A stretch of 64,000 nt of DNA, taken from assembly GCA_904063045.1 (NCBI GenBank), contig CAJFCJ010000020.1, forward strand, positions 1,604,916 through 1,668,915, in the 5' to 3' direction. The position numbers were made by a program, and so were the translations under genes. How positions within the stretch are numbered: the first letter of the stretch is position 1; every line of letters begins with the position of its first letter. The notes under the pieces were generated by a model. The model had not been told where the DNA came from and did not search any database. It saw only the letters and a list, made by a program, of their open reading frames with translations. Positions 1-64,000 of this stretch are shown here, in pieces. Origin of the DNA: Dimorphilus gyrociliatus. Its lineage: Eukaryota; Animalia; Annelida.

Positions 1-1
1 A

Positions 2-607
2 AAAACCCAATTACAAAGAATTCGTTCACTTGCTTACAATGTTATGTCGTCTGAGGTTGCTGCTATTACTTTAAATGGTCATTTACACCTATTTGATGTA
101 CAATTAGCAGTCAGTGCGCCAAAACGGAGCGTCCTATTGCCATTTTATAAGGAGAATGTGGTTGTTGAGTACAGTGACGATATGAATCTCTATGCAGTCG
201 GTTCGCATTCCCACATCTTTCTATACGATCCTAGGGAGCCTTGTGGTTCCTCAGATCCATCAAGGGGTAGATTGCGAAGCGTCTCAACACCTGAAAAACA
301 TATCGCCGTTCGATCTATTGCTTTTAAACAGTATTTAGTTAGTTTAGGTATGGGGAAAAACTCATTAACTTTTCTCGACATGAGAAATCATAAGTATTTG
401 ACAACCGAGGACGATACAGTTAGACGAATTAGGTTGGATGATGGTTACGTTAGGGAATGCGACAATGATAGGGATATGATTTCAACTACGGATAGCATAA
501 ATGCCGTATATACGCAACGCTGGAATTCTTTCAACAGTCATTTATTCGCCGCTGGTGGTCCTTTACCAGCATCTCTTTGGGGAAATTGTGCTTCAGTTTT
601 GAGGTGA
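2..607 (+). CDS. DCAF12: DDB1- and CUL4-associated factor 12 (WD40), 3' part; frame is open from the window edge
   Basis: The frame is open from nt 2 (KTQLQRIRSLAYNVMSSEVAAITLNGHLHLFD). The C-terminus VYTQRWNSFNSHLFAAGGPLPASLWGNCASVLR matches the DCAF12 tail (LFxAGGPLPxxLxGNYA). No intron in the visible part. Confidence 0.85.
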   Translation, partial: KTQLQRIRSLAYNVMSSEVAAITLNGHLHLFDVQLAVSAPKRSVLLPFYKENVVVEYSDDMNLYAVGSHSHIFLYDPREPCGSSDPSRGRLRSVSTPEKHIAVRSIAFKQYLVSLGMGKNSLTFLDMRNHKYLTTEDDTVRRIRLDDGYVRECDNDRDMISTTDSINAVYTQRWNSFNSHLFAAGGPLPASLWGNCASVLR

Positions 608-1400
608 GCAAGCTCCTTGTTGCTTCATTTGTTTCCTTAACTAAATTATACTCGAGAACTATCAATTGCTTATCCCATATATATAAATATATAAATTTTA
701 TTTATTAAAAAATACAGTCCTAAAATATAAATATAACTGCTTTTTTCATCTAACAAAACTAATTTTGTTTATTTGCATATTCTTTAAATCCTCGTACTTT
801 GTTCTTTATGTAACATAAAACTTGATCTTTGAATCTTGTATATTAAGCCTCTACAGTAAGTGAAAAAAGTTCTTGGCCGTATTATGTTAGCATTTGCCTG
901 GTAATCTTATCATTTTGGCACAATTGACGCTTATTTTGTATCTAGTTCTCAGTAAATAATCCCTTTTTTTTATTCTCTTCTTCCTTTGTTAATAAGTGAA
1001 ATGTATTAAACACATCTAAAGAATTTGCCTATTAATATATACAAACTGTATATAATTTTTCCATTATATTCTAAATATGCTATAATTCTCAGATAATCTA
1101 CAAAAAAAAAATTCATCAAAATCAAGATTAGCAGAAATCTCGAGGTTTACAAAATTATAAAATGCCATGTTATGACAAGTAACAGATTTTTAAATCAAGT
1201 CTTTTTCTTTGGTTATTATCAACTTGAAATAAGCTGTCAGAAAAGTTTCGATTTGTTATGAGCAACAATATTATTGACTATTTTGATGTATAGATATACA
1301 ATGAGCTTTAAAGAATTGAATGAGGAGAAAAAGCTATATTCACACTACTATAACTTTTCAATGTATGCAAACATATGTTTGAATATCTATATGCAATCTG

Positions 1401-1433
<33 letters not shown>

Positions 1434-1444
1434 GTATATGTATA
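1401..1444. repeat. (TA)n-rich microsatellite
   Basis: tatatatatatatacatatatatatatatatatgtatatgtata, read directly. Confidence 0.9.
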
Positions 1445-2361
1445 CACTCTTTTGTTTATACATCTCTTTTTCTCACATGTACATCATATTCTCGTTTTCT
1501 ACGTTGATAATTTCTGAAGATTTTACACTCTTACGAAGTTTTAAAAAAAAAACGAAATGCTTAATGAAACATGAAGGATTTTCAAGAAGTTTATCTCTAC
1601 ATTGGTTTTTTTTTTCTTTTTGCATGCTGTTTGTTATTATATTTTTGAACAAAAAAAGGAAGGTTACATTTTATAATGGAATAGTCTATACATGTTTTTC
1701 CATTTAAAGAATGAGAAAGTCTTTTTCTTTTTTTTTACAGGACATTTTTTTTAAAAAAAAGAAGGAGAATAATTCCAAAATCAAAAGTTAAAACTTGATA
1801 TTTCATTTTTGTATGAATATATTGATTCTATTAAACTCTTGAATGTTTTTTATTTGAACAGGTCGTTTTTAATCAGCTTTTTTTTGTTTATTAATGTCAA
1901 ACTCAATGTACAATTTGTAAATAATTTGACAAAATGAAAATGTGAGAAAATTAAAAAAGCTATATTTTTATTAAAGTTTTCTTTTAATTTGGATGATCTC
2001 GTCCGATAAATTACTTTGTATAAGTATAAACTGTTGACGTCATTTGTGAGCGATAATACGTGAAAAAGCTTCTCTCGGAAACGAATACAGCTGGAATGGA
2101 AGTACGACAATAATTTTTCGAATATTTTACTTAAAATTAAATTACTAAAATTATAAATTTCCTAATTAATATTATTTTTATTGGAGAAAATTATTAGTTT
2201 TAAAAATAATTTAATTTAGGCCTATACGTATACTAGGCCTGTGCCGGTGCGAGCCTTTGAGGATGCAGTTTCTGTGCTTTTATAACTTCTTCACGAAGAC
2301 TTCTAGGAAGTTATGATTGTAAGAATATTATCGTGATTAATTCAAAGATAAAAAGAAGAAG

Positions 2362-5300
2362 ATGTTAAAAAGTTGGGACGTCAAGAAAAATATTAATCGT
2401 TTGAAGTTTATAGCTGATCAAAACCTGGGAAGGTAATAGATGAGTAATTCTTTTTTTTAGCTGGAAAACAGTTCGCTTCTTTGTGTCTATAAATTTAATT
2501 TCGTACCATATCCCAAAGCCTATTATGTACTGTCATTTTCACCTAGTCACGACATTCCCTCTTACATTAAGTACTCGCGTATTGATCTAATATAGGAATC
2601 ATATGAATTTTGTTGATTCCATGAGATTTTCTTTCATTATTCATTATAATGTATGAATTTGAGTTGTTAGAAAGACAATGTGTATTAACAGAACGGAAAT
2701 TTTCTTGTATAAATCACAAATGCATGGCCTCCCGAGTTGTGATTTAATCCCATACTTTTTACAGAGAATTTTGACCTTTGCTTAATTATTTTTTAAGATT
2801 GGCTATGATTAAATTCTAATTCAATTGTCAACAATTGTAGTCTTAGTCAGACTGATATATACATTTATATATATATATATACTGTATATGATAAGATTAA
2901 GATTATAAAAGCAAATGCCAATAAATAACGCCACCTATAAAAAGCCACGTTTATATGATTTAATAAATGTAGTTAGTTATGTTGACGTAAAGGCTTATTA
3001 TGCAACAGTTAATCTCAGTAATTATAGATGACAGACTAAACAGTTCAAATGAGGTTACGTTAAGAGATAATAATGCAGTGTATTTCAACTAAAAAAAGAG
3101 TAAATGATTTAATATAAGAACTAAATATCAGTTTATCTTTAGTATTTAGTAAACCTTATTTTTGCATTTTAGAACGTCCCAAAAACGATATGTGATCTCT
3201 CTGACAAAATGATAAAAGGCATGCACCTTATTAAGAAGATAAATGATATTGAAACTAAACTCTGTTTCAATACTGTATCATAGAACAAACTTTAATTGAT
3301 ATTCAACAGAATCTTTCAACCTAAATGCACTACATGCTGAAAATAATACATTATTATTAAAAAGAGAAGATATCAGTAAAATTAAATAATGCAATTATTT
3401 TATCTCTCTCTGACCAAATGTTTATAGAAAAGGATTTTAACAAATGTGTTTTTATTTTATTTTTTACTGTTGCAATTAAAAAAATAATGTTTCTCTGACA
3501 TTATAGATTTTTAGCTTTAACAATAAATACTAATATATATAAACTGTGTGCCATATAATTGTTATATTAAAATACTTGTGCGCAATATATATATATCCTG
3601 TATATATATATTTTCGTTTTATACTTTGTATTTCACCTGTAATTTACTTGGAAATTGTTGAAGAAAATATGAAATGATGTATAGTATGTAAATTACTGGA
3701 AAATCTTACATTTATGTTTACTGTATATATGCTTAGTTATGCAGTACATTATACACATACACCTAAGCAAATACGCATATATATATATATTTGAAAGCCT
3801 ATACAATCTACGGTTATTATGTTTCTTATTTTCAAAAAATTAAGGAGATGAAATAATTTTTAATATCTTTAAGGTGTTTTGTTATTTTAGCCAAATTTGA
3901 AAGCTTTTGACACAAAAATGTTGACGAAGGAGTATTATTTGTTTATATTCTGAGTAGGCAAAATTTTAACAGAATTACTTTATTTAATTTTCATGATTTT
4001 CTGATTTTAGAACCGAGAAAAAGGATTCTATACCCGAGGAATTAAAATATTATAATGATAGGGTAGATGCCATCTGTAATTCCTATCAAAATATAACAAA
4101 AGCTCTTAGTAAGTTATGCGATGGCATTAGTCTACCTCAAGAAAAACAAAAGAAATATGCAGAGAGGAGATTAGGATTGGCTCTCCATGAAAGTTCAGAT
4201 TCGATTGCTAAAGCATCTTCTGAAAATTGCCAGGGATCTTTGGAAGAAGTTTTCGAACATATAAGTAAATTGGAGCTGGAACTTGCTCAAGAACGATTGA
4301 ATTTCGAGAATAGGATTAACGAAAAAATAATAACAGAATTGAATGAAATTCTTAAAACTCATTCACCCATAAACAAAACAAGGCTATCTTTGAAAAAGGC
4401 TCAGCAGAATTGGGATATTACGGAAAATAATTTAAATTCTGTAAAGAAACAATTAAATTCACCTAGTTCAGCACAAGCAATGGAAAAACTAGCACCTCTT
4501 GAAGGCGAGAGAGATGAGGCACTTAGCGTTGTTGAACAACTAAGAAATGATTTAGCTTCAGAATTATACGAGTTTACTGCCAAAGAATCCAAGCATTGCG
4601 ATCTGTTTTGTTCTTTACTTCAAATGCAGGCCGATTATCATACTTCTTGTTTGGAAGAAATAAAAAAGAAATCAGAAGAAATTCAAATTTTCTTTAAAAA
4701 TAATCAACGCGAAAAGACATTTGGTTATCCTCTTGAAGATAGTTGCGATAAGGAGACTAATATTTCTTGTGTCTTGAAAAGATGTTGCGAGTTTCTACAG
4801 AGAAAAGAGTGCCTCACTGAAACAGGAATTTTAAGACTAGCCCCCAGCACTTCTAGGTTAAAAAGATTTAAGGCATCTATTGGTGTTGCGGCAGAGGAGG
4901 ATTTTGATGTTCACACTGTTGCTGGCGCCTTAAAAATCTATTTAAGAGAGTTACCAGAACCCCTTTTACTTTCGGAGAAATTTTCTGAATGGGAGGAGGC
5001 CGTAGATACAAAGGATCCTCAGGAGAGATTAAAATGCCTCAAATATTTAGTTGATTCATTACCAGAAGTAAATAGAAAAAACTTGGAATATTTATGCCAT
5101 TTTCTAGTCCAAGTCGAGATACATAAAGATGAAAATAAAATGAATTCGTCTAATATAGCTACAGTCATGGGTCCTAACTTATTGTGGGATAAGAGTAATC
5201 CTAACAATGTTTTATTAGGCAATAGAATAGGTGTTGCTATAAACGAAAGTCTTATATTAAACTACAGTTATTTTTTCAACAATCCTTCCCCTGGTAAGAT

Positions 5301-5895
5301 TTATATTTATGTTACTTGATCGTCACTCGTATAATGTTTTTTCTACTTGAAATTTTCAGGTATATCCCGACCTCCACGAACTCAGAAACGTTTGTATTAA
5401 TTGACTATAATATCATATACATATATATATATATATATTCAACACAACTTTTATAATTTGATAATTATTTTAACAGCACCGCAACCTCAAACTCAACCGC
5501 TTCACCAGGAGCAGCAATCTGATGAGTCGAAAAATTCTTCTAACAATCCTTTTTTGCAAGATGCAAGGCCGTCTTTAAACTTGAAGTTTTCTCCCAAAGC
5601 TGATGCAACTGATGGTACCTTGACAAGAAAGAAAGCTCCTGCTCCTCCCTCAAGAGAGTTCGGGAGGAGAAAGGATTTCGCGTCATCGGGCGACAGACCA
5701 GCATCAGATCCTAGTCTCGAAGACGATAGGGACTCTGATTCATCAAGAAAAAGTGGCGAGAGTCGAAAGTTTAAACCTCCTGTACCTAATAGACCAGCTG
5801 GTGTAAAGCAGCAAAAACCAGTCAGTCCTGGCTCAGGAAACAAACCCCCTTTATCGCCCAAACCCGGTAAACAAAGAGAAGTCACTTATCTCTGA
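2362..5895 (+). CDS. BAR-domain RhoGAP of the ARHGAP17/ARHGAP44/SH3BP1 (RICH/Nadrin) family
   Basis: Exon 1 2362-2432 (MLKSWDVKKNINRLKFIADQNLGR) splices in frame to exon 2 4011-5293 (TEK..., like RICH MKKQFNRMKQLANQTVGRAEK). Exon 2 encodes BAR then RhoGAP (ETGILRL, DVHTVAGALKIYLRELPEPLL, KMNSSNIATVMGPNLLW). Then exon 3 5360-5389 and Pro-rich exon 4 5477-5895. A possible alternative last exon lies at 6005-6039. Confidence 0.9.
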
Positions 5896-6717
5896 AAAAA
5901 ATTTCGCTTAAGCAAGTTGACTATTCAAGAATTTGCAAACATATGTAATTGAGATCTTCTTGATTATTGCTTTAGATCAGTTTACCCTCTTTTATATTCT
6001 GCAGCAGCTAAAACGGTTGAAACTTTCACCTTCCCTTAGATGATAGAGGATGTCTTTTGGGTTGTTAATTTTTTAAATTATAAGCATAAAAGCTTTATTA
6101 CTTAAACTGCCATCATTCTTTTAAAATCAACTTTTATGTAAAGATATTTAAACAGACAATTTCTTTTTATATCCCAAACAGCTATTATGTGTATAGATTT
6201 AGGGATCTGTATTTACAAAAAAGTACTATAGAAGAGCATATTATTAGCATATATATCAATACGTTTTAAAAAAGGACTGATGTAATTGTGAATTGAAATA
6301 TTGATATCTTTCTGATTACATGCAAAGAAGAGAAATGATAAAAAGTATCTACTTTAGAAACTATGATATTGCTTTTGTTGTTTTAATTATTTAATTTGAG
6401 TTGCTTGTATGAAATGATTGAAAAAAAAAACACAAAACAAAGCATATTCAATCAATTTTAAAGTATTTTATTATTTTCTTTAAAAGGAGTCATTTTTCCG
6501 AAATATGAAAGACGATCATTCAGAAAGACAGAAGATAATAATAGCAGGATTTAAAAACTTAAGAAGATTAAATAATTAGCAGGATTAATTCTATTTAACC
6601 ATTTCAACTGCAAAGTTAAAAAATAACAAAATTAGAAAAAAAAAAAAAACAAATTGTAATGCAAAAAATTTTACCTTTTACACTTAAAAAATGAGGTATA
6701 CTATATTTATATACCTA

Positions 6718-6720
<3 letters not shown>

Positions 6721-6748
<28 letters not shown>
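6721..6748. repeat. (AG)14 microsatellite between convergent genes
   Basis: Read directly. Confidence 0.95.
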
Positions 6749-6753
<5 letters not shown>

Positions 6754-7209
6754 CAGTCGGTACAATTTTCTCCTTTTATTATTATTTTTTTATATTGAAA
6801 AATTTTCATAAAATAATTTTTTTTTATACAAATATACACAAATTAAATGCAGTTTATATATAAATTAATATATATATATGTATATTAATTAGTAATACGT
6901 TTAAAATTGTATAGTAAAACATAAAAATCGTATGAAAATTTCGAAAGTAACCTGTATTTTATTTATTTTATTTAATATGTCAATGAAACGAGAATAAAAT
7001 CTGTCTAATATGAATACTTTATTCAATGAACTTCTTCGCACGTATGTTGAAACTAAATTTGATATTTATTCTCTGCAATTTCGATCTTGTAAATCTCTTA
7101 TACGTTTAACTAATTAACACAAACTGAAGGAAAATAAATGTTCATGACAAAAATATTGTTTAAAGATTGAATCAATGAAGGAAAGAAAAGTTTTAAAGAG
7201 AGTAATCGA

Positions 7210-8928
7210 TTATGATTTTCTCGCTACAGTCATTATGTGTAGGTCCATAACATTTGTACCCGTCATACCAGTAACAAATAAATTTTCGCCATTACTGACC
7301 TTTTGAAAAAAATGAAAAGTGTCATTATTTTCAAGGTAAGTATTTGCATCAATATTTTGTTCTTTTGCTTCTTGTATAAGATGAGTATGGCTAAAAGCTC
7401 CGGCAGATTCGGTAGGGCCATCTTGGCCGTCTGTTCCAGCAGATAGAATATTTATATCGTAGTCTCTTAATTTTTCGGAAAGTAAATCAAATACAAGAGC
7501 TGATGATAAAGCAATTTCACCATTTCGCCCACCTTTACCATTTCCTTTAAGGTTAACAACAGTTTCGCCAGCTCCTAACATACAAAATCGTTCACCGTAT
7601 TTAAGAGCCGAGGCTGCCAGTGATGTGACGCAGTTTATCACATTTTCAGAAATTCCAAACGAATCTTCTAATCTTTGTTTAGAATCAAATTTAGCTTTAT
7701 CCCCACTAACGACATCGACGATAGCCCCGGCAAAAAAAGCGAATATTTCTCCAATATCTCTTGCTTCGCCGCATAACTCAGTAGATAAAACAAAAGTCCT
7801 ATACCCTAAGGCTTCAGCTGCCTTATTTGCAGCTGACACAGCAAGTTTATTATTACCTACAATGACATTATGGGCGTAAATTTCTCTTATCACAGGAAGT
7901 GCACTATGTCCAGAAAATTCTGAAATTTCATTTTCGACCACTTTAATTATTGACTTTGGAATTTTATCCGTAACGTTAAGATCTCTAAAGATTTCCATAC
8001 AAGTTTCTGGCTTTGAAAAATCAGTTACAGTCGGTCCTGATGCGATTTTATCTATTGGATCTCCGATTATATCTGATAGAATAAGAGATATAACACTAGC
8101 ATTCCCTGCAGCATAAGCTAGGCCACCGCCTTTAAGAACTTCTGTATGCTTTCGTACTGTATTTACATCACTTATGGTGGCAGCATGTTTAACCATAATT
8201 GCAACCATCTCTCTCATTTCTTCCAAAGTTATAGGCGGTTTAGGTAAAGGTAATAAAGCCGATCCACCTCCGGATAGTAGAGTAAGCATAATATCCGAGC
8301 CTTGTAAAGATGTGGCAAGATCATGGATTTTTTTGGAAGTTGCGAGTGAGTTCGTATCAGGTGCATTATTCTTTGCTCCTTCACAGATTTGAAATGAGCT
8401 TTGTTCCTTTGGTATCATTTCCCTTGTAAACGAAACATTTAATTTTAATTAATTAATAAAAATCAAATTTGATCTATATACCATTTTCCAGACTTTTTTA
8501 GAGTTTCTTGTATGCCGTAAGGAACACTCGCAATACCGCCAACAATATGATCGCCTAAGACGTCCTGGGTGGCTCTCACCATACCCAGAACTGCTTTACC
8601 AGCTGCTATAACATGAACGTTGCGATTCAGTCTGCAAATAAAAAACATAAATATTTCATACTGCAACAATTAATACTGTTATTATTTTTATAGTTTACTC
8701 GTAGGATCGATCGGATATCGTTAAAATATTATCATTTAAATGTAGGAATTTCTTGACTGCGTTGTGAGGCAAAACAGCATCTACAGCCTTCTGAAAGATC
8801 TGCTCACAATCTTCTTTGTAATTGTAATTACTAGATGAACTTGAGTAGGATTGATTAAATCCTTTTGCATTAAATTTTGGTAGTATTGACTGGCACGATC
8901 TTATCCTCCACATAATAAATTTCTCCAT
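7210..8928 (-). CDS. GLYCTK: Glycerate kinase (MOFRL family)
   Basis: Exons 8928-8699, 8631-8482 and 8422-7210 join in frame via GT-AG introns. Motifs VIAAGKAVLGM, LLSGGGSALL, SLILSDIIGD, IASGPT, GAGETVV, GKGGRNGE, SAGTDGQDGPT, TGTNVMD. Confidence 0.95.
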
Positions 8929-11900
8929 GCTCAGACTGCAAGAAAACAATCTTTCTGTCTTTAAAATAATAATTTTACACTATTGTTTGGTAGCATTAAT
9001 TATTTTTTTTTGTAGCCATGTAAACGTAATTCTTTGATAATGAATGGTCTAGCAATCATATAAAAAAACCGAAATAAACTAGATCAGCTGTAACTTCTGC
9101 CGATGACCTTCACCTTAATATTCCGGTTACGAAAATATCTCGTCCTTAGCCAAAAATTAACCGGTCATAACTCCGAATTCTAACTCAAACTAATTCATTA
9201 GAAATAAAAGGACAAATTGGAAAAAAATGTACTCGTGGCCCAGTTTTTGGCCTCTTGATAATCATAACTGTAAACAAGCTTTGCACAAGGCATTAATATT
9301 GATATGACAAAAAATTAGGCTAAAAACAATAAATTTTTCCTGTCAAACTACACTCTATATATAACTATTTGGTATTTATATACAAAGAACCAATAACAAT
9401 ATTACAAATAGCAAAAGAATCTAGAGGGAGAAGAAGTATTAAACAGAGAAAAAGGAGCAAATATGTCTGTTTAAAACCTATTTTTATCGGATATCTAAAT
9501 GTTTTTCGCAATTTATCGTCTTATTGATAAGCATACAGCAAAAAAAACTAGTGAATAAACATCTCTTTTAAAACCTTTAATCTAATTATGATAATCATGT
9601 ACTTGTTTAGAGTTGTTACTTTAAAGAGAGGGAGGAGAGGAGAGGGGGTGGGAAGGAAGGAAAAGAAAGATAAGGAGAGGGAGGGGGAGGGAAAAAAACA
9701 CCTAAACTTAACGTTTTAGAATTTAGAAAGGGAAATAAGTGTTAAGGAAATAGGATGGATTAATGGATAAAAATTGAAGTGACAGAATAAAAGGATTATC
9801 TTTAAAAACATTCTTCCGAAAAAGACAGAAGCATACATAAAGCATTCTACAGAGAACTATTCGTTATATATATATATATATATATTAAATGACTTTTAAG
9901 TAATAACAATAATAATAACTAATAATAACTATGCAATCTCTGTTATGTTTTTATATTCATCAACCGTATCCGCTTCCTCTCGTTCATCTTACTTTCTTTG
10001 TCTTTCTTCTTTAGGTAGATTATATCTAGTATCTATTCTTTTATATAAACAAAGAGGAGAGAGGGAGGGAAAGGGGAAAGGGGAAAGGAGGGAATATAAA
10101 GAGAAGACAGATAGAAAATATCTCTTTCTAAGTACAAAATGAATTTACTTACCTCAAAAAAAAACAAAAAAAAAACAAGGGTATGTATTATTTAACAACC
10201 TGAAATAATATTAAAAAAAATCCTACATAGGCTTATATTAATACCTACCTTACCCTTGTAATAAATTAATCTATTTTTTATTGTTTTTACTATTATTCTT
10301 TAATTTTTTAAATATAAGATTTTCATAAAATAAATAGTTATATTCCCATTTCTATTTAATTATTTAATCATCGAATAGATATTCTTTAGTTATTCTAAGA
10401 AGTGATAGTTAAATAACTATATTATATATAATATTATATTTCTATTATTAGTTAATATCATAAAACATAATAGGTAAAAAGTTAAAAAAGAAAACATTTA
10501 GCCTAATTGCCATAAAGAGAGAGAGAGAAGACAATAGAGAAGAGAATGTGAGAATAGAGAGTTAGGTGATTGTTTTAGCTTAAAAAAAAAAAGCAAAATA
10601 TTTAATTAATATAGAAATAATATGTTTATAAACAATTGAAGTATTAACTAGTTTGAGATGTTTGCAAAACTTGTAAAAAATGTATCGTGTCAAGATACTT
10701 AGCGTACATATTAGTTGAGTTATATTTAACCCTTGTACAATAGGATAAATGGAAATCTACTGCGTCATAAATATTTAGTAAGTAAGTTTTTACATTGAAT
10801 GAAAAAAGAGATGAATATATTTACATGGGTCTTCTAAGGTTAGAACGTTAACAATTTATTAAAAAACAAGCTAGGTATACAACATTTACAGATTAATAAG
10901 TCTTATTTGTTTGTTATTTTATCAGCCTACTGTACATGTTTTAAAAAGAAAGGGGGGAGGGGAGATGGATCATATACGTGATGAAAAATGAACACATGCG
11001 TAAAAGTCAGTCCTTATTTTGGAATGAAAAGAAGAAAAAATAGGACAAAAAAAGGAGATCTTTGGTAAACTTGTTGCCAGTAGGGCTTTTTTGTGTAGCA
11101 AACACGATAGAGGTACCACACGCAGACAGATATATACTATATATATACATACAGACCACGCACACATACTGTAATTTATTAGTATTCGATGAAAATCTAT
11201 CCCTAACTGTTTTTATATGTCTGTAAAAACTATCCGTTCAAGTACTGTACAATATTGGGTTCAATTGTATCTATTTATAAAACAAAAGAGAAAGGGAGTA
11301 AGCTGTTGCAGTTACTTTTATTCATTTGATTATATTTAGGAAAAAGGCAAGGTTAAAAGCTATGTATTGTGTTATTTATTGCGAAATAAATAAAAGAGAG
11401 GCATTTACAAAGAAAACCTTGGGAAAAAACATTTGAATAATCGAAACACCCTTAAGAATGAGTATTTCTCTTTTAGATTTAAAAATTAGGTCAGTAGACG
11501 ATCACCTAACCCACCTAACATTTGTAAATGTCCTCTTCCAAACTTAACAATTCAGAAATATTCTTTCCACGAAAGCCCAGTAAAGAAAAGAAGGAAGAAT
11601 AAATTAAAGATTATTCTCCTTAGCTAAAAGTGTACCAACTTGCTGCAGATTTTTATTAAAAGAAATGTCAACCTGGCCCTGATAGACACCAAAAAAGTAC
11701 TTCACTGAATCATAGACACAGAATGCATATGGAAAAAAAAAAAACAAAATGCATATATAGCACCAAGAAACGAACTTGTTTTTTTTTTCTTTTTACAAAA
11801 AATACACAATGACTCCAATCATGACTAGCAAAAATAATTTACGAAACAAAAAAGTAATCACAATAACCGAAAAAAAACAATATCACCAACAGTTTCCAAA

Positions 11901-12188
11901 GATAGCGTAATAGAAAAAGGAAAAAATAAATAAAGCACAAGAAGGCGCTAGTGAAAGAGCACCCTGAATAGCAGACGAACTTGGAACGATATCCAATGAA
12001 TTATTTTAAATACTTTTTCATCCATTGGATGAGACAAAAAAAGCAGTTCAGAAAATTCTTAGAAGCAGGATAAAGTAAAAGGCACGATGCATAAAGGCAC
12101 TATTTTTTTGAATGTTTTTTTCTTCTTATTTTTTTTTCCGTTTTTTTTTCTTTCTTTCATTTTTTTTTGTTCTTTTAAATAATGTTGA

Positions 12189-15100
12189 CTAAGTTTTAGC
12201 TTCTGCATTTTCTTCGACTTTGAGACGGCGATCATCCACTTTTGTATACAGATGAACAGCTTTAAAAAGAAAATGAGAGAGAGAATAAACTTTAATGAAA
12301 ACAACCTATAGGCTCGGTACGAATTTACCACTTACCTTCTGGGTGAATTATTCTCATATGAGTCAGCATGTTATCCCTCCGAGTATATGTTCCAGCGCAG
12401 AGAGGACATTGATGTCTGACTTTACCGTGGACAGTCGCTACATGACGTCTCATTTTAGCAGGCTCTGACAAAATCTGTTAGATGTTCATATACTATATTC
12501 CATATATAGAGAAATATTAATAATATTTTATATTGTTATTATATCAAATAAAGTTAATAAGTAATAAGAATCCACCATTCAATAGATTACCTATAAGCAT
12601 TTCTAGAAAATAAGTATAAAAGTATTACGGAATTTCCCAATCGAAATGGAATATAGGAAAATAAAAACAAGATCTCTTTCCTACTGCAAATTTTATATAT
12701 ATACATAATCTATGTTTATGTAGAAGAGTTTATACTAAAAAGACATGTTTATTTACTTTATGACAAATTGGGCATTCTCTCCTCCTATCCTTTACCCCGT
12801 CGCCTATCGGTCTACCGGAAAGCATCTCTTCTGTTATAACGTCTGGTTTTATTTTTATTTTTTTCTTATCCAAGTCTTCACTCATTTGAGAACCGTATAG
12901 AACTTCACTATTCGAATTTGTGGGGACAAGAGGCATTATTCCTTCAGGATTTGTTACCTATTTTAATGAAGAAAAACATATAATAACACAAATGCACTTT
13001 ATTATTATGTTTTTCATATAATTTTTAATCAATTAGATACTAGTGTATTAAGCCTACTCTACCCGTATAATTTTACTTAAAACAAAATATTCTAATAAAT
13101 CTTAACAACCGTTAGTCATAGCTAATAAAAGATCCTTGCTATCGTCCAATATAATAAATTTCTTCTACAACTCCCGTAATAATAACATATCATGCTTTTT
13201 TGTTATAAAAAACATTATATCCAATCCAAAGCAAGGAAAGTTAAATATGAAACGCAGGTAGTTTCGGGCTTTTGTTATATATAAATTGATATTTTAAACC
13301 TGATGGTATTAAAACTTATAGGTAAGAAAGAAAAGAAAATAATAGATATTATTCCAGTTTATGAATTTATACATGTATACATATATATTAGTATATATAT
13401 ATATATATATGCATATTACGCCGGTATTTATAATACATTTCTCTCATTCTATTTTTGCCTATTTTCCTTTTGCTTTTTTTCCCTCTCTTTCTTTTCTTTT
13501 CTTTATTACAATCCTTTTCGAAAAATAAGTAAAAAGTAAACAAAGGCAAAATAGATACATTATATATACAGTATATATAATATATAGTGTATTTGTATGT
13601 ATGTATGTATACATATATATATATATATATGTTGGTGAACATCTTGTATTTTTAGTACTTAAGAATTCGTACAAGATAAATCATTTGAGAAAAGACTAGT
13701 CTAATCAATTTAAAAAAATAATTCTCTCAACTTTGGTCGATAACAAGCCAAAAAGAAATAATATAAAAAAAAATATAAAAAAAACATAAAAGCAATATAC
13801 ACAGTATATATATATATATAACTTTATATATATACTATGTATTAGTATACATAAAGCTTTGGTGGTTACAAACCTGTTTATAAAAAGTATCTGTTCCATT
13901 CCTGAATTCCGAATTCGCGGTCTGTTTGTCAAAAGAGAAAGAAGAGAATTAGATAAAAAAAATAACATTAAAACATAAAAAATAAAAAAAAAACAACAGA
14001 TAAAAAATGTTTTTTTCTACTTAACAGAAAACCAATAGACAAAGAGAGACAGAGACAGAGAGAGAGAAGGGACAAAAAAGAAAAACAAGGAATACAAATA
14101 ATAATAATGCTTGTAATATAAATATTATTAAAAACAAATTGCTATAGTTTAAAAAATAGATATTTTCTTCATTCAGTTTTAATATAAAAGTCTTATAATA
14201 ATAAAAAATATACCAATACTTGAATAAATAAATATACTTTTAAATAATAAAAATTGGCTGGTTAATGGGATCAAGTGAGAATATATCAAAAGTGATTCCA
14301 ATTAATTAGGATTCATAAAGGCAACAGTGAATTATTCCTAATACAATATTTAATTAATTGCTTTAGGGGTGATGGTTTCTTTTTTATTATTATTATTTCG
14401 TTTTATTAATTGCGTGTATAAAATATAATAATACTCTCTCCCCTTTATTTTTCCTTTTAGTTGTTAAACTCTTACTATTATATAATACTAAAAGTAATAA
14501 TACAACTTTGAAGAGTATTTATAGGAGCGAAGTTGTAGGATATTTTTGAGTACATATTTAATTCTTATGATACTTTCTAATATTAGTAAGAAAGATGAAA
14601 CAAACCGATCCATAAGTATTTCCATCTCCATTCCTAGGCTCCACATCCGCAGCCTGTTCAAATACAGAAAAAAATAGTCAATTTTTAATCAAAAAGAATT
14701 GAAAAACCCGGCGCCATATCGAGTTGTAAAAATAACAGCTGTTGTGCCTGCGCCCTGCCACCTTTTTCAAAACATATGCTTCTATGCAAATTTTTCTTTA
14801 ACTAATCAATATATTTTTCTAAGCGAGATTCAACTTACATTTGTTTCCTTGTACAAAAACGGTAGCTCTCTATCGGGAAATACAGGAACGTTTAATAGAG
14901 TCTTTTCATTTTCTTTTTTTGTACATAAATTTAACGCTTCGGGTTCTTCCTTTGGTCTCTTTTGTATTAATTGAACGGGACTAGATTTCCTTTTCGCGCT
15001 ACCTCTTTTTTTTTCGGGTAGAACTTGGTCTAAGGCACGGAAAGATGAATTTACCACTCCTCCTGAATAGATATCCTCCTTTAAATTAATAAGAAAAACA

Positions 15101-15228
15101 TCCGTTTTGTCCAATGTGATTCCTAAAAGACCTTCAACACTAATGTGGGAACTTGGCAGATAATTTTGGCAAATCATTTTTACAGCCTCCTTTAAAAGGG
15201 TTTTGACTTGTTCCACTTCGGATTTCAT
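12189..15228 (-). CDS. C2H2 zinc-finger protein with two C-terminal fingers and a conserved-looking N-terminal domain
   Basis: Exons 15228-14839, [14653-14606], [13921-13874], 12957-12757, 12474-12336 and 12259-12189. Splicing assembles CPICHKILSEPAKMRRHVATVH and HQCPLCAGTYTRRDNMLTHMRIIH. The last exon is less certain, because read-through would stop at 12325. Confidence 0.85.
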
Positions 15229-15762
15229 CTGAAATAGATATAAATCTTTCAAAGTGTATACAATACGCATATTAGCCACGTAAATTTAGAACTGAAAAAT
15301 CTAGAGCAAGTCTGACACCATCTGCTGACGCCCTGTTACGAACCCTTCCACAAATGTTTATTCTAAATTTTCCAATATTATACAATGATTTAAGTAACTT
15401 TTATGATTATAACATACCTGAGTTAGTTAAGTACTACAGTCTACAATTTTCGAAACGAAAATCAACAGCGAAAAGCATTAATTTCGAGGTTTGTAGGCGA
15501 AAAGCTCGTGTGTTATGTGTTATATGGTACCGTCAGATGGCCAACTGGTTAAAGCTCCTTGTTCACAGGGATTAGTTAGAAATAGTCAGGAAGGGAGCCT
15601 GGCTACTCTGAAGGGAAATTTTGAAACGGTTGAAAAAAAATTATTTTTACCTGAGTTTTTACATAAAATTTCTTTTATTTTTAATAATTACGTAAAGCTA
15701 TTCTTTTCGCTGAAATTTCACACTCTCGGGTAACCTTCACCTTGCCCTTCACATCATAAACA

Positions 15763-15772
15763 AAGATGGCGG
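15763..15772 (+). promoter_or_regulatory. YY1-type motif AAGATGGCGG overlapping the NDUFB6 start codon
   Basis: Matches the YY1 consensus (A)AGATGGCGG, which commonly overlaps ATGs of housekeeping and OXPHOS genes. Motif match only. Confidence 0.5.
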
Positions 15773-16654
15773 ACGGTGGATCGAAACCGACGAATGAAGC
15801 TCTTTCTTGGCATGAATATGACCAGAAAGCAATCGAAAAGTATAATAAAACCTTAACAGAAAAGCTAACTCGTGAGAAGATATTAATTCGTCAATACTAC
15901 TGGCGTGGAAATCGAGTTGCTCCGTTTTCAATTGAACCAATGCCATATGAAAGACAACGTCTTTCGGAACTCATGTCAAGTGAGGATAGAGCACTCAGAA
16001 AGCAATGGGTATGTCTTACAAATCTTGATCGTAATATTTCCGACAAATTTATATTGAAATACATTCGTTGTAAATAAAGGTTCTTGATCAAAGACTAAGT
16101 CCTAATGAACCGGTCCATGTAGCTGAATTAAACCCTAGAAATCCGATCAGGAGAGCCTTGGCAACACCCTGGAACATGTTGTTTAAATCAATTAAACCTT
16201 TCTTGGTATGTAAATTAATTTTCTCCAATCTGTTTTTCAAAGTTCTGTTACGAAACTACAACTTATAATAATAATACTTATACTAATACTATTTTCTGTT
16301 TACATTTTTAAGGGTGACAAATGGGCAACAAAATTAAGAGGAGCTGTCCCAAAGGTAGCTTTAGGATGGGTGGTCGCCTGTGCTATGTATTACAATATAG
16401 CATATAATCCTAATCAATGGACTAATATTGATGGCTGGCACGTTTATGGAAATAAACCAACACAGATTTATGTAAGAGATTGCACAAATGTTTTAAAAGT
16501 TTCACTTTCTAAGTCTAATTCAAAACTTTTTGTTTAGGGTGAAGAGGGTTGGCTTCAAGGTTCTGAGAAAAAGGATAACGACTTTCATGATTGCGGCTTT
16601 CAAAAAAGAAAAGTGTTCTTGGGAGATTATGAAACTTCTTCGAAGCCCTATTAG
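15766..16654 (+). CDS. NDUFB6: NADH dehydrogenase (ubiquinone) 1 beta subcomplex subunit 6 (B17)
   Basis: Exons 15766-16008, 16080-16205, 16313-16471 and 16538-16654. Spliced protein: ...PFSIEPMPYERQRLSELMSSEDRALRKQW-VLDQRLSPNEPVHVAELNPRNPIRR...TM helix...DFHDCGFQKRKV. Confidence 0.9.
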
Positions 16655-17047
16655 TTGAATTTTTGCGTTAGAAGTATGAACTGAAACTCTAAGCTAAAAC
16701 AATTTGAAAAAATAAACTACAGATCCTTTATTATTAAAAACAAATTGCGTGAGTAGAAGTATTCAGTCACCAAATATTAACGACCTTAAAAATATCTTTA
16801 CCATAAGCATACCAAAATATAATATGATTAGATATATCAACTTTAAAAAAATTGCCTACTTATAATGATAATAGATAGTTAAAACTTGTACCTATAGGCA
16901 AAATCATTTAAATATTACACCATAATTATCCTACTCAATTCTAATGAGACACGAAGTTTGAAAATTTTTTTTACCGACGGACTAAAAGGTCTTGTCAGTG
17001 TACAAACAGTTTGACGGAAGGAAACTTTAATATTCCAATTTTTTATT

Positions 17048-17332
17048 ATGTTTAATATGATTCGCGTTTATGGATGTCTCTTCCTCATTTTGATTTTATT
17101 GGGTGATTCTCAAGAGAAGCCTAGTAGCGTATATGAATTTCTTCCTGAAATCCAAAGAGAGTTCAGAAAATCTGGATTAGTGGAAAGGAAAGGAAAGTCA
17201 TTTGAGAATTCGAAAAGTTGTGAAAATACTAAAATAAAAGCTGTTAAAAAAGCAAACGAAGATATGTGCTGTTTTGGAGACTTATTCTGTTTTTGCGGAG
17301 GAAAGTTTAACAATGGAAGGCACGTGAAATAA
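17048..17332 (+). CDS. Small secreted Cys-rich peptide precursor (neuropeptide- or toxin-like), 94 aa
   Basis: Hydrophobic N-terminus (VYGCLFLILILLG), dibasic sites RK, RK and KK, then ANEDMCCFGDLFCFC-GGK. AATAAA lies about 50 nt after the stop. No homologue recognised. Confidence 0.65.
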   Translation: MFNMIRVYGCLFLILILLGDSQEKPSSVYEFLPEIQREFRKSGLVERKGKSFENSKSCENTKIKAVKKANEDMCCFGDLFCFCGGKFNNGRHVK

Positions 17333-18100
17333 TTATTATTGTTCATTTGGCTGTTGTTATCTAGAGTAACCGAACTATGTCACAATAAATGTCACACTAG
17401 TCTTTATTTCCTTAATTGATTGATCCTGAATGACAATTTCTCAATCTTAGCTTTAATCTCGAAGTCTTTCTTAATTACTAGTTTTATCTCTTAACGCTCT
17501 AGTACTGGCTTTGAATAAAGTTTCCTATATTCATACTTTTCCTTATCATCCCATTTGTCTTTCAAACTTTTATCTTATTTTCCTTGATATGGAATTTCCC
17601 ACCTGAACTAAGAGTCACTGATCGAAAGGAAGTAATAATAATTGTTTCCAATACGTTTTAAATGATTTGTAGAACTTCTAAGTTAATCAAATCGGTTTTA
17701 TTGTCTATTTTAATTCTTAAGTAAAGATTTATAAATGATATGCTAAGAGCATTTGCCAGTGAAAGCGAATATTTAACGTGTTATGACAAACACACGTCAC
17801 AGAAAAATTAATGTAATCAGTTAACAGAAGAATAAAAGTCAGAAAATTCTACCACAATCCATGTCATATTGTAAAGGAGGTATGCTGCTAAAGTTTAAAG
17901 TTTTCCTAACTGAAAAGTTTACAAATTGCGGTAAAATTTCACTAAAGCTTATCTTAGAGTATAAATCAATAACGCTAGTATCTTCTCGCTCCTTTTTATT
18001 ATTCTTTTAAATGAACAATTGGGAGGAAATATGTACGACATTAGACACTAATATACAGATTATTCCCTATGAGTTGTTCTTTTATTCGATTTAAATTACT

Positions 18101-19132
18101 TTATTCAGATACAAAAACAACATTCTCAAATCTTTCAAAAGGATCGTCGTTAGAGAAAAATTCTAATGCATCTTTCCAACTTACAGTTTTCATTATGCTT
18201 GCCTCGACAGAACCGTCTTGATAGAGGCTAATTATTTCATCAAAAATGTGCAGTTGAGTTCCTTTATTAGCAGATAGAGATGATAAGGAAGAAGGTGGTA
18301 TGTATGAGATTGATGCTGCCTTCATATAAAGTAGGGAACTATCGGGTGGATCGAGTTGCAAATCGTGTTGTCTTGTAATCCATCGTCCATTTAATCCTAA
18401 GCAACGGATGATGTCAATCTTCTCTGGTAGTCTTTTGTCTTTGTTGCCGAAAACGTCCACACCATTATCGATAACTACATCAACTCCTATTTCACCGGTT
18501 TCTTCTATAATTTTACCCGAAACATCGGAAAGCTTTGAAGATTCGATGGACTGCAGCGCATATTTTATTGCCTTTTCAGTCTCCTCTGAATCACGTGTGG
18601 TTACGAATACTTGAAGGCCTAATTTCTTGGCAATAACTGAACAAGCAAGGTTGGGCTGCCGTATCCCATCAAATATAAGAATTGAGTTATCTCTCTTAAC
18701 ATTTCCTAACACATGAAGTGCAACATAAGCCCGTAAGCCCTCCGATAAAGTGGCTACAAATTTTCCAGGGTTAATTGTGTAGTCTAATTTTGCTACTTCG
18801 TATTCTGATGTGGCAATGACATTAGAGCATACAGAATAAGTTTCATTTAACATTGAAAGACTTCCAGCAACTCTATCGCCTACTTTAAATCTCTTGACGT
18901 CCAATCCTATTTGTGTAATCTTTCCCACAAATTCTCCTCCTAAAGGGATGCTATTCATGTTCCTCTTGTTATATAGAGTATGAAGAATGCTTGTTGGTGG
19001 AATACTGGGACAGGAGGCCTCTATTCTAACTCGTAAGTCATGTTCGCCTAAAATGGGGGCTGAGTCGTTCACTACAGTATAGGAAGGCTTTGCATTTGGT
19101 TCATCTGGTTTCTTTATCTTAATACTCTTCAT
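18101..19132 (-). CDS. CRYZL1: Quinone oxidoreductase-like protein 1 (zeta-crystallin-like), intronless
   Basis: EGLRAYVALH, IEETGEIGVDVVIDNGV, LPEKIDIIRCLGLNGRWIT and LQLDPPDSSLLYMKAASISY match CRYZL1 motifs. Confidence 0.9.
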   Translation of the reverse strand: MKSIKIKKPDEPNAKPSYTVVNDSAPILGEHDLRVRIEASCPSIPPTSILHTLYNKRNMNSIPLGGEFVGKITQIGLDVKRFKVGDRVAGSLSMLNETYSVCSNVIATSEYEVAKLDYTINPGKFVATLSEGLRAYVALHVLGNVKRDNSILIFDGIRQPNLACSVIAKKLGLQVFVTTRDSEETEKAIKYALQSIESSKLSDVSGKIIEETGEIGVDVVIDNGVDVFGNKDKRLPEKIDIIRCLGLNGRWITRQHDLQLDPPDSSLLYMKAASISYIPPSSLSSLSANKGTQLHIFDEIISLYQDGSVEASIMKTVSWKDALEFFSNDDPFERFENVVFVSE

Positions 19133-20287
19133 AGCTCATCTGAAAAATGCTTATTTATTACTGAAATTATAAGATTACGCGATAAGATTCTATTGAGTTT
19201 CTTTCTGATCGAACCTCGTGATAAACAAAAAAATTTACACAATATTGAGTATTTTATCAAATTTTCCTATAAGTTTAATACAAATTTCGTATCGTTATTC
19301 ACTTTAGATAAACTAAATAGCATTTTAAAAAAAATTTATCTTTCCATAAGTATAAACATAAGGAAAAACTGTTTGTTTATATAGAATAATTTGACCGATA
19401 TATTTTACAATTTGTCAAGAAATCTGAAAGCAATTATTAAAGGAATTGCTAGCAGACTGCAATTGAAAGAAACAGTCTACATTTTGATAGAATTCTATGA
19501 TGATTGTAATCGATAAGGTTATATTCAAAAGTATATATTCGTGACTATCTAATACTGATATTTTTTGTCTCAGGTCCAAGATAGAATGACTCTTGACTGT
19601 ACATGAACGTTGATAAATGTTAACTATTTAATATACTTACCAATACAAGTAGAAAAAAATGTATATAGTTTAATAAACCAAAAATTTCGTAATACACCGC
19701 CTCCCAGATTAGTTCCGACTATTTTTCAGACGGAGTTTGTATCCACACTCTAGAGTGGTTCTATCCAACTGTAGTGGTTTTAAAACTTGATATTTCTTCT
19801 AAACTCTACTATATAAACTGATATAGCCAGTAGCACTTTCAAAGTTTATTTTTAGCTAATTTTAAATAATCTTTTGCGTCAAGTTACTATTCTTCCAGTA
19901 ATCCTTCTGGTGTAATTATTTTGAGACAAATTTTAAGTTATTGACTTTTAAAAAATTTGTTGTGCATTATTAGCTTTTCATGTTAACTTGTTCTAGGCGT
20001 TTATCGCATCTATTACTCTATATTTTTGTCGTTCTTTCCCAATATATCATAATTTAGAAGGAAAAGTCTACTTTCAACTTACCGGAAAGCTCGCGTGAAA
20101 ACTGGTACTTTTATACCAGTTTCTCTGACAAGTAAAATATTTCTGTTATTGCGAATTAAGATATTTTCACTCTCTTACTACTAAATTGCCACACGTATGT
20201 ACTATTTAACTAAATCTCGAATAGTGATATGATATTTTCTATATGATATTTATGAATAATATCTTTTGTCGCTAGAAGTGAACGAGT

Positions 20288-21276
20288 ATGACTACAGCGG
20301 CGAGACCAACATTTGAGCCTGCTCGAGGTGGAACTGGAAAGGGCGAAAATGATCTCAGTTCATTATCCAAACAATATTCGAGCAGAGATTTACCGTCTCA
20401 CACTAAATTAAAATACAGGTTAGTTTAAGGAAGACCTTAATATTTTCGAGAAAAGCAGCTTTGATCACATATATTTGCTATGTAGACAAAGTGGACAAAG
20501 CTCCCAAAATGACCTCCGTGAACGTGAATTTAGAAGAGAATTGGAAGAAAAAGAAAGAAAAGAAAGAGAAAAAAAAGAAAAGGAGCGAGGCCCAAGAGGT
20601 AAACTTTATACAAAATTAGTATTTCTTTTTATAGTTTAAGTGGCTACTTAAATATTAATAAATAAATATTCGTTTTGTTACCTAAAATTATAGAAGCGAA
20701 AAGAGCTAGATTAAATGAGCTACCTGTTAATTTGGATGCTGATGAACCGCAGGAAAATAGTGTATGTATACGCGCTATTAAGTTGTAAATATTGTTATCT
20801 AATTGTATAATATATATAGGATGAAGATAGCGATGAAGAAGATGATGATGATGATGATACTGCTGCTCTCCTAGCCGAACTTCAAAAAATTAAAAAAGAA
20901 AGAGCCACTGAAGCACTTAAAAAAGTAAACAATCTCCAAAACACACTTATCTGATATCTAATTTTATCTTATTTCTAATGCACAGGAAGAGGAAAAAAAA
21001 GCCGAAGAAGAACGTATAAGAACCGATAACATCATTAAAGGAAATCCCTTGCTTAACACAAATATTGACTACAAGGTAAAAATATTTAAGCGGTAAAAAG
21101 TGATATACTTGAAAATTTTTATTTACAACGTTCTTCTGTAGGTTAAAAGAAGATGGGATGACGATGTTGTTTTCAAAAATTGCGCTAAAGGATCAGAAAA
21201 GGAAGAGAGAGGATTTATAAACGACACTTTAAGATCAGAATTTCACAAAAAATTTATGGACAAATACGTTAAATAG
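20288..21276 (+). CDS. CWC15: Spliceosome-associated protein CWC15 (absent from the ORF track because six short exons fragment it)
   Basis: Exons 20288-20418, 20486-20598, 20694-20761, 20820-20924, 20986-21075 and 21142-21276. Begins [15 protein letters not shown]...[18 protein letters not shown] and ends [17 protein letters not shown]...[20 protein letters not shown]. Confidence 0.97.
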
Positions 21277-21686
21277 GCTATTTTATTTTAACAGTGAAGA
21301 ACATATCTATCTATCTGTGTCTTTTATGTTAAAGATAGTAATATGTCATTTTTAAAGTTTACTATGTTTTCAAAAGCAAAAGGATTATCTAATAATTTGT
21401 TTTTTTCTGTCTTTATGGTAATATGAAAGAGCACAAAACGTCTTTAAGTTTTAATAGAGATGCCGACAATTTAGATTAAGAAACTAAGAACTATGTACGC
21501 GGTTAGAGTTTACTTATAGATTATATAAGAGAAAGGTTTCTTTCAGCTATTTATAAAAGTAATCAGATAAATTTTTAGAGGAATACCACTTGTTTAAGAA
21601 AAACAAGATTCTATAATTTATTTGGCATCTCAGTAATTACTATTCGATATGAAAGGATAAAGCTGCAACTGCAATGAATTATCAGT

Positions 21687-23917
21687 CTATTGCATCCATA
21701 CGCTAGGCACCCAGCAAGGCGTTGTATTTGCTTGGTTAATTATATTTAGAATTTCATCAGTACTGGCTTGAATATCCCGATTTAAAACAGTTCTATCAAA
21801 AAAGTGTCCATATGAATTTTCCATTAAGGATGAGTCTACCATGACCTCTTCTATTCCATCATCCTAAAATATTTAATTAGGTTAGTGTAAAGTTGGACGA
21901 AATGAAGACAAATTAACTTACATTTAACCTCTTGGCACCAGGACTTCGTAAAACTGATTTATGCATGCTTTTAAGACAGTCCGTACTATGCGGTTTTATA
22001 TATATAACAAAAGGTTTAACTTCCGCCGTTCTCAATAATTTCAAACCCTGAAAAATATTTAAAACGAGACTGTTTAGAGGAGAAACAGATGATCGCTTAA
22101 AAATCTGGATAATTTTACTTGCCTGTTGATTGACGGAGCATAATAGTGCATCTCCATTCTTGATTATCTGTCTTGCATCCTCGAGTTTACTGCAGATTGA
22201 GTATTGTTTCCTGTCCAGAAAGTCGATTAGCAGCTTTTCTTGTTGCAATCGATCAATATCTTCCTTAGGCAGCATCGAACAATTAGGTTGTAGATTAGTG
22301 GAATCTGAACCGATTGAAGTATAAAGATAAAAGAAGATATTGAAAATTACTTTTAAAGAATACAAACATCTGGTTGGAATTTTGTATTTACTATTATTCA
22401 ATTTGATTTGTAATCGGGATAGAATCTCATCCCTTCCTGATAAAGCATGACCAGCTAATAAGATGTTTCTGCTTTTTTCTGGTGTAAACTTATCAACTTC
22501 TTCGTAAAAAGTTGGTATGATTACGTCATCGGAAACTTCTTGATCCTTTTTAAATCTCCTTCTCTTTCCAATTTTTGGGCTAAATTTTGCTGTTTGGTAA
22601 ATAACGAATAAACAATTTGAAGCTGTTTCTTATTATTTGAAAATAGGACTTACTACTTAATTTTCTTTCGCACTCGGGAGTATTAACTAAAGTTTTAGCT
22701 GCTTCTTGTCTTTCAAGACGTTTAATACTAGGTATTAAACCGGCTCGTTTTGAAGAATCACTGTCTAGTCTAGCTTGCCACCAAGTTCCATCTTCCTGAC
22801 TTACAATATGCAATATATCGTTACGCTTGAAAGCTAAACCAGCCTCCTTACAAGGTATTGTGCTATCTTTTTTAGGATCAAACTCGAAACAAGCCTTCAC
22901 TCTCATCTGTTAAATTAACGAAAGTAATTATAGATAAAAATTGGATGTACTGTTTTAATTGATGTTTTACATGAGTTTCTCGTATTGCAATATCACTATC
23001 AGCAGGGATGAGTTTCAGGATGAGTGGCCCTGTTGGGTTTGTTAGTAAAGAGACAACTTCATTAGGATCCATACTCCTCGTACAAACATCATTCACTTCT
23101 CTTAATTCGTCACCAACGCTAATAACACCACTTCTGTCGGCTGCTCCCCCTTTCATTATTCTAGCCACGTGGATGCAGCCGGTTTTTTCATTTTTCTTAA
23201 TTGTAGCACCGAGTGGCTCTTTGGGAGCTTTCAATAGCTTTAGAATTTTGACGGAAACTTCATCTTCGTCGACTTTATGTGGTATTTCCGGTAAAACAGG
23301 CGAAAATGCCTTGGCCGCAATGCCATCATGCGCTTCTAATAGACCTTGAAAACTGAAACTGCACAGGAGGGTCATTAATTCTCTGGCCTCTGCAGTTGGG
23401 GGTATAGCATGCAGGTCCTCCACCACATTTGCAACCATTTTGGACGCGCTGGAATGCGTTGGCTTGTGCTCGGAGAATTGAGGAGCCGTAACCTGTTGGT
23501 GGATCTTCATTAACCCTTGGAAATCCTCGCCCTGAAGTAGATTGCTTAAGAAAAGTAGATCAATTTCATTCCCGGATGCTTTTAGATGTAACTCTTGAAG
23601 ACAGTTGAGTAGTTTTTGAACACCTAGGGGAAAAGGGTTCTTACATTTTTTATTCTCTTTTATATCCCTTTGGGTTTTATCTTTGTATTTGGAAATACAG
23701 TTACAGCCTTCGTAGTCCAATTGGGACACTCTTAGTCTTAAAATTATTCTAAACATGATGTTTTGATAATAACATAATAGGTTGAATGGATAAAAGAAGA
23801 CTTTCTCTTCTTTTTTGTATAAATTATTCATGATCTAAAGAATCTAAGAAAGAGAGAGATAAACTTACTAGCATCCGTGAAATTCTGAAGGGAAGCGGGC
23901 GATGACAGAACCGGCAT
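21687..23917 (-). CDS. MPP7: MAGUK p55 subfamily member (L27-L27-PDZ-SH3-GK), MPP7-like
   Basis: Exons 23917-23869 (MPVLSSPAS...), 23623-22971, 22906 to about 22654, about 22590-22349, about 22304-22123, 22047-21922 and 21863-21687. [31 protein letters not shown]; SH3 [10 protein letters not shown]...WWQA; C-terminus [10 protein letters not shown]...WVPSVWMQ. Confidence 0.9.
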
Positions 23918-25785
23918 AACGCAGCACAAATATTTATGGATGGAGTGTAGGGGAGAACTGTTTAAGGTTGGGAATAAAAGATTATTTTTTGTGATCGTGC
24001 AGAGACTAATAATACTATGGGAAAAAAAGATGATAAAAAAGGTATAAAATATTTGCAACAAAAATGATAAAATGACCTAGAATTGTTTCTCTCCATCTTT
24101 CTAGAAGAAAAAATGGCGGCCTATAAGAGGGCCTGCCCCCTGCCTTCCTCGAAATAAGCAACAGAATTCTTGCGGGATTGATTAATCTTATTTTTTGTAA
24201 CGATGAATTACTATTTCCTTATTGTTTCACTCATTTTTTGATAAATGAATCTCCTAGCAAATGAAAAAAGCCGTCGTTTCAAGCAATCGAGTAGAGTAGA
24301 GGCCGAGAAATTTAACCGTAAAGGAAATAACAAGGCGGTATAGTAGAGTGCAAATGATATAATCAATATATCTTTCTTTTCGCCCTCTTTACCCCCTGTC
24401 TCTATTTTTTTTACAACGCGCCCTTTGCTAACACTATTGAATACTAAAGGGCGCTAGTAGTTGCCTAACTAAGATTGCCACATTCCTTTATCTAGGGTCG
24501 CAGATCTGGAAAAGGGTCGACGCCAGTTCGAATAGGGAGTAAGAATAATAGCGTGTAAGATAAGGAGCGTTGAATATCTAATCACAGTAGGATAAGAATG
24601 CCATCTATAGGATCGAATTGATTACCCATTCTCCTCTTTTTCCCTCTCTTTCTTTTATTCTACTCTTTACTCAGCCATTCTTTTCTTAATAGACATAGAC
24701 TATCGATTGAACTATAGTTTGACTATAAATTATATATTAAAGTATTACAAAGGTCTACTGATTTCGGCTTTCTCTTTTACAAATTACAACTACAAGCCGC
24801 ATAAAATAAAACTTTTGCCTTGTCACATGACCAAAAACAAAACAAGTATAGTATTTTCTTTGTCATCCAAAACGAATCGATAGCACGAGCGTTCATACTC
24901 CGTTTATGTATCGATCGAATAAAAAGTGACGTCTCCTGAATCATACGCGTCTAAATATTTTTCCACATATAGATTTTATTGCTTTTTTTATTATACACCA
25001 CTTACCGTTTACATTTAAACAACAGAAAGACTTGGAATGAGGACAGAGAGAAAATAAAACTTTAATGCTTCTTCTGATAAGACTCACCTATACGTCTACC
25101 TCTATCCTAAACTTTCTTTTCCTGTTTACAGAACCGATAAAATAAACAGAGTTGCCGACTTTGCTCTTATTTGCAGAATTAATAAAACCGTTGTCGATTG
25201 CTGCTTTCCGCCAAACTGACAAACTATCCCATATTCTGCGCGCCACGCGGCTGAAAAGTAGTAGTTTGCACGACGCTCATTCGCCAGCTCCTCGACATTG
25301 TTTTCGTCTGACTTGGAAAATTAGACGGTTCTGTTTTTCTTTAGCGAAAAGGAAAAGAGCTGCAAATTCGCTAACTAATTTGTAGGCTACATGTAGGGAA
25401 GTGTGGAGGATATCCAGTATGTTCTACAGCATTCCGATGGGAATAGAATGCAATTAAAGTAAGGCGCGACTCTCGTTATAATGTCTATGGAACTAATTAC
25501 AATCCTTGAATAATTAATGGGTTTATGCCGATGATTTATCGGGAACAGATAAGCGTAGAATGGAGGGTATCCATTAAAAGGGTAAAGTTTACTGTGCAAT
25601 TAAATACCTTTCTTATGTAATAGTTGTTAGCAAGCTATCTTCTTTGTAACATATATCTGGAAGAAGCAAACTTTACTTTATAACAGTCCAAATCAACTTA
25701 GCTTACAAACAGCCGCGTTTACGCTTAAACACATCTCACTCCTAGGTGGCATAAATACACATATACATACTCTTTAAAAAACGTG

Positions 25786-25860
25786 CAAATACACATACAT
25801 ACACACATATACACAGACACATGCACACACACACACATAAACTCTCTCTCACTCTCATAT
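25786..25860. repeat. (CA)n/(TA)n-rich low-complexity tract
   Basis: acacatacatacacacatatacacagacacatgcacacacacacac..., read directly. Confidence 0.8.
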
Positions 25861-28454
25861 ATAGTATATACATACCAAATACACACGCGGATGTGTGAAT
25901 GTTCGCAGACATCTTAATTTGCAAAGAAATGTTTGTCATCTCTAGTCTACGCTCGCAAATTTAATTTATCACCACCAATCGTATCAAGTGCCTAAGAAAA
26001 TTCCATTCGCGGTTTGTTTGTCAAGAGCTGTTAAAAGCGAAATGTAGCAAGCCAACAATTAGTATAGTAGTGGGAAAAGGTCATCATTATTCCCTTCTTA
26101 TCCAGAGGTTTTTCATTTCGCCCAAAAAGTTCCTCTGCCCTTGTTTCCTTCTAGTTAAAACAAGTTTTATTTATTTTGCAAATATATTACGCATATACGT
26201 ATATATAATTTATTTTTACTGCTCTTTTCTCCCTACCCAACGGGCAGATGCTTTAAAAAATGCTTATAATTGGTAATCAAGCAGCATTGATGCTACATTT
26301 GCCTTGATGGATTACTGCCTTCTCCCTCGTTTATCATCTTTCCCCACTGTGATTTTATACAAGAATTTCCTTCTTACTAATAATCATGCATTTTCCTTTA
26401 ATTTATTATGAATAGCTCTTTTACTATGGACAGATGTTTGTCAGATATAACATTTAAATGTGTATTAGTAATTAAACCATACAAATAAGAATATCATAAT
26501 GATGAATTGTATATTTAACAAACTAATAAATGATGTACAGAGTTCTATTTATTGGCTTGTTTTTTTGTTCCTTTTATAGAAAACGATAATAAAATGTTTG
26601 TAATCCTTATGAACGTAAATTGACCCCTTTGAAATCAGCAGAAACGAATCAACTTATTATTTTAAAAGGCTATAAAGATCAAGTATTTTTCATCTGAAAG
26701 AAAAGAACTTACTTTACAGACTCAAACCTTCGAGACACTTTATATTTATTTTCTTCTCTTCCCTTTATATAGACCCCTTAAACTGTCTAAACCACAGATT
26801 CAAAGCTATTTACCTAATAATAATAAATATATATATATATATATAGAATGGTCTAATACTTCTCCTTAGTCTATATATATATATATATATTTATGGAAAG
26901 CTATAAAATGTCCTAAAATTGTTTTAGTTTCTTTCGAGCTTCCTTTAAAAGGGTAGATAATTGATAATTATTGGATCTTTTATAGAGAAATGACTGCTAT
27001 ATTTAATTAATCTGGTTATAAAAACATTATTCGCAATTATTTTAATCTTTAAAGGCTTCTTGAATTTTCACTAGAAATTCGCCAAAAAAGAAAAGAACTC
27101 TATTTATAGGAATTTTTCAGTTTGCAATGTCTCATCTTTATATCTGAGAATGACTAATCGTCAACAGCAAAAGCTATTCTGATTTCACAATGGTACCATA
27201 GCTTTTAAACTGTTAGATAAATACAAGATGGCGTTACTGGAATATTAATTGAATGAATAGTTTTTTGTACTGCCTTTAAACATTATAAAATATTAATAGA
27301 AATTAATTTATGAATAACGACAGGAAATTAACATAAGAAGCTAACTAATAGTTTAATACTCGTTCCGAAAATTCTTGATTTACAATATATTAGATAAAAG
27401 TAGTAATATCAAGTTATGTACACAGTGATAAATATAACACATCCAAAATAGCTTAAATGATAAAGAAAAGATATTAATCTAAATCAAAATAATTGATTTA
27501 TCATTTTTTTTTCAGAATGACTAACCCATGAAATAGAGGAAGTGAAATTAACATTTCCTTCATATAATGAACAGAGCTGTTGTTATATATATATACATAG
27601 AGGATTGATGCAAAGAATAAAAACATCTATATATATATAAATATATTTTTTATATCTACTGTATTTTGCATATAATCGATTGTGATTTATCTAAAATGAG
27701 AGCAAATTAAAAAATCTATAAACTTCCTCCTAGGAAGCTTTCTAATATTCTTTTTAATTTGTATCTCTATAGTTTAGGTTTTATTAATATAGGATTTTCT
27801 ACTTGTTTTTTTAATTTTCCTTAGCTTCTTCTACAACTCTGCTCTTTCCCATCATCTCTCTGTCTATCAATCTCCCCTTCCCCCCCCCCCACCCCTACCT
27901 TCCTACCTCCCGTCTTTCTTGTATGCGTAGGCTATTTTCCATGTTATTCAGTTGAAAAGTATGCAAAAATTCCCTCGCCTTGCAGAAAAATAGAAAAGGT
28001 TTTCATAATAAATATATTGCTATATCTTCTATGTATTGCAGGCTTATTGCGATCTACTAATCCATATAGGCTTTAGTATTTGCTGTTTGTGTAAGAAAAA
28101 AGTCAACGTTGCTATTCGCTATTCAGTCTATTTAATTGATATTTCTATCTCTGCTTTATCAATTTTTATGATTTCTGTTTTAAATGTTTGTACTATAGAC
28201 ATGAATAAGTAAGTTTTATAGGATGGGTTGGGATTGGCAGTTTGGTAGATTGCAACAAAATTAGCATAAACGCACAGGATTGTCGTATGTTTGCTAATAC
28301 TCTGTAGGAATATTGAACTTTAATTCCAATAGTAGATTTACAATATTTAATTTCTGGTGATCCTTCAAAATTCCATTAAATCAATAATTTTTCGAAGGCA
28401 GTTTTGCGCCACAGATATCGTCTGCTTTGCACTGACAATCGTAGGTATTGACCA

Positions 28455-28489
28455 TGCGCATGCGCGAAAGCCGCGAATAGCATGGCAAC
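28455..28489. promoter_or_regulatory. INPP5E promoter: NRF1-like TGCGCATGCGC (28455-28465) and RFX X-box-like AATAGCATGGCAAC (28476-28489)
   Basis: Both motifs lie in a small CpG-rich patch about 100 nt upstream of the ATG. Motif matches only. Confidence 0.5.
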
Positions 28490-28585
28490 CGAAAACAACT
28501 TTTCTTTTTTTCCAAATAATTGACCAACGTAGCTGTAAAACAGTTAAAAACCGTCTATAAGGAGTTATTTAACAATTAGGGAATC

Positions 28586-30672
28586 ATGACATCTAAATAT
28601 ACAAATAGAAGGAAAGCGAATAATTCTCATAGAATTTCTTATTCCAAAAGAGACAATTCTCTCGATTACGAAGATGATGAAGAAGATTCTGATGCTCCTT
28701 TCAGAGGATATTCAAATAATAAAAAAAGTAACTTGCTTCAAAATCCAGGTAAAAATTTTTTTAAAAACAAGTAAAACAGTTCTAACTATTTTAAATATAA
28801 AGATTCAGAAGACGATGAATACTACAGAAAAGATAGGGAAAAGCCTAATAAAAGATCACTTCGAAATGCTCATTCTTCCAGCGAAGATATTAGAAAGAAA
28901 AAAATGCCTTATAGTCACTCAGATGGTGAAATTTCAGATGATGATACTCGAATACGTAATGAATATTATCGCCACCTTGAACGAGAAGAGTACGATACTT
29001 TAAAAGATTTACCAAGGGATTTTAATAACAAAGCTCAGGGAAACAAAAATTCGTCCAGATTATCATTGGGAATGCCTTTTAGTTCTATGAACTTAACAGA
29101 CAGCTATGCATCAAATTTATCAGATCAATCTCAAAAATCCTATTCAACTGGTTCAGTAAATCTTCTAAGAACGGAGGATGTGAAGAAGAAGTAAGTATTA
29201 CATTTCAATTTCTAATAATTCGAATAGATGAAAGTTTATAATATGTAATAAATAAAACAGAAGCTTTCTTGTTGGATCAAGTGGTTCTTCATCTCTTATG
29301 GGAGAAAAGGAACTATCTAATGTACTTGCTGATCGACATATAAGTGTGTTTTCCTTAACATGGAATGTTCAGGAAAATAAGGTAAGCCAAATATTCGATT
29401 ACATATAATTCTCGCTTGATAAAACTTAATTATATTAATTATTCCTCCTTTTATTTTGTCTTTCTCCCTTTAAATAATAGACTATTCCAAAAGACTTAGA
29501 AGATATATTGCTACCTGATAAATTGGAACATGTACCGGATGTTTTTGTTATTAGTTGTCAGGAATGCGAATTCGACAGATTTTCATGGGAAGTTGCCTTA
29601 CAGGAAGCTTTGGGTCCTGGTTTTGTTCTTTATCATACAGCCGTATTTGGGAGTTTATATACATTAATATTTCTTAAACGACAATTAACTTGGTATTGTT
29701 CGCTCGTTGAAGAAGCAACTGTTAGCATAAGAATAGCTCCTCAAGCAGGAAAGACAAAAGGAGCCTTAGGTCTAGCATTTATGATTTTCGGCTCTTCGTT
29801 TCTCATAATAAATTGTCATTTATCACCTCATGAAGAAAACTGGAGTAGCAGACTAAATGAAATTAAAACAATTTCAACACAATTAGCATTACCCAAACAA
29901 CTACCAATCTCAAAATTTCCTCTCAATCAACAAGAGAAGGATAAAACTGATATCTTTGATTATGTAATTTGGATGGGCGATTTAAACGTCCGGCTTGATA
30001 GTCAATGCACATTGGCAAAGAAACTATGCCAGTCAAAAGATCCTACCAGAGTAGATTTTGATTATGAAGATATAAAGGAGTATGATGAATTGTTTAAATA
30101 TAAGAACGAAGGTTTGTTATCTATTAAAAACTTTCAATTTTCCATTCCTACTTTTAATATCTAACTTCAATAACAGAAAAGATATTTGTCGGCTATCACG
30201 AAGGGCAAATTCATTTTCTTCCAAGTTACAAGTTTAACACTAAAGGAGAAGGTTACGCTGAGACGAGAACACCATCTTATACCGTAAGTTGATTATACCA
30301 ATACTATTCACATAAATAAAATATTATAATCCGTTTTTCCAAACATAACACAGGATAGGATATTATACAAAACAAAGAGAAAGGGTGCCATGGATTGTCT
30401 AATGTATGATAGCATTTATGAGGTAAATGCCTCAGATCACAAACCTGTATTAGCGGTCGTTTACGCCACAATTAGGCCTGGTAAAGACAACATTCCGCTT
30501 TGTGTTGGACAATGTAATAGAAATGTCTATTTAGAAGGTAGATTATATTAAATCAGAAAATAGTTTTAAAATAATTACACAAATTTATTCTTTATCAGCC
30601 ATGAGGAGAAGATGTGAAAGATTAGACGCTCTAAAGCCAGGTAAAGGGTCAAGAGCCTGCTCACTCCAATAG
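28586..30672 (+). CDS. INPP5E: Inositol polyphosphate 5-phosphatase E (ciliary)
   Basis: Exons 28586-28748, 28803-29190, 29261-29381, 29481-30111, 30177-30283, 30354-30537 and 30599-30672. Motifs TWNV, KTKGALG, VIWMGDLNVRL, TPSYTDRIL, SDHKPV, RPGKDNIPL, and a C-terminal CaaX (CSLQ). Confidence 0.95.
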
Positions 30673-31224
30673 AAACAATAACAAACTTACTCCATTGTTT
30701 TAAAAAAACTCGTTAAACCGTTTGTATTTAGCGTAAATTAAAAATACAAATGTATTTGCTTTTCATGTTGGATTTCTTCTGTGACAAAAAAAAGAACTAA
30801 GCGTTCTGTGCAATATTCTTTTTTTTTATTTTTATAAGAGTTTTTCTTCTCTTTTTTCCACTTTCATTTTTGAGGACAAGCAACAGTATTGTTGGTTAAA
30901 TTCCACTAATTTCCTCTAAAAGTCTAGTTTTTAAAAAGGATATATTAAATAATGCAATTATTAAATAAAAGTTTATTACCTTCTAGGTTTTTGCACAAAT
31001 GTTTATTGAAAAGTTTACTAATTATATCCACACAAAAAAAGCTTTTAAAGGAGAAATATAGCTCTACTAAAGAAAATATAGGCTTTTAAAACAGATTTTG
31101 CTTTTATTAAGTATTTTCATTAGAATTATTGATAAATTAAGCAATGTTTTATTATCGAAACTTTATCCAATATTCAAAGTAGTCCAAGATTGTACGCTCT
31201 TCTATAGCAGACGACACAACTGAA

Positions 31225-32128
31225 ATGTCCGGCAAAGCTAATAATGATGAAAATAAATCAAAATCTCCTACCGCAACTGATGCAGAAGGGTTAAATAAGG
31301 ATCCCGAAAGTTATGGTTATGACTTTTATCCTGAAAGGGAGGGGAGGCAGCAAAAAACTTTTATGGAGAAAATGTTCAGAGGTCGCGGCTCCTTCTCTCA
31401 GGCTCTTACATGTGTATCCAATGTATATTGGTGTATGGAGAATAGTAAGATTATATTTTATTTATTAAAACATGTTGTCGTTGCTTTCCAATTAATTTCT
31501 TTTAAAACAATCTACTTTTAAGGTCCAGCAGTTAAGTTAATGCTGAATGCCCTAAAGAAAAAAGGATGGTAATTAGTTTTTCAATTTCTTAAGTCGTTAC
31601 TTAGGGAGAATTCTCCTTTTCAGTGCCATTAATCCTCAAAGGCATATTTCTTGTGAGGACTGCTATTCAAGGGTAAACGGGGGATTCGATCCGAAAGCTA
31701 ATCAAGTAGTCATTTGCAGGAATAACTCGAAAAATAAACAAGTGGCATGTAGCGTTTTAGCTCATGAATTGACTCATATGTACGATTACTGCCGGGCTAA
31801 AGTAGATTTTAAAGATTTACGTCATTTAGCTTGTACAGAAATTAGAGCTGCTAATTTTTGGCATTGTTCATTCTCCTCATCATGGGTTGATGGTGACTCT
31901 GGTTTGTTACACGTAAAAAAAAGACACGAAACTTGCGTAAAAAATAAAGCTCTTATGTCAATTTTAATGGTAAGAGATATAGACTTGCAACAAGCGGCTA
32001 CAATTGTCGATGAAGTGTTTGAAAAATGCTACAACGATCTAGATCCAGTCGGCAGGAGAATAAGAAAAAACTCTAGGGATGCTGAGAGAGCATTTGAAGA
32101 ATCAATGTTACGTTTTAAGAATAAATAA
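31225..32128 (+). CDS. ATP23: Mitochondrial inner membrane protease ATP23 homolog
   Basis: Exons 31225-31444, 31523-31568 and 31624-32128. HExxH motif in LAHELTHMYD; also HLACTEIRAAN and CYNDLDP. Confidence 0.95.
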
Positions 32129-32389
32129 ATACTAATAAATTTTTATACCATTCCTTTCATTATTTTTACACATCTACCAAGAAAAGAAACTACTTCTGGA
32201 AAAGTTATCATTAATTTTTACTTGGATTTAATAATAATACAAAAGGAGTAGTTTTTTCTTCATATTTTCATATTCTCAAGGTTAAAAAATTAATATACAA
32301 AATACAATGCATACTTTATAATTGGAAGACAATGATGTAAATCACTTTTTTAATTTTGACCATATCGTTTTGTACAAAGAGTGTTTCAG

Positions 32390-32394
<5 letters not shown>

Positions 32395-32426
<32 letters not shown>
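32395..32426. repeat. (GA)16 microsatellite between convergent genes
   Basis: Read directly. Confidence 0.95.
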
Positions 32427-32429
<3 letters not shown>

Positions 32430-32575
32430 TTAAAATACCTCAAAAAAGGTATTCGAAATTGAGTATTAAACAAGTCGTAAATAAATTTCATGGAACAGAT
32501 TCAACAAACGATCAACCTACAAAAAAAGGAAGACATGTAAATTATAGTTGATTGAGATTATCTTGCTTTTTTTTT

Positions 32576-34631
32576 TTAAAGACAAGCCTCGGCCTCTTCG
32601 CGACTTCCAGCGCTGTTGGCTGAACTCCTTCCGGTATTTGCTTTACTAGGTTCTCGACTGGTATCTCTACTAGCCGATACGTAGAAAGATCTTCCCCGAC
32701 CAAGACTGTTAAAAATCGCAATGCAATACATTTTCAGCATCATTCTCTTTTTAACTGGGCTGGCCAGAGCGAATTCGACATCTCTTGCAGCTAATCTCTT
32801 AGCAAATTTGGCCTTCATCATAATGAAATCCTTGGCAGTTTGGCGTATAGATTCCTTGACAGATTCTGAGAAAAGAGATCTTGGTGCTATTCTTGAGTGA
32901 AAATGAATCAATCTGTCAAGAGTTCGCCAAAGTGTAAACTTCATTGGATCTTCTAGAACTTCAGCTTCTCTGAGATTAGCATTAATAATATGGATGTGTC
33001 GACTGAGTTCATGCGAAGGAGCCAAAATCGGCTCAACCGTCATTGAGTCGTCTAAAAAAAATTCCAAATAAATCCATTAAGACATTCAGTAAATGTTTAT
33101 ACTTACTCAAACATTTGGTAGCTAATCTCACCGATTCGAGGAATCTCATAGAATTTTCGTCTAACTTCATAGTTGGCCACATTGGATCCTTAAATCTATT
33201 TGCCAAACAAAGCTTGATAATAATATAAGCGAAAACTCCCAAAGTTACAAGAAGCCATATGACGAAACAGACAGTAATTATAGCGTGTAAATAAGTCGGA
33301 GTTAGCCACACTGTCGATGTTCCAGACGTTAGCATACAACCAGTTATACCAAGCCCAGCTGGTATTATAAATGATATAAAAATATAAATGTTGAAAATCG
33401 CAACTCTAAAAGGCCTGAGAACAATCAGAATTACTGAGAGTAACCATAAGGAAATTGTGATAGCAAGTGCTTGTCCATAGACATTATCAAATAACGATGC
33501 GTAAAATACAGTAAAAAGAGCAAATATGAAGATTAGGGAACCTTTGAAGAATCTACCCTTTCTTCGAAGTGCTCCGACGAGATAAAAATGCATAGGAGGT
33601 TCATTTACGTTACTTGCTTTCTCCAACTCAACTTGCTGTAGAGTTTGTTCATGGCGATGTTCCGAAGAGGAATGAATCGTAATGTAAGCTCTACTAATTA
33701 AGACATATGGAACTATCACCATGAATACAAGAAATATCACCAAGGAGGGTACACAATAAAAAGCAACGTGTGGTCCTTTCCAACAATTTTCAATATTTTC
33801 TACCTCCATATTCAACTCTTCGTTACATTGCCAAACTCGAGCAAAGCAAGTGCATAGAGGTAAAGCGACAATCTGAGTCAAGGAAACATAAATTCTTTTT
33901 AATAGTCCTCTATGTTTCGGCCAAATTTTGACGAATACGACAACGAAAACTATTACAAAAGTTAAAATGAGTATGCTCCAAGCGAGCATTAAATGCCAAT
34001 ATTTAAAGGGCATTAAACTGCTGTTTGTTTCCAATTTATAGGCCGCCTTGTACCATCCTGATTGATAAACAAAATAGACGAACCATATATCCAAATTAAA
34101 AACTGCTAACCATGCAGCAGAACTCACTACCGATTCTGGCCAAGGCCATCTTACACTAATTGCAAATAATAGACCGATAAATTGGATGTAATTTAAGATG
34201 AACATTGCTTAAATAGATTTCCATCATTTTACTACTAATGAAAGCTTTACTTTAAGTTTAATATTTAAAATGTATAAATTTATATGTTAAGCATTAAGAT
34301 AACAATTGTAATTGTAGTTTCACTATATGATATTTGTGTTTTTTTCTAGCTATATGAAGTCTACATATTTGTAAGTTTTAATAAAAAGGTCCTTCTAAGA
34401 CATTTAAAATGATGGATATCTACCCAAATCGTGTAGATATAATTGGTTGTTCCATCTCTGCCTCTCTGATTTGATATCTGATAAGTTCTTTTGCTTTTGT
34501 TTAATTTTCTTTTTTCTTTGCTTTGTGCTCATCAAAAGTGGAAAATCTTCATCGTGATTACCTTCTAAATCTAACACCGTTGATGTGTCAAGTGCAGCGC
34601 CTAACGAAGCCCGATAGTGATTCCGGTTCAT
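32576..34631 (-). CDS. Uncharacterised multi-pass membrane protein (about 7-8 TM helices plus a soluble helical C-terminal domain)
   Basis: Exons 34653 (or ATG 34631) to 34424, 34207-33107 and 33051-32576 join in frame through GT-AG introns. Many hydrophobic segments. The start codon is uncertain, with a possible upstream exon at 34873-34809. Confidence 0.8.
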
Positions 34632-34871
34632 CGTATCAACAAAGAAATGAACACTTAATAATATCAATTCGGATATTTACAAATTTACCATAGAAATGTC
34701 GCAAATAATATAATAATAAAAAATTATAATTTTTAATATCCTATACATAAAAATTAATGATAAAATCTCGTTGTTGTAAATTATATGTACCAGAAAATAC
34801 GAACATACTTAGAACTCCCGATCAATACTATTGGAATTTCCGGTTTGGGATTCTTCTGGTTTTCAAATATC

Positions 34872-37136
34872 ATGTAAGAACTTTTTAGAAATCACCATTG
34901 TTACAATTTGACAATAATTATAATCTAGTAGATTAAATAGGCATTTTATAAATTAAAAAATCTAATATAATTTTATTTCCTTTAAAATAGTGTAAATTGC
35001 AAATAAAGATTATTTTTAAACTAGCATTTTTATTAAAAACTCAAGTAAGAGCTTTAATATATCATAAACAAAGTTGATATAAAGGAATTATTTGGTGCAT
35101 ATGATGAAAATTACTTCATCTAAATTTATAATTTATAAGAAAACTTTGTCCTCATTTTCTTTTATATAAAAGAACAATTTCTTTTACTTAAATTTAATCT
35201 TATAGGAACCGTCCAGGATCTAGTATGGGTAGGCCAGGTACAGGAAGGGGAGGAGGAACTTCAGCTCGTCCTCCTGGAACCGCCTCTAGACTAGCTACAG
35301 GAATGGTGAGAATCAAATTTTTAAATATTTAAAAACTACCGATGAAAAAAATCTGGCTTAGAAATAACGACATAGACTATAATATAAAAATGAAATAATT
35401 AATTTATAGGCACCTGGAACTTCTCGTGGTAGCGTTCCAGCAGGAGGGGGTCTTGCTCTTAATTCTCAACTAAAAGTTACGGACAGACCAATGACAAAAC
35501 AAGGTCTAAGTGGAATGAAAACATCTGCTGGAGCTCGACTGAATCAACGACTGGTTAAGGATAGAACATATTTCTTAGGTCTTTTGAGAACAAAGATCCA
35601 AGAGCTATCAGCAGAGACCCTTAACCTTCAGAGAGAAGCTGAAAAAACATCCGAGAATCAAGCATCGTATGTCACTTATGAAAAGAGAGCTGAAAGTTTA
35701 GCAGCTGAAATTAAACAGTTTCAAAGAGAATTGGGAGATTACAACACTTTAGTCGATAAATTAAATACTGATGAGTCAATTAATGATATTCAAATGGATT
35801 ATGAAGATCTACAAATTGCCAATAATCGTGAAGCAAAAGTTTTGGATTCTTTATTTGAACAGAAACAAAAAAAACAAGAGCAACTTTCTGGGTTACAACT
35901 TGAATTACAACAAGAGAAATCTATGGCAGAACAGATGGTAGCAGATATGCCCGCAGAGATGAAAAAGAAATATATGAAAGCAAAGGAAGTAAATGAACAT
36001 ATGAACAAACAACTAAATATTGATCAGAAAGAGGTTTTGCGTTTTTTGTTATTTAGTTATACTTTTTTATTACGTTTTCCTTGTAGGTTGATCAATTAAC
36101 ATTGAAACGAAAAGAACTAGATGAGGAATTAGCTGCCTCACCTGTTAAACAAGAAGCCGTAAAATTATATGAACAACTTCACGAGCTTGAAGAAAAGCGA
36201 GATCACTTAATATCAGAGGCTAACAATACCCTCTCACCTCAGGAGGAAAGAGAGAAATTACTTCTTAAGGTGAAAGAGGATAATCAGGAGATAGCGTCAA
36301 TGGATAGGCAAAAGGCGGAAATAAAAGATCGTCTAGCAAATATACATACAGAATTGCAGCAAATAGATATGGATTTAGAAGATAGCCAGGGAGAGAAGAA
36401 TCAAAAGTACAAAGAGCTAAAGAAAAGAGAAGAAACTATGGACGAATTTCTCAATACATTTGAAGATGCTAAAAAACAAGAAATTGAAAAAACTGGCACT
36501 GTTGAGAGCACGATTGTTCAATTGCTAAATTCAATTTCAGGCGACTTGCAAGCATATGCTCATCTTCCAAGTGCCAATGAATTTGGAGCCATGAAGAGTG
36601 ATCTCGATTTGAAACAAGGAGAAATGGAAAAATCAAAAACAACAGCTGATAATTTAATGCAAGTAAGTCAAAGTTTGCAAACTGATTTGGAAAATGTTGA
36701 AACGCTGGAGAGAAAGGTTACAAGCGAACTGGTATCTTTAAAAGAGAGAATTTCATCTATGGCAGATGAATTAATTACATTCAAGGATTTAGATCGTCTT
36801 AAACGAGAAGCGGAAGAAAGAAAAGATAAACTACAAGAGGATAAAATAAGTTTACACAAAAGACGGGAAGCACTGAAAATACTGTTGACATCAGTATCAC
36901 AACAATATGACATGTCTAAATCGGCTATGAATGAAAATGAAACTCATATGCAATTAATAAATTTGGAAAGAAAATGGCAGCACTTAGAACAAAACAATTT
37001 CGTTATGAAAGAGTTTATTGCGAGCAAATCGAGTGAAACTGACGCTAGACCTATTCTACGTAGAGTAAACGGTATGATGAAGAATTATAATAATCACTTG
37101 CTGGAAAGTCTCGGAGGGAAAAGTCAAGGAATGTAA
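34872..37136 (+). CDS. IFT74: Intraflagellar transport protein 74
   Basis: Exons (AT 34872-34873), 35206-35305, 35410-36033 and 36087-37136. Motifs DRPMTKQGLSGMKT, RLVKDRTYFLGLLR, long coiled coils, LERKWQHLEQNNFVMKEFIA. The start is either a split AT/G or the ATG at 35224. Confidence 0.93.
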
Positions 37137-37224
37137 AAACTAAATAAGTCACACGAAAGCTTACTGCTTGTTAGTCACTTTTTTCAAAGCAATTATTGTA
37201 TAATTATTCAAATTTTATTTATTG

Positions 37225-38979
<1,755 letters not shown>

Positions 38980-39525
38980 CGCCACGATGGATGGTATAGA
39001 TATTTTCGAAATATGTTGAATATATTCAATTCGACACTGATAATTTTAAGATGATCCCGACTTTTTATAGTCAGTATCATGGCTAAAATTATTGTCAGCT
39101 GTTCAAGTACACGAAAACAATAAGACAAATGGAGTCCTTATTCAATAAATAAGGATCTATAACCTTATGACTGATAATATATGCGTCACTGTGACTATGG
39201 GGTTATTGTATCTTGCCTGCAGAGCACATTCAATTTCGTAATTTCCATAGTTTTTTACAAAAATAAATCATGTGAATGTAAGTATGGCTTTGCTTATCAA
39301 GTTAAACTATCAAATTAATTATAATATATTTATTTTAATATAATTATCAACAAAGCGTTTTTAAATTTGTATAAGAAGTCTTTTTTTAAAAAACGCTTAT
39401 TGTTTTTCTGCCGGAAAATTCTCACGGACGGACAATTCTCGTATTAATATTAAAGATCTAAAATAATTGGCAATAACGACAAGTGATAATCGATATAAAA
39501 AAATTATTATCTATGTTGTCACTGT

Positions 39526-40752
39526 TTAACTCAAGTCTATAATTTGAACTGACAACTTATTATTTACAACAATATGCTGGCAATCTTCGAATAGAGGATC
39601 ACTTCCGGGATGTTCGTGGAAGCCCGCTTTTGTGCATTGCCTTACTGTATTCATACCCGAAGAAGTAAGAGCTAAATATCTGGCATTCTCTGTCTTGCCA
39701 GACCAGACAATTGCAATATATTCAGCTAACATTTGCTGATTTGGAAAAGTTGTATGCAAGTCTACAGAGCTTAGAAATGCGGTTTGAGTTGGATGAGTAT
39801 GAATCCAACCAATCTGCAGGAGATCTTTACTACTCATGGCTTCCCAGATTTCATCCTCATTTATTGCAGCACAAGAGTCTGGTGTTCCTTCCTGACTTGG
39901 TATTATTAAGTGGGTTGCATGAAACGCATTATTGCTAAGTTTTCCACCAATAAAGGAGCAAAATTCTATTCCTTTTTTTGTACATTCTTTGGATAAGGAA
40001 ACAAATTTATCAACCAAATCTCCAGGAACAAAAATTTGCTTGAGATGACTGCCGCGATTCGAAGAAATATGAACTGGTTTTAATGCCCTATCAAAGTGAG
40101 GAGTTGGATCTGTTAAGAATTCTTGCCTCTTCATTTCTTCTTGCTTTTGTCTTTCCTTCTCTAATCTCTCTCTTTCAGCTTTTTCCTTGAATCGCCTTAA
40201 ACGTTCCTCCTCCGATTTTCTTTCAGATTCATTACTGGCAGCTTCAGCTTTCCTCTGAAGTTCTAGAACCTTTTCTTCTTGTTCTTGGCGAGCCTTTTCT
40301 TCTTGTCTTTTCGCCTCTTCATCTGCCTTTAATTTTGCGATTAATTCTACTTTCTTTTTTGCATATTCTTTTTCATAAATTTTTATCAAAGTTTTTTTGA
40401 CAACTTCCGCCTTAGTCAAACAAACTTTAGTCAAATCTTTAAGATTTTCAATATCATTCTGCTGTAATGATTTAAATTGACTATGCTTTGGTAGCTTTTC
40501 GATAAATAGAGTTAAAAATTTGTTGTAAAGTACAAAGGCACTATAGTAGTCTTTTTCCTTATCGTATTCTGACGCCATGCGAGACATTTCTTTTAACGTC
40601 CTCAAGTAGCGCCTGACTGGGATCGTGTTGTCAATGCTTATTTGACTAGCCTTATTACTTATAGCTAAAACTCGTTGCTGAGGCGTTTCACCAAGACTTT
40701 GTTCCATAATACTGTATGAACACAAACTATCATAATTGTGATTCATTGTCAC
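39526..40752 (-). CDS. STAMBP: STAM-binding protein / AMSH K63 deubiquitinase, intronless
   Basis: N-terminal MIT-like region (IPVRRYLRT), SH3-binding motif PHFDRALKP, JAMM motif GWIHTHPTQTAFLSSVDLHT, second Zn site CTKAGFHEH. The start may be the Met of MEQSLG. Confidence 0.95.
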   Translation of the reverse strand: MTMNHNYDSLCSYSIMEQSLGETPQQRVLAISNKASQISIDNTIPVRRYLRTLKEMSRMASEYDKEKDYYSAFVLYNKFLTLFIEKLPKHSQFKSLQQNDIENLKDLTKVCLTKAEVVKKTLIKIYEKEYAKKKVELIAKLKADEEAKRQEEKARQEQEEKVLELQRKAEAASNESERKSEEERLRRFKEKAERERLEKERQKQEEMKRQEFLTDPTPHFDRALKPVHISSNRGSHLKQIFVPGDLVDKFVSLSKECTKKGIEFCSFIGGKLSNNAFHATHLIIPSQEGTPDSCAAINEDEIWEAMSSKDLLQIGWIHTHPTQTAFLSSVDLHTTFPNQQMLAEYIAIVWSGKTENARYLALTSSGMNTVRQCTKAGFHEHPGSDPLFEDCQHIVVNNKLSVQIIDLS

Positions 40753-41912
40753 AAAACATCTTATTACTAAACCTTACCAGATGTTTATCACTAAACCAAA
40801 CTTACGAAACAGTTCTATGAAATAACGATCTCACTTGATTTTCCTAAAAGAAAGCTTTGCAACAACAGATTCTTTAGCTTTAATCAAATTTCTATCGCAC
40901 GAATCGAAAGAACCTTTTAAATTGAGAGTAGGACCGCACTTTTTCAGCACTAAATATTTTATAATTACAAAAAAAAAGAGAGACAAAAATGATAAGTAAT
41001 AAATTTAAAAAATAACAACAAAAAAAACATTAACCATAAAATCAAGCCTGTAACAGCTTGTCGACACTACGATTGTTTGTCAACATTTTACAGGGTAGGG
41101 GGCGCACTATTATTCAATAGCAGACTATTTGCATAAGAGTTACAGAATAAAAGTGGTCGACTTGGTTGAAAAAGTCAAATATTACACCCCACTAAGGTAA
41201 AAACTACTAATTAAATTTCTAATGTTCAAATTACAAGTTATTTTGAAAAAAAACTTTTGCGAAATTTTACGTCTTTTTAATAGAAACACGTCAGATGTTA
41301 ATTTTCGTTTGTTTTTCTCATTTATTCAGATGCTGGGATTGAACATATAATCACCTCTAGTTATGCATGGTACGAAGATAATATTTTTTCGCAATATTAA
41401 ACAACCATAATTAATTAATATCTGGTATTGATACTATTTTTTTGTAATATTATTTAATATCAACTTTATAATGAGGATAAAGAAGAATATATGACTTTTT
41501 GTTTCAGTGTCGCTTCAGAACTAAGTAAAAAAATATGACTCAATATCAGGTTTGTACATGCAACCAATTTAGAAATATTCATATTGTACTTAGAATAAAC
41601 TATATTGAGTTTATGCTTAAAACTACTTGTAATCTAAACAGAAAGTGATTTCTCTATAAAGGTTTGTACTTCATACAAAAAAGATCACTATAATTCAGAC
41701 ATTAGGGATAAAATGTGCATGGAAAACGGTGATTTTTCATTAGAGATATATATATATACACTATCTCTTAGTAATCTACGCTAACAAAATACCACTATTA
41801 ACGTTGATTCGACGGTTTATCTTTTATCAATAAATAATGGAATATTAATACCAGTAAAATAATAAAAAATTTTGCTCATTTTTAGATAACATTAACCACA
41901 AACGAAGAATCG

Positions 41913-44900
41913 ATGGAACGTGTAAGAAAGGCGGTCTTCGGTTCTTCAAAAACAAACTACTTTGGGGTACCTCTACACGAAATTACTAGAAGAGAAAATT
42001 CAGATGTTCCAAGGCTGGTTAAGGATACTTGTGAATATTTATTCGAAAATGCTCTCCAAACGGAAGGTCTTTTCCGCATGAACGGTAGCATCAAAGAAAC
42101 GGAGCGATTAAAAAGACAATATGAAAGTCAAAATTGGGCTGATCTAAGAACAGCTAAGGATGCTCATAGTGTTGCATCGCTTTTAAAATTATGGCTACGA
42201 GAATTACCTGATGGATTGTTGAACTACGAACAAACAAAGTTATTTATTCAGATTTATAAGACAAAAACTGATTGCCAAGATTACATATCAAGATCCAAAG
42301 TTGCTCTAAATACTCTACCTAATAACAATTTATTGACAATGCGTTGTATAATTAATCTACTATCGGCTACTGCTAATAACGAAGAAACAAACAAAATGAC
42401 AAAAAAATCATTAGGAATCGTCCTTGGACCATCATTATTCAGGTTAGTAAAATTATTTTTTCTTTTTTGGAGATAATACAAGAATAATAGAACACGTTGT
42501 CTACTTTAGATCAAAAAATTCAATAAAATATACCTACCCGTAGCTTTATGAATTTTTTATTAGATGAACTGACGTATGTTGCAGGGTTTCCTCTGATGTT
42601 GCTGGTCTACGTGATCAAAGTATTACTAATTCGGTTGTAGAAAAATTTATTGAACACGCTCACCAGCTATTTCCGCCATCTACCTCTGACAAAGGTAAAT
42701 CATCTGCTCCTGCAAGACCGCCACCACCAAATTTTCAAGAAAATAGTTCTCCTATCCCTTCTCCAAGAAAGGTATTTTTAGAATACTCTACCTTAACAAT
42801 ATTGTTAATATTCTTGTCTAACCTTTTTTTCTTGTATTAATTTTATTGATAATTCGTATGTCGCGCGAATCATGTTAGAACAGGTCGTGTAGTTTGATCG
42901 CTTGCCAATTTCTGTGTATTATTTTTTCAAAAAAGCTCTTATCTCTTATAAATTGGATTTGTTATAAAATATTTATTAATTCTAACAAATTTAACGACAG
43001 TCAAAGAATGTTAAGATGACAAAGACGGAGGATATTGTAAAATTTGGTTCTTTAAGCGACGACGAAAGTATTCACAGTTTATCGCCATTATGTTTAGAAA
43101 GGTATCTTATTAAATTATGATCCATTCGTTAATTATAGACATTTATATGAAATATACATACAGTATATACATATATAAATGTACTAAATAATTGTTGAAT
43201 ATAGCATACTAATTTAATTTCTATCTCTTTGATACTATCTAGTGATCGAAGTGAGATTTCACCCTCTCCAGTGATATTTAATAACACGAAAATTAGCGAG
43301 TATGCATACTTTTGTAGATAAATTTGATAAGAGAATTGATATACTATAAGAGTAAATACTTTGAGTTATTTTATTATTGATAGACCAGTTGAACGAATTA
43401 TCGGTCAAATTGTTGCTGACGAATTATTTGGACATGGCCAGTCGGAAGCAAAGTCACCGATTGCTGCTCCTCGTAGGAAGCAACGAAATCACCCGGAAGT
43501 AATTGAAAGCACTCAGGAATCGACTGGTCTCGATTCTCTTCCGGATACACCTTTACTTGATTGCTACAAAAGAGCACCGGGTCCTAAAAATCGGAGACTG
43601 CCCTCTAGGCACAACTCGAACACCGATTATTTTGTCTCTAAACCTAAAATAGCATTCGATGTCAAATCAGATACTAATGATAATGAATATTACGTTCCAC
43701 CACTTGACTTATCCAATTTGCACGAAAATGACGAAGTGGAACCAATTTCTCGTGTACCAGTAAAACCGGAAGCCGTCATCATATCCCCAAGGTCAAACGT
43801 TGTTCAATTACGTAATCTAGACACAGAAATACCTCCTTCGCCCCCCTTGGAACCTCATAGCGTTTATGCGACAAAAGCTGAAGAGGAGCAGTTGAACAAC
43901 ATAAAGTCATTGACAAAAAAACTGAATTGTAAGTATATAAGGACGCAAAGAGCAATTTCTAACGATAATGAAAATATACCTATTTTTTAAATAGCGGCTA
44001 AGAGGAAGATGAAACAATTCGAAAAATCATTTGAAGAAGATCATAATTATAGGGTACGATTGGGTCATTAAGTGTGTAATCTATTTTTTTAGTTCTATAA
44101 ACCTTCTCTTTTTGTTTTCCAGCCATCAGAACAAGACAAGCGCACATTTCCTGAAATATCTAATCTACTTGAAGAAATAGCAGTCTTAAAGAAGGAACTT
44201 AAAAGTGAGTCGTCATCCTTGGCGATAACGACCTCGGCTAAAAAAAACGATACCATTTTTAATTTTACTTTAACGGAGGATTGCAGAGTTCAAACAGCAC
44301 CTGTTTATAAAGGTTTCTTTTGTGAGCGTACTATAAACGGTGTTGGATTTAGATTAATTACACTCCTTTTCAAGCTATTTTCTCTCCTATTCATTCCGTA
44401 AACCTTATAATTCTCACTATTCATATCCGTCCTTCATTATGCTTTTATTAGTTGTTAATACTTCTTTTATCCTACTCATTACTTTCTTTTCTTAGAAGCA
44501 AAAGAAGAGAGACAAACCAAATCGGAGAATCATTGTACTATGGAAGAAATGGTTAATTCCTTACAAAAGAAATTAGCTTGGCGACGTAATGCCGCTGGTC
44601 GAACGTCTGACTTGAACTCTATGACCTTTCAAGAGGTTAAATTTTTTGTCGTAAACTATATAATGATAAATGACCACTAGATATAATAGATATAATACTA
44701 TATATTAGTTATTATATTCTTATATAAACATGAGATATAGTTTACTATATCCGTATAAAAAATGTATTGTATTTATTTATGTTTATTGATATTTACTGTT
44801 TTCATATAGATTTGACTTTTTATCCTAATTTATGATTCAATTGCACATACAGATTGGAGAAGAAAAAGTTCTAGTACAGAAAGCTCTTTTGCAGCTTGAG

Positions 44901-45365
44901 AATAAATTTGGTCGGCCTACTTCAAAATCTGAAAAGGATGTTGTTAGACCCCTCTATCATCATTATCGGTCTGTTAAGAGGGCGTTACAGAATTATCAAA
45001 TTCTCGAATCCCTACCAGAACATGGTGAATTGGATCATTCCTCAACTATAAATCTTAACAGAACGTCATCATTGGATTATGAGGATATGAACGTTACTCA
45101 ATTAATTCCAACGACTAATGACAGCCAATTACACGAACTGTCTTTAACTGAACTAGCAACGGAGAGAAACAAATTACTAGCTGTTAAGAAAGAATTACGG
45201 AAATTAATGAAAAAACAATTTCCACCTCCTGACGCCCAAATAAGATATAAGCAAACTAAACATAGATTGAAATTAATAGACGCTCTGTTAGCAAAACATA
45301 CGCCTGAATCCGGTGACGACGGTTATATCCGTCCGACGAACTGCAGTTATTCAAAAAAGAAATAA
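41913..45365 (+). CDS. FAM13A: FAM13 family protein with N-terminal RhoGAP domain
   Basis: RhoGAP with arginine finger (EGLFRMNGS). FAM13 C-terminal motif EEKVLVQKALLQLENKFGRPTSKSEKDVVRPLYHHYRSVK. Exons approximately 41913-42442, 42585-42771, 43001-43101, 43243-43299, 43384-43928, 43996-44053, 44122-44204, 44496-44635 and 44853-45365. Confidence 0.88.
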
Positions 45366-45575
45366 GTGTATAATTTATGAATATCTAATATTTTTTTTTG
45401 TTCTTTTTCATTTTGTTTTGAATAGTATAAAGATAAATACTGTGCATGTAGATAAACCCAGACAAACTGACACTTTCGCATACTACAGACATTTACAAGC
45501 ATATATATATTTGCTTATACACCTTGATTTACATAACATTTAAATATAAGTCAGCGTGTATGTGTATATATACTG

Positions 45576-45577
<2 letters not shown>

Positions 45578-45607
<30 letters not shown>

Positions 45608-45622
45608 TGTGTGTGTGTGTGT
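45578..45622. repeat. Compound (TATG)8(TG)n microsatellite between convergent genes
   Basis: Read directly. Confidence 0.9.
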
Positions 45623-46166
45623 TTGTATGAGTGTGCGTGCGCGAAGTGCATTTGCCTGCATTTTTCTGTATATAATTTCGAAAGGAAGCGAATTAAAAAG
45701 CGAGTAAGTGAGTTAGAAAAGAGATAAAGGAAAAGCAAAGTGAACGATTAAAATAACATAGAAATATATATAGTCTATTCGAGCAATGACTTGTTTTACG
45801 CACGCTACGAGTAATTTATTATTTATGTTCTTCTCTTCTTTGTTTTCTTTTTTATCGATTAACAGAATTGAGGCTAAATGTAACTAGATGGAACTAGCGT
45901 AAAGAATTTGAATACAAAATGTAAGCCTAGTCGAAATCTATATCGGTTGAGCAAGCATAAATACGGAATATAGGCTTAAACGATTCGTCCAGGCAAACTA
46001 ATCAATCAAAAGTTCATCCGCTTCAACGCTAGTGCACATTTTTTTTATACAAAGACGTAATAGTACCTAAGTCGAAGGCTTTTATCTTGTGGTTAATTGA
46101 AATTTTTATTGATTTATGAAATTTATCATTTAGGAAATATAAAAATAAAATATAATAAGAAATAGT

Positions 46167-47321
<1,155 letters not shown>

Positions 47322-47367
47322 TTAACGTTTACAATCTAAACGATAAATAGGCAAGCGACTGTCCACC

Positions 47368-47482
47368 TTTATATATAATCTGTAAGATAAAGGCGTTTCT
47401 ATAGCTCCTCCTAACTTTACTAAATATGGTCAAAATAGTTTATCTAATCACAACTCGAGAGTTTTATATTCTCCATATTTGG
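47368..47482 (-). promoter_or_regulatory. Actin promoter: TATA box (47368-47375), CArG-like CCATATTTAG (47420-47429) and perfect CArG box CCATATTTGG (47473-47482)
   Basis: TATATAAA on the minus strand lies about 70 nt upstream of the ATG. CC(A/T)6GG is the SRF element typical of actin promoters. Confidence 0.75.
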
Positions 47483-47671
47483 TTAAAAATTTTGTAATCA
47501 GAGTTTAAGCGTTATTACTCATGATTTAGGCCTACAATCATTCATCCGATACCTGGTCTATTGCGCGTTTGATTGTCACTATAATTTACGTGTTAGGAAA
47601 AATTCAGCAAGATTAAAGAGAGTTTATTTTGTTTTCTATATAAGCAAATGAGCACCAACATATTAATAGAA

Positions 47672-48520
47672 TCAAACGTCGATAGTTCCTTTGAGAACGA
47701 TGGCGGCTTTACCGGCGACGTCCAAGCGTCCATTGGGCTCAATGGCAAGCAATAAATCGCCTCCCCTGGGTGACGACTGTCTGGCTTTAAGTCGATCTGT
47801 TTTCAATTCTCTACTCCAATAGGATGCTAGTACAGTGTGAGCCGCTCCCGTTACTGGATCTTCTGGTATACCTTTCCAGGGAGCAAAGTAACGTGAAATA
47901 AAATCGTATGGATTGCCGGAAGAAAGTAGCGTTATAATTAAGCCGGAAACTTGGCCAGTTTGGTCGCTACCTTCAACTTTAACAGTGTCAACTTTCAAGT
48001 TGCGCAGGCGCTCGCTATCAATATTGTCAGCTAAACGAACCAACAGTTTACCCGTTTTACTAGAAAAATGTGTTGAATGAATTGTTTTTAAAAGATCAGG
48101 GGGTAGGGCTGCCTCTAATAATGTTTGATACTTTGAGGGGTCTTCTTCAACAGGGGGATTTAATGGTAAATTAATATGGAAGTATTCTCCATCGTATATA
48201 GCAGTTAAAGGGCCACTTCTTGTCTTAAAAGTAAGTTTTTTATTCTTATTACCGATGCCGTGTAGTAATGCAGCTGTTGTTGCTAATGTAGCGTGACCAC
48301 ACAAGTCAACTTCCATTTTGGGCGTAAACCAACGTAAATCAAACTGATCTTGTCCATCGAAATCGTTTCCGAAGACAAAGGCAGTTTCCGACAAGTTCAT
48401 CTCTTGGGCTATTTTCTGCATTAATTCTTCACTCAATTCTTCTCTTTCTACTAAGCAAACGGCTGCTGGATTGCCCCCAAAGGCTTTTTCAGTAAATGCG
48501 TCGACAATCATCAACTTCAT
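47672..48520 (-). CDS. PBLD: Phenazine biosynthesis-like domain protein (PhzF/PBLD family), intronless
   Basis: IVDAFTEKAFGGNPAAV, EMNLSETAF, LRWFTPKMEVDLCGHATLA, SRYFAPWKGIPEDPVTGAAH. Likely start is ATG 48520. Confidence 0.93.
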   Translation of the reverse strand: MKLMIVDAFTEKAFGGNPAAVCLVEREELSEELMQKIAQEMNLSETAFVFGNDFDGQDQFDLRWFTPKMEVDLCGHATLATTAALLHGIGNKNKKLTFKTRSGPLTAIYDGEYFHINLPLNPPVEEDPSKYQTLLEAALPPDLLKTIHSTHFSSKTGKLLVRLADNIDSERLRNLKVDTVKVEGSDQTGQVSGLIITLLSSGNPYDFISRYFAPWKGIPEDPVTGAAHTVLASYWSRELKTDRLKARQSSPRGGDLLLAIEPNGRLDVAGKAAIVLKGTIDV

Positions 48521-50479
48521 GGTAGATTTTAGAAAGGAAAGAGGAAAAGAAGGCGGATCAGATTGCGCCACCAATAGGTGTCGTTGGACTAGCTGCAATG
48601 CAGAAGTGTACCAATTCTACACTAAGACAATGAATGTACTAAAACTAGACATCTTCGTACGAAAACAAATTTCGTCGGCTCAGATAGAATTTCAGTTCAA
48701 TAGCAAAAAAATGTTTCAATCAGTTAGGTTTGAAAATGAGAATATTGACATGCAGAGAAAGAGAGCGAGAGAGAGAGAGAGAGAAAGAGAGAAAGTGTGT
48801 AGAGAGTTGAAAAAAAATGAACATCTGTTATTATCACAACGTTTAGTTTTAATAATTTTTTTTTTAGTTTCTCTTGTAACAAAAAGAGAAAATTAGGTTA
48901 ATAGAGATAGAGATTTTACACAAGTATTTGTATAGTTGTTGACAAAAATTATATTTATAGCATTGCAGTATATATATATAAATCATACATATACTGTATT
49001 GACGTTTATAAATTTTATATATAAAATATAATACAAGAGAATATAGTTGAAAAGGATAATGGCATATCTTAAGAATTACGAAATTTATCGATATACATGT
49101 ATATTGTTTGATCGATTTTCATATTTTATAATTTTTTATTCCATATGTGATGATGCGTTCTATAATTACTAAACAATATTTACATAGGTATTTTATAAGG
49201 CTTTCTTTTGCAGTTGGAGATCGAATTTCTTATTCAAGGCGACTATTTAACCACTTGTAATATATATTGAGGATAATACGGTATACTCTACTGCAATGTG
49301 TATTTTATACAATTTCCACACTGTACCCAAAATTTCTGATGCAAATGATGAAAGTTATTTTTATTTGTATGAGATTTTTGCACCTAAAATTATAAACTGC
49401 AGTAGAGAAAATGTTTTATACTCAAGAATACAATAGGCAGAAATGATTGCAGAAAAGTATCAAATTGTTTCAATCTAATTGAGGTTTTAGAAGCCTAATT
49501 GAACTCGTCTGTGTGCGTTTATTAATTTTCATTTTTAATATATAGTCAGAATTATTTTCGAAAATTCGCCTGTTTTTAGTCATTGAAATATTCAATTATA
49601 CACTTATATATGCTTCAAACGTTACACCTTTTTTTTTTAATTTATTCAACTGCAGCAGAGCATCAACGTACAACCTTTTAGAAAGTTGCTTCATACATAT
49701 TAAATAAGTTATTCTTTACTTGTTATTAAGGGCAAGCGAGAGGAATAAAATACACATTAATCATAAAAGATCGACATAATTGCTGGCTATGGCAAGAATT
49801 TTATTTGTCTGGAGATAAGTGCAATTCTTATCTGTATCGTTAAACTAACAAAGTTAATCTAACCCAGAAATTCTATAACTAATAAGGAATTTTAGTTACA
49901 TAATTAGGGTCAAGAATACCCGTAAACCGTCTGACCCTTGAAAAAGATCAGTATATTATTATTTTAACAATTTAAAAATTTATTTTTGTAGTATTTTGTA
50001 ATAGCACAAAAAGTATCATTTTATCATTAAAAGACTGAATCGAAATTAACATGCAAGTTTTTTTTTGTAGTAATAAATGTAGGACGACACAGATACTGTA
50101 GATTTAGATTTAAAAAAAAAATCATTACGAGGACGAAACGGATTAGTCTGGAAGAGAATTCGTCCGCGTCTTACTAAGAGCTGCTTTATAATTTTCTTAC
50201 ATATACACATATATAAAAAAATAGAGGCTAATGAATAAGGTCGAGAAAAACAAGTTTTAAAAGTCGCTTCATTTTTGCATATCGCAAAGAAATCACAAAA
50301 GAATGAGTGTGGACAAACATACGTCGTGACGCGCGCGCATACAAACACAACATTCAAAAATCTCGAAAAGTTTTTTTTCTTTTATACGATTTAACGAAAT
50401 TATAAAAAAAAAATATTTAGAAGAAACAAAACGGAAACTGAAGAAAACTCCTTACATAATTTATTGTTGCTGCTGCTGC

Positions 50480-53400
50480 TCACAACCTGCAGTTTTATAG
50501 TGAGGAGAGAGGGGAGAGAAGAACGGGAAATTTTAAATATTTTTCAGAGGAAAAGATAAGATTTCGAATTCACTACTATACTCCAGCCGTAAGCAGTTAA
50601 AAGAGAATGAGGCACCAGTTCTTAGGGCGCCACACACCAAATCAATCGGTGTTTGGCAGATCTTCACGTCTCTGACTAGAACTTGAATAATGCAGGCTTC
50701 GCAGTTATTTTCGAGCCGGACTGTGGTTAAGGGAAAGAAGGAAATTAAATTAAGCGCTTTAAAGTACAATTTCCACTGCTTACTTACCTTTTAGTTCCAG
50801 CTTTACTACTGCTATTAGACGAATCTTCACGTCTCGGCGGCATGCGTTCGTTCATCTTATCCAAAAACTTGGCTTCCTCAAAACCGGATATCTTATGATT
50901 CGGCGAAAAACCGGATAAGGCCGACTTTAGAGTGTCTTTACCACCCGACAACGCACCAATCGGTAGTAAACCGTTGGGCGTCAGACCTTTCAACTGTAAT
51001 ACGCTTTCGCTCTCCTCGCGTAAAACCTGGAATACTCTAGCCATCTTCCCGATTGCCCTAATCTTGTTACGGATGATCTCCTTACGGGCGACAACTTGAG
51101 AATCTGTAATGTCAACTCAGCTGTCCTTTTAAACAGAATATTCAAAAGCGCGCAGCGTTCAGGTTGGTTCGAAATAACCCCAAATGGTCATGCCAATTTT
51201 AATATATAAAATTAGAAAAATAGCTAGGGCATACTAGATGCATATCGATTTAAATTGTCACCAGAAAGACAATTTATATAGCTTGTGCGATAATGATAGG
51301 GGGGAAGGTAATGATTAAAAAAAAAGCTCCACGCTATAAATTTATCAACTATAAACGTAAAAAAAAAAAATGAATGCGAAATGGTCAAAAAAAAACTTAA
51401 TTAAAAAAAAACAAACAGAAAAGCTGCACGATTAGGCAGCGATCGGCAGTAGCAGCAAATTACGCGACATATGACAAGGTATGAATCGCTCATAGCTCTA
51501 GTCAAATTTTTGGTCAAGTATTTTAAGGAAAGTGGAAGATAGCGATAGGTTAACGACAATATATGCATGCAACTTACCATTCTTGGCTCCTGTAAAAAGC
51601 CAACCAATCATGCAGAATAGTCAGAATACGAGACGATATATTTGTGCTGTACGTACATCGACCGCAACTGCTACTGCCACCATGCTTAAGCTTATTAGCT
51701 TTTTTTCTTTAAGTAATTCTTGCACTCTTAAATTCTACATCTACCTGTTGGATCTTCTAACTCAATACTGCTGACACGTGCAGCGCCTTTACTGCCCTTG
51801 CTAAATCGCTCTAACGAACGTTGTATATAAATTATTTCATGAAAAATCTTAGTTCTCATTATTTCTTCTCGTATATAATCTATGTCTATGTTTAAGTTTT
51901 TTTCACTCAGACATCGATAAAAATGTGTTAACAAACACGCACAACGCCGCATTTTCGCATACACGCGTCTAACATTATACGCACCATCGAAATCCTGATC
52001 TTCAATCAGCTCGTCGTCAGAACAAATATTCAAAACATTTACCAACATTTCGGTGACCTTCTCCCCCACAAAAGGTAAGGACCACGTGAAAACGTCCATG
52101 AAATTTGGTAACCAATAAGGATGAGGCGAACAATTGAACTGGCGGATGTTCATCACATTGTTCTCATATTTTAGAATCGCAGCTGTGTACAAATGAATGT
52201 TTAGAAGTTATCATAGTACTAATAAAAATTATTGTATAAAAGTGTAAATGTGCATGAACTATTTAAATTATAAAAATAAAATCACACCTTTATTGTTGTA
52301 TACATCCAAATAATTGGGAGCCGAGAATATGGTAATGAGCGAAGGGAAACCGGTTGTCTGACTCTTGCGGTACATCCTATAGCCCGCATCCTGGGCTTCA
52401 TGCGCCCTTATTATTGACAATAAATTATTTTCCTGCAGAAAGTGACAACAAGCTGCATAGCTATAGAAGTACGAGCAACCGCGCACACTGTTATGTGAGA
52501 AGTGTTCGGCCGACTTTTCGTTTCCGAAATCTTCCAATGGATCAGACCAGAGCAAGTCGCACATTGGGCCATAAGCTGGCGGCTCTTTAAACCTATCCAA
52601 TTTTCTTATATCGTCCAATTTATTAATTTCGGGCGATAAGCCGCCATGTACGCATAAAAATTGCTGATTCATTAGAGCGGCCAATGGCAAACAGTCAAAT
52701 GCCTCCATGCAAGCGTCGTATACGCGTTCAGTATACTTGATTTTGCATTCTTGCTTGAAAGTGAAGTATTCGGTTAGATGCCGACATTCATGATTGCCTC
52801 TAAGCATGAACAACGTGTTCGGATGGATGATCTTTAATGTCCATAAATATAGAACGCACTGTTTGGGTGAAATGTCGACTCAGCAAACTATTATCATCGA
52901 TCGATCGATGCGCAAGACGCCATTGTCACCTACTTACCTCTATACTAAAATAACCTCGGTCTACATAATCTCCTAGAAACAGGTACCTAGTGCTTTGTGG
53001 TGGACCGCCTACTTCAAATAGTTTCATCAAATCGTAGAACTGCCCGTGAATATCGCCACAAACTGCAAAGAATAGGTTAATTTGCAGCTGTAAAAAAAAA
53101 AAAATATAAACAATTCTGCCCCTACCCGTAACCGGTGCATCGATGTCTATCATCGTCTTCTCATTGCGTAACAGCGAGGCGCCCTCGTTAATAATTCGAA
53201 GAGCAACGTCTTCGGTCACTCGTCCTTCCAGAACGAAATGGTGTTTGAGCACATCGGGTTTCGGTTTGTTCGTTCGACTATCATAAACTTCGTTCATAGT
53301 AAGTCGGTAAGTTGGTGGGAACGGAACGCCTGTTGACGAAAATAAAAAATTCTATAGATCTTTATAGATCTTTGCGATCCTAATGATCGTACAGTAGACA

Positions 53401-53757
53401 AAGGCGGCAATCGATACGTTTAGCTGCTTCACGCTGTTAAAAGTCTCTCTTCTCTATCACCTGCACTAAACTATCGTAAAAACTGACAGCTGCTCAACAA
53501 TTCGAGCCGAAATGATTAATACCCGCTTTCTTTTACCCTATCGTTTAATAAATTTTCATCTAAATAGCAATTTTTCGATGCTTCAAAATTATTTTACAGC
53601 AATCCATAGATCTAACATATTTATGCATGATAGTTAATAATTTGACTGCACATAATTTGAGTATAAACCCAAGGAGGTGAATATTACACTGCAAAAAAAG
53701 GAACTCACTTTTCACGATTCGTTCGTGGGTAGGGAGCTTGCTTTCGGTAGATGCCAT
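50480..53757 (-). CDS. PPP3CA: Calcineurin A catalytic subunit (PP2B)
   Basis: Exons 53757-53709, 53329-53126, 53062-52938, 52858-52288, 52182-51985, [51810-51745], [51589-51578], 51103-50788 and a probable last exon 50486-50480. Motifs GDIHGQ, GDYVDRG, LRGNHE, CNB-binding [16 protein letters not shown], CaM-binding [19 protein letters not shown], autoinhibitory [16 protein letters not shown]. Confidence 0.97.
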
Positions 53758-53917
53758 TTTTAAGGCAGCCCTACGATTCTGTTCAATATATCCTAGAAAA
53801 GTTCTCTTATCCGATTCATCCGACTTATTCTATGTCTGATAAACTCAAATGTCAATGCAACAACTTCCAAATATAAAATGGCGTACGAAAACTCATTTGC
53901 ATAAATCATGAGCATAG

Positions 53918-53928
53918 TGCGCATGCGT
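53918..53928. promoter_or_regulatory. NRF1-like motif TGCGCATGCGT in the calcineurin A / WDFY3 bidirectional promoter
   Basis: Motif match in the 575-nt gap between divergent start codons. YY1-like AAAATGGCG motifs are also present near 53875 and 54121. Confidence 0.45.
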
Positions 53929-54332
53929 TGCAATAGTTCTTGCCAACGCCCTGGATACGAGCATGTTTGCAACTAAAATTAATATTAGAATATTAGCTTG
54001 TCGCAGTTGAAGATTTATAAAGGTAATTTTACAGGAAAAATATGTTAAAAAAATTATATTGAATAGCTCATGAGCGCCATCTATTGGTTTCATTAACGGA
54101 AATGAAATGATGCAAATTGCAAAATGGCGCCGACTATGGAAAACACAATTATTGAATCGGCGATTTATTCTATATATGTTTTTTACAACACTTATCCAAT
54201 TGTCAATACTTCTACAAGATTGATCTAATAAATATTCGATATCTTTCATTACATCTATAACTCTTAAGTAAGACTTTACATTTTTTTTCATGCATCTTTC
54301 ATAATAATAGATCCAATTACGATAATTTAGAG

Positions 54333-57300
54333 ATGAGCAACCAGTTGGGAGTATCTCATTTGTGCAAACTTTTTGCTGATTACTGCAGACCGTCTGTTGA
54401 CAGCACCCAAGGTGTTCCAAGTCAACAGATCCTAGAAGATAAACTGTATAAAATGCTTCCGTTATTTTGCCAAACGTTTCGAGACAGCCCACCTAATGAA
54501 GTAATGAAAGAATTCAAGGATGCGCATAACTTTTGCAATCATGTCTCCAGATTGATGGTAAATCAAATTCGGCATAGAGCGGCTAAGTACAGTACGGTTG
54601 ATGCAAGTATTAAAATAGCTAACTGGTTAGAAGATGAAAGAGACCCTAGAAGCGGGGCTCTTCTTTTACGAACCCTCTTAATTCTTGCAAGAGTCGATCC
54701 AAGCTTAATCGATTGTATGTCTGCTGCTATGCTACCCTCAACTTTAGTTAAGAGCCTCTATTTGTTCTTCGATTTGCCTGTTGCCCGTGAAAATGAAGAG
54801 AAGAGAAGAGGCATGTTAAGCGTTTTCTCACAATTACTGTGCCAACTAGCAACTCAACCATCTTGTGCTGAAGAACTTGCAAAAAAGGACGATATGATTC
54901 TTCTTTTCAATACAGCAACATCTTGGTGGGAGGATTCAAAAAATAGCATGTGGCGAGTAGCTGCCAGCCAGGTCATGGCTACGTTATCTAGACATGCACT
55001 AACTTTAAATGTCATAAATCATGTACAAAAGAAAAGTTGCATCAAAGTTGCTCTAAAAAATATTCAAACAAATCAACGTAAATCGAGACCATTAAATCTT
55101 GTTGAGATGCTTATAACTATACTTGGTTTCGTTAAAGATTCAGCAAGACTGAGTCCTTTGCTGCTGGAAGATTTACGAGCTTGCCATGGATACAATGTAA
55201 TTGTTGATCTTATCCTAGCCTGTGATGCTAGAAGATCAGCTGACGAAATGGAGGAAAGCGGTCAGGCTGTCAGAACCTTAGTAATGCTTCTGGCTTCATT
55301 AGCAACATGTGGATCGGTACCACTAAGGCCAGCTCAACCGGAAACCCTATTTCAAATTCCCAACTTTGTGATGCCTCAACCATCAGGAAAGGGCCTAACA
55401 GTAAGTAACGCAGCCTCAGTTGCAGCCTTACAAACTGCGTGGGGTCGAACTACAAGTGAAAGAGTTTGCTGCTGCGTTTTAGATGCTCTTTTGACACTTT
55501 GTAGACAAGAGCATGCCAATTATTTTGTACTTGAACCACACGGAGCTCTTATTTCCCAACTAGTCGAACAAATGGCATCCAGGCCCCCGTCCTCTCAAGT
55601 GCTCCTCTTTGAACTGTTGGACTTTGTTGTCCAAGAGCTACGACATGTCCCCTCCAAAGAAATAGTCGCTCTAGGAATAGTAATTAAATCAAACGTTGAT
55701 TTTCGCACATCATTAAAAGCAATAGAGTGGCTAAGGTCCTTGTTGTCTCACGAAAATTCACCCTGTGTTGCTACCTACTCTGATACCCTAAGAGAGCTAG
55801 GTATCTTGGAGATTGCTGTAAGCATACTGAAAAACCATACAAGTAAAATTTTAGAGACTATTAAGATTGACGAAGGTGAGGAAGCAATTGCGGCGGCGTG
55901 TTGGGAGTTTGTAAAGGATCTTGTAATTGGGAAAAACAACTCAAATGCTTCCGTATTTAGAGAATGTGGCGGTACAAAATTATTAGCTGACCTACTGAGT
56001 ATTGACGATCGACGTAAGGATGCTTTAAATGTCTTAAAAGTCATTCTTCAAACTAACCCAACGGAGGAAGATATGAATGTATTAATGACATGTCTTCAAA
56101 CCGCTCCTGTAACATCTTTAAAAATTCGTACTGATGTATTAAGATGTGTTTTTGAACTGCTGAAAGAGAAGCATCGAGTCAGAACGGTATTTAGAAAAGT
56201 AAATGGCTTCGTATATGTCACATCCGTTTTAGTAGCCCTTGAAGGATGCCTCAGTGAACCCACTCGATTCCAAAATTTACAAGACGACGATCTAACAGAT
56301 TTATTTTACGCCGTCTTTTGCACCATTACCTTGGCTATGCGCTACGAACCTGCCAACGCTCGCTTCTTCGCTACAGAAGTTAGATATGCTAGTCTAACGG
56401 AAGCAATTCGATTATTGGGCTGTTTCTCATCCGAAGTCGATACACAACCGATTAAGCTCTCAGATTCACATAATATTAAAGACACTCAAATATTTACAAA
56501 TTTATTTAAAAGCTTAGACCACACCAGTGTTGCCGAAAACTTACCATCAAGAATCATTTGGGCAACACATCTATTACGTTACTTATATGATGTAGCTTTC
56601 GATGTTTTCGAAAAATCTTCGACTGATGAAAGAATTGTTCATGCTGGGGCTATTGTATCAATGCTACATTTGGTTCCAGCAATTGATAATGTTGCTTTAC
56701 AGTTTACGGCTTGTGAATTAATAAGAACCAGTGTGAATTCTGATAGAAATCAGCAGATAATGTGTGAGGCTGGTCTTAGTCATGAGTTGTTGACTCATTG
56801 TGCTAGTGCACTGGAAGACGAACAGCATCCTCTACATTTGCCATTACAATCCATCTTTGAAAGATTAAGTGCCCATGCTTTATCTCCCAGAGATTTGAGA
56901 CTATTTCTCAGATTAGGTTCACCACTTTGTTGTTCACCAGATATCGATGTAGATTTAGATGCAAAAACTGTACCTATAACTAGAGTAAAGTGCCTAGTAT
57001 CGATGACTACACCGAGAGGTTCAACGCACATTACCCCATCGTTTGTCGAGTTTGATATGCGTTCGGAGGGATTTGCTTGCTTATATATACCCAGTCTAGC
57101 TCCTCAAGGTCCATTGGCTCAATCTGTTGTCAATTCCGAGGTTCGAGTTCTTGGAGGTATGGGAACAGGAGAAAGAACCTTCCCACCAACATCTGGTTTA
57201 ACTTTTTCATCTTGGTTTTGTGTCGATAAATTTTCTGACGACAGTTCCCATCCGGTTAGACTATTAACCATTACCAGGCAAACACAAGTAGGGCAACAAA

Positions 57301-60300
57301 TGACTGATGAAGAGTGTTTGAAAATCTTGCTTCAAAAAATACGATGTCAATCCCGCTTAGAACTATTTATTAGAACGACATCATCTCAGGACGGAGCTCA
57401 TATAGAGTTGCCAGATTTTAGTGGTCAATGGTGTCACATAGGTATTGTTCTTCACCGATCAAGTATGCTTAAAAATTCCAATGTTGTTGTCTATATTGAC
57501 GGCGTTCAGGTAGCCTCAAGGAAACTTCATTATATATCCCCAACTGCTCCACAATCCTGCTCTATACATGCCTATATTGGCACATCTGTTTGTGACCGTA
57601 GGGCTGCTAAACTAGTTTGGAGGCAAGGCCCCTGTCATATAGTGGATGATGCTTTATCGTCAGCTGCTATTCAGAATATATATGATCTTGGAGCTAACTA
57701 TGTTGGTAGTTTACAAGCCGGAAGCGGTGTAGTTGTTGAAGATAAAGTATCTTTAGGTATACATGCTCATGCTATGTCGTTGATGACTTTGGCAAAAATC
57801 AGAAAAGTATACAACAGATTGGATGCAAAATTTATTGCAAAGCTTTTGGATACATCACTAAATGACAACACAACCCCTATTCGTATACTACACAATTCCG
57901 CTGGTCATTTATCGGGTTCAGCCAGAAGTCTTGGTTCAGTCTTGGTTGGCTACGTAGGTGTCAGAACTTTTGTTCCGAAGCCAGTAGCTAGAACTTTGTT
58001 ATCTGTTGGAGGAGCCGGTTTGCTCTTGGGTTTCGTTGCGCAAGCAACTGACGTCGAAGGCTTATATGCGTCAGTGAAGGCATTAGCGAATGTCCTGCGT
58101 CACGTGCCAGCTGCCAAATATCACATGGAGAGAGTTAATGGTTTTCAAATACTAGCTATGCTTCTCTCTTCAAAGCACGAATTACTTAATGGTCATATTC
58201 TTCATTTAGCTCTTGGCTTGGTCCAATGTTCCAGAGCCGCTTTTGAACATCTCCTCTGCGATTTAGATATATGGAGAAGAGCACCCACCGATTTGCAACG
58301 TCCTCTTTTTGATCGCCTGCGTGAATTAATTGCCGAGTCCATTGAACATAAATCTAATGAAAAGCTATTAAACGATCTAGTCATAAAAGTACTTCATCGC
58401 CTCCGTTACGACCGTCTTCTGCCAAAAAGCACTAGTCTTTCTATGGCTGACCTACTGAAGTTGTTGCTGCTACTTCACCCAACATCTACAAGGAGTGTTG
58501 GACAGTTCATAGTCACTACTTTACCTGCACCACTTACAGGCGATCCAAAAATTAATGAAGAGGATTTGCAAAAAGAGCCTTCAACTGACGACAACGAATT
58601 TATGCACAACATTAGAGTAAGACAGCTATTGCTACAAATTCTTCTTGATCTCCTACAATCGAAAAATAGGAGTGCAATGCGAGATAACGTGCAACGGAAT
58701 TTAGGATTCGACTGGATTCATTTACTCCTAGCTCCTCATTTGTACGAAGGAACGGTTATTTCTGGTGTCAGGATATTAATGTCACTGATCAACCAACCAA
58801 ATATATTCCTAAAATACAAAGAAGGTGGCCAAACCGGTGGATGGCTTGATGAATTAGGATCCCAAGTGCCAAAAAGAGAAGGCACGGAAGATTGGCTTCA
58901 ATTGCAGCAGCTATTGCCCCATCATTCTAACATTCCACAGTTATATTTTTTTATTTCATCATTAATGCTGGGTGATCCACCAAAATTCGACATGCCAACT
59001 AAACCTCTAGAGTTGGATACCATCTATAGCTACAGTCTCGGAATTCCCGTTGGCGCTGCCCTTCCTAAAAATGCGCCTGTAAGGGGAGAAGCTTGCATTG
59101 TTTTACTAGTCGTTCTACGAACTCAATTAAGTGTTGAAAACGTAGAAGAAGATAAAGCCAGTTTAGACATTCCGATAACGATAATGCAATTGCTCATTTT
59201 CTTGTATCATAATCACCCTGGAATAGCTAAACTTTTTATGTCCTGCCCGGGTACACTTAGTGCTTTGGCCTCCACTCTATTTCCTCTTAGACATGATGAT
59301 GAAGAACCTGCCCGAAGGCAATATCCTCAGAGCCCAGAAAGAGCAGCAACGCCAGGCTTTACGGTATTATGCTCTCATCCTGCCCGGAAATTTGTCACAG
59401 ACCTTTTGAGAACATTGATTATGGACAGTTTATCCTTGCCTCATAAAGGGCCGTCTGTATTTGACGTTTTAATCGATAGTGCCGTTCCCGACTATGCTAG
59501 TAAGAGCCAGAAATGTGAATTTTTAACAGAATTAGTTCGTTCAGTCAGTGAGCATTTAGCCAATATTAATGTCCTGGGAGATCAGTCACCGATACCGATA
59601 GCACCCGGTGGAAGCTATAGTCACCTTTGCTCGAATGTTTTCCATATTGCAGCAAGGAGTGTGGACGTTTTATGGCGAGAAGTATACATTCGACAGCCTT
59701 CAGAAATATTCGACTTTGTTTCGGCAATTGTTTGCCAGTGTAAAAGGATTTCTTCGGGTATGTCTTTAGATGGAATATATAAAAGTCTAAATAGATGTGT
59801 TCTATACGAGCTATCGAGAAGTGTAGAAAGCGAGGAGTCGAGAGAAAGAATGACTGAAAGTTTACATAGAGTTCTAGTAAACAAATCGATGCTCTTGGGA
59901 CCTGTTAATTGCGATTTTGAATCTATTTTATGCTTTTTCTATTGCGTATTGGAATTAATAATTCATCCAGACGTAGGAGTTATGGCAGGACCAGAGAGTC
60001 GATCAAAATTTTTCATACCAAAGACAACTGATAACAACGCTGACGATCGTACGATTAAGGAACTTGTTGAGTCAGCTAGGAAAGTATGGTCCGAATTATA
60101 CGCATCTAAACATCAAGTAATAGAAGAACAACATAAATTTGTTCTTTCACATAATCCAATTGAAGCATATAATGCCATAAAAGACAATGCTATCAAAAGC
60201 TGGAAATCTTACTTGGAAAAAGAACAAAAGGGAGCCTTCAGTTCTTACGAGAAACATCAAATTACTAGCAAATTTCAAATGGTACAAAAAATGGGGTCAG

Positions 60301-63300
60301 GTGTTCTTAAGAATCTAGCACCGAAAAGACAAAGTAGCAAAACTAGCGTTGTTAATGGACCTCGTCTAGCTAATAATTTTGTTGATTCATCAACCCAAAT
60401 GTCAATTGTTAAAGATGTTATTCATTGGAGAGCTAAACAGTATATACATAGCGCTGCGAACGTAGCAAAATCCGTTACCGAAGAATGGAAAGCAATAGAA
60501 AGTGAACTGCTGCTAGAAAGAGGTGTATGGGGTCCAACAAGTCCATGTCCTCTTGATAAATGGATGCTTGATCCAACCGAAGGACTTTTTAGAATGAGAA
60601 AGAAACTTATGGCAAATGATCGTTTTTATGATCATTATCCACCTCCAAACAATTCATCATCCTCTGATTCTTCAACGCCAACATCTACAACGATGAGCCG
60701 TCATCGGCCTCCTTCATCATACGATTCGAAACTTTACAAAGAAAAAAGGAAAAAGGTGAAACTTTTGCAAGACGATAAAAGGCAGGAAGAGCACTTGTCA
60801 TCCACTGTTTTCGACAACTCTCCCCTAAAAATGCTGATTGATGGAGAAGAAGATGAAGGTGAAGTTAAAGATACAGAAAATGAAAGTCTTCGTCGTTTAT
60901 TAGAGAAGAATGAAAAGATGCAACATATGTTTCGATGTGCTAGAGTGGAGGGTTTAGATGCACATGAAGGCATAATAATATTTGGTCGCGAACACTTTTA
61001 TGTAATTGACGGATTCACACTGACGAGAACGCCCCAAAGTATTGTTGATTTAGATAGTTTACCACCTGAAAGCTTTGAACCAATTGTTCCTAAAACTGGA
61101 ACAAAACCTATTGGAGAATTGTCATCAAGAACATGCGTTAAAATTGCATATGATGATATAAAAGAGATTCACGAAAGACGCTATCTGCTACAGCCAAATG
61201 CTGTTGAAGTATTTTGTACTGATGGAAGGTCTACTTTAATAGTTTGTCCTAAAACTATTAGACCACGTTTATTCGCTAAAATACAAGCCGTTGCAACGAG
61301 ATTAACAGACTCAGCTACCGAATCAGTTTCTGGGCAAAGATCCGGCACTAAAGTAGAGCCAGGTGCCATTTCATCCTTAATAGGCGAAAGATCAGTCACT
61401 CAGCGCTGGTTGCAAGGCGAAGTAACTAATTTTGAATATTTAATGTGCTTGAATACCTTAGCCGGTCGCTCCTATAACGATTTAATGCAATATCCCGTGT
61501 TTCCTTGGCTTCTTGCTGATTATGATTCATCTGAATTAGACTTGAATAATCCGGCTACTTTTCGAGATTTTACAAAACCAATGGGTGCTCAATGCCCTTC
61601 AAGATGGCAACAATTCGAGAAAAGATACAAAGACTGGGATGATACTCACAGCGATACCCCACCATACCATTACGGAACGCACTACTCTTCTGCTATGATT
61701 GTAGCTTCCTATCTAGTCAGAATGGAGCCATTCGCTCAGCACCTTGTTAGACTTCAAGGTGGCCATTTCGATTTACCTGACAGAATGTTCCATTCAATAA
61801 AAGAGGGATGGCTTTCAGCTTCCCAACACAACATGGCGGACGTCAAGGAACTAATTCCAGAGTTTTTTTATCTACCAGATTTCTTGACGAACGATAACAA
61901 ATTCGATTTAGGCTCTAAGCAGAGTGGTGTGGTCCTTGGCGACGTGGCTCTTCCTGCATGGGCGAAAAACGACCCAAGAGAATTTGTTCGAATGCACAGA
62001 GAAGCTCTTGAATCAGACTTCGTCTCGGCTAACATACATCACTGGATAGACTTGATCTTTGGTTATAAACAACAAGGAGATGAAGCAGTTGAAGCAATGA
62101 ATGTATTTCATCATCTTTTTTATGAAGGCGCTGTTGATATTGATACGATTGATGACCCTATGGAAAGAAACGCAGTTACGTCATTTATAAACAATTTCGG
62201 GCAGATACCATCCCAACTGTTTAAACGGCCCCATCCTCAAAAGAAGTTTGCAGCTCCTCCCCGACCTCTATCAGAAGTTATTCCAGGAGCATCTTACCTA
62301 ACTACGGCATCAGTTACCTTTACTGCAGGCCATTTGTACTATCATCATTTAGATAGTCTATTACCAAGTAATTATCCTGTTAAACAAGTAAAGACAGGAG
62401 TGGGCCAAATCGTAGCTCTTGACAAAGGTCATGTTTTGGCTGTCGAACAGAATAAAATACTAATACCGCCAACTTTTACAAGATACGTTGCCTGGGGATT
62501 TTCAGATAGATCTATTCGACTTGCGAATTATGATAGTGAGAGACCTATTGCTATTTGGGAAGATGTTGAAACGGGCGGTGGAGAAGTCCTTTGTGCGGCT
62601 GCTCCAAACAACAAAACTCTCGTTACGGGTGGAACCAGTTGTGTCGTTTGCGTTTGGCATATGACAACTGGGAAGGACGCTCAATTAGCTCTAAAGAAGG
62701 CTCTGTACGGTCATACAGAACCTATAACTTGTATTACGGCTTCGTCGTCGCATAATATAATAGCTAGTGGATCAAGAGACAGATCCGTTATGCTGTGGGA
62801 TTTGAATAGATTAATATTTGTAAGACAATTGCGCAACCATGCTGCTCCAGTAGCGTCAGTTTGTATTAACGAGGCAACTGGAGATATAGCCACTTGCGCA
62901 GGCACATATTTGTATTTGTGGTCAGTTAATGGTCAAATTTTAGCTTCCGTAAATACTGCTACAGGAAGAGGACAGCAAATATTATGCGTCGCGATTTCCA
63001 CTGCTAGAGAATGGGATACGAACAATGTAATTATGACAGGGAACAATGACGGTGTCGTTCGAATGTGGGCTCTAGAATATGCACAATTTCCGGACGATAG
63101 CCAATCCTCAAGTACAACTAATGCAACATCGAGTGTTCCTAAATACGAAAGTGGTGGTTTGCCTATGTCTGTCGATTCAGAACTATTAGACGCAGCCATA
63201 CCAATTAAATCACCTACTAACTCATTGACAGCGCATAGCTCTGAAGAGGACGATGGAGAGGAAGTTGAAGAATTGGCTGAAGAAGCCACTGAAGCGACAG

Positions 63301-63821
63301 ATAGTGGTAATATATCACCGGCAACTGCCGGGGATTTTGTTATTGTTGGTTCTAAACGACCGAAAGGCGAACTTAAGACTGGATTTAAATGGCAAAGGCA
63401 GTTAATATTCAAATCTAAATTGACAATGCATACAGCTTACGAAAGAAAAGATAATCAGCAACCAGCTGCAGTAACAGCTATTGCTGTTTCACGTGACCAC
63501 CGAACAATTTACGTGGGGGATTTAAGAGGCAGAGTTCACAGTTGGACTGTACCAAATGAAATAGGAAAAGGACCATCGGATCATTGGATTAAAGACGATC
63601 AAGCAGAAGCTTGCACTCAATGCAACGTAAAGTTTACGCTCTATGAAAGGCGACATCATTGCAGGAGTTGCGGTGCTATTTTTTGCGAAAACTGCAGCAA
63701 ACGTCGGATAGAGATACCAAAATTAAAAATATATAAACGAGTTCGAGTTTGTACCAAGTGTCACGATATGATCGTTAAGGAGAACGAACAGGAAACGGAT
63801 ACGCTTATGTACAATTCGTAG
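54333..63821 (+). CDS. WDFY3: WD repeat and FYVE domain-containing protein 3 (Alfy / blue cheese), 3162 aa in one exon
   Basis: N-terminus EDKLYKMLPLF...PSTLVKSLYLFFDLP. BEACH domain (YLMCLNTLAGRSYNDLMQYPVFPW, YGTHYSSA, DVKELIPEFFYLP, WIDLIFGYKQQG, FGQIPSQLF), WD40 repeats, and C-terminal FYVE (WIKD...RRHHCRSCG...RVC). Confidence 0.97.
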   Translation: MSNQLGVSHLCKLFADYCRPSVDSTQGVPSQQILEDKLYKMLPLFCQTFRDSPPNEVMKEFKDAHNFCNHVSRLMVNQIRHRAAKYSTVDASIKIANWLEDERDPRSGALLLRTLLILARVDPSLIDCMSAAMLPSTLVKSLYLFFDLPVARENEEKRRGMLSVFSQLLCQLATQPSCAEELAKKDDMILLFNTATSWWEDSKNSMWRVAASQVMATLSRHALTLNVINHVQKKSCIKVALKNIQTNQRKSRPLNLVEMLITILGFVKDSARLSPLLLEDLRACHGYNVIVDLILACDARRSADEMEESGQAVRTLVMLLASLATCGSVPLRPAQPETLFQIPNFVMPQPSGKGLTVSNAASVAALQTAWGRTTSERVCCCVLDALLTLCRQEHANYFVLEPHGALISQLVEQMASRPPSSQVLLFELLDFVVQELRHVPSKEIVALGIVIKSNVDFRTSLKAIEWLRSLLSHENSPCVATYSDTLRELGILEIAVSILKNHTSKILETIKIDEGEEAIAAACWEFVKDLVIGKNNSNASVFRECGGTKLLADLLSIDDRRKDALNVLKVILQTNPTEEDMNVLMTCLQTAPVTSLKIRTDVLRCVFELLKEKHRVRTVFRKVNGFVYVTSVLVALEGCLSEPTRFQNLQDDDLTDLFYAVFCTITLAMRYEPANARFFATEVRYASLTEAIRLLGCFSSEVDTQPIKLSDSHNIKDTQIFTNLFKSLDHTSVAENLPSRIIWATHLLRYLYDVAFDVFEKSSTDERIVHAGAIVSMLHLVPAIDNVALQFTACELIRTSVNSDRNQQIMCEAGLSHELLTHCASALEDEQHPLHLPLQSIFERLSAHALSPRDLRLFLRLGSPLCCSPDIDVDLDAKTVPITRVKCLVSMTTPRGSTHITPSFVEFDMRSEGFACLYIPSLAPQGPLAQSVVNSEVRVLGGMGTGERTFPPTSGLTFSSWFCVDKFSDDSSHPVRLLTITRQTQVGQQMTDEECLKILLQKIRCQSRLELFIRTTSSQDGAHIELPDFSGQWCHIGIVLHRSSMLKNSNVVVYIDGVQVASRKLHYISPTAPQSCSIHAYIGTSVCDRRAAKLVWRQGPCHIVDDALSSAAIQNIYDLGANYVGSLQAGSGVVVEDKVSLGIHAHAMSLMTLAKIRKVYNRLDAKFIAKLLDTSLNDNTTPIRILHNSAGHLSGSARSLGSVLVGYVGVRTFVPKPVARTLLSVGGAGLLLGFVAQATDVEGLYASVKALANVLRHVPAAKYHMERVNGFQILAMLLSSKHELLNGHILHLALGLVQCSRAAFEHLLCDLDIWRRAPTDLQRPLFDRLRELIAESIEHKSNEKLLNDLVIKVLHRLRYDRLLPKSTSLSMADLLKLLLLLHPTSTRSVGQFIVTTLPAPLTGDPKINEEDLQKEPSTDDNEFMHNIRVRQLLLQILLDLLQSKNRSAMRDNVQRNLGFDWIHLLLAPHLYEGTVISGVRILMSLINQPNIFLKYKEGGQTGGWLDELGSQVPKREGTEDWLQLQQLLPHHSNIPQLYFFISSLMLGDPPKFDMPTKPLELDTIYSYSLGIPVGAALPKNAPVRGEACIVLLVVLRTQLSVENVEEDKASLDIPITIMQLLIFLYHNHPGIAKLFMSCPGTLSALASTLFPLRHDDEEPARRQYPQSPERAATPGFTVLCSHPARKFVTDLLRTLIMDSLSLPHKGPSVFDVLIDSAVPDYASKSQKCEFLTELVRSVSEHLANINVLGDQSPIPIAPGGSYSHLCSNVFHIAARSVDVLWREVYIRQPSEIFDFVSAIVCQCKRISSGMSLDGIYKSLNRCVLYELSRSVESEESRERMTESLHRVLVNKSMLLGPVNCDFESILCFFYCVLELIIHPDVGVMAGPESRSKFFIPKTTDNNADDRTIKELVESARKVWSELYASKHQVIEEQHKFVLSHNPIEAYNAIKDNAIKSWKSYLEKEQKGAFSSYEKHQITSKFQMVQKMGSGVLKNLAPKRQSSKTSVVNGPRLANNFVDSSTQMSIVKDVIHWRAKQYIHSAANVAKSVTEEWKAIESELLLERGVWGPTSPCPLDKWMLDPTEGLFRMRKKLMANDRFYDHYPPPNNSSSSDSSTPTSTTMSRHRPPSSYDSKLYKEKRKKVKLLQDDKRQEEHLSSTVFDNSPLKMLIDGEEDEGEVKDTENESLRRLLEKNEKMQHMFRCARVEGLDAHEGIIIFGREHFYVIDGFTLTRTPQSIVDLDSLPPESFEPIVPKTGTKPIGELSSRTCVKIAYDDIKEIHERRYLLQPNAVEVFCTDGRSTLIVCPKTIRPRLFAKIQAVATRLTDSATESVSGQRSGTKVEPGAISSLIGERSVTQRWLQGEVTNFEYLMCLNTLAGRSYNDLMQYPVFPWLLADYDSSELDLNNPATFRDFTKPMGAQCPSRWQQFEKRYKDWDDTHSDTPPYHYGTHYSSAMIVASYLVRMEPFAQHLVRLQGGHFDLPDRMFHSIKEGWLSASQHNMADVKELIPEFFYLPDFLTNDNKFDLGSKQSGVVLGDVALPAWAKNDPREFVRMHREALESDFVSANIHHWIDLIFGYKQQGDEAVEAMNVFHHLFYEGAVDIDTIDDPMERNAVTSFINNFGQIPSQLFKRPHPQKKFAAPPRPLSEVIPGASYLTTASVTFTAGHLYYHHLDSLLPSNYPVKQVKTGVGQIVALDKGHVLAVEQNKILIPPTFTRYVAWGFSDRSIRLANYDSERPIAIWEDVETGGGEVLCAAAPNNKTLVTGGTSCVVCVWHMTTGKDAQLALKKALYGHTEPITCITASSSHNIIASGSRDRSVMLWDLNRLIFVRQLRNHAAPVASVCINEATGDIATCAGTYLYLWSVNGQILASVNTATGRGQQILCVAISTAREWDTNNVIMTGNNDGVVRMWALEYAQFPDDSQSSSTTNATSSVPKYESGGLPMSVDSELLDAAIPIKSPTNSLTAHSSEEDDGEEVEELAEEATEATDSGNISPATAGDFVIVGSKRPKGELKTGFKWQRQLIFKSKLTMHTAYERKDNQQPAAVTAIAVSRDHRTIYVGDLRGRVHSWTVPNEIGKGPSDHWIKDDQAEACTQCNVKFTLYERRHHCRSCGAIFCENCSKRRIEIPKLKIYKRVRVCTKCHDMIVKENEQETDTLMYNS

Positions 63822-64000
63822 TACTCTTTAAAATTATATATTTCAGTGTTAGTCTAGTCATGCTCGTTCGTGATTTTAACCATTGATTATCAGCTATAGT
63901 TCAGTTGCATCTGTTAAGTCCCTTTGCACAAAAACAAAACTTTTAATTTAATAATTGTTTATTCCTTTTCTTTATTTAATTTTTATAGAATCGTTTTATT

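Follow-up and report, generated by a model that had tools for sequence, protein, structure and literature searches.

In this study, we believe (probability of about 0.8) that, in the annelid Dimorphilus gyrociliatus, a zinc-finger gene (DgyrCDS12650/12651) has two 48-nt exons, here called A and B, that are both spliced into the same mRNA and give a tandem repeat of 2 x 16 residues; the pair comes from a probable tandem duplication. Both stretches are genuine exons, as indicated by the public proteins, by a spliced transcript contig of a relative and by their conservation compared with the flanking introns, and they are coding exons 2 and 3 of six. The window, that is, the whole 64-kb stretch of DNA that was analysed, carries the following parts of the gene:

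15418..15532, minus strand: 5' UTR exon, donor CAG/gtatgt; positions 1-115 of contig L001, from which the contig next jumps to 15228; 98% identical to the relative.
14839..15228, minus strand: coding exon 1, starting with ATG, residues 1-130, donor AAT/gtaagt; N-terminal domain (1-55) and the start of the linker.
14654..14838, minus strand: intron between exon 1 and exon A, 185 nt, near-invariant between lineages, with a GC-rich patch and the palindromic AACAGCTGTT.
14606..14653, minus strand: exon A, 48 nt, phase 0-0, AADVEPRNGDGNTYGS, acceptor aacag, donor TCG/gtttgt, residues 131-146.
13922..14605, minus strand: intron between exon A and exon B, 684 nt, AT-rich, with one conserved block at 14251-14384.
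13874..13921, minus strand: exon B, 48 nt, phase 0-0, TANSEFRNGTDTFYKQ, acceptor aacag, donor CAG/gtttgt, residues 147-162.
12958..13873, minus strand: intron between exon B and exon 2, 916 nt, with TA/TG microsatellites and conserved blocks at 13676-13766 and 13016-13350.
12757..12957, minus strand: exon 2, 67 codons, covering the last part of the linker and half of zinc finger 1 (its first half, up to CPICHK), residues 163-229.
12336..12474, minus strand: exon 3, 139 nt, remainder of finger 1 and finger 2, residues 230-275.
12187..12259, minus strand: coding part of exon 4, C-terminal helix and stop TAG, residues 277-298.

Re-reading of the minus strand reproduced base for base the two exons of the original prediction, both 48 nt long, stop-free, in phase 0-0 and encoding the peptides that it had given. 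The flanks were also as described: A lies between ...tgaacag and gtttgt and B between ...caaacag and gtttgt, each after a pyrimidine tract ending in AACAG, and the two exons have in common codon 2 GCG, E5, codons 7-9 AGG AAT GGA and codon 14 TAT. The apparent 1.9-kb intron in which they had been placed does hold both of them, but it is actually three introns of 185, 684 and 916 nt. The G+C content of A is 50% and that of B is 37.5%, local peaks like those of the gene's other exons in an AT-rich interval (24.5%). The exons had been called hidden; however, both are in GenBank CAD5124361.1 and CAD5124362.1. They are indeed absent from the track of open reading frames, but merely because they are short, and both stand in the public gene models.

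The gene was identified with queries that were each a single exon or a public protein. An exhaustive HMMER search with exon 1 as its sole query returned a 298-aa public protein with 100% identity across residues 1-130. This protein of D. gyrociliatus (GenBank CAD5124361.1, which is UniRef A0A7I8W883 and DgyrCDS12650) consists of exon 1, A, B and exons 2, 3 and 4 in this order, at residues 1-130, 131-146, 147-162, 163-229, 230-275 and 277-298, and the translation of every exon is an exact substring of it. A then B are present also in the second public isoform, CAD5124362.1 (DgyrCDS12651, 278 aa), which differs solely by the retention of the last intron (76 nt, 12260-12335, minus strand) and consequently ends in HPEGKW, without the C-terminal helix.

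The joint splicing of A and B was also found in a relative. The Logan contig L001 (SRR31837527) is 1063 nt long, intron-free and unbranched across all junctions. It aligns to the window at 15532-15418, 15228-14839, 14653-14606, 13921-13874, 12957-12757, 12474-12336 and 12259 onwards, so that the junctions from exon 1 to A, from A to B and from B to exon 2 fall at exactly the predicted boundaries. Because L001 comes from a diverged lineage (92% exon identity; gene-wide dS 0.40 and dN/dS 0.04, with synonymous sites differing at 31%), it is independent evidence for these three junctions. A is thus directly followed by B in both public isoforms and in the spliced transcript contig of the relative. 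The original prediction had named dominant A-to-B junctions as the sign of constitutive tandem exons, and the joint form is what all assembled data contain.

The transcript evidence is qualitative, as it consists of two gene models and one assembled contig, that is, of assembled sequences rather than counts of junction reads, and minor isoforms may exist beside the A+B form. The annotation of D. gyrociliatus was built on PASA transcript assemblies with a weight of 10, and alternative variants were added by PASA (PMC7854359); an exon-skipping form present in the published transcriptome would therefore probably have been listed, had it been seen. A word search with residues 101-200 of CAD5124361.1 found no protein with A only or B only, the matches being its own cluster only, and no member of the five-member 90% protein cluster of CAD5124361.1 is without A or B. 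In kind, the A/B pair is ordinary, and it is already in the public annotation.

The comparison with relative lineages was made with L001 and the genomic contigs L002-L008 (Logan: SRR31837527, SRR23372216/28/29/31 and SRR31984831). Exon A agreed with the relative at 46 of 48 positions (96%), with its splice sites kept. Exon B agreed with two relative lineages at 42-43 of 48 positions (about 90%), with its gtttgt donor kept, and exon 2 was 91% identical. The A-B intron, 684 nt long in the window, has about 940 nt in the relative, and the identity between the two was 44% with gaps included, apart from a BLAST block at 14384-14251 (76%). The intron between B and exon 2 gave 50% with gaps included, with BLAST blocks at 13676-13766 (87%) and 13016-13350 (80%). 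This indicates that A and B are islands of conservation amid largely unalignable introns, with AG and gtttgt kept in the relatives. Nowhere in the gene is the divergence at non-synonymous sites higher than in exon B (pN 0.10), which fits a linker. The three conserved non-coding blocks on the minus strand (14251-14384, 13676-13766 and 13016-13350) may be intronic regulatory elements within otherwise unalignable long introns. The median intron of D. gyrociliatus is 66 nt.

The next question is whether A and B are copies of one exon. Aligned in register, they agree at 27 of 48 bases and 6 of 16 residues. When AG...GT, stop-free candidates of the same length and no more than 2 kb apart were scanned on both strands of the 64-kb window, A/B was the sole pair with an identity of at least 56% among 6230 same-length pairs. 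Under the strict criteria, fitted post hoc to A/B, a pair was found in 0 of 100 block shuffles. The test in one fixed register is fairer, since A and B are real adjacent exons with one natural register, and in this test 27 of 48 matches had a probability of 5e-6 under base shuffling and 1e-4 under codon shuffling. As a control, 444 in-frame 48-nt windows from the gene's other exons were compared, and none of them reached 27 matches (mean 13.2, maximum 23). The donor hexamer gtttgt is used by no other exon of the gene and is kept in all lineages for both A and B, and the 9-nt core AGGAATGGA, identical in A and B, is likewise conserved in all lineages. Length and phase are exactly equal. Judging from the sequences, we believe that a single 48-nt exon, its gtttgt donor included, was probably duplicated in tandem within the Dimorphilus lineage to give the pair.

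A rather unlikely explanation, though one with some weight, is that A and B are constitutive exons but not paralogues, and that their likeness arose by chance or convergence in a low-complexity polar linker. Against this explanation stand the fixed-register probabilities, the control windows, the 9-nt core with the identical rare donor hexamer, and the equality of length and phase. In its favour, block shuffles gave 0.23 same-length pairs per strand at an identity of at least 56% when splice-site identity was ignored, and the A/B pair was not reported by a repeat finder. Moreover, the similarity between A and B is only 23-25 of 48 bases in the relatives, and the shared residues there fall to 4-5 of 16. 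The original prediction had read the shared features as the signature of a duplication. Of the shared residues, only E5 and R7-N8-G9 are common to A and B in every lineage; the AACAG acceptor, codon 2 GCG and codon 14 TAT are not kept in exon B of the relatives. The acceptor of exon B in the relative is TTTTGTAG (ttttgtag), so the AACAG shared by A and B in the window is not a conserved feature. The peptide of exon B in the relatives is TTNSEFRNGTDNFLKQ or TTNSEFRNGTDSFFKQ, so it is only in the window that B agrees with exon A at A2 and Y14. The tandem duplication that had been proposed is plausible from length, phase, donor and in-register similarity, a comparison that spans just 48 nt. A possible third copy of the repeat, where exon 2 begins (VTNPEG...), was dismissed, as it gave 15-17 of 48 matches by hand count, which is background when windows of the other exons reach up to 23 of 48.

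The original prediction had also proposed that the linker motif be sought in orthologues. ExRNG was absent from the 178 other family proteins fetched and, within the sensitivity of the search, from all other parts of the genome, which suggests that the repeat is probably a duplication of the Dimorphilus lineage. The double ExRNG linker repeat is found in Dimorphilus only among the 181 fetched spiralian members of the zinc-finger family, and because none of the others has ExRNG, there is no single-copy outgroup. Outside Dimorphilus the searches yielded no orthologue, the nearest matches having 38-45% identity, in the N-terminal domain only.

We propose that one 48-nt exon with its gtttgt donor would have been duplicated in tandem in the Dimorphilus lineage; both copies are in the mRNA and give a repeat of 2 x 16 residues with an E-x-R-N-G core. 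The repeat lies in a long linker, predicted to be disordered, with the N-terminal helix/beta-hairpin domain on one side and the two C2H2 fingers on the other. Its role would be that of a spacer or of a doubled short linear motif, not of a folded unit. Constitutive tandem duplication of a symmetric phase 0-0 exon is a known situation, which A/B matches in length, phase, similarity, shared donor and the presence of both copies in the mRNA; unlike the typical case, A and B are very short (16 residues), strongly diverged and encode a disordered linker instead of a domain. Read in this way, A/B would be a clean case of a very short exon duplicated in tandem and constitutively kept, by which a disordered linker gained one 16-residue unit.

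The structure predictions are consistent with this placement. In the AlphaFold2 model, based on a 66-sequence family alignment, residues 1-55 were confident (pLDDT about 90), with residues 2-23 forming a helix and residues 28-54 a beta-hairpin, and residues 220-296 formed two confident C2H2 fingers and a C-terminal helix, the exon 3 region having a pLDDT of about 90. Residues 60-210, including residues 131-162 of A+B, had a pLDDT of 44-58 and no secondary structure, and the linker around A and B is thus predicted to be disordered. The whole-protein model of the ESM Atlas was poor (pLDDT 0.49). Pfam found zf-C2H2 and zf-C2H2_4 on exon 3 and no family on exons 1 and 2, where the sole match, DUF4770, was below threshold (E 0.11).

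The same architecture is found in spiralian C2H2 zinc-finger proteins with an unnamed N-terminal domain reading ...VEGLLGITLDxxDVFLINI...; common to them and the DgyrCDS12650 gene is a domain of ~55 residues at the N-terminus, then a long linker of low complexity, and 2-3 C2H2 fingers at the C-terminus. The N-terminal domain of the present gene (15064-15228, minus strand; ...SVEGLLGITLDKTDVFLINL...), a confidently predicted helix plus beta-hairpin of no Pfam family, occurs in hundreds of proteins of annelids, molluscs and other animals, in which a long acidic linker and then 2-3 C2H2 fingers typically come after it. In the genome of D. gyrociliatus, paralogues with this domain lie at C6:3491219, C14:1441243, C3:443287, C6:4421415, C5:1097023 and C20:624147, and some relatives have the domain twice. 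No name was obtained for the family: a search seeded with residues 1-60 of a distant member returned only unnamed ORF-type calls from other animals, the cluster look-up for eight full-length members gave no names, the feature search of the ESM Atlas gave no usable match, and the structure search returned unnamed spiralian zinc-finger clusters only.

The 185-nt intron between exon 1 and exon A was more conserved than any coding exon of the gene. Compared with the relative, it had 183 matches, 1 mismatch and 4 gap columns (two differences in homopolymer length), whereas exon 1 differs at 9.5% and synonymous sites at 31%. This is 1 substitution against about 57 expected at the synonymous rate, and the chance of at most 1 change in 184 sites is about 3e-28 at that rate and 8e-8 at a rate of 10%. 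The conservation starts at the donor of exon 1, the last 50 nt of which have 8 differences, and continues through exon A, where synonymous divergence is low (1 of 11.7 sites). The intron is single copy in the genome and holds GGTGGCAGGGCGCAGGCACAACAGCTG and GATATGGCGCCGGG. A scan of 12000-16000 gave no Rfam match in it, folding gave no stable structure (z of +1.55 for the sense and -1.19 for the antisense strand), and an exact-pattern scan of metagenome contigs with its GC-rich core had 0 matches. A CTCF site in the GC-rich patch was considered and dropped by eye, as the two half-sites did not fit the consensus. The Rfam matches to mir-297/mir-1277 at 13352-13641 were rejected as artefacts, because they are sub-threshold (25-30 bits against gathering scores of 81-90) and lie on low-complexity TA/TG microsatellites.

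With 1 change in 184 sites against 31% at synonymous sites, the 185-nt intron may mark an unrecognised regulatory element, either an enhancer or an intron that regulates splicing. Conservation of the flanking introns is a known mark of regulated alternative exons. Regulation of exon A or of this intron has a modest probability, and the conservation of the intron lends no support to an exclusion between A and B. It is unlikely that, besides the default A+B form, A and/or B also serve as regulated cassettes or that the 185-nt intron is a regulated retained intron, the outcome of which would be a condition-dependent linker length or a 132-aa protein of the N-terminal domain only (...KETNVS stop). 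Besides the near-invariance of the intron and the low synonymous divergence of exon A, the weak gtttgt donors, the frame-neutral length of 48 nt and the fact that one intron-retention isoform of the gene is already annotated agree with such regulation. However, no skipping isoform was seen in the PASA-based annotation, the protein cluster or the word search, which have low power here; L001 is one unbranched contig over all junctions, and exon B is without conserved flanks. Still less likely is the narrower form in which exon A and the 185-nt intron are a regulated splicing unit, with A conditionally skipped or the intron retained so that translation stops after ...KETNVS. If true, a zinc-finger protein would be under post-transcriptional control through an element more conserved than its own coding sequence.

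The mutually exclusive use of A and B, exactly one per mRNA, which the original prediction had put forward as a candidate, is very improbable, as A is followed by B in all three transcripts or models and no one-exon protein was found in the searches above. Equal length, phase and donor, adjacency and similarity are the usual anatomy of mutually exclusive exon pairs, which are tandem, equal-length, similar exons in one gene, and in these features A and B are like them. Unlike such pairs, A and B are both in every transcript seen, they can be included together without a frameshift, a long intron separates them, and the search for competing RNA pairings gave none. With 684 nt between A and B, there is no steric block. 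Both acceptors are cag and both donors are gtttgt, without an ATATCC or GTATCC donor, and because both donors are of the GT type, no U2/U12 incompatibility arises. With A and B together, the reading frame of 298 aa is intact and stop-free, and 48+48 nt are frame-neutral, so nonsense-mediated decay (NMD) would spare double inclusion. The docking or selector sequences that had been suggested for the introns did not appear: the best intron-intron duplexes were matched by 73, 51 and 65 of 100 shuffles, a comparison from which short conserved pairings may escape, and the inverted repeats, including those of the 916-nt intron, are TA microsatellites. If true, mutually exclusive use would have meant a swappable linker in a transcription-factor-like protein; little changes, because A and B are ordinary exons, already annotated and used together.

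Two further observations were made around the gene and its relatives. The public runs contain at least two more Dimorphilus-like lineages, which diverge from the reference by about 8% in exons and 31% at synonymous sites, and exon B differs between them. These lineages look like cryptic species and would be useful for phylogenetic footprinting of the compact D. gyrociliatus genome. Upstream of the gene, the 5' UTR exon (15532-15418) is arranged head to head with an ORF on the plus strand that begins at 15766 and by eye looks like a small NADH dehydrogenase beta-subcomplex subunit. This layout suggests a shared bidirectional promoter of about 230 nt.
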